From IMG/VR virus record IMGVR_UViG_3300045988_006050: a DNA stretch of 39,849 nucleotides; one strand, 5' to 3'. Shown one piece after another: positions 1 through 39,849 of this stretch. The stretch is from a virus. The notes below the pieces were generated by a model. It saw only the letters and a list, made by a program, of their open reading frames with translations, had not been told where the DNA came from and did not search any database. The number at the start of each line of letters is the position of its first letter. Position 1 is the first letter of the stretch. A program made the position numbers and the translations under genes.

Positions 1-55
1 GAAGGTCTACTTCACACGCAGGAGGTCGATGGTTCGAGTCCATTAGTCTCCACCA
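1..55 (+). tRNA. 3' end of a tRNA (long-variable-arm/type II-like, A73) or tmRNA gene; the 5' part lies outside the window
   Basis: T-arm gatgg-TTCGAGT-ccatt (28-44), acceptor 3' strand agtctcc (45-51), discriminator A52, encoded CCA (53-55). Possible variable-arm helix acttc(9-13)/gaggt(22-26). The ...GTCTCCACCA end also resembles Firmicutes tmRNA 3' ends. Confidence 0.7.
1..55. repeat. attL core (direct repeat, identical to 39795-39849)
   Basis: Exact 55-nt identity with the right end of the window. The true extent may be longer, but the window is cut here. Confidence 0.9.
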
Positions 56-62
56 AAAAAGT

Positions 63-98
63 CCTGAAATCTCAAAGGTTTCAGGGCTTTTTCTTTTT
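63..98. terminator. Bidirectional rho-independent terminator (tRNA on plus strand, int on minus strand)
   Basis: Stem cctgaaa(63-69)/tttcagg(79-85), T-run 88-98 on the plus strand and A-run 55-60 (a T-run on the minus strand). Confidence 0.55.
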
Positions 99-1205
99 CG
101 CTGATTTTTGATTTGTTAGCAACGTGTTAGTAACAGGCGCATCTATCGCATTCACAAGTTGGTCAATGTCAAAGTGCTCATAGATGTTTGCGGTCGTGGA
201 ATAGTCTGCATGACCGAGCATTTTTTGCAGGAGTTCCGGCTTGATATTGTTTGCTACAGCCCAGCTTGCGAATGTGTGCCTTGTTGCGTGTGGTGTTTTC
301 TTGGAGATTCCGAGCCGCTCCAAAAGCGGGTAGTAGTCACGCTTGCGAAAATTCGCAATGACTTTTTGCCCAGCATACCCAGAGATCAGAAGTTCGCCTT
401 TTGCACGCTCCCTGAATTCTGCGAAATATTTACGCCCTTCGGAGCGGATGGGGATTATTCTGTTCCTGCCTGCTTCTGTCTTTTCCCCGCCGATCACGTA
501 GGTTTCATGGACATTTTCGGTTCTAAGCCCGAACAGCTCACCGATTCGCATACCGGTATATACCATCATCAGGGTAAGTTTGGCTGCCTGGGAACCGTCC
601 GCTTCGAGCTTCTGAATATCCTCTTCTGAGAAGATTTCTTTTTCTTTCTTCACATTCTCGGGCAGTTTAATGAACGAAGCGAAGTTTGTCGTTATGAGTT
701 CCTGACGGATTCCCCATTGTGACATCTGCGTTGCAAGTTGCTTGAACTTCGACAGTAGCGAGTGGGACTTATCGCTGTACTTGTCTATGACAATCTGGTA
801 ATCAGCGGTCCGCAGTTCGCGAAATTTTCTGTCATGCAATGGTTCAAAAACGTCATATGCGCGTTCGTAAGACTCTATTCCCTTCGCGCCGATATCGCGG
901 AAGTGTTCATCCTTCCATGCTTCGTAAACCTGCTTGAAGGTCCAGTTATATATTTCGTCGATACTCCGCCCTTGTAGCCGCGCCAGCGCGTCGAGGGCGG
1001 CTGTTTTTTTATCGTAGTATCCAATTATGGTTTTTCCTTTTGCGGCTACCCACGGGCGCGTACGCCTGCCTTGCAGCTTGTAAACTGTCCCTGTACCGTT
1101 TGCACGCTTCAAAGCCTTTCGTTGTGGCGTTTGCTGCTGTTTCCCACACCAGCAGCAGAACACAGAACCGTCTGGTATATCCTTTTTACACTTGATGCAC
1201 TCCAT
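81..1205 (-). CDS. int: Tyrosine recombinase / phage integrase with N-terminal zinc-ribbon
   Basis: CIKCKK...CCWCG zinc ribbon. Catalytic-type motifs MRIGELFGLR, HATRHTFASW and LLGHADYSTTANIYEH. GGAGGG SD 6 nt before ATG 1205; the longest ORF starts at 1235. Confidence 0.92.
   Translation of the reverse strand: MECIKCKKDIPDGSVFCCWCGKQQQTPQRKALKRANGTGTVYKLQGRRTRPWVAAKGKTIIGYYDKKTAALDALARLQGRSIDEIYNWTFKQVYEAWKDEHFRDIGAKGIESYERAYDVFEPLHDRKFRELRTADYQIVIDKYSDKSHSLLSKFKQLATQMSQWGIRQELITTNFASFIKLPENVKKEKEIFSEEDIQKLEADGSQAAKLTLMMVYTGMRIGELFGLRTENVHETYVIGGEKTEAGRNRIIPIRSEGRKYFAEFRERAKGELLISGYAGQKVIANFRKRDYYPLLERLGISKKTPHATRHTFASWAVANNIKPELLQKMLGHADYSTTANIYEHFDIDQLVNAIDAPVTNTLLTNQKSAKKKKP
114..134. 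repeat. Candidate arm-type integrase binding sites, TGTTAG(C/T)AAC x2 (P' arm)
   Basis: tgttagcaac 114-123 and tgttagtaac 125-134. The same decamer recurs at 39660-39692 in the other att arm. Confidence 0.5.
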
Positions 1206-1761
1206 GTTTCCCTCCACGTTCTTTTCGGATTGCATAGAAAGTAATTGCCGAAGCCAGCGCTGAACCTACGATCAGGGCAATGCAAACCCATGCAGCTACG
1301 GACAAATCTCCATCGCGAATAAGACCTATGCTCCGGATCTGCGCATCCGTCACAAGGCAGGCAATCAGAGAAAAGGAGAGCAGCATACAAAACAGGGCGA
1401 GGACGTAACACATTGTATGTGTAGACCTTATCTGTGCGCTCTGCGCGGCTGTTGTTGCCGCCAGCTTGGCGTTTTCGATCTCGACATGATGAATCTGCTC
1501 GGTCAGTTCTTCCGGGCTTTCTGCGGGTTTGACAAGCCCGCACAGCTCATCCAGCGACAGCCCGAGAACAAGGCACAGCGCGGCAGAATTGTACAGTTTC
1601 GGGTCTTGCTGTGTTCCTGCGCAGAGCTTCGTCACAGCCGATCTGGAAACGCCGGATTCTTCGACAAGCCTATCAATGGTGTAATGCTGATCTTCCTTCG
1701 CCCGCTTTATGTTACTCTGATATGCAGAAAGATATGGGGCGAGTTCCTGAATCGCCGACAT
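1186..1761 (-). CDS. XRE-family HTH regulator with two C-terminal transmembrane segments
   Basis: HTH: YTIDRLVEESGVSRSAVTKLCAG. Hydrophobic segments: CYVLALFCMLLSFSLIACLV and AAWVCIALIVGSALASAITFYAI. GGAGG SD. Overlaps the int start by 20 nt. Confidence 0.8.
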   Translation of the reverse strand: MSAIQELAPYLSAYQSNIKRAKEDQHYTIDRLVEESGVSRSAVTKLCAGTQQDPKLYNSAALCLVLGLSLDELCGLVKPAESPEELTEQIHHVEIENAKLAATTAAQSAQIRSTHTMCYVLALFCMLLSFSLIACLVTDAQIRSIGLIRDGDLSVAAWVCIALIVGSALASAITFYAIRKERGGKHGVHQV

Positions 1762-1871
1762 GATATACCTCCATTTTCACATATATTTCGCTGATTCTTC
1801 TGCTATGGGTATGGTTTTACCAATTTGAGGGTGGACATTTCTGCCAGTTTTGCTATGCTGGTTACAGGCGC

Positions 1872-1908
1872 GTGAGAAAGCCCCACCGCCGGGGGAGCGA
1901 CGGTGGGG
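1872..1908 (-). terminator. Candidate minus-strand terminator insulating the moron from the HTH-int operon
   Basis: Perfect 8-bp stem ccccaccg(1881-1888)/cggtgggg(1901-1908). On the minus strand it is followed by CTTTCTC, a weak U-tract. Confidence 0.35.
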
Positions 1909-2057
1909 AGATCTTAAACATTCCATTATACAAAATAGTCTGTCCCATAATTGCCGCTTACGAGGGTTACCGGACGAAGAAAATGCAAGGTGTTCTTTGT
2001 GGAAGATTCCAAATTGAAATTATTGAACGAACGTTCTAAAATATGGAGGTACACCAA

Positions 2058-2243
2058 ATGCAGAGCATCAATATTCGCTTTGAAAACGGAAAAGTAAACA
2101 TCATCGTAGACGGGGCGCTTTTCAAGGACGTTCACAGTCTGAGCCTCGACTACATCAAGGGAGCGCCCATGCTCTTCTCCTGCGTCTCAGATGTAGGCGG
2201 CGAGAAGCGGGAGCAGTGGAACCAATGCCCGCTGCCGAACTGA
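2058..2243 (+). CDS. Hypothetical small protein (61 aa)
   Basis: GGAGG 8 nt upstream of ATG 2058. Plausible composition (MQSINIRFENGKVNIIVDG...). Competes with an antisense ORF at 1926-2135. Confidence 0.4.
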   Translation: MQSINIRFENGKVNIIVDGALFKDVHSLSLDYIKGAPMLFSCVSDVGGEKREQWNQCPLPN

Positions 2244-2244
2244 T

Positions 2245-2520
2245 TCACTTAATAGGCCACGAATTACCGCAGTTCTGGCAAAGGCACATCTTCTGGTTCT
2301 TCACAACCTCTTTGGCCGTCCCAGTGCTCTTCTTCCAAACAAGATTTGAAAGGCCGAGTGTGCACATAGCAGTTAAACCTCGCGCGGCGTTATTCATGTG
2401 TCCGCCGAAGCCAACGCCGGACTTCTTGGTTTTGCTGGATACTTGCTGCATGCTAATTGTTACGTTTTCGCTTCCACAGTTAGGGCATATCATAATAACA
2501 AACCTCCGTTTGGTTTTCAT
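2245..2520 (-). CDS. Zinc-ribbon protein (CPNCG...CQNCG), function unknown
   Basis: Two CxxC pairs bracket a ~60-aa insert. ATGA overlap with the upstream gene. AT-rich relative to the rest of the phage. Confidence 0.65.
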   Translation of the reverse strand: MKTKRRFVIMICPNCGSENVTISMQQVSSKTKKSGVGFGGHMNNAARGLTAMCTLGLSNLVWKKSTGTAKEVVKNQKMCLCQNCGNSWPIK

Positions 2521-3101
2521 AAATTTGGCATTGATACAATATATGTGCTGCCATGCTTTACGCGGGAAATCTGGCCACCCTTATCCCAAAAATAAAGGCG
2601 CTCCTTGATATCTTCCTTGACGGAATCGTCAAACGCTTTGTATATGTCGGTTTGCAAAATTGGTTGGTTTTTATCGATAAAGGCAAGCAATTTTGCGTCT
2701 AAGGTTGGAAGTACCGCAAGTCTTACGTTTTCCCGTTGCTTCAACCGCTGATAGTTTTCCTTCAAATAGTTCAGACGGTCAATTGTGGGGGTGATATATG
2801 TAGTACCATCTGGCATATTCCAAAGAGGCTTTCCCCACTCATCATCGAAATATTTCTTTCTTCCGCAAGATATGCAGAATTGACGAAGATCGTTATATGC
2901 GGCAATCTTGCATTCAAGAAGGGATATTTCATCGTCGAGTTTATGTCGTTCTCTTAATGCGACGGCAAAGCCGATCATAATATCTTCATAAGGCTTAATG
3001 TGGTCATTTATAAATTTAAGTTCTTCGTAGTCTAGCGGTTCACAAGACGGGGGAATATCTGGTTTAAGTTCAACCTCATGGCCATTCTCAAAAGCATGCA
3101 T
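2517..3101 (-). CDS. Hypothetical protein (194 aa) with CxxC and a possible C-terminal winged-helix
   Basis: Long ORF in an AT-rich segment, translationally coupled to 2245-2520. No recognisable catalytic motif and no clear SD. Confidence 0.6.
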   Translation of the reverse strand: MHAFENGHEVELKPDIPPSCEPLDYEELKFINDHIKPYEDIMIGFAVALRERHKLDDEISLLECKIAAYNDLRQFCISCGRKKYFDDEWGKPLWNMPDGTTYITPTIDRLNYLKENYQRLKQRENVRLAVLPTLDAKLLAFIDKNQPILQTDIYKAFDDSVKEDIKERLYFWDKGGQISRVKHGSTYIVSMPNL

Positions 3102-3285
3102 TTCAACTGTAAATTTTATTTTTTTGCGCCGCTTAAATAAGCTGAAAATCTGAAATCACCACCACTTCATCATAGGGGGCACGCAGTTTCTACGCGCATT
3201 TATATTTTATCATCGGGGAATTGTATCCACAACCTGAAACCTGCACGAAAAAACAACCTAAAATTTGACGGAAATGGAGAAAATT

Positions 3286-3396
3286 ATGGATGAGAAAAAG
3301 AATTCGACGAAAAATGACATTATTCGACTCTTAGAAAAGGCCACGCCGGAGCAAATCGAACTTGTTTGGAGATTCCTTCATGCGATGGTTACATAA
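3286..3396 (+). CDS. Possible small ORF (36 aa, MDEKKNSTKNDIIRLLEKATPEQIELVWRFLHAMVT)
   Basis: GGAG 5 nt upstream of ATG 3286. Below the ORF-track size cutoff. Convergent with the repressor gene. Confidence 0.3.
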   Translation: MDEKKNSTKNDIIRLLEKATPEQIELVWRFLHAMVT

Positions 3397-3418
3397 CAAA
3401 AAATGAATCCCAGGACGG

Positions 3419-3790
3419 TTATTCGTCCTGGGACATTTTTTTTGCGATTTCGGCCAAAAGCCGCCATTCGTCAACGTCAAGTTTGCTGATGATCGAGATA
3501 AAGCGTTTTCTCGGCGCGTCATCCGGTTCGTTCATAACGCGCCCCATGAACTCTGCGATTTCCTGATTCCGCGTCAGTTTCTGCATCATGTCGCCATCGC
3601 CGGTTCGAAGCCATTCTTCGCTTACATTGAATTCTTTGCAGATCAGGCGCAAGAAGGGCTCATTAGGCTCGGTTTTTTCACCTTCCAGATTTGTAATCAC
3701 GCCGCGTGTTGTTCCAAGACGTTCAGCGAAAGCGGTTTGCGATAATCCAGAGTTTTTACGGACTGCTTTAATGCGTTCGTTAATGCTCAT
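3419..3790 (-). CDS. CI-like lysogeny repressor, XRE-family HTH
   Basis: INERIKAVRKNSGLSQTAFAERLGTTRGVITNLE HTH. AGGAGG SD before ATG 3790. Divergent from the early operon across an operator-rich spacer. Confidence 0.85.
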   Translation of the reverse strand: MSINERIKAVRKNSGLSQTAFAERLGTTRGVITNLEGEKTEPNEPFLRLICKEFNVSEEWLRTGDGDMMQKLTRNQEIAEFMGRVMNEPDDAPRKRFISIISKLDVDEWRLLAEIAKKMSQDE

Positions 3791-3811
3791 TTTAGTACAC
3801 CTCCTGCAATT

Positions 3812-3839
3812 ATTATACACAATATAAATGTATTGTCAA
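3812..3839 (-). promoter_or_regulatory. Candidate repressor-maintenance promoter (minus strand)
   Basis: Minus-strand TTGACA (3839-3834), 16-nt spacer, TATAAT (3817-3812). The predicted transcription start falls very close to the SD, so this is uncertain. Confidence 0.4.
3818..3837. promoter_or_regulatory. Candidate palindromic operator CACAATA-N6-TATTGTC
   Basis: Inverted arms acaata(3819-3824)/tattgt(3831-3836). Related half-sites tattga (3872-3877) and cacaata (3908-3914). Confidence 0.4.
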
Positions 3840-3889
3840 GACAAAAATATAATTAAAAATCTTTAGAAATGTATTGACAAAACAAAAAA
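3826..3889. repeat. Two 23-bp direct repeats AAATGTATTG(T/A)CAA(G/A)ACAAAAA spaced 41 bp apart (operator/promoter elements)
   Basis: 3826-3848 versus 3867-3889 match at 20 of 23 positions. Each contains a -35-like hexamer on the opposite strand from the other. Confidence 0.6.
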
Positions 3890-3902
3890 GCGGTGCTATA
3901 CT
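3874..3902 (+). promoter_or_regulatory. Early lytic promoter (sigma-70 consensus)
   Basis: TTGACA 3874-3879, 17-nt spacer, TATACT 3897-3902. Sits upstream of the first plus-strand gene. Confidence 0.65.
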
Positions 3903-3957
3903 GTAGTCACAATACAAAACACGGCAAAATGATGCCGTAAGAAAGCGGGGTGACACA

Positions 3958-4101
3958 ATGCCGGAAGAAGCGAAGCAGGCACTTGAAAACCTGAGTAAAA
4001 ATGCGAACAGTCTTACGCCTGAGCAGTTACAGCGACTCGGAGACATTGCATATGGCATGAGCCTTGTAAAAGAGGCTCAGCCGAAAAAGGAGGAAACATG
4101 A
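3958..4101 (+). CDS. Small early protein (47 aa)
   Basis: First ORF after the early promoter. ATGA coupling to the next ORF at 4098. Contains LTPEQLQRLGDIAYGM. Confidence 0.5.
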   Translation: MPEEAKQALENLSKNANSLTPEQLQRLGDIAYGMSLVKEAQPKKEET

Positions 4102-4346
4102 GTAACGAAGAGGCTAACGAGCTGTGGGATGAAATTGGAAAGCGTGCAACCGTTAGAAGTAAGGCTGCGGCTAAAGTTGTGAGGGAAGGAACGAACATAA
4201 GGCTAAAAATAGAAGTCGGCGGAGACGAACTACTTTTACTTTTTGCATATGCAGGATGTTCATTATCCGACGCCAGCGCCGACTGCATCAGAAAGAGGAA
4301 CTTTACGTGGTACTTGAACTTACGTGAGGAAAAGGGGAAAACATGA
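4098..4346 (+). CDS. Hypothetical early protein (82 aa)
   Basis: AAGGAGG SD. Coupled to the upstream ORF. Confidence 0.55.
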   Translation: MSNEEANELWDEIGKRATVRSKAAAKVVREGTNIRLKIEVGGDELLLLFAYAGCSLSDASADCIRKRNFTWYLNLREEKGKT

Positions 4347-4373
4347 ACCACATCGATAGCGTGGTAACACTTC

Positions 4374-4434
4374 CGGTAATACCACGGTATTACCTTTAGG
4401 AAATGGAGATGGAAATAGAATAGATAGTATTTCT
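4374..4434. repeat. Ori-like element copy A (palindrome + GGAAAT-type iterons), intergenic
   Basis: cggtaatacc-ac-ggtattacc palindrome, then ggaaatggagatggaaatagaa, then an A/T-rich tract. Matches 8541-8601 at 56 of 61 positions. Confidence 0.6.
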
Positions 4435-4466
4435 CTAATCTTAGAAAAAGAAAAAGGAGAGATAGG

Positions 4467-4715
4467 ATGTTAAATCGAGCAACAATTTCGCCGCAAGAAG
4501 CGGTAGAGATTCTGCGAGAAAACGGCATGCAGATCGGTGTTGAGGTCCTTAGGCTGGGACTGCAACAGGGCGTTTTCCCGTTTGGTAAGGCGGTAAAAAC
4601 CGAGAAAGCACCTGTCTACTGGGTTTTTCCGAAGGACCTTAATGCTTGGATTGAGCGGCATTTAAAGGATGGACCCACTAAGAACGGGGAATTTGTGGAG
4701 GTACATGATGACTGA
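4467..4715 (+). CDS. Putative DNA-binding protein (excisionase/MerR-like HTH), possible Xis
   Basis: AAGGAG SD. ISPQEAVEILRENGMQIGVEVLRLGLQQG...VYWVFPKDLNAWIE resembles Xis-type winged helices. The functional call is weak. Confidence 0.6.
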   Translation: MLNRATISPQEAVEILRENGMQIGVEVLRLGLQQGVFPFGKAVKTEKAPVYWVFPKDLNAWIERHLKDGPTKNGEFVEVHDD

Positions 4716-4968
4716 CGTTGAATATATCCTTGAGGCGAATCACCGGCGCGCAAGAGAGCGCGAACTCGGCGAGCGGTGGGACAAGATTATCCGGCAGCGG
4801 AAAAGGAAGTCGGAGCTTTTGAAGGCTTCGGAGGCGTTCTGCTTCTCGATTGGCTGCGTCCTTCTGGGCGGCACGGCGGTCCTGCTGGGATTCGGGCTGT
4901 TCCAGGCGGCGTTCACGCTTGGCGGCGCGGCGGTGATCTTCTTCGGCGGGGCGGTGCTGATGGAATGA
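4705..4968 (+). CDS. Small membrane protein (C-terminal hydrophobic/Gly-rich helices)
   Basis: GGAGG SD before ATG 4705. FCFSIGCVLLGGTAVLLGFGLFQAAFTLGGAAVIFFGGAVL. Confidence 0.6.
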   Translation: MMTDVEYILEANHRRARERELGERWDKIIRQRKRKSELLKASEAFCFSIGCVLLGGTAVLLGFGLFQAAFTLGGAAVIFFGGAVLME

Positions 4969-5165
4969 TTTACCCGTGCAAGAAATGCACACACGACACA
5001 GGCAAGTGCCGCTGCCTTGACTGGCAGAGATGGTTCTCCGTGGAGTTTGAGGCAGAAGCGGCTAAGGTGCTTGCTGCGACGCACGCAGAGCCGTTACCCG
5101 CGCCGCCGAAGATATTCTATCGCGAGATTGTTTTCAGTTCGATCTTCACGCAGCTTTGGAGGTAG
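4965..5165 (+). CDS. Small Cys-rich protein (66 aa)
   Basis: ATGA coupling. CKKCTHDTGKCRC. Confidence 0.5.
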   Translation: MIYPCKKCTHDTGKCRCLDWQRWFSVEFEAEAAKVLAATHAEPLPAPPKIFYREIVFSSIFTQLWR

Positions 5166-5167
5166 CT

Positions 5168-5377
5168 ATGACGCAGGCTGAACGGGTTTTGAAGTACATG
5201 CGCGACTTCGGCAGCATTACGCAGCTTGAGGCGATGCAGGACCTCGGCTGCATGCGGCTGGGAGCGCGTGTCTACGATCTGAAGCGCGAAGGGTACAACA
5301 TCCGGCGCGACATGGAAACGAGCAAGAATCGGTATGGCGAGGATACGAGCTATGCCAGATACAGGTTGGTGGAATGA
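5168..5377 (+). CDS. Small winged-helix/HTH protein
   Basis: GGAGG SD. RVLKYMRDFGSITQLEAMQDLGCMRLGARVYDLKREGYNI is typical of small phage wHTH proteins. Confidence 0.7.
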   Translation: MTQAERVLKYMRDFGSITQLEAMQDLGCMRLGARVYDLKREGYNIRRDMETSKNRYGEDTSYARYRLVE

Positions 5378-5598
5378 TGGAAGACAAACAGCAAGCGCCG
5401 TTTATCACGGATATCAACGGTGCAGAGATTTATGACGGAAACGAGTATTTCGTCTCCGACGAAGGCAATATTGCCGCCGTGCCTCCGGGAGAGAACTGGA
5501 ACGTACATAACGCCCTGATTGAGCATTTGGTGGAAACGTATGGCACGAATCGCATTGCCGAAATGTGCGGCTTGGACAAGCAAGTCTGCAAGATTTAA
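5374..5598 (+). CDS. Hypothetical protein
   Basis: ATGA coupling. Acidic 74-aa ORF. Confidence 0.6.
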   Translation: MMEDKQQAPFITDINGAEIYDGNEYFVSDEGNIAAVPPGENWNVHNALIEHLVETYGTNRIAEMCGLDKQVCKI

Positions 5599-5608
5599 GG
5601 AGGAAAGT

Positions 5609-6253
5609 ATGCTGAAAGGATTTAACGAGCTTGTACAGATCGACGTTTTGCCGTTCTGTGACAAGCGGAAGGCGAAGGATGACAGCGGGAAGCCGATTGA
5701 AGTTCCGTATCTCCCGTGGGCGAAATGCAAGATGCTGCTTCACGAAAACGGGGCGAATGAGGTCTATTTTGTGCCGCTGAAAAATGAGACTGGCGGGTAC
5801 TTATTCCAGTCAAAAGAAGTCCATGACAAGAATGGCAGAACGACGGGGTGCTATTTCGTTTCCGTCGAAATCCACATCGACGATAAAACATTCCGCATGG
5901 ATATGCCGCTGATGAACGGTTCCTTAGTGGTTTACGATGACACGTTGAATCAGCTTCGGATTTCCAACGCTCATGCAAGAGCCTTTGTGAAGGGCGTGGC
6001 AATTCACACAGGGCTTGGCTTCAAGCTCTGGCTGAACGACAAGGACACGGAACGCGCGGACGATGACCTATCCCAGCACAGCATTATGGCGATCAAGCAG
6101 AGAATCGAACAGCTGATTACATTAAAACTGCAAAACGGGGCGGATATGAGCTATATCCTCTCGGGGCTTGGGCTGAATCAGAAGAAATTCGATCAGCTGA
6201 TGGCGTCGTTCGGTAACATTCAGTATCTGGAAAATACGCTGAAACGCTTATGA
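5609..6253 (+). CDS. Rad52/Sak-like single-strand annealing protein (DUF1071-like)
   Basis: GGAGG SD. YLPWAKCKMLL...MDMPLMNG...AFVKGVAIHTGLGFKLW pattern. Paired with the downstream exonuclease. Confidence 0.7.
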   Translation: MLKGFNELVQIDVLPFCDKRKAKDDSGKPIEVPYLPWAKCKMLLHENGANEVYFVPLKNETGGYLFQSKEVHDKNGRTTGCYFVSVEIHIDDKTFRMDMPLMNGSLVVYDDTLNQLRISNAHARAFVKGVAIHTGLGFKLWLNDKDTERADDDLSQHSIMAIKQRIEQLITLKLQNGADMSYILSGLGLNQKKFDQLMASFGNIQYLENTLKRL

Positions 6254-6810
6254 TACACGATCACGACAGAAGCGGATGGTTCGGCGCGTCGGATACGGCG
6301 GCGATCATGGGTAGATGGGACACAAAGACATTCCGCAGCTTTTGGCTGCAAAAGCTCGGTGTGAACCGCGACCACTTTTCGACACTGGAAATGGATACCG
6401 GAAGTGCTTACGAACACAGGATTCTGGAGCATATCGGCATCCGAAAGATGGACAGGCAGATCAAGATTCGGCGGCTTCGGCTTCGGGTGAATCTGGATGG
6501 CGAGGACGCGCAGGAAATATCAGAGGTAAAGACGCACAAGGGAGAATCCTTCAAGGTGTCCCGTGCGTACTGGATGCAAGCACAGGTTGAAATGTTCGCT
6601 GCGAAAAAGAATTTGCGTATCGTTGCGTACCATCTGGAACCGGAAGACTACAGAAACTGGTTTCGGGAGATTGAGGACGATAGGCTGTCCTATCATCCGA
6701 TACCGTATGATCGGGAATGGATAGAAGGGGAGTATCTGCCACGGCTTCGATACCTTGCAAAGTGCCTTAGAAAGGGGGTCATTCCGGTTGATAGAACTGA
6801 ACATCGTTGA
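6250..6810 (+). CDS. YqaJ-like PD-(D/E)XK recombination exonuclease
   Basis: GASDTAAIMG N-terminal motif and NLDG...EVKT (D...E-x-K). ATGA coupling to the annealase gene. Confidence 0.8.
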   Translation: MIHDHDRSGWFGASDTAAIMGRWDTKTFRSFWLQKLGVNRDHFSTLEMDTGSAYEHRILEHIGIRKMDRQIKIRRLRLRVNLDGEDAQEISEVKTHKGESFKVSRAYWMQAQVEMFAAKKNLRIVAYHLEPEDYRNWFREIEDDRLSYHPIPYDREWIEGEYLPRLRYLAKCLRKGVIPVDRTEHR

Positions 6811-7357
6811 AGCTTCGTGGAGCATGGACGCTTCGGGGAGCTGGCTGAAGCTCAAGCCTGAATTTCCGGCGCAAGCCCGTATGGTTGCCGGGGAACTTGA
6901 CCCACGAAAGAGGTACACAGTGGCAATTAAAGAGTTCCGGAAGATGCGGAGTCGGGATGCAAACCGATATCTTTGGTTGCTTTGCAATAAGCTTTCGGTC
7001 AAAGTGGGTGCGCCGCCGGAGGAAATCTATCGGCACTATATCCCGGATGTTGGTGACAACTCCGATACGATATGCGCTCCGGACGCAGCAGTCAAGCGGT
7101 TCCGGGAATGGTGGGAAGCGCGCGGTCTCGGCTGGTGTACGGAGATTATGGCGTCAAAAATTCCGGGCTGCACGAACGTCATTTGCTACTACGGCTCGAG
7201 CACCTACGACACAAAGCAGATGGCGAGGCTTATTGATCTGGTCGTTGAGGATTGCAAACAGCAGGGCATTGAGACGCTCCCGCCGGAAGAGCTCGAGCGT
7301 ATGGCGCTGGAATGGAGGCAGGATGAGAAAGGAAACGAAGGCGACAAAGATACCTGA
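6788..7357 (+). CDS. ninB: NinB/Orf-family recombination mediator
   Basis: RSRDANRYLWLLCNKLS and YGSSTYDTKQMARLIDLV resemble lambda NinB (RSLDQNRKLWACLGDVS, GQSTSRM..FAELLE). Start is uncertain: TTG 6788 has an AGGGGG SD; alternatives are 6755 and 6824. Confidence 0.7.
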   Translation: MIELNIVEASWSMDASGSWLKLKPEFPAQARMVAGELDPRKRYTVAIKEFRKMRSRDANRYLWLLCNKLSVKVGAPPEEIYRHYIPDVGDNSDTICAPDAAVKRFREWWEARGLGWCTEIMASKIPGCTNVICYYGSSTYDTKQMARLIDLVVEDCKQQGIETLPPEELERMALEWRQDEKGNEGDKDT

Positions 7358-7622
7358 GAAGGTCAAGAAAGCCGTCTGGGCGCGCGACGGCGGGCGCTGC
7401 ATTGTCTGCCTCCGCCCCGGCAATCCGTGGTGCCACTTCATCCCACGGTCGCAGGGCGGGCTTGGAATCGAGCAGAACATTGTGACGCTATGCGATAAGT
7501 GCCACAACGACTTTGACCAGACGGAAAAGAGAAAACATATGCAGGCGTATATCAGGTGGTATCTCAAGATGAAATATCCCGATTGGGATGAAGCAGAATT
7601 GGTTTATAAGAAAGGGATGTAA
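7323..7622 (+). CDS. HNH endonuclease
   Basis: GGAGG SD. CIVC...WCHFIPRSQGG...NIVTLCDKCHNDFD. Confidence 0.85.
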   Translation: MRKETKATKIPEKVKKAVWARDGGRCIVCLRPGNPWCHFIPRSQGGLGIEQNIVTLCDKCHNDFDQTEKRKHMQAYIRWYLKMKYPDWDEAELVYKKGM

Positions 7623-7624
7623 GC

Positions 7625-7792
7625 ATGGAAGAACGCAAACCGTTTGTTTATCTGGATGCAGTTCAGTACAAGGAAATGGTGGAAAGAAATATGAAGCTTT
7701 CGATGCTTGAAAGAGCGTACAAGGAACTGAAATCGTATGAGATTGACGTTATCCTGAAAACCATCTTCGGGGAGAAGGAGGAAGCATGCTGA
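7625..7792 (+). CDS. Small hypothetical protein (55 aa)
   Basis: Fills the gap between the HNH and ssb genes. Overlaps the ssb start. Below the ORF-track cutoff. Confidence 0.45.
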   Translation: MEERKPFVYLDAVQYKEMVERNMKLSMLERAYKELKSYEIDVILKTIFGEKEEAC

Positions 7793-8187
7793 ACCACATT
7801 GTTATTATGGGGCGGCTCACGCGCGACCCGGAACTGAGAAAGACGCAGAGCGGAACGTCCGTTGCATCCTTCACGCTGGCGGTTGACCGCGACCTCACGC
7901 CGGAGGGCGGAGAGAAAGAGACGGACTTTATCGACTGCGTCGCCTGGAAGGGAACAGCTGATTTTGTCAGCGGATACTTCTTCAAGGGCAGTATGGCGGT
8001 CGTGGACGGTAGATTGCAGCTGCGCGACTGGAAGGACAAGGACGGGAACAAGCGCCGGTCTGCCGAGGTCGTAGCAAACCGTGTTTACTTCGGCGAAGGA
8101 AAGAAATCTTCGGAGCCGAAGGACCCGGCAAACCCCGGCGGGTTTACGATGATGGACGAAGATGACGGCGATCAGCCGCCGTTCTAA
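7786..8187 (+). CDS. ssb: Single-stranded DNA-binding protein
   Basis: MLNHIVIMGRLTRDPELRKT OB-fold start and an acidic tail ending DDGDQPPF. Confidence 0.95.
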   Translation: MLNHIVIMGRLTRDPELRKTQSGTSVASFTLAVDRDLTPEGGEKETDFIDCVAWKGTADFVSGYFFKGSMAVVDGRLQLRDWKDKDGNKRRSAEVVANRVYFGEGKKSSEPKDPANPGGFTMMDEDDGDQPPF

Positions 8188-8199
8188 GGCGGTGGCGGG

Positions 8200-8916
8200 A
8201 TGGCAAACAACAAAGACCCTGCCGTCTTGTTTTACACATCGGATTTCCTATCCGGCTGTGCCTTGATGGATATGCGGGAGCGTGGGCAGTATATCACGCT
8301 CCTGTGCCTCCAAAGAGAGCGCGGGCATATGACGATGCAGGAAATCATACGGGCTGTCAAAAAGCCGTCAGACGAGGTTATGAGCAAGTTTCAGAAGGAT
8401 GAGGACGGCAAGTACTTTAATCGCCGGATGGAGCTTGAAATCGAAAAACGGGACAAACATTGCCAGCGTCAAAGGGAGAACATCAGCAAGCGTTGGAACA
8501 AAGAAAATGATAACTCTGGTATGGCTGATGGTAGTGCTTGCGGTAATACCACGGTATTACCTATAGGAAATGGAAATGGAAATAGAAAAGAGAGTAGTTC
8601 TATTTCTGAGAAGAAACGTAAGAAATTTATACCACCTACGTTGGAAGAGGTTTCCGCATACGCGAAGGAGCGTGGAGTCCAGAATCTGGCACAGAAATTT
8701 TTCGACTATTATTCTGCCGGAAACTGGGTCGACGGGAAGGGTGACCCCGTACGGAACTGGAAACAGAAGTTTTTGACGTGGGAATCGAAAGAACGTGAGA
8801 AGGGCGCGCCGTCACAGCCGGGGAAGAAGCCGGGCTACAACGTGCAGCATCACGGGGACGAGCTGTCCGATGTGCAGCGGGCGGCGATTCAGCGGATGTT
8901 GGGGGAGGAAGCATGA
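8200..8916 (+). CDS. Replisome organizer / replication initiator (N-terminal DUF1376, C-terminal DnaD-like phage domain)
   Basis: PAVLFYTSDFLSGCALMDMRERGQYITLLCLQ (DUF1376-like) and IPPTLEEVSAYAKERG...FFDYYSAGNWVDGKG.PVRNWKQK (phage DnaD/replisome-organizer C-terminus). Confidence 0.75.
   Translation: MANNKDPAVLFYTSDFLSGCALMDMRERGQYITLLCLQRERGHMTMQEIIRAVKKPSDEVMSKFQKDEDGKYFNRRMELEIEKRDKHCQRQRENISKRWNKENDNSGMADGSACGNTTVLPIGNGNGNRKESSSISEKKRKKFIPPTLEEVSAYAKERGVQNLAQKFFDYYSAGNWVDGKGDPVRNWKQKFLTWESKEREKGAPSQPGKKPGYNVQHHGDELSDVQRAAIQRMLGEEA
8541..8601. repeat. Ori-like element copy B inside the replisome-organizer gene (20-bp palindrome + 3x GGAAAT iterons)
   Basis: ggtaatacc-ac-ggtattacc, then ggaaatggaaatggaaatagaaaa. 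Encodes the GNTTVLPIGNGNGN linker. Confidence 0.6.
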
Positions 8917-9155
8917 TGAAGCAGGGAGCCGAGACTTGGATTGTCATACCGGAGCCGCTTCCCATATTCCACCGGCTCATGCCGAAACTCAGAACGCCTT
9001 TAAGGGCGCGGAAGTATCCGCAGAAGATGCAGAACAAGACGTTTTACCTCGTCAGCGTCAAGGACCCGGAGGACGGGCGGTGGAAGATTATCACCGTCCG
9101 GGAACCGGAGTGCTGGGAGGCGGAAGTGACGGTGCAGGTCAGGAGGAAGACATGA
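8913..9155 (+). CDS. Hypothetical protein
   Basis: ATGA coupling. 80-aa ORF. Confidence 0.55.
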   Translation: MMKQGAETWIVIPEPLPIFHRLMPKLRTPLRARKYPQKMQNKTFYLVSVKDPEDGRWKIITVREPECWEAEVTVQVRRKT

Positions 9156-9373
9156 TCAGGCTAAAATACGCCGGACCATGCGGCAGGGATTGCCCGCGAC
9201 GCGGACCGGGCTGTGGGGCTACCTGCGAAGCGTGGCTTGCCTATGAGGCTGAACGGAACGCGGGCTACGACAAACGCGCCAGAATCGTCGACATAAGCCA
9301 GATGACCGATGGCGGGGCGAGAAACTGCCGTAGAGCGGCAAGAGGGAAACGGAAAATAGGAGGGGCGATGTGA
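9152..9373 (+). CDS. Small Cys-rich hypothetical protein
   Basis: AGGAGG SD. ATGA coupling. CGRDCPRRGPGCGATC. Confidence 0.6.
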   Translation: MIRLKYAGPCGRDCPRRGPGCGATCEAWLAYEAERNAGYDKRARIVDISQMTDGGARNCRRAARGKRKIGGAM

Positions 9374-10206
9374 TGCTGACGCATTTGAGTCTGTTCAGCG
9401 GCATCGGCGGGCTTGACCTGGCGGCGGAATGGGCGGGCTTTACGACCGTTGGGCAATGTGAATTTGCAGACTACCAGACGAAAGTGCTGGAAAAGCACTG
9501 GCCGGACGTGCCGCGCTGGCGGGACATCCGGACATTGACAAAGGAGAGTTTTTATGAGCGCACAGGATTGCGAACAGTTGACGTTATTTCCGGCGGATTC
9601 CCCTGCCAGCCCTTTTCCGTGGCTGGAAAGCAAAAGGGAAAGGAAGACGATCGTTACCTCTGGCCGGAGATGCTCCGAGTTATCCGAGAGCTGCGCCCGC
9701 GCTGCGTTGTCGGTGAGAACGTACCTGGAATCATCAAGATTGCCGCCGGGAAAGTGGTCAAGGATTTGGAGCGTGCAGGCTATCACGTCGTCGTGTTTAA
9801 TTTTGAAGCTGCGGCTGTCGGAGCTTGGCACAGGCGGTCAAGGGTGTTCTTCGCCGGAATCGACGAAACTGTTTCCGACACCGAAAGCAAGCGACAGCAA
9901 AGGGAGCGGACCCGCGGGGAGCAAATCGGCGGAACACGATCTTGTGCGTGGAAATCTGCGCGGTGTGGTTTTGTATGCGACACCATGTGCCAGGGACTAC
10001 AGGACTGGACAGCGGGAACGATACGAAAACCCAGAGCGGATGAATGCCCTGAACGATCAGATTGGTGGGCAACTGAACCCGACGTGGACAGAGTGGCTCA
10101 TGGGATTCCCAATCGGGTGGACAGAATTAAATGCCTCGGAAACGCTGTAGTGCCACAGCAGGCATACCCGATTTTTAAGGCACTGAGGGAGGAAGTTTTG
10201 AGATGA
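9373..10206 (+). CDS. DNA (cytosine-5)-methyltransferase (frame A)
   Basis: Motif I LFSGIGG, IV GGFPCQPFS, VI GENVPG, VIII HRRSRVFF, X LGNAVVPQ. The stretch between VIII and X is Cys/Arg/Trp-rich and atypical. Confidence 0.85.
   Translation: MLTHLSLFSGIGGLDLAAEWAGFTTVGQCEFADYQTKVLEKHWPDVPRWRDIRTLTKESFYERTGLRTVDVISGGFPCQPFSVAGKQKGKEDDRYLWPEMLRVIRELRPRCVVGENVPGIIKIAAGKVVKDLERAGYHVVVFNFEAAAVGAWHRRSRVFFAGIDETVSDTESKRQQRERTRGEQIGGTRSCAWKSARCGFVCDTMCQGLQDWTAGTIRKPRADECPERSDWWATEPDVDRVAHGIPNRVDRIKCLGNAVVPQQAYPIFKALREEVLR
9554..10150 (+). CDS. Nested +1-frame ORF (198 codons) encoding a C5-MTase TRD/motif-IX-like sequence
   Basis: AAGGAG SD 7 nt upstream of ATG 9554. C-terminal half reads KLFPTPKASDSKGSGP...ATPCARDY...LNPTWTEWLMGFPIGWTEL. 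Confidence 0.45.
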   Translation: MSAQDCEQLTLFPADSPASPFPWLESKRERKTIVTSGRRCSELSESCARAALSVRTYLESSRLPPGKWSRIWSVQAITSSCLILKLRLSELGTGGQGCSSPESTKLFPTPKASDSKGSGPAGSKSAEHDLVRGNLRGVVLYATPCARDYRTGQRERYENPERMNALNDQIGGQLNPTWTEWLMGFPIGWTELNASETL

Positions 10207-10249
10207 AGGGTGTATACAAACTCATACTGATATCGGAGGAAGACGCGCT

Positions 10250-10717
10250 ATGACAGACAAGGAAATTATACAGGCGCTGCGTATCTGCGCGACGCATATA
10301 GAGAAGGGTTGCGGGCTTTGTCCACAAATGAAGTATGTGCGTTGCACGGAGCGGCTGGCGGATGAAGCTATCACCATGATCGAGCGCCTGACCGCCGAGA
10401 ATGTGGTGCTCCCGGATGGGCAAGCGAGCGCGATTGAATCGCTTCGAAAGGAAATCGAGTGGAAGGACATGGTGATTGCCCTCGCCCAGAAGGAGCAGGC
10501 GGAGGCAGAAGCCGAGAGGGACGCGCTGCTCGAGATTGCTAAAAATGGAAAAGATTGCGATACGTGCAAAAATTGTGCGGTATGCGTCAAGCCCGGGACA
10601 GACGTTGCGCACTGGTGCGATAGATGTGAGGAAAAATGCCGTTGTTACGGGTGCGGAGGCGACCACTGGGAATGGCGCGGATTGCCGGAAGAGCCGGAGG
10701 GAGGAGAAAAGGCATGA
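10250..10717 (+). CDS. Cys-rich hypothetical phage protein
   Basis: GGAGG SD. Coiled-coil middle region and a C-terminal CDTCKNCAVC...CDRCEEKCRCYGCGG cluster. Confidence 0.7.
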   Translation: MTDKEIIQALRICATHIEKGCGLCPQMKYVRCTERLADEAITMIERLTAENVVLPDGQASAIESLRKEIEWKDMVIALAQKEQAEAEAERDALLEIAKNGKDCDTCKNCAVCVKPGTDVAHWCDRCEEKCRCYGCGGDHWEWRGLPEEPEGGEKA

Positions 10718-10974
10718 GCAAAATCAAAAAGGTAGGATTTGGGTATACGGTGCCGAAAGAACGGTACCAGGAAGCCGCGGAGAATATCCAAAAGCTTGGC
10801 GCTATGTACGCAGAGTACCTGCAGAAGAAAAATTTCGATGGGCTTGGAGAGCAAGATGCGCAAGAGCTCATGGCCGACATCCTGCTTGCCTGCACTGCGC
10901 TGCTCTATGTCGCAGAATTTGCGGCAGATAAATGCCATATGGTGCCGCTGCCGGGAAAGGATGGAAAAGCATGA
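10714..10974 (+). CDS. Hypothetical protein
   Basis: ATGA coupling and GGAG SD. Confidence 0.6.
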   Translation: MSKIKKVGFGYTVPKERYQEAAENIQKLGAMYAEYLQKKNFDGLGEQDAQELMADILLACTALLYVAEFAADKCHMVPLPGKDGKA

Positions 10975-11252
10975 AGATTTACATCGCCGGTAAAATCACG
11001 GGCGATCAGGGGTGTCAGGCGAAATTTCAAAGGGCGGCAGTGGGGTTGCGGATGTGTGGGAACATCGTGCTGAATCCGGCGGAGCTGCCGGAGGGGATGG
11101 AGGCTGCGGACTATATGCGCATTTGTATGGCGATGATCGACGTAGCGGACTTGGTCGTTTTCCTGCCAGACGCGAAGGACAGCGCAGGCGCGCGCCTTGA
11201 GAAAGCATATTGTGAATACGTCGGGAAGGAGATGGAGAATTGGAGCGACTGA
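10971..11252 (+). CDS. DUF4406-like (nucleoside 2-deoxyribosyltransferase-like fold) protein
   Basis: MKIYIAGKITG...VLNPAE...YMRICMAMIDVADLVVFLPDAKDSAGARLE pattern. Confidence 0.6.
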   Translation: MKIYIAGKITGDQGCQAKFQRAAVGLRMCGNIVLNPAELPEGMEAADYMRICMAMIDVADLVVFLPDAKDSAGARLEKAYCEYVGKEMENWSD

Positions 11253-11710
11253 CATTTGAAGGAAACTTCTGCGACATTGCGCAGTGCCGAGACTCGGCGT
11301 GCCGGCAGGACGGCACCTGCACGCAGAGGCTGGTTTGGGAAAGGCTCAAGGCTTACGAAGATGCGGGATTATCCCCGCAGGCGTGCGCCGAGGCGCGAGA
11401 GATAGAGGAAACGCTTTCCGGCTATGATTACTCCATCTCACGAATGGTGGAGCTGATGAAAGCCGACAAGGACGGGCGCGTCCTGATTCTGCCGTGCAAG
11501 GTGGGAGATATGGCGTATTGGGTCCATAACGGGGTGATCACCGGCTGCCATGTGTACCGAATCCAGGTGAACCGAAAAGGGACGTTTGTTTTTCTGAAAA
11601 GCACGATTTCGCACGGTGGGTTCCGAACCGATGCCTGCCTCGGCAAGACCGTATTTTTGAGCCGCGTAGAAGCCGAGAAGGCTTTGCAGGAAATGGAGGC
11701 TGCAAAGTGA
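11240..11710 (+). CDS. Hypothetical phage protein
   Basis: TTG start with AAGGAG 7 nt upstream. 156-aa ORF. Confidence 0.6.
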   Translation: MERLTFEGNFCDIAQCRDSACRQDGTCTQRLVWERLKAYEDAGLSPQACAEAREIEETLSGYDYSISRMVELMKADKDGRVLILPCKVGDMAYWVHNGVITGCHVYRIQVNRKGTFVFLKSTISHGGFRTDACLGKTVFLSRVEAEKALQEMEAAK

Positions 11711-12084
11711 GTTTCAGTAAGAAAAAACGGGAAGCGGTCTATGCGAAGTATGACGGTCACTGTGCCTATTGTGGACGAGCTATCGACATCAAGGATATGC
11801 AAGTCGATCATTTCAAGCCGCAACGTGCATGGAACGCCGAAGACGCAGGGACGGACGATATTTCCAACCTTATGCCGTCATGCCGAATGTGCAACCACTA
11901 CAAGCGGGCAAATTCTCTGGAAACGTTCCGGCGCTATATCGCGGAAATTCCCAGAAAGCTCCGAGAAAACTACATCTACAAGGTGGGAGTTGCTTACGGC
12001 AACGTTGTCGAGCATGAGAAACCGATCACGTTTTACTTTGAACAGATGGAGGGCAAGAAGGATGGCAACGAAACGAGTATGTGA
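11707..12084 (+). CDS. HNH endonuclease (second copy, unrelated sequence)
   Basis: HCAYCG...VDHFKP...NLMPSCRMCNHYK. GTGA coupling. Confidence 0.85.
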   Translation: MSFSKKKREAVYAKYDGHCAYCGRAIDIKDMQVDHFKPQRAWNAEDAGTDDISNLMPSCRMCNHYKRANSLETFRRYIAEIPRKLRENYIYKVGVAYGNVVEHEKPITFYFEQMEGKKDGNETSM

Positions 12085-12247
12085 CCGCTGCGGGGCGGAG
12101 ATAAACCCCACAAGCTCTGCGACGTATGTAAACGTACGAAGCGCGTTCCATGAAGAATCACCTGATATTGAGCTTTGCTGTTCGTGCGCGATGCAAATCA
12201 AAGAATGGCTTAAGTCGCGTGTAGAGGAGGGCAAGAAGGATGGCTGA
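12062..12247 (+). CDS. Small zinc-ribbon protein (61 aa)
   Basis: GGAGGG SD. CDRCG...CCSC. Confidence 0.55.
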   Translation: MATKRVCDRCGAEINPTSSATYVNVRSAFHEESPDIELCCSCAMQIKEWLKSRVEEGKKDG

Positions 12248-12503
12248 ACTGAAACCGTGCCCGTTCTGTGGCGGTGAAGTTAGTCTTGTTCCGTGCGATG
12301 ACGAAGGGAATCTACATGATGAGGCATATAGAGAACATCCATATAGTGGACTTGGCTTTATGCTTCACCATGCTCACGAGGACAACCCGGAATGCCCGAT
12401 TGCAAGCTATGAGTGCGATGGCGGGATTTTGGGTGGTGTGTATATTTACGACACGGAAGAACAAGCCGTTGAGGCATGGAACAGGAGGGTAAATGATGAC
12501 TGA
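12240..12503 (+). CDS. Lar-family restriction-alleviation protein
   Basis: LKPCPFCGG...EEQAVEAWNRR signature. Confidence 0.7.
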   Translation: MAELKPCPFCGGEVSLVPCDDEGNLHDEAYREHPYSGLGFMLHHAHEDNPECPIASYECDGGILGGVYIYDTEEQAVEAWNRRVNDD

Positions 12504-13287
12504 TTACATCAAGCGCGCGGAGGCGCTGGCACCTGAGGAAAGAACGTTAGATTTTCCAGCAAAATACACTGAAATACGCGCATTGTACCATTTTTGCGTC
12601 GATCTTGGAATCAAATGCAAGATAGAGCACCTGTACGACGGCTATGCAGTGCGTTTCCCGGAGGGAAGAATGAACACACACATTACAAACATCAAGGGAG
12701 ACTGGCAGGAGGTCGTGGACACCTGCCGTGCCACCTCCGGCAAAGGCTCTTTGGGACATGAGCCGAGCGAGGATTTTAAGCGCCGGATTTTAATTGCCGA
12801 ACACTCGCCGATTCGGCGGATCTCGGTATCGTGGGTCTGGAAAGGCATTAAGAGCTGGATTGCGACGCACTGGTCAAGGCACAAATGGGAGTGCTTTATC
12901 TCTACGCAGAGAACCGACCGGACCGGAACGCCGAGGGACAAGCTCCCGCAGGACGCGCCGGTGGTCTTCGAGGGAGAAGCGAACGTACAAGCCCTGATCG
13001 ATTCCATGCGCAAGCGGTTATGCAGCCAGGCAGACCCGGAGACGCGCGCGTATGCCGAGGATTTCAAAGCGGTGCTGCATGAGGTGCAGCCGGAGATCTC
13101 GGACGTGCTGGTGCCAAACTGCATTTACCGGTGCGGGTGCCCGGAGATGCAGACATGCGGTTTGTATGAGAGCTGGTCAAGACTTCGACCGGAGGTCATG
13201 AGTACCTGCATCCAACACCGATATGACATCTACAACAGTATGTTTTGGAAAGCGAGGGCAAAACGTGGGAACGATTCTGGCAATTGA
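12493..13287 (+). CDS. ThyX-like (flavin-dependent thymidylate synthase family) protein with an extra N-terminal ~60 aa
   Basis: EHSPIRRISVSWVWKGIKSWIATHWSRHKWECFISTQRTDR resembles the ThyX core (..SvlEh..f.f.i.giSr....ql.RHR..s.sqqS.Ry). Confidence 0.55.
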   Translation: MMTDYIKRAEALAPEERTLDFPAKYTEIRALYHFCVDLGIKCKIEHLYDGYAVRFPEGRMNTHITNIKGDWQEVVDTCRATSGKGSLGHEPSEDFKRRILIAEHSPIRRISVSWVWKGIKSWIATHWSRHKWECFISTQRTDRTGTPRDKLPQDAPVVFEGEANVQALIDSMRKRLCSQADPETRAYAEDFKAVLHEVQPEISDVLVPNCIYRCGCPEMQTCGLYESWSRLRPEVMSTCIQHRYDIYNSMFWKARAKRGNDSGN

Positions 13288-13765
13288 CCCCGGCAACATC
13301 CAATCCGGCTATGTGCTGGTGGAGCACGACGGGAAGGAAATCCGGAAGGTGCTGGACGTTGGTAAAGTTCCGAACGGGAAGATATTCCCCGTTCTCTGCC
13401 GGGAGTATCAGCACCTGGCAATCGAAATGGTTGCCGGAATGGGTATGCCGGTCGGGCAGGAAGTGTTCGACACCTGCTTTTGGATCGGGCGATTTTGGGA
13501 ATATGCCGAGCTTTTCCAGCGGTGCTACCAGATACAGAAGATCTTCCGCCGGGAAGAAAAGCTTTACTTATGTGGCAGAGCGTCGGCGAAGGATGCGAAC
13601 ATCAGACAAGCCCTCGTCGACCGCTACGCGCCCGGCCAGCCGAATTATGGGAAAGGAACAAAGAAGAACCCCGGTTTCTTTTACGGGTTCGCAGCGGATA
13701 TGTGGGCGGCGATGGCGGTGGCAGTGACGTATTTTGATAAGTACATAAGGGGGATACAGCTATGA
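13265..13765 (+). CDS. RuvC-like Holliday junction resolvase
   Basis: ILAIDPGNIQSGY, LAIEMV, ADMWAAMAVAV. GTG 13265 has a GAGGG SD; the longest ORF starts at 13223. Confidence 0.75.
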   Translation: MGTILAIDPGNIQSGYVLVEHDGKEIRKVLDVGKVPNGKIFPVLCREYQHLAIEMVAGMGMPVGQEVFDTCFWIGRFWEYAELFQRCYQIQKIFRREEKLYLCGRASAKDANIRQALVDRYAPGQPNYGKGTKKNPGFFYGFAADMWAAMAVAVTYFDKYIRGIQL

Positions 13766-14091
13766 GTGCAATGAACGATCTGGCAAAGCGTATTCGCAGA
13801 AGCAACAAGGCTTATTTTGCCGCCGGTATGGAGGCAGGAAAGCAGAAGGTGGTAGATCTTTTCTTTGTGGCGGCGCATGAACTGGGCATGCTCAAAAGCC
13901 CGGCGAAGGCAAAGGAACTTCTGGACAAAATGGAGCAGCTTGACGCAGAATACGGCGTGGCATGGCTGGGCAAGAAGGAATCCGGAGATGCAATTCACCG
14001 GCTTGACTCGAGTCTTAAGAAGCTCTGCGGTCCGTTCTTTCAGCCGTTTTTCGAACGGAACGATACAATCAAGGATTGGTGGGAAAAATGA
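13762..14091 (+). CDS. Hypothetical protein
   Basis: ATGA coupling. 109-aa helical ORF. Confidence 0.6.
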   Translation: MSAMNDLAKRIRRSNKAYFAAGMEAGKQKVVDLFFVAAHELGMLKSPAKAKELLDKMEQLDAEYGVAWLGKKESGDAIHRLDSSLKKLCGPFFQPFFERNDTIKDWWEK

Positions 14092-14501
14092 AAATTGTTT
14101 TAGATTTGTTGGCGTTCATGCCCACAAGGGCGCATGAATACGATGCGGGGTTAGACCTGTATTCGGCGAGCGACGACGTTTACATCTATCCCGGAGAAAG
14201 CGAATTGTTTGATACAGGCGTGCATGTCCAGCTGCCCAAAAACACCGTGGGATTTCTCAAGAGCAAAAGCGGTCTGAATGTCAAACACGGAATCACCAGC
14301 GAAGGGGTCATCGACGTCGGCTACACCGGAAGCATCATTGTCAAGCTATACAACCACGGAAGCAAGCCCTACAAGGTCTGTAGGGGCGATAAGATCTCGC
14401 AGCTTGTTATACTGCCCTGCATCCTGCCGGAACTGGAAGTGGTCAGCTCGCTCGAGGAGACGGAACGCGGGGACAATGGGTTCGGGAGTTCGGGCAGATG
14501 A
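14088..14501 (+). CDS. dut: dUTP diphosphatase (trimeric dUTPase)
   Basis: AGLDLYS, GVIDVGYTG, GDKISQLV, RGDNGFGSSG motifs. Confidence 0.93.
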   Translation: MKIVLDLLAFMPTRAHEYDAGLDLYSASDDVYIYPGESELFDTGVHVQLPKNTVGFLKSKSGLNVKHGITSEGVIDVGYTGSIIVKLYNHGSKPYKVCRGDKISQLVILPCILPELEVVSSLEETERGDNGFGSSGR

Positions 14502-14749
14502 TGGGGGATATTACAAAACAGGAATACTCCACTTGGCTGGAAGAATCCCTAAAAACTGTGTTAGATTTCAAGCCCTCATCGATCTGCATTGTTGCTACTG
14601 CGGAGGATGGGACAACAAAGACGGGATATTTCAATTCGACGGGGCAGGACAAAGCTATTTTTGCCGCTAACATTATGAGCGACGTTGTAATGGATATTGT
14701 CAAAATCAATGCAGAGGATATCAAGAAAATATTGGACGGAACAGAGTAA
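14498..14749 (+). CDS. Hypothetical protein
   Basis: ATGA coupling. Confidence 0.6.
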   Translation: MMGDITKQEYSTWLEESLKTVLDFKPSSICIVATAEDGTTKTGYFNSTGQDKAIFAANIMSDVVMDIVKINAEDIKKILDGTE

Positions 14750-14762
14750 GGGGGCTGATACG

Positions 14763-15077
14763 GTGAGCAAACCGCGCTATGGATGGTGGGGGTATGCGAA
14801 GTGGATGATACGAAGTTACAAAAGCGGTACGCTTATGACGCGGGATGAAATCTCTGCTGTCGAAGCTGCAATCGAGGAAACAAAACAGCTTATCGACGGG
14901 TCGGAACGCCTCCGGCTCATAGATTTGGTTCTTTGGAAGCGTACACATACCCTACAGGGCGCTGCTATGGTGGTATATGTTTCGGAGCGTACCGCTCAGG
15001 AATGGCATAGGCAGTTTATCTACTTGGTGGCAGAAAAACGTGGTTTATATTCAAAAGTTTGCGTAAGAGAGCCTTAA
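14763..15077 (+). CDS. Putative late-gene transcriptional activator (RinA/ArpU/sigma region-4-like)
   Basis: Last gene before the packaging module. C-terminal HTH-like YVSERTAQEWHRQFIYLVAEKRGL. GTG start with an AAGGGGG SD; the longest ORF starts at 14697. Confidence 0.5.
   Translation: MSKPRYGWWGYAKWMIRSYKSGTLMTRDEISAVEAAIEETKQLIDGSERLRLIDLVLWKRTHTLQGAAMVVYVSERTAQEWHRQFIYLVAEKRGLYSKVCVREP
15054..15074. repeat. Exact 21-bp repeat AAAGTTTGCGTAAGAGAGCCT, copy 1
   Basis: Identical to 21493-21513. Confidence 0.9.
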
Positions 15078-15095
15078 ACATAGTGTATCGTTGAG

Positions 15096-15132
15096 AGCGT
15101 AGAGGTGTATCCTCTGCGCTTTCATCCTTCTT
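15096..15132 (+). terminator. Candidate terminator/attenuator hairpin after the late-regulator gene
   Basis: agcgtagagg(15096-15105)/cctctgcgct(15111-15120) stem with one G-U pair, followed by ttcatccttctt. Confidence 0.35.
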
Positions 15133-15240
15133 ACGGCTACGCAGCGTACTGCGGAACCTCCTTTTTCTTAGCTCCACCGGACGCCGCAATCCGGTGGAGC
15201 GTGAAAAGGAAGATTGGAAGGGTGAATAAGGAGGGATGAA

Positions 15241-15462
15241 ATGGAAGTAAAGAGCTTGAAATTAGATAGCATTACGCCTTATGGGAAGAATGCAAAGAAA
15301 CACGATAAACGGCAGATCAACAACGTTGCAGAAAGCATCAAGCAGTACGGCTTTGTTCAGCCGATTGTAGTTGATCGGGACGGTGTGATTGTAATCGGTC
15401 ATTGCCGCGCTCTGGCGGCAAAGAAGCTGGGCATGGAAGAGAAGTGCCGTGCGTCTGCGTAG
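15241..15462 (+). CDS. ParB-like nuclease domain fragment (N-terminal part of a ParB-methyltransferase fusion, cut by a frameshift)
   Basis: AAGGAGGG SD. ...QPIVVDRDGVIVIGHCRALAAKKLGMEE, then a premature stop. The domain continues in the -1 frame. Confidence 0.75.
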   Translation: MEVKSLKLDSITPYGKNAKKHDKRQINNVAESIKQYGFVQPIVVDRDGVIVIGHCRALAAKKLGMEEKCRASA

Positions 15463-16436
15463 ATGATCTGACACCGGAGCAAGTGAACGCCCTGCGGCTG
15501 GTAGATAACAAAAGCAACGAGAGCGACTGGGACTTTGACCTGCTGTCGGTCGAACTGCCGGGGCTTGACCTGTCGGCTTTTGACTTTGACTGGGGACTTC
15601 GCGACGAGCTGAACGATTCCGTTGTGGAGGATGATTATGATCCTGTTCTTCCGGCAGAGCATAAGAGCAGACTTGGCGATGTATATCAGCTTGGAGATCA
15701 TCGCCTTATGTGCGGGGATAGCACGTCTTTGACAGACGTACAGAAGCTCGTAGGGGGGGCACAGATGGACTTGCTTCTCACGGACCCGCCGTACAATGTG
15801 GACTATCAGGGCGCCGCCGGTAAAATCAAAAACGACAACATGGAAGATACAGCATTCAGGCGATTTTTGACGGATGCCTTCTCCAATGCAGCAATGGTCA
15901 TGAAACCAGGTGCCCCGTTCTACATCTGGCACGCAGACAGTGAAGGGTATAACTTTCGCGGTGCGTGTAAAGACGCGATGCTGCGCGTCAGACAGTGCCT
16001 GATCTGGGTGAAGAACTCCCTTGTGATGGGGAGACAGGATTTCCAGTGGAAGCATGAACCTTGCCTCTATGGCGAGAGCGAAATCGAAGAGGAAGGGCAT
16101 GAACCGTGCCTTTACGGATGGACGGAAGGCAAGAAGCATTACTTCTTCAAAAACCGAAAGCAGACAACGGTGCTTAATTTTGATAAGCCGGTAAAGTCTG
16201 CGGAGCACCCGACCATGAAGCCGATTAAACTGTTCGACTACCAGATGCAATGTTCCAGCAAGCCGGGAGAGAATGTTCTTGATCTGTTCGCTGGCTCTGG
16301 CACAACGATCATGGCAGCGGAGCAGAACGGGAGGCATGCATATTGCATGGAGTTTGACCCAAAGTATGCCGATGTAATCATTGATCGTTGGGAGAAGTTC
16401 ACAGGGGATAAGGCGGTGCTTCTGAGTGACGGTTGA
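15444..16436 (+). CDS. DNA methyltransferase (N6-adenine/N4-cytosine, beta-class), C-terminal part of the ParB-MTase fusion
   Basis: VPCVCVDDLTPEQVNALRLVDNK (end of the ParB domain), TDPPYN motif IV, LDLFAGSGTT motif I. The open frame extends back to 15402. Confidence 0.85.
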   Translation: MPCVCVDDLTPEQVNALRLVDNKSNESDWDFDLLSVELPGLDLSAFDFDWGLRDELNDSVVEDDYDPVLPAEHKSRLGDVYQLGDHRLMCGDSTSLTDVQKLVGGAQMDLLLTDPPYNVDYQGAAGKIKNDNMEDTAFRRFLTDAFSNAAMVMKPGAPFYIWHADSEGYNFRGACKDAMLRVRQCLIWVKNSLVMGRQDFQWKHEPCLYGESEIEEEGHEPCLYGWTEGKKHYFFKNRKQTTVLNFDKPVKSAEHPTMKPIKLFDYQMQCSSKPGENVLDLFAGSGTTIMAAEQNGRHAYCMEFDPKYADVIIDRWEKFTGDKAVLLSDG

Positions 16437-16531
16437 AGAGGCACAGGGAATTATTGACAAAACAACCAGCCCGTATTTGAAGCGGGACATGGAGAAGTTT
16501 ATCAAACGCCAGAGGAGAAAGGAGGGCGGTT

Positions 16532-16885
16532 ATGGGGAGACCGAGAAAAGAAATAGACATGAAGCAGTTCGAGAACCTGTGCGCACTCCAATGCACACTC
16601 GAGGAAATCTGCGGGTGGTTCGGAATCACGGACAAAACGCTGGATTCATGGTGTAAACGGACATATGGCGCACTTTTCTCCGAAGTTTTCAGGCAAAAGC
16701 GCGGAGCAGGGAAAATTTCCTTACGAAGAAGCCAATGGAAGCTTGCGGAAAAGAATGCAAATATGGCAATCTGGCTAGGAAAACAGTACCTAGACCAGAC
16801 AGACGGAGCAAGCGAAAAGAGCGGAGACCCGGCAGCTTTGGCGGCTTTGATTCTGGCGCTCAAGGGCAACGGAAATGCAGATTAA
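16532..16885 (+). CDS. terS: Terminase small subunit
   Basis: AGGAGGG SD. N-terminal HTH (LEEICGWFGITDKTLDSWCK). ISLRRSQWKLAEKNANMAIWLGKQYLDQ. Immediately upstream of TerL. Confidence 0.8.
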   Translation: MGRPRKEIDMKQFENLCALQCTLEEICGWFGITDKTLDSWCKRTYGALFSEVFRQKRGAGKISLRRSQWKLAEKNANMAIWLGKQYLDQTDGASEKSGDPAALAALILALKGNGNAD

Positions 16886-18110
16886 TCCATTATCGAAAAA
16901 GCAACGGCAGATCATGGAGTTTGCACAGTCGGAGGATATGGCGCTGATCTGTGATGGCTCTGTCCGTTCCGGAAAAACAACAATTATGGCGTTGACGTTC
17001 GTCTTATGGGCGATGAATAACTACGATCATACGAATTTCGCCATTTGCGGGAAGACGGTTCAGGCGGCGGAAAGAAACATATTAAAGCCATTGATGGAGG
17101 TCGATGGGTTAGGCGCGGCTTTGTCGATGAGTTATAAAGTTTCGACGAGGATTCTCACGGTACGAAGCGGAAACAAGACAAACTGGTTTTATCTGTTCGG
17201 CGGCAAGGACGAAAGCTCGTATATGCTCATTCAGGGCATTACACTTGCGGGTGTGCTGTTCGACGAAGTGGCACTTATGCCGCGTTCGTTTGTGGAGCAG
17301 GCGCTTTCCCGTGCGATTTCGTTTGAACATCCGAAATACTTCTTCAACTGCAATCCGGAAAGCCCGAGCCATTGGTTCTACAAAGAGTGGATTGAGCGTC
17401 CGCGCGAGAACACGCAGCACATCCACTTCCTGCTGGAAGACAATCCAATTCTTACTCCGCAGATGATCGAGCGGACGAAAGGAATGTATTCCGGCGTATT
17501 CTACGACAGATACATTCTCGGGCGTTGGGTAATCGCAGAAGGGCTTGTGTATCCGATGTTTGGAGAAAACTGCATCGTGCATGATGGCCCGGATGACGGG
17601 GACTTTTACATTTCCATCGACTACGGAACGAGAAACCCGTTTTCCGCTGGGCTTTGGAGGGTCACGAAAAAATGCGCGGTTCGAGTGGCGGAAGTATATT
17701 ATTCCGGTCGAGCCGAACACCACCAGAAGACCGACGAAGAGTACTGCGACATGGTGGAACAGTTGGCGGGAGACAGAACAATATCGGCGGTCGTCGTAGA
17801 CCCTTCGGCAGCGTCGTTTATCGAAGCCTTGCGGAGACGCGGGCGGTTCAAAGTTAGGCACGCGGATAACGATGTAATGAACGGAATCCGAACCGTGTCT
17901 GCTTTTCTCAAAAATGGGAAAATAAAAATACACGAAAGCTGCGAGAACTCCATACGTGAATTTGGGCTGTACCGGTGGGACGACAAAGCAAGAGAAGATC
18001 AAGTTATAAAGGACAACGACCACGCGATGGACGATATTCGGTATATGGCTATGACGGTACTGAAAAAGGCGTTCAAAGAGCATTCGTTCGTGCCTGAACT
18101 GGCGCGGTGA
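16875..18110 (+). CDS. terL: Terminase large subunit (PBSX/Terminase_3-like)
   Basis: Walker A GSVRSGKT, Walker B-like VLFDEV, C-terminal nuclease region with DHAMDDIRY. Confidence 0.93.
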   Translation: MQINPLSKKQRQIMEFAQSEDMALICDGSVRSGKTTIMALTFVLWAMNNYDHTNFAICGKTVQAAERNILKPLMEVDGLGAALSMSYKVSTRILTVRSGNKTNWFYLFGGKDESSYMLIQGITLAGVLFDEVALMPRSFVEQALSRAISFEHPKYFFNCNPESPSHWFYKEWIERPRENTQHIHFLLEDNPILTPQMIERTKGMYSGVFYDRYILGRWVIAEGLVYPMFGENCIVHDGPDDGDFYISIDYGTRNPFSAGLWRVTKKCAVRVAEVYYSGRAEHHQKTDEEYCDMVEQLAGDRTISAVVVDPSAASFIEALRRRGRFKVRHADNDVMNGIRTVSAFLKNGKIKIHESCENSIREFGLYRWDDKAREDQVIKDNDHAMDDIRYMAMTVLKKAFKEHSFVPELAR

Positions 18111-18118
18111 GGTAAAAG

Positions 18119-19477
18119 ATGAAAACATATCAGGATTTTTTAGAGGTTGCGGAAAAGTCTGACCGGGAACGGATGGAATTTGTTCTGTCCGCGATAAATA
18201 ATCACAAAGACTCGGATTTATACAAACGGGCGGTTATTGCGAAGGAGTATGACGCGCACCGGAATGTGACGATTGCTAATTTTCAAAAGCTGCTTTATAC
18301 ACTCAACGGGAAAGTCATTCCGGACAACTACAGTCCGAACTATAAGCTTCGGAGCAATTTCTTTGCAAATTTCATCACGCAGGAAACGCAGTATTTGCTT
18401 GGAAACGGCGTGACACTGAAAAAAGAGGAAAACAAAGCGAAGTTGGGCGCTGGGTTTGACACACGGCTCCAAGACGCAGCACACGACGCGCTTGTCGGCG
18501 GCGTTTCCTATGGTTTCTGGAATCTCGACCACCTTGAAGTGTTTGATGTGACAGAATTTGTTCCACTTCTGGATGAGGAAAACGGAGCGCTTCGGTCGGG
18601 CATTCGTTTCTGGCAAGTATGCACAAGCAAGCCGCTGCGTGCTACTCTCTTCGAACCTGACGGATTTACACAGTACATCCGACGGAGCGGGGAAGAAATG
18701 ATGATTTTGGAGCCGAAGCGCGGCTATGTGGCTGTGGAAGCGACTTCTGAGATTGACGGGACTGAACTTCTGGCGTATCAGAATTATCCGGGCTTCCCTA
18801 TTATTCCTATGTACGGGAACCGCGCAAAGCAGTCTGAACTGGTCGGACAGCGCGAGGCGATTGACTGCTACGATTTGATCAAATCCGGCTTTGCAAATAC
18901 GGTTGATGATGCCTCCGTTATTTACTGGACGATCTCCAATGCTGGCGGCATGGACGAGATCGATATGGCACGGTTCAAAGAGTCCATGCGGCGAATTGGC
19001 GTAGGTCTTGTGGACGATGACGGCGCGAAGGCGGAGGCTCATACGCTCACAATCCCGGTTGAAGCTCGGGAAGCGCTTCTTTCCAGAATCAGCGACGATC
19101 TGTACCGAGATTTTCAGATGTTGGACGTTACAAAACTGCAAGGAGGCCAGAAAACAGCAACGGAGATCAATGCGGCATATCAGTCGATGGATAACAAGGT
19201 CGATCAATTCGAATACTGCGTAATTGATTTCTTACAGGCGCTTTTCAAAATCGTTGGGATTGAGGATGAGCCATCTTTTACTCGCTCTAAGGTAACAAAT
19301 CAGCTGGAACAAACGCAGATGGTGCTTCTTGCGGCAAACTACCTCGATGATGAGACAATTTTGAACAAGCTCCCGTGGCTGACGCAGGAAGAAGTCGCCG
19401 GAATTCTGAAAAGAAAAGCGGCAGAGGATATTGAGCGCAGCTTCGACCCGCCGGAGATGGTGAACGATGAGACCTGA
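18119..19477 (+). CDS. Portal protein (SPP1 gp6-like)
   Basis: 452 aa, directly after TerL, with an acidic C-terminus typical of portals. Confidence 0.85.
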   Translation: MKTYQDFLEVAEKSDRERMEFVLSAINNHKDSDLYKRAVIAKEYDAHRNVTIANFQKLLYTLNGKVIPDNYSPNYKLRSNFFANFITQETQYLLGNGVTLKKEENKAKLGAGFDTRLQDAAHDALVGGVSYGFWNLDHLEVFDVTEFVPLLDEENGALRSGIRFWQVCTSKPLRATLFEPDGFTQYIRRSGEEMMILEPKRGYVAVEATSEIDGTELLAYQNYPGFPIIPMYGNRAKQSELVGQREAIDCYDLIKSGFANTVDDASVIYWTISNAGGMDEIDMARFKESMRRIGVGLVDDDGAKAEAHTLTIPVEAREALLSRISDDLYRDFQMLDVTKLQGGQKTATEINAAYQSMDNKVDQFEYCVIDFLQALFKIVGIEDEPSFTRSKVTNQLEQTQMVLLAANYLDDETILNKLPWLTQEEVAGILKRKAAEDIERSFDPPEMVNDET

Positions 19478-20894
19478 TAAGGGATACGACCTCACCGAAA
19501 AAGAGTTAAAGGCGCTCGAAAAGCGGATATATGATTCTTACAAAGAAGCGTATGACGGTCTGACGGACATCATCAAAGAGTATTTCACAAAGTTCGCAGA
19601 CCGTGACGAAGCCGAAAAGGCACGGATGGACGCTGGCGATATCACAGAGGAACAATACAAGCAATGGCGGCTTGCACAGATCGGGCGTGGAAAGCGCTTT
19701 GAGGCGCTACGGGATAAGGTCGCAGAGCGCATGACAAATGCAAACGCTGCTGCTGTTGCGTATGTCAACGATGCAACGCCGGGCATTTACAGTTTGAATC
19801 GGAATTTCGCGGCGTACACCATTGAGCAGGTGACCGGCGATGTCGGATTTGATTTATGGGACGAACAGACTGTAAAGCGCTTGATCGTGGAACAGCCGGA
19901 GCTTATGCCGTATTACCCGCCGAAAAGAGCGTTAAAACGTGGAATTGATCTTGCATGGGGCAAAAAGCAGATCACAGCCAGCGTCACAAGCTCCATTTTG
20001 CAGGGCAAGAGCATTAAGCACATGGCAGACGATCTACAATCCAGAATTGTCACCATGAACCGCGATTCCGCTATCCGAACAGCTCGAACGGCAGTCACGG
20101 GTGCGCAGAACGCCGGACGGATGGATTCTTACTTTACAGCTGAAAAGATGGGGATTAAATGCCGCAAAGAGTGGATGGCAACGTTTGATGGCAGGACGCG
20201 CCATTCTCACGCGATGCTCGATGGTGAAATCGTGGATAACGATAAGAAGTTTTCTAATGGTTGCCGTTTCCCAGGAGACCCGCAAGGAAGACCGGAAGAA
20301 ATATACAACTGCCGCTGCACGCTGGTATCTGCGATAGAGGGAATTGACACATCCAGAGGACAGCGCCGCGCCAGAAATCCTGAGACAGGGCAAAATGAGC
20401 TGATTGAAAATATGACTTATGCCGAGTGGGCAGGGTGGAAGCAAAAAATAAATAAAGTTGCAAACGCCGTAGATTCTGCTACAATAAAAAGAAAACTTGG
20501 CAAGGGCGGCGAAGGTGTGCAAACGATTGGTCGAATCGATAGAGATACATATAGCGTGGTGTCTTCCGCCATACGAACCGATGAAGTGATTATATCGGAT
20601 GAGCGAATAAAGCACATTATGGATCATCATCCAAATGACTATGAGCGTTATGCACACTACATAGGCGAGATGCTGGAAAAACCGCAATATATTCTCGACG
20701 ATCCAGTCCCAAATACGGCAGTCATATTACATGAGTTCCTAGAACCCAATGAGCACTTCCGGTTGATCTTGAAACTTGCGGTAATAGGAGATGAAGAACA
20801 CAAAAAGAATTCTGTTATTACATTTTTGAAGATCAGCGAGAAAAAATTCAAAAAGTATTTGAGAAACAAAAAAATACTTTACAAAACAGAATAA
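19467..20894 (+). CDS. Minor head protein (MuF/SPP1 gp7-like) with C-terminal nuclease-like (PBECR-type) extension
   Basis: GRTRHSHAMLDG...FPGDP...YNCRCTL MuF motif. AT-rich C-terminal ~125 aa: IISDERIKHIMDHHPNDYERY...PNTAVILHEF...FRLILKL...NSVITFL. Confidence 0.85.
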   Translation: MRPDKGYDLTEKELKALEKRIYDSYKEAYDGLTDIIKEYFTKFADRDEAEKARMDAGDITEEQYKQWRLAQIGRGKRFEALRDKVAERMTNANAAAVAYVNDATPGIYSLNRNFAAYTIEQVTGDVGFDLWDEQTVKRLIVEQPELMPYYPPKRALKRGIDLAWGKKQITASVTSSILQGKSIKHMADDLQSRIVTMNRDSAIRTARTAVTGAQNAGRMDSYFTAEKMGIKCRKEWMATFDGRTRHSHAMLDGEIVDNDKKFSNGCRFPGDPQGRPEEIYNCRCTLVSAIEGIDTSRGQRRARNPETGQNELIENMTYAEWAGWKQKINKVANAVDSATIKRKLGKGGEGVQTIGRIDRDTYSVVSSAIRTDEVIISDERIKHIMDHHPNDYERYAHYIGEMLEKPQYILDDPVPNTAVILHEFLEPNEHFRLILKLAVIGDEEHKKNSVITFLKISEKKFKKYLRNKKILYKTE

Positions 20895-20922
20895 CAGGGC
20901 TATACTTGAAGTAGAATAGAAT

Positions 20923-21074
20923 GGTTCTCTGAGGTAGAGATTTAGTGTCGCTACACACCTTTCTCGGAAGTCTATCAAGCTTACAAGGAAGGTTAGCAAG
21001 AGATGCGGGGACAGGCACACCCGCCAGAGAACCAACATTCTTTTGAGGGCTGTCTTCGGATAGCCCTCTTTCTT
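20923..21074 (+). ncRNA. Candidate structured RNA (closing 9-bp helix + internal stems) ending in a UUCG-loop terminator
   Basis: ggttctctg(20923-20931) pairs with cagagaacc(21025-21033). Internal stem gcggg/cccgc. Terminator at 21045-21074. No ORF. Confidence 0.35.
21045..21074 (+). terminator. Rho-independent terminator
   Basis: gagggctgtc-TTCG-gatagccctc 10-bp stem (one G-U pair) followed by tttctt. Confidence 0.7.
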
Positions 21075-21094
21075 GCATTATGGGAGGATAGCGA

Positions 21095-21493
21095 GTGAAC
21101 GTTGAATTTATCGACAATTCGGAAGAAGTGAAGTCCGCTATGCACGACGCGCTGATTCGCGCTCTCGAAAAGATCGGCATGACGGCTGAAAAGTACGCGA
21201 AGCGGCTTTGCCCAGTGGACACCGGAAATCTGAGGAACAGTATCACTCACCGCGTAGATGAAGGGGAACCGGCTGCATACATCGGAAGTGACACGGAATA
21301 TGCCGCATACGTCGAACTCGGAACCGGTAAGTATTATCCGGGCGGAAGACCTACGCCGTGGGCGTATCAGGACGCAAAGGGGAAATGGCACTGGACGGCG
21401 GGCAATAAAGCACAGCCGTATTTGAAGCCCGCAGCGGCGGACCATGCATCCGAATACCGGCAGATCGTAGAGGATGAATTGAAAAATGGCTGA
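21095..21493 (+). CDS. HK97 gp10-like head-tail/tail-completion family protein
   Basis: GTG start with a GGGAGG SD. PVDTGNLRNSI...YAAYVELGTG...AQPYLKPA pattern. Confidence 0.7.
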   Translation: MNVEFIDNSEEVKSAMHDALIRALEKIGMTAEKYAKRLCPVDTGNLRNSITHRVDEGEPAAYIGSDTEYAAYVELGTGKYYPGGRPTPWAYQDAKGKWHWTAGNKAQPYLKPAAADHASEYRQIVEDELKNG

Positions 21494-21513
21494 AAGTTTG
21501 CGTAAGAGAGCCT
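21493..21513. repeat. Exact 21-bp repeat AAAGTTTGCGTAAGAGAGCCT, copy 2
   Basis: Identical to 15054-15074. Lies between the gp10-like stop codon and a terminator. Confidence 0.9.
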
Positions 21514-21530
21514 AAAATATGCGGTATAAA

Positions 21531-21569
21531 TGTGGTAACAGTGAAGAAACGACTGTTGCCACATTTTTT
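21531..21569 (+). terminator. Rho-independent terminator
   Basis: 12-bp stem tgtggtaacagt/actgttgccaca (one G-U pair) and T6 at 21564-21569. Confidence 0.75.
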
Positions 21570-21616
21570 GTTCTGTCGCGGCAAAGAACCGCCGACAAGG
21601 GAAAGGGAGATAGAAC

Positions 21617-22207
21617 ATGGCATTAACAAGGAAGCTCCTAAAGGGAATGGGGCTGACGGAAGAGCAGATGGACACGATCATTGAGGCGCACACCGATACC
21701 GTAGACGGGCTGAAAAGCGATCTCGCGCGGTATAAGGCAGACGCTGAAAAGCTCCCCGGAGTACAGGCGGAGTTGGAAAACCTGAAAGCCAAAGGCGACG
21801 ATGGCTGGAAGGATAAGCACGACAAGGTCAAAAAGGAATTTGACGACTACAAAAGAGAGCAGATGCAGAAGGAAACCAAGAGCGCGAAGGAATCCGCGTA
21901 TCGGGAACTTTTGAAGTCTGCGGGTATCAGCGAAAAGCGCATTGATTCGGTTTTGAAGGTCACCGATCTTTCTTCGGTTGAATTGGAAGACGGCAAAATC
22001 AAGAACGCCGATGATTTGAAGAAGTCCATCAAGGAAGAGTGGGCAGATTTCGTTGTTACCACGAAACAGAAGGGCGCGGACACCAAAGACCCGCCCGCAA
22101 ACAACGGCGGCGCTATGAGCCGGGACGACATCTTTAAGATCAAGGATGCTTCTGAACGGCAGGCAGCAATCGCCGCAAATCTCAATTTGTTCGGAAAGGA
22201 AGAATAA
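21617..22207 (+). CDS. Scaffolding protein
   Basis: Charged coiled-coil 196-aa protein immediately upstream of the major capsid gene. Confidence 0.8.
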   Translation: MALTRKLLKGMGLTEEQMDTIIEAHTDTVDGLKSDLARYKADAEKLPGVQAELENLKAKGDDGWKDKHDKVKKEFDDYKREQMQKETKSAKESAYRELLKSAGISEKRIDSVLKVTDLSSVELEDGKIKNADDLKKSIKEEWADFVVTTKQKGADTKDPPANNGGAMSRDDIFKIKDASERQAAIAANLNLFGKEE

Positions 22208-22208
22208 T

Positions 22209-23372
22209 ATGGCAGCAAAAAACAACCTGACCATGACGAGCGACGTTCAGGTAACCGCTCGCGAAATCGATTTTGTAACCCGCTTTGCGCGGAACTGGCA
22301 GCACCTGCGCGACATTCTCGGCATTATGCGCCCCATCAAAAAGCAGCCGGGTACCGTTCTGAAATCCAAGACTGCGAGCGTCACGCTTGCGCAGAGCGTC
22401 GGCGAGGGCGAAGAGATCCCCTACTCCAAAGCGACGGTCATCGAGAAGGACTATGCGAACATCAACGTCGAAAAGTACGCAAAGGCGGTCTCCATCGAGG
22501 CAATCAAGGAATACGGCTATGATGTCGCAGTCGCGATGACAGACGAAGCTTTCCTGTATGAGCTTCAGACCAACGTCACGAACCGGTTCTACGACTACCT
22601 GAATACCGGCCTTCTGAGCGTCAGCGAAACCAACTGGCAGCGTGCGCTTGCGATGGCGAAAGGCGCTGTTATCAACAAGTTCAAGCAGATGCACAGAACC
22701 GCGACAAACGTTGTCGGTTTTGTGAACGTCATGGACTTGTATGACTACCTCGGCGGCGCTGATATCACCATCCAGACTGAGTTCGGCTTCCAGTACATCA
22801 AGAACTTCATGGGCTACAGCACCGTGTTCCTGCTGTCTGACGAAGAAATCAAGCGCGGTCGTGTCATTGCGACTCCGGTTGAGAACATCGTTCTGTACTA
22901 CATCGACCCGGCTGACAGCGATTTCGCCCGTGCCGGTCTTGACTACAGAACTGATGGCGAAACAAACCTGGTTGGTTTCCACGTGCAGGGCAACTACTCC
23001 ACGGCGGTCTCCGAGTCCTTTGCGATCATGGGCATGACCCTGTTCGCGGAGTATCAGGACGGCATTGCCGTTGCTGACATTGACGAGACCCCGTCGCTCG
23101 GCACACTGACCGTTACTTCGGCAGCCGGAACCGCAACCGGCGACACGAAGATCACAGTCAACCCGGCGAAGGAAACATCTGGGAATGTCTACAAGTACAA
23201 GGTAGGCGATTCGGCTGAGACTGTGACCTATGGTCAGAATGTCAGAACGTGGTCGACGTGGGACGGCAAGTCCGATATCACGGCAGCGACGGGCAAGAAG
23301 ATCACAGTCGTTGAGGCTGACGCGACTTATAAGGCGCAGAAGGCTGGCAATGCGACGGTAACGGCGAAGTAA
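22209..23372 (+). CDS. Major capsid protein with C-terminal Ig-like domain
   Basis: Position after the scaffold gene. 387 aa. C-terminal GTLTVTSAAGTATGDTKITVNP...KITVVEADATYKAQKAGNATVTAK Ig-like repeat. Confidence 0.85.
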   Translation: MAAKNNLTMTSDVQVTAREIDFVTRFARNWQHLRDILGIMRPIKKQPGTVLKSKTASVTLAQSVGEGEEIPYSKATVIEKDYANINVEKYAKAVSIEAIKEYGYDVAVAMTDEAFLYELQTNVTNRFYDYLNTGLLSVSETNWQRALAMAKGAVINKFKQMHRTATNVVGFVNVMDLYDYLGGADITIQTEFGFQYIKNFMGYSTVFLLSDEEIKRGRVIATPVENIVLYYIDPADSDFARAGLDYRTDGETNLVGFHVQGNYSTAVSESFAIMGMTLFAEYQDGIAVADIDETPSLGTLTVTSAAGTATGDTKITVNPAKETSGNVYKYKVGDSAETVTYGQNVRTWSTWDGKSDITAATGKKITVVEADATYKAQKAGNATVTAK

Positions 23373-23385
23373 TGGAGGTGGCGGT

Positions 23386-23808
23386 GTGATGCTGACTGAA
23401 TTATGTGGCGTGCTTCGGAACTGGTTTGAAACTGACAGAATCAGTGGCACGTACACGGTCGAAAACGGCAGCATCACACTGCCGTTTTTGCAAAACGGAC
23501 AGTTTTTCCGTGTGGTGGGCTCTGTTTTCAACGACGGAGTTCACCAATACCCGGATTACGCGATGGCAGACGAGACATTTGACGGCTCTATATGGCCGAT
23601 GTCTGTTCCTCCTGCACTTCTCTGCTTGGGAGAGGAAATCAAGGCGTGGCAGGAAAAGAACGGAGACATCGCCGCGAGCCCGTACACGTCGGAGAGTTTC
23701 GGCGGGTACAGCTATTCGAAAACGACTAGCGGGTCTGCAACCGGCGCTGGAATGGTAACATGGCAGTCTGTTTTTAAGTCGCGCCTGAACCAATGGAGGA
23801 AGATATGA
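23386..23808 (+). CDS. Head-tail connector/adaptor candidate
   Basis: Position and size; GGAGG SD. Confidence 0.55.
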   Translation: MMLTELCGVLRNWFETDRISGTYTVENGSITLPFLQNGQFFRVVGSVFNDGVHQYPDYAMADETFDGSIWPMSVPPALLCLGEEIKAWQEKNGDIAASPYTSESFGGYSYSKTTSGSATGAGMVTWQSVFKSRLNQWRKI

Positions 23809-24155
23809 GCTTACTTGACGATTTTGCAAGACCGTGTGTCCTCTTGGACAAAAGCCGCGTGCCGGACGGCGAGAGCGGCTATATCACGACGTGGGCGGAA
23901 GGCGCGGAGTTTTACAACTATCAGGCGCTTGATACGTCGATGGAGGCAAGGAGAGCCGAAAAAGAGGGCGTTACAAGCGTTTACTCGGTTCTGGTTCAGC
24001 AAAGCGTTCCGATTGAGTATAACGACTTCTTCCGGGATAAAACGACCGGCGAGACGTACCGTGTAACATCGGAACCGACGGCAAAGCAGTCCCCACGCTC
24101 GGCCAGCTTCGATCTCAAGTATTTCACGGCAGAAAAGAAGGCGTTACCGGCATGA
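23805..24155 (+). CDS. Head-closure (head-tail joining) protein candidate
   Basis: ATGA coupling. ~116 aa. Typical position. Confidence 0.55.
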   Translation: MSLLDDFARPCVLLDKSRVPDGESGYITTWAEGAEFYNYQALDTSMEARRAEKEGVTSVYSVLVQQSVPIEYNDFFRDKTTGETYRVTSEPTAKQSPRSASFDLKYFTAEKKALPA

Positions 24156-24520
24156 CAAAGGGACAGGCTCTACAAGAATGGTTTTCGCAGTTCCTGACAG
24201 CCTATTCGACGTCCAGCGTGCCGGACGATGCTGTTTTCCCGTGGCTCACGTATGAGCTTATTACGGGCGCATGGGATAGTGGAGAGATCGGGCTTACGGT
24301 GAACCTGTGGTACTACACGGAAAAGGAAGCAGAACCGAATGCCAAAGCGCAGGAAATTTCGGACGCGATCGGTTTTGGCGGCGTGTTCGTTCCGTGCGAC
24401 GGCGGTGCAATTTGGATTAAGCGCGGAACGCCGTGGTGCCAGAACATCGCGGATGATTCCGACAAATACATCAAGCGGCGGTATTTGAACGTAACGGTCG
24501 AATACATTACCGCGAACTGA
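24152..24520 (+). CDS. Tail-completion/tail-terminator candidate
   Basis: ATGA coupling. 122 aa, just upstream of the major tail gene. Confidence 0.5.
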   Translation: MTKGQALQEWFSQFLTAYSTSSVPDDAVFPWLTYELITGAWDSGEIGLTVNLWYYTEKEAEPNAKAQEISDAIGFGGVFVPCDGGAIWIKRGTPWCQNIADDSDKYIKRRYLNVTVEYITAN

Positions 24521-24533
24521 AAGGACTGATTTC

Positions 24534-25124
24534 ATGGCGAAATTTACAAAAATTCCGGCGGATACGTTTAAGCAGCTGCAAATCAACGCTGGCGTTGTTT
24601 TGAGCGAATTTACGCCTGCAACCGGAACGTTTGAACCGGAGAACCAGATCGGTGCAACTACCGGAGGCGTTACATTTTCCGCGACACCGACGTATTCCGA
24701 CTACGGCTCGGATGTGGACAATTGCCCCAAGAACACAATGGAAATGAAGCGGATGGACGATGTCGAAGTGAAACTTTCCGGTACATATGTAACGGCTACG
24801 ACCGCCTCCGCGAAATCTCTTATGGCGGCGGCTGACATCGACGGCACAGATACGACGAAGGTTGTTCCTCGGCGTGATCTTTCGGCGGCTGACTTTGCGG
24901 ACATCTGGCTTGTGGGCGATTATTCCGACAAGAACGGTGCGACAAACGGTGGCTTCATTGCTATTCGTCTTATGAACGCGCTGTCGACCGGCGGATTCCA
25001 GCTGAAAACAGCGGACAAGAACAAGGGGCAGATGGCGTTTGAGTACACGGCGCACTATTCGATGTCGAAGCAGGACGTTGTGCCGTATGAGGTTTATATC
25101 AAAGCAGGTACGGCTGAAACGTAA
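24534..25124 (+). CDS. Major tail protein
   Basis: 196 aa, directly upstream of the G/G-T chaperone pair and the tape measure. Confidence 0.8.
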   Translation: MAKFTKIPADTFKQLQINAGVVLSEFTPATGTFEPENQIGATTGGVTFSATPTYSDYGSDVDNCPKNTMEMKRMDDVEVKLSGTYVTATTASAKSLMAAADIDGTDTTKVVPRRDLSAADFADIWLVGDYSDKNGATNGGFIAIRLMNALSTGGFQLKTADKNKGQMAFEYTAHYSMSKQDVVPYEVYIKAGTAET

Positions 25125-25136
25125 GGAGAAGAAAGT

Positions 25137-25505
25137 ATGAAATTTTCGGAACTTAGCACGGATAGGGCGGCTGACGTTCTTTGCGAGGTCAGCGTGTACG
25201 CGCTCAACATCCTGACGGACGATGAGCTTCGAGAGAGTCTGAAAGCACAGATCGACGCGGAGAAGCCGCAGACAGCCGGTGAAAAATACGCGATCGGTGC
25301 GCAGAAGATCGGGCAGTGGATTCCCCTGATCCTGAAAAAGCATCGGGAAGATGCACTCGGCATTCTGGCTGCGGTCAACGAAACGACCGTTGAGGCGGTC
25401 AAAAAGCAGAGCGTTCTTAAAACCATGCGGCAGATTCAGGAGCTCGCCAAGGACAAGGATATGCTGGATTTTTTCAAATCGTGCGCGTCGGAGGCGAAAG
25501 CGTAA
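25137..25505 (+). CDS. Tail assembly chaperone (G-like)
   Basis: Position. Slippery heptamer near the 3' end. Confidence 0.8.
   Translation: MKFSELSTDRAADVLCEVSVYALNILTDDELRESLKAQIDAEKPQTAGEKYAIGAQKIGQWIPLILKKHREDALGILAAVNETTVEAVKKQSVLKTMRQIQELAKDKDMLDFFKSCASEAKA
25469..25475 (+). promoter_or_regulatory. -1 programmed ribosomal frameshift site T_TTT_TTC
   Basis: X_XXY_YYZ heptamer in the zero frame (gaT TTT TTC). The -1 frame is open through 25789. Confidence 0.75.
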
Positions 25506-25789
25506 CGCTTGCGCTTCTGGCGGCTCCAAAGATAAGCGCGGGAGGGCTGATTCGCCTTTTGCCGATTTTGGTAAAGCGGCAGCAGGAGGAATCAGCCTTC
25601 CGCATTTATACGACGGAGTGTTTGCGCACAATGACGGAAAACACAGCGAAATTCGCGGGCGGCAGCTTTGTTCAGGCGAAATATTCCGACCTGATAGACC
25701 CGAAGCCGCAGGACAACCGAACCTGCGAAGAAATCACCGCCGAGGTTGTTAAGCGGTGCGGACTGGTGGTGAAAGATGAATCTATTTGA
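25481..25789 (+). CDS. T-like extension of the tail assembly chaperone (expressed as a G-T fusion by -1 frameshift)
   Basis: -1 frame relative to 25137-25505. Overlaps the tape-measure start. Confidence 0.75.
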   Translation: MRVGGESVTLALLAAPKISAGGLIRLLPILVKRQQEESAFRIYTTECLRTMTENTAKFAGGSFVQAKYSDLIDPKPQDNRTCEEITAEVVKRCGLVVKDESI

Positions 25790-27785
25790 ACTTTTTGTAA
25801 AAATAGGTGCGGATACGACCGAAGCGAATAAAGGCATTGATGAAGTTGGGCAGAAAACATCCGGGCTCGGCGAAAAACTGAAATCCGGACTTGCTACGGC
25901 TGGTAAAGTGGCTGTTGCTGGTGTCGCGGCTGGCGCCACCGCAATCGGAGCGCTCGGGACGAAAGCGGTTGCCGCTTACGCTGACTATGAACAGCTTGTG
26001 GGCGGTGTGGAAACGCTTTTCAAGGACAGCCAAGATCAGGTTATGGATTATGCGAACAACGCATATAAGACCGCTGGCCTGTCCGCAAATGAATATATGG
26101 AGACGGTAACGAGCTTCTCGGCCTCTCTGCTGCAATCTCTCGATGGAGACACAAGCGCGGCAGCGGACAAGGCGAACTTGGCAATTACCGATATGTCCGA
26201 TAACGCAAACAAGATGGGTACGGACATGACATCCATCCAAAATGCTTATCAAGGCTTTGCGAAATCGAACTATACAATGCTGGACAACTTAAAACTCGGC
26301 TACGGCGGAACGCAGGCGGAAATGGAGCGGCTGCTTGCGGACGCAGAGAAGATTTCCGGCATCAAGTACGATATTTCAAGCTATGCGGACATCGTAGATG
26401 CTATCCACGTGGTGCAGACGGAAATGGGCATCACGGGCACGACGGCAGAGGAAGCGGCAAGCACGATTCAGGGCTCGTTCGGTATGATGAAATCTGCATG
26501 GCAGAACCTTGTGACCGGCATGGCAGACCCTGACCAAGATTTGGGCGTTTTGGTAGGGAACTTTACGGATTCTGTGGTCATCGCAGGGAACAATCTGATT
26601 CCTCGGATTCAGGAGCTTTTGCCGCGTATCGTCGAAGCGACAACGTCCCTTATCGGAACGGTAAGCGAACAGTTACCGGCGATTCTGGGCACGGTACTGC
26701 CGTCTCTTGTAGAGGGCGCTACAAACCTTGTAACCGGTCTTATGGCGTCTTTGCCGTCTGTGTTGTCGGTTTTGGCGGACGTTGCGCCGACGGTCATCAA
26801 CACACTCGTTCCGGCTCTCATTGAGCTTTTGCCGCAGATCACACAGACTGGCATTGATGTCATTGTATCGCTTGCACAGGGTATTGCAGACGCGCTCCCG
26901 CAGCTGATTCCCGCCGCAACGGATGCAATTATTGAAATCGTAGAGGTTTTGACCAGCCCGGAAAATCTCGGGAACCTGATTGACGCAGCGCTTGCTATCA
27001 TTCTGGCTCTTGTTGATGGGCTTGTAGATGCGACTCCGAAACTGATTGCAGCAGTTCCGGACGTTATCTCGAACCTTGTCACGGCGATCATTGCAAATAT
27101 GCCGAAAATTCTTGAAGCAGGCGTGGAAATCACAATGGCGCTTGCGGATGGGCTTATCAAGGCGCTTCCGGAGCTGATCGCGGCGATTCCGAACCTGATT
27201 CTCGGCATCGTGCAGGGCATTATCGACAATCTGCCGGAGATCATCATGGCAGGCCCCAAAATCATTGCGGCTCTGGCAACTGGCTTGATTGAAGCGATTC
27301 CGGATATCGTTATGGTCATCCCGCAGTTGATTCGGTCTATCGTGGACACATTCCTTTCGTTTGACTGGGGAAGCATCGGCAAGAACATTGTCGATGGCAT
27401 CAAAAACGGCTTCGTGAATATGTGGAACAGTTTCAAGCAGACGGTTGAAAACGTCTTCACGGGGCTTGTGGACGGTGTGAAAAGCTTCCTCGGCATCGCG
27501 TCCCCGTCTAAGGTCTTCGCCGGTATTGGCGGATATATGGCGGAAGGACTCGGGCAGGGCTTTGATAAGGAATTCTCAAATGTCAAGCGTGGAATTCAAA
27601 GCCAACTCGATTTCGGCACGATGACCTTTGGAATGTCTTCCTTCGGTCATCTTCCGGCACTCGCCGGAGCTGGCACGACAAATAACTACTACAACATCAA
27701 TGCAGACCGGGTAAAGCAGTTTAACGACATCATCCGGATTACAGAAAATGAGCGTTTGACTTCGCGGATGGGGGTATCTGCATGA
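25776..27785 (+). CDS. Tail tape measure protein
   Basis: 669 aa, helical and Ala/Leu/Ile-rich with periodic LP..I motifs, after the G/G-T pair. Confidence 0.92.
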   Translation: MNLFELFVKIGADTTEANKGIDEVGQKTSGLGEKLKSGLATAGKVAVAGVAAGATAIGALGTKAVAAYADYEQLVGGVETLFKDSQDQVMDYANNAYKTAGLSANEYMETVTSFSASLLQSLDGDTSAAADKANLAITDMSDNANKMGTDMTSIQNAYQGFAKSNYTMLDNLKLGYGGTQAEMERLLADAEKISGIKYDISSYADIVDAIHVVQTEMGITGTTAEEAASTIQGSFGMMKSAWQNLVTGMADPDQDLGVLVGNFTDSVVIAGNNLIPRIQELLPRIVEATTSLIGTVSEQLPAILGTVLPSLVEGATNLVTGLMASLPSVLSVLADVAPTVINTLVPALIELLPQITQTGIDVIVSLAQGIADALPQLIPAATDAIIEIVEVLTSPENLGNLIDAALAIILALVDGLVDATPKLIAAVPDVISNLVTAIIANMPKILEAGVEITMALADGLIKALPELIAAIPNLILGIVQGIIDNLPEIIMAGPKIIAALATGLIEAIPDIVMVIPQLIRSIVDTFLSFDWGSIGKNIVDGIKNGFVNMWNSFKQTVENVFTGLVDGVKSFLGIASPSKVFAGIGGYMAEGLGQGFDKEFSNVKRGIQSQLDFGTMTFGMSSFGHLPALAGAGTTNNYYNINADRVKQFNDIIRITENERLTSRMGVSA

Positions 27786-27943
27786 GAAGCGAAAACTTCA
27801 TCGGCACCAACCAGGAGGGCCGCAGCCTCTCCGGCGGCGATACCTACAACTTTTACGTGCAGGCAAATGAAATTCGCGAGATCGACGACTTCATCCGCCG
27901 CATGAAAAACCAGAGACGAGTGGCCAGAATGGGGGTGACGTGA
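27782..27943 (+). CDS. Small ORF (53 aa) after the tape measure
   Basis: ATGA coupling. Fills the gap to the next gene. Below the ORF-track cutoff. Confidence 0.4.
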   Translation: MRSENFIGTNQEGRSLSGGDTYNFYVQANEIREIDDFIRRMKNQRRVARMGVT

Positions 27944-27944
27944 G

Positions 27945-29933
27945 GTGGCTACCAGCTTTAATCTTTACTGTTCCGCTTTTGCTATCCTCAAAAACGACGC
28001 GCAAGGGGTCAATGACCACACAACCTCCCCGGCAAAGCTCTACTATCACGATTTATTGTACTTGCAATTCCAGCCGCCTAGCGACGGGAAGGAATACAAA
28101 AAGCTTGTTGACGATTGGACCAAAATCAACGTATATGTGCAGGCAGCAGGCGAAAACGACACAGTCAACCTAAAAATAGGTACCTTGACTGAGCGCTTCG
28201 ACCCTCTTACCGCTACCTATGCTACCAAGCAGCGTTTCCATGTGAGCAAAGTCGAGACGAAAAACGTTTACGCTGAAGACCTCCCGAAACTGTGTGAGTC
28301 GACATATGGGCTCCCGATCCCTGACGCGGTGCAAAAGGGCGTGTTTATCGATATATCGATATCTATGGATTTTGCGTCAATCGTTACAGCAGGCGCAAAC
28401 CGGCCATATATTCCAGTGACTGTGGACGATACGACAACCTGTGGACTAAAAATATTCGAGACAACGCCGAGTTCGGGGTCTATTGTAAAAACAGAGCCAA
28501 ACACCTTCGCATGGGGTACAGATCCCGCGTTAAAATGCATCGCTGTACTAGAACAGACATCTGCCGTTTTCCGCTGGCGTTCCGGCACAAGCGGCACGAT
28601 TCATACCATTGCCGTCTCTGGCAATACCAAGAGCGTTACAGTCCCGGCAAACACATTTGCTGGCACGACGAGCATTCAGTGGCAGGTAGCCGTCACGGCG
28701 AACAGCGGCGTAACTACAACATCCGACTGGGTGACGCTCTCGACCGCCGACGCAACGTCGACCGCCGCGCCTTTGAGCCCGGTTGATACGGTGATCGACG
28801 GCTCAAAGGACGTACCGTTCCAGTGGCAGCACTCGATCGCCACCGGAACGGCGCAGAGCAAGGCAGACCTGCAAAAGAGCACCGACGGCAGCACATGGAC
28901 GACGCTTGCAACCGTCACCGGCGCTGCGCGGCAGTGGACGTGTCCTGCCGGGACGCTCACATCCAGCATCAAATACTGGCGCGTGCGCACCTACAACGCC
29001 GACGGCATTGCGGGCGCATGGAGCGATGCGGCACAGATCGTCGTGATTGCCGCGCCGACGGCTCCGAGCATCCAGATCAAGAGTACGGGTCCGCGCCCGT
29101 CCATCAGCTGGCAGACCTCCGAGCAGGAGGCATATCAGGTGGAGCTGGACGGCGCGCTCTCGGGCGGCACGCACTACGGCACGGAGAAGACGTGGACGAG
29201 CCCCGCGTATCTTGCGGACGGCAGCCACACGGTGCGCGTGCGCGTACAAAATCAATACGGCATGTGGTCAAACTGGGGAACGGCAGCGCTGCCTGTGACG
29301 AACACGCCGGGCGCGAGTATCACGCTCACCGTGCAGGCATCCAGCGTCGCGGACTTAAGCTGGCAGACCTCCGGCAGCTACGATTTTTACCTTGTGTACC
29401 GAAACGGCAAGCCGATTGCAAAGCTCCCCCAGACGCAGTACACCGACGAACTGTCTTCCGGGAACGTCACATATCAGGTGCGCGGCTGCTACGCAGACTC
29501 GAGCAATTACGGTTTGTCTAGCGCGGTCACGGCAACGATCACGACCGGACAGTATGTGACGCTCTACGGCATCGCGTCCGGGAAGAAAGTGACGCTCAAG
29601 CATTGCGGGCTCAAGAATCAGCCGGTGCAGAACGCAATCAACCGCGACATTCAGTACATTTTCATGTATGGCAGCACGTACCCGCACGCGGAAAGAAGCG
29701 AGTTCGTGACAAAGAAGGTCGGCGGAACGGCGGTATTTTTACCGGGCGAGGACAAAGCGGGATTTGACGCGCTGATTGGCGAATTGGTGTGCCTGAAAAC
29801 GCAGTCCGGCGAAATGGTGATCGGATACTTGAACGAGACAAGCGACACGTCGAGAGTGAACCCGGACAAATCCGTCATCAACTTCTCAATTCAGCAGATC
29901 GACTACGCGGAGGTGATCGACATTGATTCGTGA
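27945..29933 (+). CDS. Distal tail (Dit-like) protein with multiple FN3/Ig-like repeats
   Basis: Position after the tape measure. Repeated ~90-aa segments with W..W..S / YWRVRTYN / VRVRVQNQYGMWSNW patterns. Confidence 0.7.
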   Translation: MATSFNLYCSAFAILKNDAQGVNDHTTSPAKLYYHDLLYLQFQPPSDGKEYKKLVDDWTKINVYVQAAGENDTVNLKIGTLTERFDPLTATYATKQRFHVSKVETKNVYAEDLPKLCESTYGLPIPDAVQKGVFIDISISMDFASIVTAGANRPYIPVTVDDTTTCGLKIFETTPSSGSIVKTEPNTFAWGTDPALKCIAVLEQTSAVFRWRSGTSGTIHTIAVSGNTKSVTVPANTFAGTTSIQWQVAVTANSGVTTTSDWVTLSTADATSTAAPLSPVDTVIDGSKDVPFQWQHSIATGTAQSKADLQKSTDGSTWTTLATVTGAARQWTCPAGTLTSSIKYWRVRTYNADGIAGAWSDAAQIVVIAAPTAPSIQIKSTGPRPSISWQTSEQEAYQVELDGALSGGTHYGTEKTWTSPAYLADGSHTVRVRVQNQYGMWSNWGTAALPVTNTPGASITLTVQASSVADLSWQTSGSYDFYLVYRNGKPIAKLPQTQYTDELSSGNVTYQVRGCYADSSNYGLSSAVTATITTGQYVTLYGIASGKKVTLKHCGLKNQPVQNAINRDIQYIFMYGSTYPHAERSEFVTKKVGGTAVFLPGEDKAGFDALIGELVCLKTQSGEMVIGYLNETSDTSRVNPDKSVINFSIQQIDYAEVIDIDS

Positions 29934-30960
29934 CGTATCCTACCGCGTAGCGGTTCTTCGGAAAGGCGGCGAAGTTTCGGCGCTTTCGTGGGCAGCGGGA
30001 AATGACCCAACGGTTTATTTCGATGCGTCCGGCGAGATCAAGTCGAGCTTTTCCGGAGAGTTCTATGTGAATCCCATTGTCGACCTGCTATCAGACGAAA
30101 TTCAGCCGATTTTGACCGTGGACGGCACCGAATATCCCCTCGGGGTGTTCCGCGCTGCGACGGTGACCACAGCGGTCACAAAATACGGAAAGACGGTCAA
30201 GGTAGAGGCGTATGACCGGTGCTGGCTGCTCAAAAGCAACAAAACGCAGACGAGGGTGCATTATGCAAAGGGCACGTCTTACTTGACGGTCGTTCAGCAG
30301 ATTTTGACAACGTGCGGCGTGGCACTGGCTATCACGACAGCTTCTGCGGCAACGCTTGCCACAGACCGCGAGGACTGGGAGATCGGGACAGATTATCTGA
30401 CGATCTGCAACGACCTTCTGGCGGAGATCAACTACAAGCCCGTTTGGTTCGACGTGCAGGGTATCGCTCATATCGAGCCGTATACACAGGCGCTTGCGGC
30501 AAACATCAAGCACCGGTACGGCGGGACGGAGATTCTGAGACCGATTTCGGCAGACGCTTCGGAGGAAACGGACATCTTTTCCACTCCGAATGTTTTTGTG
30601 TGCGTCTGCTCGAATCCGGACTTGGAAGATGCGCTTGTGGCTACGGCGGTCAACGAATCGCCGTCGTCCGCGACCTCAACATTCAAGCGGAATATGCGAA
30701 TCGTTCAGGTGACGAAGGTCGACAATGTTGCATCTCAGGACGAATTGCAGACCATCGCGAACCGGCTGATGAGCGAGTCACAGCAGACGGTAAAAACAAT
30801 CAGTTTCGAGACATTTTCTGAGGGAAATCACGGCATCGGGGACGCGATCTCCATTGACCATCCGGATATCGGCGGAATCTATGAGGAAACCGCTTGGAGC
30901 ATCACGCTTGGAGCGGGAGAGCTGATGAAACACACAGCGAAAAGGACGGTGATTGCATGA
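29923..30960 (+). CDS. Tail-associated/baseplate hub (Tal N-terminal-like) protein
   Basis: TTG start with a GGAGGTGA SD. Position after the Dit-like gene. Confidence 0.6.
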   Translation: MIRDVSYRVAVLRKGGEVSALSWAAGNDPTVYFDASGEIKSSFSGEFYVNPIVDLLSDEIQPILTVDGTEYPLGVFRAATVTTAVTKYGKTVKVEAYDRCWLLKSNKTQTRVHYAKGTSYLTVVQQILTTCGVALAITTASAATLATDREDWEIGTDYLTICNDLLAEINYKPVWFDVQGIAHIEPYTQALAANIKHRYGGTEILRPISADASEETDIFSTPNVFVCVCSNPDLEDALVATAVNESPSSATSTFKRNMRIVQVTKVDNVASQDELQTIANRLMSESQQTVKTISFETFSEGNHGIGDAISIDHPDIGGIYEETAWSITLGAGELMKHTAKRTVIA

Positions 30961-31199
30961 TTCCGGGCTTATCGACGCAGAAAGAAAAGAAAGTAACAAC
31001 GCCGACATTTGACCTTGCGACGGTCGGCGCGGTGTATTCCGACGGTTTGAGCCTGATTTTTGACGGCAGCACGACGGCAAGCGAAAAGCATTACAAATGC
31101 AACACGTCGATTTCATTCAAGTCGGGCGACCGTGTGAAGATTTCGAAGATTTCCGGCTCTTACGTGGTGGATTACGTCGTCGGAATCCCAAAAACATAG
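30957..31199 (+). CDS. Small tail/baseplate protein
   Basis: ATGA coupling. 80 aa. Confidence 0.5.
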   Translation: MIPGLSTQKEKKVTTPTFDLATVGAVYSDGLSLIFDGSTTASEKHYKCNTSISFKSGDRVKISKISGSYVVDYVVGIPKT

Positions 31200-31210
31200 G
31201 GGGTGATTAA

Positions 31211-31504
31211 GTGTTTCAGAAAATCGCGAACGCTTTATCGGTGGAAGTAGAGGGAACTGACCTGACGAAAGCGACGAAGCTTGAGTTCTATGTGCGACAG
31301 GGATGCTCCTTCTTCCAGTACGAACCTACAGTAGTCGACGAAACTCACCTGCTTGTAAAAATCCCGTATGCAGACGCAATGCGGCTGCAAGCAAGCACTG
31401 TAAGGCTACAGCTTGCATTAACGGATGGCGACGGAAACCCGATGGCAGCTGAAATCGTGCAGACGGACGCGAAAAAGTTCTTGAAGGAGGCGGGATATGA
31501 TTAA
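31211..31504 (+). CDS. Hypothetical tail-module protein
   Basis: GTG start with a GGGGGTGA SD. Confidence 0.5.
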   Translation: MFQKIANALSVEVEGTDLTKATKLEFYVRQGCSFFQYEPTVVDETHLLVKIPYADAMRLQASTVRLQLALTDGDGNPMAAEIVQTDAKKFLKEAGYD

Positions 31505-31727
31505 AATGACGCTTTCCCAGCCGGAGATCAAGATGAAGATCGCCCCGGCGAAGGTGGTCTATCAGGGCGGCGGAGGCGGCACAAATGACCACACAAAGCT
31601 CTTAAACCGGGACGCGGACGACCAGCACCCGATTAAGGCCATTACGGGCCTGCAATCCAAGCTGGACACAATTCCTCCGGCGTCGGAGAAGATCACAAAT
31701 ACGGAAATAGAGGAGATGCTGAAATGA
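31497..31727 (+). CDS. Tail-fibre-associated protein
   Basis: HTKLLNRDADDQHPIKAITGL motif, common at fibre N-termini. Confidence 0.55.
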   Translation: MIKMTLSQPEIKMKIAPAKVVYQGGGGGTNDHTKLLNRDADDQHPIKAITGLQSKLDTIPPASEKITNTEIEEMLK

Positions 31728-32347
31728 GTAAATACCTGGATAACGATGGTCTGCTGTATCTCTGGAACAGCAAAATTAAGCCTCTGGTTGCGAAGTATCT
31801 GCCGCTCACCGGCGGCACGCTGACCGGCAAGCTGAAACTTTCCGGCGCACCGACAGAAGACATGGACGCGGCAACCAAGAAATACGTCGACGATTCCGTC
31901 GCGAGCGCGGGCGGCGGCGACATGCTGAAAAGCGTGTACGACAAGAACGGCAACGGCATTGTAGACAACGCCGAAAAGGTGGGCGGCTACACGGTGGCAA
32001 AGAACGTGCCGGAGGACGCTGTGTTTACCGACACGACTTATGAGGCGGCTTCGGCCACGTCGCCCGGCCTCATGTCCGCGGCGGACTACACAAAGCTTTC
32101 CGGTTTTAGCGACGCGAGCGACTATGCAAAAAAGACGGACATTTCCGGCCTTTACAAGTACAAGGGCAGCAAGGCGACGTTCTCGGCGCTGCCTACGTCC
32201 GGCAATGTGGCAGGCGATGTGTGGAATGTCGAGGACACCGGCATGAACTACGCCTGGACCGGCACCGCGTGGGACGCGCTGGGCACAACTTTTGAGATCA
32301 ACTCGATCACGAACGGCGAGATTGACACGATCACTGCGGACACGTAA
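31724..32347 (+). CDS. Tail fibre / receptor-binding protein, paralog 1
   Basis: PLTGGTLTGKL...DAATKKYVDD fibre N-terminal motif. Unique C-terminal domain. Confidence 0.75.
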   Translation: MSKYLDNDGLLYLWNSKIKPLVAKYLPLTGGTLTGKLKLSGAPTEDMDAATKKYVDDSVASAGGGDMLKSVYDKNGNGIVDNAEKVGGYTVAKNVPEDAVFTDTTYEAASATSPGLMSAADYTKLSGFSDASDYAKKTDISGLYKYKGSKATFSALPTSGNVAGDVWNVEDTGMNYAWTGTAWDALGTTFEINSITNGEIDTITADT

Positions 32348-32359
32348 GGAGGTGCAGCT

Positions 32360-32833
32360 ATGGCCTATCTGGATAACGACGGCCTGAGTTACCTCTGGAC
32401 AAATAAGATCAAGCCACTGATCGCGAAGTATCTGCCGCTGACGGGCGGCACGCTGACCGGCAAGCTAAAACTTTCCGGCGCGCCGACGGAGGACATGGAC
32501 GCGGCAACCAAAAAATATGTCGATGATTCCGTCGCGAGCGCGGGCAGCGGACCGACCCAGTACACCGGCACGCTGCTTGCCTCGGGCTGGGCTGCGGATT
32601 CGCACGGGTACCAGGCGCAGACGATCACGATCACGGGGCTGAAAGCATCATACGACATTGACCCGCAGTGGGACGTTGCGCTCTCCGGCACGGACCCGGA
32701 CGCGGACGCGGCGCTTTTGGAGGGCTTCGCTCTCATCCATAACTACAAGACGGGCGTGAACTCTCTGACCGCGCAGTGCATCGGAAAAGCACCGACGGTG
32801 AATGTCCCCGTGAAGGTGGTGGTGTTCGGATGA
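32360..32833 (+). CDS. Tail fibre / receptor-binding protein, paralog 2
   Basis: N-terminal ~60 aa nearly identical to paralog 1. Different C-terminal domain. Confidence 0.75.
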   Translation: MAYLDNDGLSYLWTNKIKPLIAKYLPLTGGTLTGKLKLSGAPTEDMDAATKKYVDDSVASAGSGPTQYTGTLLASGWAADSHGYQAQTITITGLKASYDIDPQWDVALSGTDPDADAALLEGFALIHNYKTGVNSLTAQCIGKAPTVNVPVKVVVFG

Positions 32834-33522
32834 GTGGGCGCAGCCCTAGATGGTTTACGGGGATTAAATATCCGTATGAGGCAAATTTTGCGGACAACAC
32901 ATGGGCGCAGGTCATTGCAGCCTGCCAACGCGGCACCGTCCCGGAGACATGGGCTGTCGGTAACCAGAAAACAATGACGATCAACGGAATAAGCTATCAG
33001 ATTGACATTATCGGCAAGAACCACGACACCTACACCGCAGGCGGCACGGCGCCGCTGACCTTCCAGATGCATGACTGTTACGGCGAGACCAAGAACATGA
33101 ACAGCTCCAACACAAACAACGGCGGCTGGACGAGCTGCGCCATGCGAAGCACACACCTGCCTGCCATCCTGAGCCAGATGCCGACGGAGGTACAAAACGG
33201 CATCCGCGAGGTGAACAAGTTGACCTCAGCGGGCAACCAGAGTGCCACTATCAACACCACGGCGGACAAGCTGTTTCTGCTGAGCGAGATCGAGATTTTC
33301 GGCAGCGTCAGCGATTCCATGAGCGGCGAGGGTACGCAGTACGACTACTACAAAACTGGCGGAAGCACGGTGAAGAAGCTCAACGGCTCTGCGTCTGACT
33401 GCTGGGAGCGATCGCCGTGTGCCAGCAACTTCGCGCGTTTTTGCCGGGTCAGAAGCGACGGCATCGCGGACAGTAGCAACGCCCGCTTTGCCCGTGGCGT
33501 GGCTTTCGGCTTCTGCTTCTAG
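32830..33522 (+). CDS. DUF6273-like protein (fibre-associated, function unknown)
   Basis: NTWAQVIAACQRG...WAVGNQK...GGWTSCAMRS...DKLFLLSEIEIFG...CWERSP...GVAFGFCF pattern. Confidence 0.55.
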   Translation: MSGRSPRWFTGIKYPYEANFADNTWAQVIAACQRGTVPETWAVGNQKTMTINGISYQIDIIGKNHDTYTAGGTAPLTFQMHDCYGETKNMNSSNTNNGGWTSCAMRSTHLPAILSQMPTEVQNGIREVNKLTSAGNQSATINTTADKLFLLSEIEIFGSVSDSMSGEGTQYDYYKTGGSTVKKLNGSASDCWERSPCASNFARFCRVRSDGIADSSNARFARGVAFGFCF

Positions 33523-33533
33523 GGGGTGCATCA

Positions 33534-33887
33534 ATGGGAATGTTTTTACGAAGGGGACTTCCCAGCAAATTCATGGTAATTCTGAGCGTCCCTGTTTCTT
33601 ACAGCAGTACCTATTCCATGTATGCCGTAGTTAACGGCGAAAAACTAACGGATGCTGCAGCACTGACGTTTCATTCTGGAAGTAAAGTTCCGATCACCAT
33701 ATCATATAAGGCACGAAACAGCCGCGGCAACGTTATTTTGAACGGTGTAACTGTATCAAACGAAAAAGAAGGTACTTACGAATTTGTAGCCACAACAAAC
33801 ACACGCATTTTGTTCGAACAAAAGAAAACATATGACGGAAACGGCAACGTTGTGTGGACACCGACCTGCACCATCACGGAAAATTGA
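33534..33887 (+). CDS. Hypothetical protein
   Basis: GGGGGTG SD. Beta-rich 117-aa ORF. Confidence 0.55.
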   Translation: MGMFLRRGLPSKFMVILSVPVSYSSTYSMYAVVNGEKLTDAAALTFHSGSKVPITISYKARNSRGNVILNGVTVSNEKEGTYEFVATTNTRILFEQKKTYDGNGNVVWTPTCTITEN

Positions 33888-33902
33888 TTTAGGGGGTTAT
33901 TT

Positions 33903-34574
33903 ATGTACATCACACACAACAATCAAACCTACGCGAACGTCCGGGTATACAGCACCTCCGGCTCGGTCCGGTTTACGGGCGATTCTCTTTCGGGGGTGAC
34001 GACGCTGACCGGTCCCGTCTGGGTCTTCGCGGACAACGGCTTCGAGCTGCGGACGTTCGTACCGATCGATTATCTCCGGCAGGACATCCGGGACGGCAGC
34101 TGGCTGCTGACGAATACGCCGGTCCCAACGCCGCAGCCGGTCACGGTCCAGCCTGTGACGTATGATCTGACCGTTTCCACGGCAAACGCCGTGCGCCTGC
34201 TCATGGCGGGCAAGCAGCCCACAACGGCGGATGAAATCATTATGTGTTCGGCGCTCTACAATGAATGGGCGCCGGGCAAACACGTCGCCGGAGACATTTT
34301 CTCTGTAGACGGGGACATATGGGAATGCTTCCAGAATTACGATAATGCTGTATATCCCGATATTGTTCCTGGTGGCTCTGCATGGTTCACCTTCAACAGA
34401 CCCTACCACGGCACGTCACGCGAGACGGCGCGGAATTTCGTGCACCCAACGGGGGCGCACGACATGTACAAGGCAGGTGAATGGGCAGTGCAGGACGGAA
34501 AGTTCACCAAAGCGAACCAGGATACAGCATATAGTCTCGCAGAATACCCGCAGGCGTGGGACGTGGAAGAATAA
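33903..34574 (+). CDS. Hypothetical tail-module protein with two carbohydrate-binding-like (CBM5/12-type) repeats
   Basis: WAPGKHVAGDIFSVDGDIWECFQ...SAW and YKAGEWAVQDGKFTKANQDT...PQAW. The domain call is tentative. Confidence 0.6.
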   Translation: MYITHNNQTYANVRVYSTSGSVRFTGDSLSGVTTLTGPVWVFADNGFELRTFVPIDYLRQDIRDGSWLLTNTPVPTPQPVTVQPVTYDLTVSTANAVRLLMAGKQPTTADEIIMCSALYNEWAPGKHVAGDIFSVDGDIWECFQNYDNAVYPDIVPGGSAWFTFNRPYHGTSRETARNFVHPTGAHDMYKAGEWAVQDGKFTKANQDTAYSLAEYPQAWDVEE

Positions 34575-34604
34575 CAGCCGCCCGAGGGCGAGAAAGGAGA
34601 ACAC

Positions 34605-34949
34605 ATGGACACCAAGACCATCATCGTTACCCTCGTCTGCGCCGTGCTCGGCTCGTCCGCGCTGACGGCGGTCGTCAATGCCGCCGTCAGCGCGATACAG
34701 AAAAAGCGCGGCAAGGCCACGACGCAGGATACGCACCTTGCAGAGATCGACAAAAAGCTCGACAAGATGCAGACACATCAGAACGAGCAGTATCTCGCGA
34801 TTCTCCGGCTGACCATCATGTCGGAGGAAATGCCAATGGCAGAGCGCCTGATCGCCGGAGAGAAGTATAAAAAGATGGGCGGGAACGGCGACGTGAAAAA
34901 ATTCCTGCACCAGCTGGAGGCGCAGTGCGGACATAGCAGTGCGCAATAA
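34605..34949 (+). CDS. Membrane-anchored lysis-module protein (N-terminal TM)
   Basis: TIIVTLVCAVLGSSALTAVVNAAV TM segment. Upstream of the holin and endolysin genes. Confidence 0.6.
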   Translation: MDTKTIIVTLVCAVLGSSALTAVVNAAVSAIQKKRGKATTQDTHLAEIDKKLDKMQTHQNEQYLAILRLTIMSEEMPMAERLIAGEKYKKMGGNGDVKKFLHQLEAQCGHSSAQ

Positions 34950-34963
34950 ATTAGGAGGCAGAT

Positions 34964-35227
34964 ATGCGGGTAAAAGGCAAGTGGAGCAAAGGCGAGATGG
35001 CGCGCACCATCGTCATTTACCTTCTTCGGCTTCTGACGATGGTGCTGATCTGGGCGTGCGCGCTGAAAACCATCGCTGTCCTTATCGCAGTTGGACACAA
35101 CCCGGAGCTGGGTACGTCGGTCGATCTGTCTGACGTACTCGGCTACGCCGGCGGCGCGTCAGTCTCAGAACTGGGCTTGCTGGCTTTCAAGAGAGTATTC
35201 GCAAAAAAGAATGAACCGGTAGAATGA
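34964..35227 (+). CDS. Holin-like membrane protein
   Basis: Hydrophobic IVIYLLRLLTMVLIWACALKTIAVLIAV. AGGAGG SD. Confidence 0.6.
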   Translation: MRVKGKWSKGEMARTIVIYLLRLLTMVLIWACALKTIAVLIAVGHNPELGTSVDLSDVLGYAGGASVSELGLLAFKRVFAKKNEPVE

Positions 35228-35238
35228 AAGGGGTACAT

Positions 35239-35466
35239 ATGGAAAACATCAAAAAGCGGCTGGGCAACCTGCTCAGCGTCAAGAGCCTGGTCACACTCTC
35301 GCTGACCATCGTCTTTGCCGTCCTCGCCCTGCGGGGAGACATCACCGGTAAGGACTTTTTGACCATCTTCCTGACAGTCGTGACCTTCTACTTTGGCACC
35401 CAGAGCCAGAAGGCACAGGACGCGATTGACAACGCGGGTACGCCGCAGGAGGGCGAACAGAAATGA
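35239..35466 (+). CDS. Holin (two TM segments)
   Basis: LVTLSLTIVFAVLAL and FLTIFLTVVTFYFG with a charged C-terminus. ATGA coupling to the endolysin gene. Confidence 0.7.
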   Translation: MENIKKRLGNLLSVKSLVTLSLTIVFAVLALRGDITGKDFLTIFLTVVTFYFGTQSQKAQDAIDNAGTPQEGEQK

Positions 35467-36155
35467 TGAAAGCATCCGAACTTGTGCGCAGGCACATTGA
35501 CGTTGCGAAGAACTACAAAACCGTCTACATGTGGGGATGCTTTGGCTCCCCCGTGAGCGAAACGATCATTGACGAGAAATCCGCACAGTACCCGGACTGG
35601 TACACTGGCGGCAGAGTCGCGTATCTGCGCAGCCTCCTCGGAAAAGTTGTCTATGGCTTTGACTGCGTAAACCTGACAAAGGGCATTCTCTGGGGCTGGA
35701 ACGGCAACAAAAACGCCTACTACGGCGGTGCAAGATACGCATCGAACAGCGTGCCGGATGTCTCCGCCGACGGCATGATTGCAAAGTGCAAGGACGTGTC
35801 AATGACCGGCTGGGACAAGCTGATTCCCGGCGAAGGTCTCTGGATGCCCGGCCACTGGGGCATGTACATCGGTGACGGTCTGGCGGTCGAATGCACCCCG
35901 ATCTGGGACAACGGTGTGCAAATCACCGCCGTCCAGAAGATCGGCGCGAAAGCAGGCTACCACGCCCGCAATTGGCAGAAGCACGGAAAGCTCCCGTGGG
36001 TGGAATACGATACCGTGAAGGTTGATACCGAGGTTGAAGAAGCAAAGAAGACCATCCGGCAGAAAGCCGGATTGACCGACGGCACGATTGATTATCTCGC
36101 CGCCTACAAGTACGGCGATGACCTCTTGAAGAAACTTGCAAAAGCGATGAAGTAA
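35463..36155 (+). CDS. Endolysin, NlpC/P60-like cysteine peptidase
   Basis: YGFDCVNLTKG (catalytic Cys context) and PGHWGMYIGDGLAVE (His). Follows the holin gene. Confidence 0.8.
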   Translation: MMKASELVRRHIDVAKNYKTVYMWGCFGSPVSETIIDEKSAQYPDWYTGGRVAYLRSLLGKVVYGFDCVNLTKGILWGWNGNKNAYYGGARYASNSVPDVSADGMIAKCKDVSMTGWDKLIPGEGLWMPGHWGMYIGDGLAVECTPIWDNGVQITAVQKIGAKAGYHARNWQKHGKLPWVEYDTVKVDTEVEEAKKTIRQKAGLTDGTIDYLAAYKYGDDLLKKLAKAMK

Positions 36156-36167
36156 GGGGGCGGGGCT

Positions 36168-36416
36168 ATGGCTCCACAAGCCAGATGCAAATTACCGCCG
36201 GAGCTTGGCGGACTGATGCGCCGGGATATGGAGACGGTTATTTACCAATCGAATCTCGGCCTCGAAGACGCAAAAATTGCGCAGCTCTACTTTGTGGATA
36301 AGCTTCCACAGGTGGACGTCGCGACGGAACTGTATCTTGGCAGGGCTACGGTGCAAAGACGCCTCCCTGGGATTATGCAGCGCATGAGAGACACGTCGAG
36401 CAAACTGTATAGCTAA
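36168..36416 (+). CDS. Small sigma-70 region-4-like HTH protein
   Basis: AKIAQLYFVDKLPQVDVATELYLGRATVQRRL. Confidence 0.6.
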   Translation: MAPQARCKLPPELGGLMRRDMETVIYQSNLGLEDAKIAQLYFVDKLPQVDVATELYLGRATVQRRLPGIMQRMRDTSSKLYS

Positions 36417-36448
36417 GTGATGCACAACTGAGGCACACGAAAATACGA

Positions 36449-36500
36449 AAAAGCCCATACTGGACACAAAGGAGTGTTCGGTATGGGCTTTTCTTATTTC
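36449..36500. terminator. 19-bp hairpin (bidirectional-terminator-like) that contains the SD and AUG of the next gene
   Basis: aaaagcccatactggacac / gtgttcggtatgggctttt with loop aaagga, flanked by a T-rich tract on either strand. Confidence 0.55.
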
Positions 36501-36866
36501 AATCCAAACCCGGAAGGGAAACAAGTCGGAGACTGTACCGTCCGGGCGATCTCAAAGGCGACGGGCAAGAGCTGGGATGAAACATACGTCGGACTTTGCC
36601 TACAGGGGCTGAAAATGGGCGACATGCCGTCGGCAAACAGTGTCTGGGGCGCGTACCTTCGGCAGCATGGGTTTACAAGGAACGTCGTGCCGAATACATG
36701 CCCGGACTGTTATACCGTTGAGGATTTCTGCGCAGACCATCCACGCGGTATATATGTACTCGCACTATCTACGCACGTTGTCTGCGCGGAAGATGGCACG
36801 TATTTCGATACGTGGAACAGTGGGAACGAAATCCCACTGTTCTACTGGGAAAAGGAGGATAAATAA
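36483..36866 (+). CDS. Hypothetical protein with papain-like Cys/His signature
   Basis: NPNPEGKQVGDCTVRAISKA...THVVCAEDGTYFDTWN. SD AAGGAG 8 nt upstream. Confidence 0.65.
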   Translation: MGFSYFNPNPEGKQVGDCTVRAISKATGKSWDETYVGLCLQGLKMGDMPSANSVWGAYLRQHGFTRNVVPNTCPDCYTVEDFCADHPRGIYVLALSTHVVCAEDGTYFDTWNSGNEIPLFYWEKEDK

Positions 36867-37333
36867 TGTTCGGACAACAGCCTTATGTGTATCAGCAGCC
36901 GATTTACAATCAACCGCCCATGATGCAGGAACCAATGATGCGTCCACAGTATCAGCCTGCGCCGTCGATGCAGTATCCGACTCCGCAACCTCAGCCACAG
37001 CAGCCGAGCTGTGGACAGTCTATCATCTGGGTCCCGAACGAGAAGGCGGCAAACGAATTTATCGTTGCGCCGAATAACGCCGTCACGCTCTGGGATATGA
37101 ATGCGCCGGTTGTGTATGTGAAGAAAGCAGACGCAAGCGGTAAACCAGCAATGACAACGTATGACCTCGTAGAGCGCTCTACAGCCCCCGTGAGCCCCAC
37201 AGCGCCACAAACAGTGCCTACGGTGGAATACGTGACCCGCAAGGACTTTGACGAACTGGCGGCAAAGGTGGCGTCTCTGAGCGTCAAGCCCGTTAGAAAG
37301 GTGAAGGAGGCAGAAAATGAATCCACTGTTTAA
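36866..37333 (+). CDS. Q/P/Y-rich N-terminus protein, function unknown
   Basis: AGGAGG SD. MFGQQPYVYQQPIYNQPPMMQEPMMRPQYQ..., then a globular IIWVPNEKAANEFIVAPNNAVTLWDM segment. Confidence 0.7.
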   Translation: MFGQQPYVYQQPIYNQPPMMQEPMMRPQYQPAPSMQYPTPQPQPQQPSCGQSIIWVPNEKAANEFIVAPNNAVTLWDMNAPVVYVKKADASGKPAMTTYDLVERSTAPVSPTAPQTVPTVEYVTRKDFDELAAKVASLSVKPVRKVKEAENESTV

Positions 37334-37532
37334 TGCACTCGGCGGCGGGCAAATGCCCGGGGCTATGGGGCAGTTTCAAAATATGGTGCGGCAGTTTCAG
37401 CAGTTCAAGCAGAGCTTTCAGGGCGACCCGAGGGCGGAGGTTGAGAAGCTGGTACAGTCTGGGAAAATCTCGCAGCAGCAGTTGAACCAGCTACAACAGG
37501 CGGCAAGCCAGTTTCAACAGCTTCTTGGATAA
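37317..37532 (+). CDS. Small Gln-rich protein
   Basis: GGAGG SD. QFQNMVRQFQQFKQSFQ...QQQLNQLQQAASQFQQLL. Confidence 0.6.
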   Translation: MNPLFNALGGGQMPGAMGQFQNMVRQFQQFKQSFQGDPRAEVEKLVQSGKISQQQLNQLQQAASQFQQLLG

Positions 37533-37545
37533 TTAAGATTTCAAT

Positions 37546-37557
37546 TCGTGCGCACGA
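37546..37557. promoter_or_regulatory. 12-bp perfect palindrome TCGTGCGCACGA within a promoter-like spacer
   Basis: Flanked by TTCAAT (37540-37545) and TAAATT (37564-37569). Confidence 0.3.
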
Positions 37558-37596
37558 TTGAGATAAATTTCAAAATCTACGAAAGGAGAAATGATT

Positions 37597-38355
37597 ATGA
37601 GTCTTTCTGATGGCGGCATTCAGCCGACCATGAACGTATCCCCTTCCGGCAGCTCCGGCGGCTGGGGCGGATTCGGAGGCGATGGCGGGTGGTGGTTCAT
37701 TATCCTGTTCCTCGCCCTGTTCTGTGGCTGGGGCGGTAATGGCTTCGGCAATAACCGCGGCAATTCCGGCGGAGTAGTTGACGGCTATGTTCTGGCTTCC
37801 GACTTCGCAAACATCGAACGCAAGATGGACCTCATCAACGGCGGGCTGTGCGATGGCTTCTATGCCGTGAACAACTCCCTACTTACGGGGTTCGGTAATG
37901 CGGAGCTTTCCCGCTGCAACCAGCAGGCAGCCTTGATGCAGCAGCTCAACAACATGGCGATGCAGGCGCAGGAGTGCTGCTGCGAAAACCGCGCAGCCGT
38001 TGCGCAGGTGCGGTATGACATGGCTTCGCAGGCTTGCGACACCAGAAACACCGTGCAGAACAGCACTCGCGACATCATCGACGCGATGAACTGCGGCTTC
38101 CGCAGCATCGATCAGCGCCTGACTGCGCAGGAACTGGCCGCGAAGGATGCCAAGATTGCTGAGCAGAATCAGCAGCTTATTATGGCGAACCTCGCTGCAT
38201 CGCAGGCGACGCAGACGAACGAGATTCGGGATTATGTGTACGGACAGTTCGTACATTACAACCCCCGTCCGGTTCCGGCGTTTGAGGTTCCAGCCCCGTA
38301 CCAGTATTCCGGATGTAATAACGGCTACAACTACGGTTGCAGAAACTGCGCTTAA
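37597..38355 (+). CDS. Gly/Trp-rich membrane protein with coiled-coil and Cys-rich regions (N-terminus YjcZ-like)
   Basis: GGWGGFGGDGGWWFIILFLALFCGWGGNGFGNNRG, QECCCEN, C-terminal YSGCNNGYNYGCRNCA. Confidence 0.7.
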   Translation: MSLSDGGIQPTMNVSPSGSSGGWGGFGGDGGWWFIILFLALFCGWGGNGFGNNRGNSGGVVDGYVLASDFANIERKMDLINGGLCDGFYAVNNSLLTGFGNAELSRCNQQAALMQQLNNMAMQAQECCCENRAAVAQVRYDMASQACDTRNTVQNSTRDIIDAMNCGFRSIDQRLTAQELAAKDAKIAEQNQQLIMANLAASQATQTNEIRDYVYGQFVHYNPRPVPAFEVPAPYQYSGCNNGYNYGCRNCA

Positions 38356-38422
38356 CTCCATAACGTAGAGCTTTTTCGTGGACTCACGAAAATGATCGGT
38401 TCCTTGCCGATACTCAAGAAAC

Positions 38423-38453
38423 GCGGCGGGGCAATCGTCCCGCCGCTATTTTT
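38423..38453 (+). terminator. Rho-independent terminator
   Basis: gcggcggg/cccgccgc 8-bp stem followed by tattttt. Confidence 0.7.
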
Positions 38454-38493
38454 AACCGTGTCGAATTCGACGCATTTAGAAAGGAATGATTTT

Positions 38494-38916
38494 ATGGCTG
38501 AATTTACAGCGCCCAATATTCAAATTGTTGCCGCCGGGCAGAACGTCCCTCTAATTTCCACGGCGGCTTGTGGCAAACCGTGTATCGTACACCGTGACGG
38601 AAGCGGGCTTGTTACGCTTCGTGGGCTTACGCAGCAGTGTAAGGCGAAGTTCCGTGTATCCTTTGGCGCGAATATCGCCGTTCCTACAGGCGGAACAGTC
38701 GGAGCTATCACCGCTGCGCTCGCCATCAACGGGGAGGCTTTGAACAGCGCCACAGCGACCGTAACCCCTGCGGCTGTTGAGAATTATTTCAACATCTACG
38801 TTTCAACATTCGTGGAAGTTCCGCGCGGCTGCTGCTTGACTGTAGCGGCGAAGAACACCAGCGCACAGGCGATCAGCCTTGCAAATAGCAATATGATCAT
38901 CGAGCGCGTATCGTGA
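38494..38916 (+). CDS. BclA C-terminal-domain-like (C1q/TNF-like jelly-roll) protein, no collagen repeats
   Basis: Overall pattern resembles the BclA C-terminal domain, including the ending ...SLANSNMIIERVS versus ...TSASIIIEKVA in BclA. Recalled from memory. Confidence 0.55.
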   Translation: MAEFTAPNIQIVAAGQNVPLISTAACGKPCIVHRDGSGLVTLRGLTQQCKAKFRVSFGANIAVPTGGTVGAITAALAINGEALNSATATVTPAAVENYFNIYVSTFVEVPRGCCLTVAAKNTSAQAISLANSNMIIERVS

Positions 38917-38930
38917 AGGGAGGAAGGAAT

Positions 38931-39302
38931 ATGTACGATTTGAGAAACCTTCGGGAAATGCTCTGCAAAGAGCTGGATGAAATCGCCGACAAACGTGAAA
39001 TGTCTGCTGGTGATCTGGACGCAATTCAGAAGCTGACAAGCTCCATCAAGAACACTTATAAAATCGAAATGCTTGAGGACGGAGGCTATTCCCGCGACGG
39101 CGAGTGGGAAGCGGATATGCGCGGCACGTATGGGCGCGGCAGCTCTTACCGTGGCAGGCATCGCGATTCTATGGGAAGGTATAGCCGAACCGATGCGCGG
39201 GAGCATATGCGCTCGACGCTGGAAGACATGATGCGCGACGCGGACGATGATAAAACGCGCGAGGCTATCCGGCGCTGCATGGAGCAGATTGACAGAGCAT
39301 AA
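38931..39302 (+). CDS. Hypothetical protein with central Gly/Arg/Tyr/Ser-rich segment
   Basis: GGGAGGAAGG SD. GGYSRDGEWEADMRGTYGRGSSYRGRHRDSMGRYSR. Confidence 0.65.
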   Translation: MYDLRNLREMLCKELDEIADKREMSAGDLDAIQKLTSSIKNTYKIEMLEDGGYSRDGEWEADMRGTYGRGSSYRGRHRDSMGRYSRTDAREHMRSTLEDMMRDADDDKTREAIRRCMEQIDRA

Positions 39303-39314
39303 GGAGGGAAAGAC

Positions 39315-39659
39315 ATGCTGGATGAAGCCGAAATCCGAAAGGAAATAGCACGGCTGGAATACGAAGAATCCAGCTATCCCAATTATGCCAAACTGGCGAA
39401 CCTATATGTGATACGCGACAAGATGCAGGGAGCGGAGAATGCCAGAGATAAGTTTGTGGGTTACTACTCTGGCGCTCCCGCCCCTGTGACTGCAGAACCG
39501 GCTACCGTGGGCGAGTACGGGGACAGTGAGTTTTTGCTTGCAGTAGCCGGGAAAGACCCGGCGAAGGCTTGGACGGTCATTGACGAACTTATGGATACAC
39601 TTGCGATGGTAAACAGCAAGGTTTATAACTCTGTTATGCAGAAGATAAAACGTGTCTAG
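39315..39659 (+). CDS. Hypothetical protein
   Basis: AAGGAGGG SD. 114 aa. Last gene before attR. Confidence 0.65.
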   Translation: MLDEAEIRKEIARLEYEESSYPNYAKLANLYVIRDKMQGAENARDKFVGYYSGAPAPVTAEPATVGEYGDSEFLLAVAGKDPAKAWTVIDELMDTLAMVNSKVYNSVMQKIKRV

Positions 39660-39692
39660 TGTTAGTAACTGTGTTAGCTATTTGTTAGTAAC
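39660..39692. repeat. Candidate arm-type integrase binding sites (TGTTAGTAAC, TGTTAGCTA, TGTTAGTAAC) in the P arm
   Basis: Three direct copies at 39660, 39672 and 39683. The same motif occurs at 114-134. Confidence 0.5.
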
Positions 39693-39730
39693 TGAAAAAA
39701 TCTGAAAAAATCTGAAAATGTCTGAGATTT
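39692..39730. repeat. Phased ~10-bp CTGAAAA(A)AT repeats (A-tract bend or IHF/Xis-type site in the att arm)
   Basis: ctgaaaaaat ctgaaaaaat ctgaaaatgt ctgagattta. A further ctgaaaac lies at 39761. Confidence 0.5.
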
Positions 39731-39794
39731 AATATCCAATTTGAAAACTTCTCAAAACGTCTGAAAACATGCTTAAAAAGTTTAGGAAATTTCA

Positions 39795-39849
39795 GAAGGT
39801 CTACTTCACACGCAGGAGGTCGATGGTTCGAGTCCATTAGTCTCCACCA
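39795..39849. repeat. attR core (displaced copy of the tRNA 3' end)
   Basis: Identical to 1-55. The preceding sequence is AT-rich phage DNA with no matching acceptor 5' strand. Confidence 0.9.

Follow-up and report, generated by a model that had tools for sequence, protein, structure and literature searches.

In the C5-cytosine DNA methyltransferases (C5-MTases) solved as monomers, the parts carrying motifs I–VIII and X form the large catalytic domain. Not all members of the family are made as a single chain, and a two-frame, two-subunit layout was first shown in 1995 for M.EcoHK31I, a heterodimeric C5-MTase of E. coli HK31 with the target YGGCCR (Lee, Kam & Shaw 1995; PMC2836561, PMC3404938). 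Its β ORF, which carries motif IX, lies wholly inside the α gene in another frame; the two chains associate via the β N-terminus, both are needed, and deletion of the β start codons abolishes activity (PMC2836561, PMC3404938). Published descriptions place its predicted target-recognition region (TRD) on α. A second split enzyme, M.AquI (target CYCGRG), is described as encoded by a pair of overlapping ORFs (Karreman & de Waard 1990, cited in PMC3404938).

Here we describe a locus within a viral sequence of 39,849 nucleotides (IMG/VR record IMGVR_UViG_3300045988_006050; the whole stretch is referred to as the window) that very probably encodes a predicted heterodimeric C5-MTase whose two subunits share one stretch of DNA, each read in its own frame. 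All features lie on the plus strand. The α gene (frame A, 277 aa) spans 9373–10206 and begins at ATG 9373, with an alternative GTG at 9370; a Shine–Dalgarno (SD) sequence, AGGAGG, is read directly at 9358–9363, and the TGA stop of the upstream ORF (9371–9373) overlaps the GTG/ATG start. Frame A encodes motif I (FSGIGG, AdoMet binding; aa 8–13, 9394–9411), motif IV (GGFPCQPFS with the catalytic Cys78; aa 74–82, 9592–9618), motif VI (GENVPG; aa 114–119, 9712–9729), motif VIII (HRRSRVFF; aa 153–160, 9829–9852) and motif X (LGNAVVPQ; aa 255–262, 10135–10158), all of them invariant or nearly so across 63 homologues. Motif VIII is followed by a linker (about aa 161–231, 9853–10065) that is the −1 reading of the β recognition modules, contains no stops and has no conserved alignment columns.

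The β gene (frame B, +1 relative to α, 198 aa) spans 9554–10150 and lies fully inside α, with an overlap of ~600 nt. Its internal SD, AAGGAG (9541–9546), falls within α codons for Lys-Glu and is spaced exactly 7 nt from the β ATG at 9554. The third frame is closed, with an open stretch of 78 codons in the window and of 4–127 codons in relatives. The N-terminal half of β (aa 1–101, 9554–9856) is overprinted on α motifs IV–VIII and has many invariant columns; the DNA of motif IV translates as ADSPASPF in the β frame. Downstream lie two candidate recognition modules, LFPTPKASDSKG (9869–9904) and YATPCARDYRTG (9974–10009), each with a conserved PTPxAxD core, the number of which differs between relatives. 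These are followed by a motif IX-like LNPxWxEWLMGFPxGWT, in which xEWLMGFP is nearly invariant and resembles the ECARLMGFP type. The motif falls in a dual-coded segment (10066–10131) that reads QLNPTWTEWLMGFPIGWTEL in β and WWATEPDVDRVAHGIPNRVDRIK, which leads into motif X, in α, and that is strongly conserved in both reading frames. Motif X itself begins in the last codons of β and runs past the β stop, so that the motif order over the frames is A, B, A. In the coordinates of both ORFs, the motifs of frame A, the length of the nested ORF and its SD spacing, our analysis agrees with the original prediction for this locus, which had been made from the sequence alone.

Curated profiles recognised frame A as a C5-MTase up to a sharp limit. 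PF00145 matched only aa 3–174 (E 2.7e-38; 132.7 bits, cut-off 22) and TIGR00675 scored 120.3 bits (cut-off 100.65), both matches ending at aa 174–178, while phrog_363 matched aa 1–272 (E 1.5e-80). Frame A thus passes the curated cut-offs and carries motifs I, IV, VI, VIII and X, and no TRD and motif IX were found between VIII and X on this polypeptide. Residues 4–164 of M.HaeIII (motifs I–VIII) align with α, and residues 299–321 align weakly with α motif X, a match not significant alone; where the M.HhaI and M.HaeIII monomers have TRD and motif IX on the same chain, between VIII and X, α has an unrelated linker. PF00145 did not match frame B. A wider search with Pfam and NCBIfam of frame B, of its C-terminal half joined to motif X and of a stitched A-B-A reading returned nothing beyond α aa 3–178, and β is without any Pfam or NCBIfam model. 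Searches of PDB sequences with β profiles from a close and a diverse set gave no meaningful match, and the small domain of M.HhaI and M.HaeIII has no detectable sequence similarity to β. A comparison of the β alignment with M.HhaI in hhalign gave no match, at an Neff of 1.8 that is too shallow and with an M.HhaI sequence that was confirmed only for residues 14–176. Alignments were also too shallow for AlphaFold2, the models of α (63 sequences) and β (35 sequences) having a mean pLDDT of 40 and 41, respectively, and being unusable.

PHROG profiles, on the other hand, did match frame B: phrog_1008 has an E value of 4.7e-25, and the PHROG families matching β are annotated as DNA methyltransferase. 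Because PF00145, TIGR00675 and the PDB searches miss β, its reading as TRD plus motif IX draws on motif-level likeness, the PHROG matches and the analogy with M.EcoHK31I; the prediction that frame B holds the missing recognition region is therefore upheld as a resemblance, to which PF00145 and TIGR00675 are blind even when the frames are stitched. The phrog_1008 profile also gave a weak match to motif X (E 0.08), which was weighed as a sign of a single-frame protein combining β with motif X; the type-2 sequences described below later gave independent confirmation that this combination exists.

M.AquI had been proposed as a precedent for this arrangement, and it is one in so far as it is split between overlapping ORFs; judged by published gene layout, M.EcoHK31I, with a nested β carrying motif IX, is the closer precedent (PMC2836561, PMC3404938), which makes the locus less novel than originally assumed. 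The likeness, which is one of layout and motif content taken from published descriptions, includes an α with motifs I–VIII plus X but without IX, a β ORF fully nested in a different frame (here with its own conserved start) and similar chain lengths (309/176 aa in M.EcoHK31I, 277/198 aa here). In addition, the N-terminal tens of residues of its β serve association, and the same region is under purifying selection here. Two differences stand out: M.EcoHK31I is part of a restriction-modification system, whereas the ORFs scanned around our gene, which lies in a phage replication module, include no detected nuclease partner, and the predicted TRD of M.EcoHK31I is on α, whereas here the recognition-like modules are on β and the α linker is nearly free. 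M.AquI shares the two chains, the split in the variable region and the overlap of ORFs. Its overlap is short, however, and its α (I–VIII) and β (IX and X) lie in tandem. We rejected a split of this type for the present locus, where motif X is in frame A and extends past the stop of B, and B is fully nested. A homologous pair is also found in Paenibacillus larvae phage Shelly (gp55/gp56, the “g55 internal gene” being β; ~28% identity in β), which has the same two-frame layout and the conserved β start and differs in a longer linker/TRD with three or four PTP modules; we found no discussion of such a methylase pair in the P. larvae phage genomics papers searched.

Searches for relatives identified 1,910 β homologues, and the β recognition half matched 8,755 representatives of 50%-identity clusters. 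The layout was kept in 70 of 72 viral loci, with frame A open from motifs I/IV through the motif X that follows motif IX of B; none of the 72 had motif X in frame B, and their third frame was closed. Homologues therefore keep both frames open, and stops in frame B were not found as a routine feature among them. The internal start is conserved too: in most loci the β ATG lies exactly 47 nt upstream of the α PCQ codon, and an SD-like purine run precedes it in nearly all. Nested pairs also occur in prophages of Oscillospiraceae, Lachnospiraceae, Bacteroidia, Sulfuricellaceae and Alphaproteobacteria, in an E. coli prophage, in a proteobacterial-type branch (49 of the 53 loci where motif IX was found) and in the cultured phages Paenibacillus Shelly, Lacticaseibacillus R23.9, Salmonella S9-5, Bacillus yong1 and Mycobacterium Zerg. 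Independently assembled sequences and the finished genomes of phages cultured on five host genera share the identical frame structure, at identities that reach below 30%. In most of the records inspected for phages and prophages (for example S9-5, yong1, Zerg and the E. coli RefSeq prophage), α alone is annotated.

It had been supposed that a canonical enzyme would read A, then B, then A again. No single-frame relative of this kind was present among 20 long representatives, none of which has a full PF00145 domain, so the frame switches do not mark departures from a gene of known normal form; one of the 20 (P0376) combines the frames as an A/B chimera, with the switch at motif IV. Two other variants are informative. 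One locus (L092) has a free-standing β-like gene adjoining the nested pair, its N-terminal similarity to nested βs being suggestive only (E 0.09), and in the type-2 relatives (L166, P0264, P0282) motif X is on β and not on α. The latter resemble M.AquI in the placement of motif X, but are still fully overprinted. Both the free-standing copy and the motif X on β fit separate chains that assemble.

The free-standing copy could also suit a β that is translated and conserved for another job, such as that of a regulator or an anti-defence protein overprinted on a methylase gene, and so could the size of the β family, which is very large in its own right, and the lack of a profile or structural link to the solved small domains of C5-MTases. 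We nevertheless consider such a function improbable. An α without TRD or motif IX and with a weakly constrained linker would be left incomplete, β carries the motif IX-like xEWLMGFP and the TL-like PTPxA modules, and it nearly always sits on the α frame of a C5-MTase, the exceptions being the L092 copy and a few truncated or unresolved loci. The fusion of motif X to β in type-2 variants, the methyltransferase annotation of the matching PHROG families and the precedent of M.EcoHK31I point the same way, towards β as a subunit of the methylase.

The likelihood that either frame is open by chance was estimated by resampling synonymous codons with the codon usage of the window while keeping the encoded protein. 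Frame B stayed open over the part overlapping motifs IV–VIII in 1.0% of trials, and frame A over the part overlapping the C-terminal half of β in 0.5%; the earlier estimate of a few percent per frame was right in that this is improbable, and slightly generous. Across 19 divergent lineages, the median probability was 0.3% for an open B given the A protein and about 0 for an open A given the B protein, and B was open in all lineages tested. Selection was estimated from 15 independent pairs (neutral dS 0.445). In the N-terminal half of β, changes that are silent in A and alter B occurred at 0.40 of the neutral rate (CI 0.28–0.55; Fisher p 1e-17). In the linker/TRD part, B-altering changes occurred at 0.22 of neutral versus 0.52 for changes that alter A and are silent in B (Fisher p 3e-8), and in the motif IX part both frames were strongly constrained (0.18 and 0.095 of neutral, the latter being the α reading); comparison of rates between these regions is open to confounding by mosaic recombination, some pairs having identical TRD regions and diverged N-terminal parts. 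Purifying selection on both frames is evident from the substitution counts, the α linker being weakly constrained.

These data bear on whether the two frames might yield one protein. A single polypeptide made through two programmed ribosomal frameshifts (+1 near 9855, −1 near 10130) would be a conventional I–VIII/TRD/IX/X enzyme, would explain why the motifs run from A to B and back to A, and would have a counterpart in the few database entries that are A/B chimeras (L091, P0376). It would also leave frame B upstream of 9855 and frame A from 9855 to 10130 untranslated, yet both are free of stops (a chance of ~1% or less per lineage) and both are under purifying selection, including the motif IX segment as read in α, which changes at 0.095 of the neutral rate. 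Furthermore, β has its own conserved SD and ATG, frame A shows neither a stop nor any other obvious signal for stalling at the junction, the position of the junction shifts with insertions of TRD modules, and two chains are produced by a characterized enzyme of the same layout (PMC2836561). The chimeric entries are few (~2 among ~150 loci and proteins) and stem from metagenome assemblies. We therefore rejected assignment to the programmed frameshift genes, given the separate initiation site and the constraint on the supposedly untranslated parts of both frames, and regard production of a single chain as very unlikely.

Still less credible is that frame B is a non-functional shadow, open by chance or composition, of a conserved gene. 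Some conservation of B must follow from the constraint on α motifs IV–VIII, but an open B arose in 1% of resampling trials (median 0.3%) and is found in all lineages, B is the more constrained frame in its C-terminal half, and its SD and ATG are conserved. A pseudogene or assembly artefact, in which two indels offset each other within an ordinary single-frame methylase gene, is a reasonable prior for a lone metagenomic sequence and has nothing specific in its favor, and we give it practically no weight, as the same frames recur in independent assemblies and finished phage genomes from five host genera, at identities that reach below 30%, and the 20 long representatives include no single-frame relative. 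Among the explanations listed in the original prediction, recoding and compensating indels are thus contradicted by two frames that are open over ~150 loci, dual selection and the conserved SD and ATG, and a genuine overprinted pair encoding a split two-subunit methyltransferase is supported by the conservation of both frames, the selection on each and the conserved internal start.

In the two-subunit enzyme we propose, α would supply the AdoMet-binding and catalytic motifs I–VIII, a loose linker free of stops, the conserved lead-in and motif X. β would initiate at its own SD and ATG inside α in the +1 frame, and its N-terminal ~100 residues, over α motifs IV–VIII, would most likely dock onto α, by analogy with the β N-terminus of M.EcoHK31I (PMC2836561). 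Its C-terminal ~95 residues, with two PTPxA(S/R)D modules and the motif IX-like sequence, would form the small DNA-recognition domain that α lacks. The assembled chains would recognize a target sequence and methylate cytosine at C5. With no TRD or motif IX and a weakly constrained linker, α alone is unlikely to recognize DNA. As the published TRD of M.EcoHK31I is on α and not on β, the division of labor between the chains may differ from that enzyme. The neighboring genes encode a Sak-like annealing protein, a RecE-like exonuclease, an HNH protein, an SSB and a primosomal protein (PHROG scan), and no restriction enzyme gene was identified among the 10 neighboring ORFs compared with PHROGs. This position in a phage replication/recombination module without a detected restriction gene suggests that the gene likely encodes an anti-restriction methylase, which would protect phage DNA from host restriction.

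The same two-frame methylase layout is common in phages and almost never annotated. Gene callers retain one of two overlapping ORFs on the same strand, and cloning or activity prediction from the annotated gene alone would probably yield an inactive or non-specific enzyme. A limited literature search found no paper describing the breadth of the family, which may be under-appreciated. For studies of evolution, the locus offers a clean and data-rich case of long-term dual coding, with ~600 nt in two frames and purifying selection measurable in both, and is useful for testing methods of overlapping-gene detection. Targeted methylation has already been built on naturally split methylases (PMC2836561), and this family offers thousands of split-methylase variants for such engineering.

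We tentatively entertain, as a reading about which we remain slightly more doubtful than convinced, that these genes form one large and old phage and prophage C5-MTase clade in which all members are obligate α/β enzymes with β overprinted on α. The range would cover phages of Firmicutes, Bacteroidota, Proteobacteria and Actinobacteria, including P22-like phages, Spizizenvirus (Bacillus subtilis) and cluster-type mycobacteriophages. If so, few overlapping same-strand gene pairs of bacterial viruses would be as widespread and as long-lived as this one, a single segment would encode two conserved motifs (β motif IX and the α lead-in to motif X), and motif X could move between chains. β would then confer specificity as a subunit that can be exchanged, that varies in its number of modules and that occasionally exists free-standing. 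For phage–host biology, specificity appears to be placed on a small modular subunit that is able to gain or lose PTP modules and to recombine.

Both ORFs and the five C5-methyltransferase (C5-MTase) motifs of the outer one were found at their predicted positions when the window sequence was read. Frame A (alpha; 9373–10206, + strand) starts at an ATG, or alternatively at a GTG at 9370, that is preceded by AGGAGG (9358–9363, +) and overlapped by the TGA of an upstream ORF; it encodes 277 residues with the motifs FSGIGG, GGFPCQPFS, GENVPG, HRRSRVFF and LGNAVVPQ. Frame B (beta; 9554–10150, +) lies in the +1 frame relative to A, encodes 198 residues and has AAGGAG (9541–9546, +) 7 nt before its ATG. 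Pfam and NCBIfam profile searches, of the kind proposed originally as a check on both frames, recovered frame A only: PF00145 and TIGR00675 matches are confined to its residues 3–178, and frame B has no match in Pfam or NCBIfam. Among PHROGs, phrog_363 spans frame A in full (E 1.5e-80), and phrog_1008, also named “DNA methyltransferase,” matches residues 2–160 of frame B (E 4.7e-25).

The same two ORFs are present in two faecal phage scaffolds with 74–82% nucleotide identity, one of which has both frames open across an insertion of 42 codons. Scanning viral contigs with frame B as query gave 80 loci, 72 of them with motif IX in frame B and none of these 72 with motif X in that frame. The layout also occurs in species-representative genomes of Oscillospiraceae, Lachnospiraceae (Cuneatibacter, Oribacterium), Bacteroidia, Sulfuricellaceae, and Alphaproteobacteria, and in a proteobacterial-type branch B begins ~4 nt after A and spans all of it. 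Homologues do keep both frames open, in 70 of the 72 viral loci (frame A from motifs I/IV to motif X, downstream of IX) and in 49 of the 53 proteobacterial-type loci with an identified motif IX. Used alone as query (E ≤ 1e-3), the C-terminal half of frame B hits 8,755 cluster representatives (clusters at 50% identity).

Dual open frames exceed chance. With the A protein fixed and synonymous codons resampled from the window's own codon usage, no stop interrupted the +1 frame between 9554 and the end of motif VIII in 1.0% of trials; with the B protein fixed, the −1 frame stayed open over the C-terminal half of B in 0.5% (medians over 19 divergent lineages, 0.3% and ~0, respectively). Both frames are open in all 19 lineages, and the third frame is closed in every locus scanned. 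The ATG of B sits exactly 47 nt upstream of the PCQ codon of A in most loci, with AAGGAG, GGAGAG or TAAGGA at Shine–Dalgarno distance before it.

Selection was assessed in 15 phylogenetically independent pairs by sorting possible and observed changes by their effect in A and B, excluding those that create stops and taking the dS of the A-only parts (0.445) as neutral proxy. Where motifs IV–VIII of A overlap the N-terminal half of B, changes silent in A that alter B occur at 0.40 of neutral (bootstrap CI 0.28–0.55; Fisher p 1e-17; below neutral in 13 of 15 pairs), and those altering A but silent in B at 0.12. Across the A linker and the B recognition modules, the corresponding values are 0.22 and 0.52, the two classes differing within the region (p 3e-8); across motif IX of B and the A lead-in to motif X they are 0.18 and 0.095. 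Constraint on A thus predominates upstream and constraint on B in the middle, and over the final ~65 nt both frames are held tightly. Within-region comparisons are safer than between-region ones because some pairs are mosaic, with identical target-recognition region (TRD) and diverged N-terminal part. In pairs of MTase genes such as L049/L053 and L029/L033, the TRD region is identical and the N-terminal part substantially diverged at synonymous sites, a pattern that suggests recombination swapping modules within the gene. In the last ~65 nt B reads LNPxWxEWLMGFPxGWTEL and A reads EPxVxRVAxGxPxRVDRxK, so that one stretch of DNA (window 10066–10131) encodes two conserved peptide motifs, the beta motif IX-like segment and the alpha lead-in to motif X.

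Conservation, selection and the internal start show that the nested ORF is real and support an overprinted pair or split MTase, the explanations listed first in the original prediction. Its recoding alternative, two ribosomal frameshifts joining A, B, and A into one chain, predicts that B is unconstrained upstream of ~9855 and A between ~9855 and 10130, and needs no internal start; all three predictions fail. Compensating indels are likewise contradicted by the constraint on both frames and the comparative data, which also rule out an error or a pseudogene.

The most likely mechanism is that of an M.EcoHK31I-type alpha/beta C5-methyltransferase. Alpha contains what makes up the large catalytic domain of monomeric enzymes with known structures. 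Its profile aligns with residues 4–164 of M.HaeIII, and motif X weakly with 299–321; the ~134 residues that separate these segments in M.HaeIII give way in alpha to an unrelated linker, which varies in length. In beta, the ~100 residues overprinted on alpha are followed by the PTPxA(S/R)D modules, numbering from one to four or more, and by a motif IX-like segment. No profile or structural method linked beta to the small domain of the solved enzymes, and AlphaFold2 models of both chains were unusable. Of 20 long representatives with this recognition half, none carries a complete PF00145 domain on the same chain. M.EcoHK31I has the same gene layout and needs both alpha and beta; silent removal of the beta start codons abolishes in vivo activity, and the further beta is truncated from its N-terminus, the weaker it associates with alpha (PMC2836561, PMC3404938). 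From this shared layout we infer a shared mechanism. M.AquI, the precedent named originally, is split differently (alpha I–VIII, beta IX–X). Two features differ from M.EcoHK31I. The gene in the window sits within a phage replication/recombination module (Sak-like protein, RecE-like exonuclease, HNH protein, SSB, primosomal protein) as an apparent orphan, with no restriction enzyme identified among the 10 neighbouring ORFs scanned against PHROGs. Its conserved recognition-like modules are found on beta; for M.EcoHK31I, published accounts assign the predicted TRD to alpha.

In a second type of relative (alpha 1461–2048 and beta′ 1501–2442 in locus L166; proteins P0264, P0282, P0301, P0351, P0364, and P0374), alpha stops ~25 residues after motif VIII and beta continues from motif IX, in the same frame, through its own PRVxxGxPxRxxRLK lead-in to motif X, the motif IX-like segment and lead-in being encoded consecutively by separate DNA. 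Either chain can thus bear motif X, which would be expected if the two assemble, and the motif has moved between them during evolution. A Bacteroidia MAG (OZ244977, locus L092) has a nested pair (alpha 1296–2171, beta 1504–2073) and, immediately downstream, a free-standing beta-like gene (2198–2944, 248 residues) with four PTP modules and LNPDWVEWLMGYP and no overlapping alpha frame, which could serve the adjoining alpha as an alternative specificity subunit. Rare chimeric or interrupted copies resemble indels or pseudogenes and are probably assembly errors or decaying genes: a 1-nt switch fuses the alpha N-terminal to the beta C-terminal part in a Lachnospiraceae MAG (L091, 766–2393), protein P0376 switches frame at motif IV, and L136 (1467–2640) has a stop within the alpha linker. 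Directly after the methylase gene in the window, a 155-residue ORF (10250–10717, +) contains many Cys motifs (CGLCPQ, CDTCKNCAVC, CDRCEEKCRCYGCGG), its sole match being a weak one to a PHROG family of unknown function. Upstream lie overlapping candidate ORFs (8795–9373 and 8913–9155, +); the terminal TGA of the former overlaps the alpha GTG/ATG, suggesting translational coupling, and its N-terminal half resembles an out-of-frame reading of neighbouring genes, so that the real gene probably starts internally.

Among cultured phages with finished genomes, the two-frame layout is found in Lacticaseibacillus phage R23.9 and in Paenibacillus phage Shelly, whose record lists the nested frame as “g55 internal gene.” Alpha/beta overprinting is also seen in the finished genomes of Salmonella phage S9-5 (Lederbergvirus; L103, 898–1645), Bacillus phage yong1 (L104, 864–1619), Mycobacterium phage Zerg gp69 (L174, 1344–2057), and the E. 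coli PT62 prophage (RefSeq; L085, 1398–2157). In enterobacterial versions the two ORFs, ~245–250 residues each, coincide almost completely, beta starting 4 nt after alpha and outrunning it. Paenibacillus phages excepted, annotation in these records covers alpha only. This kind of locus is already known; three aspects may have been under-appreciated and merit a survey of their own, namely how widespread and how old the overprinting is, the dual-coded motif segment, and the lack of beta in annotations and family databases.
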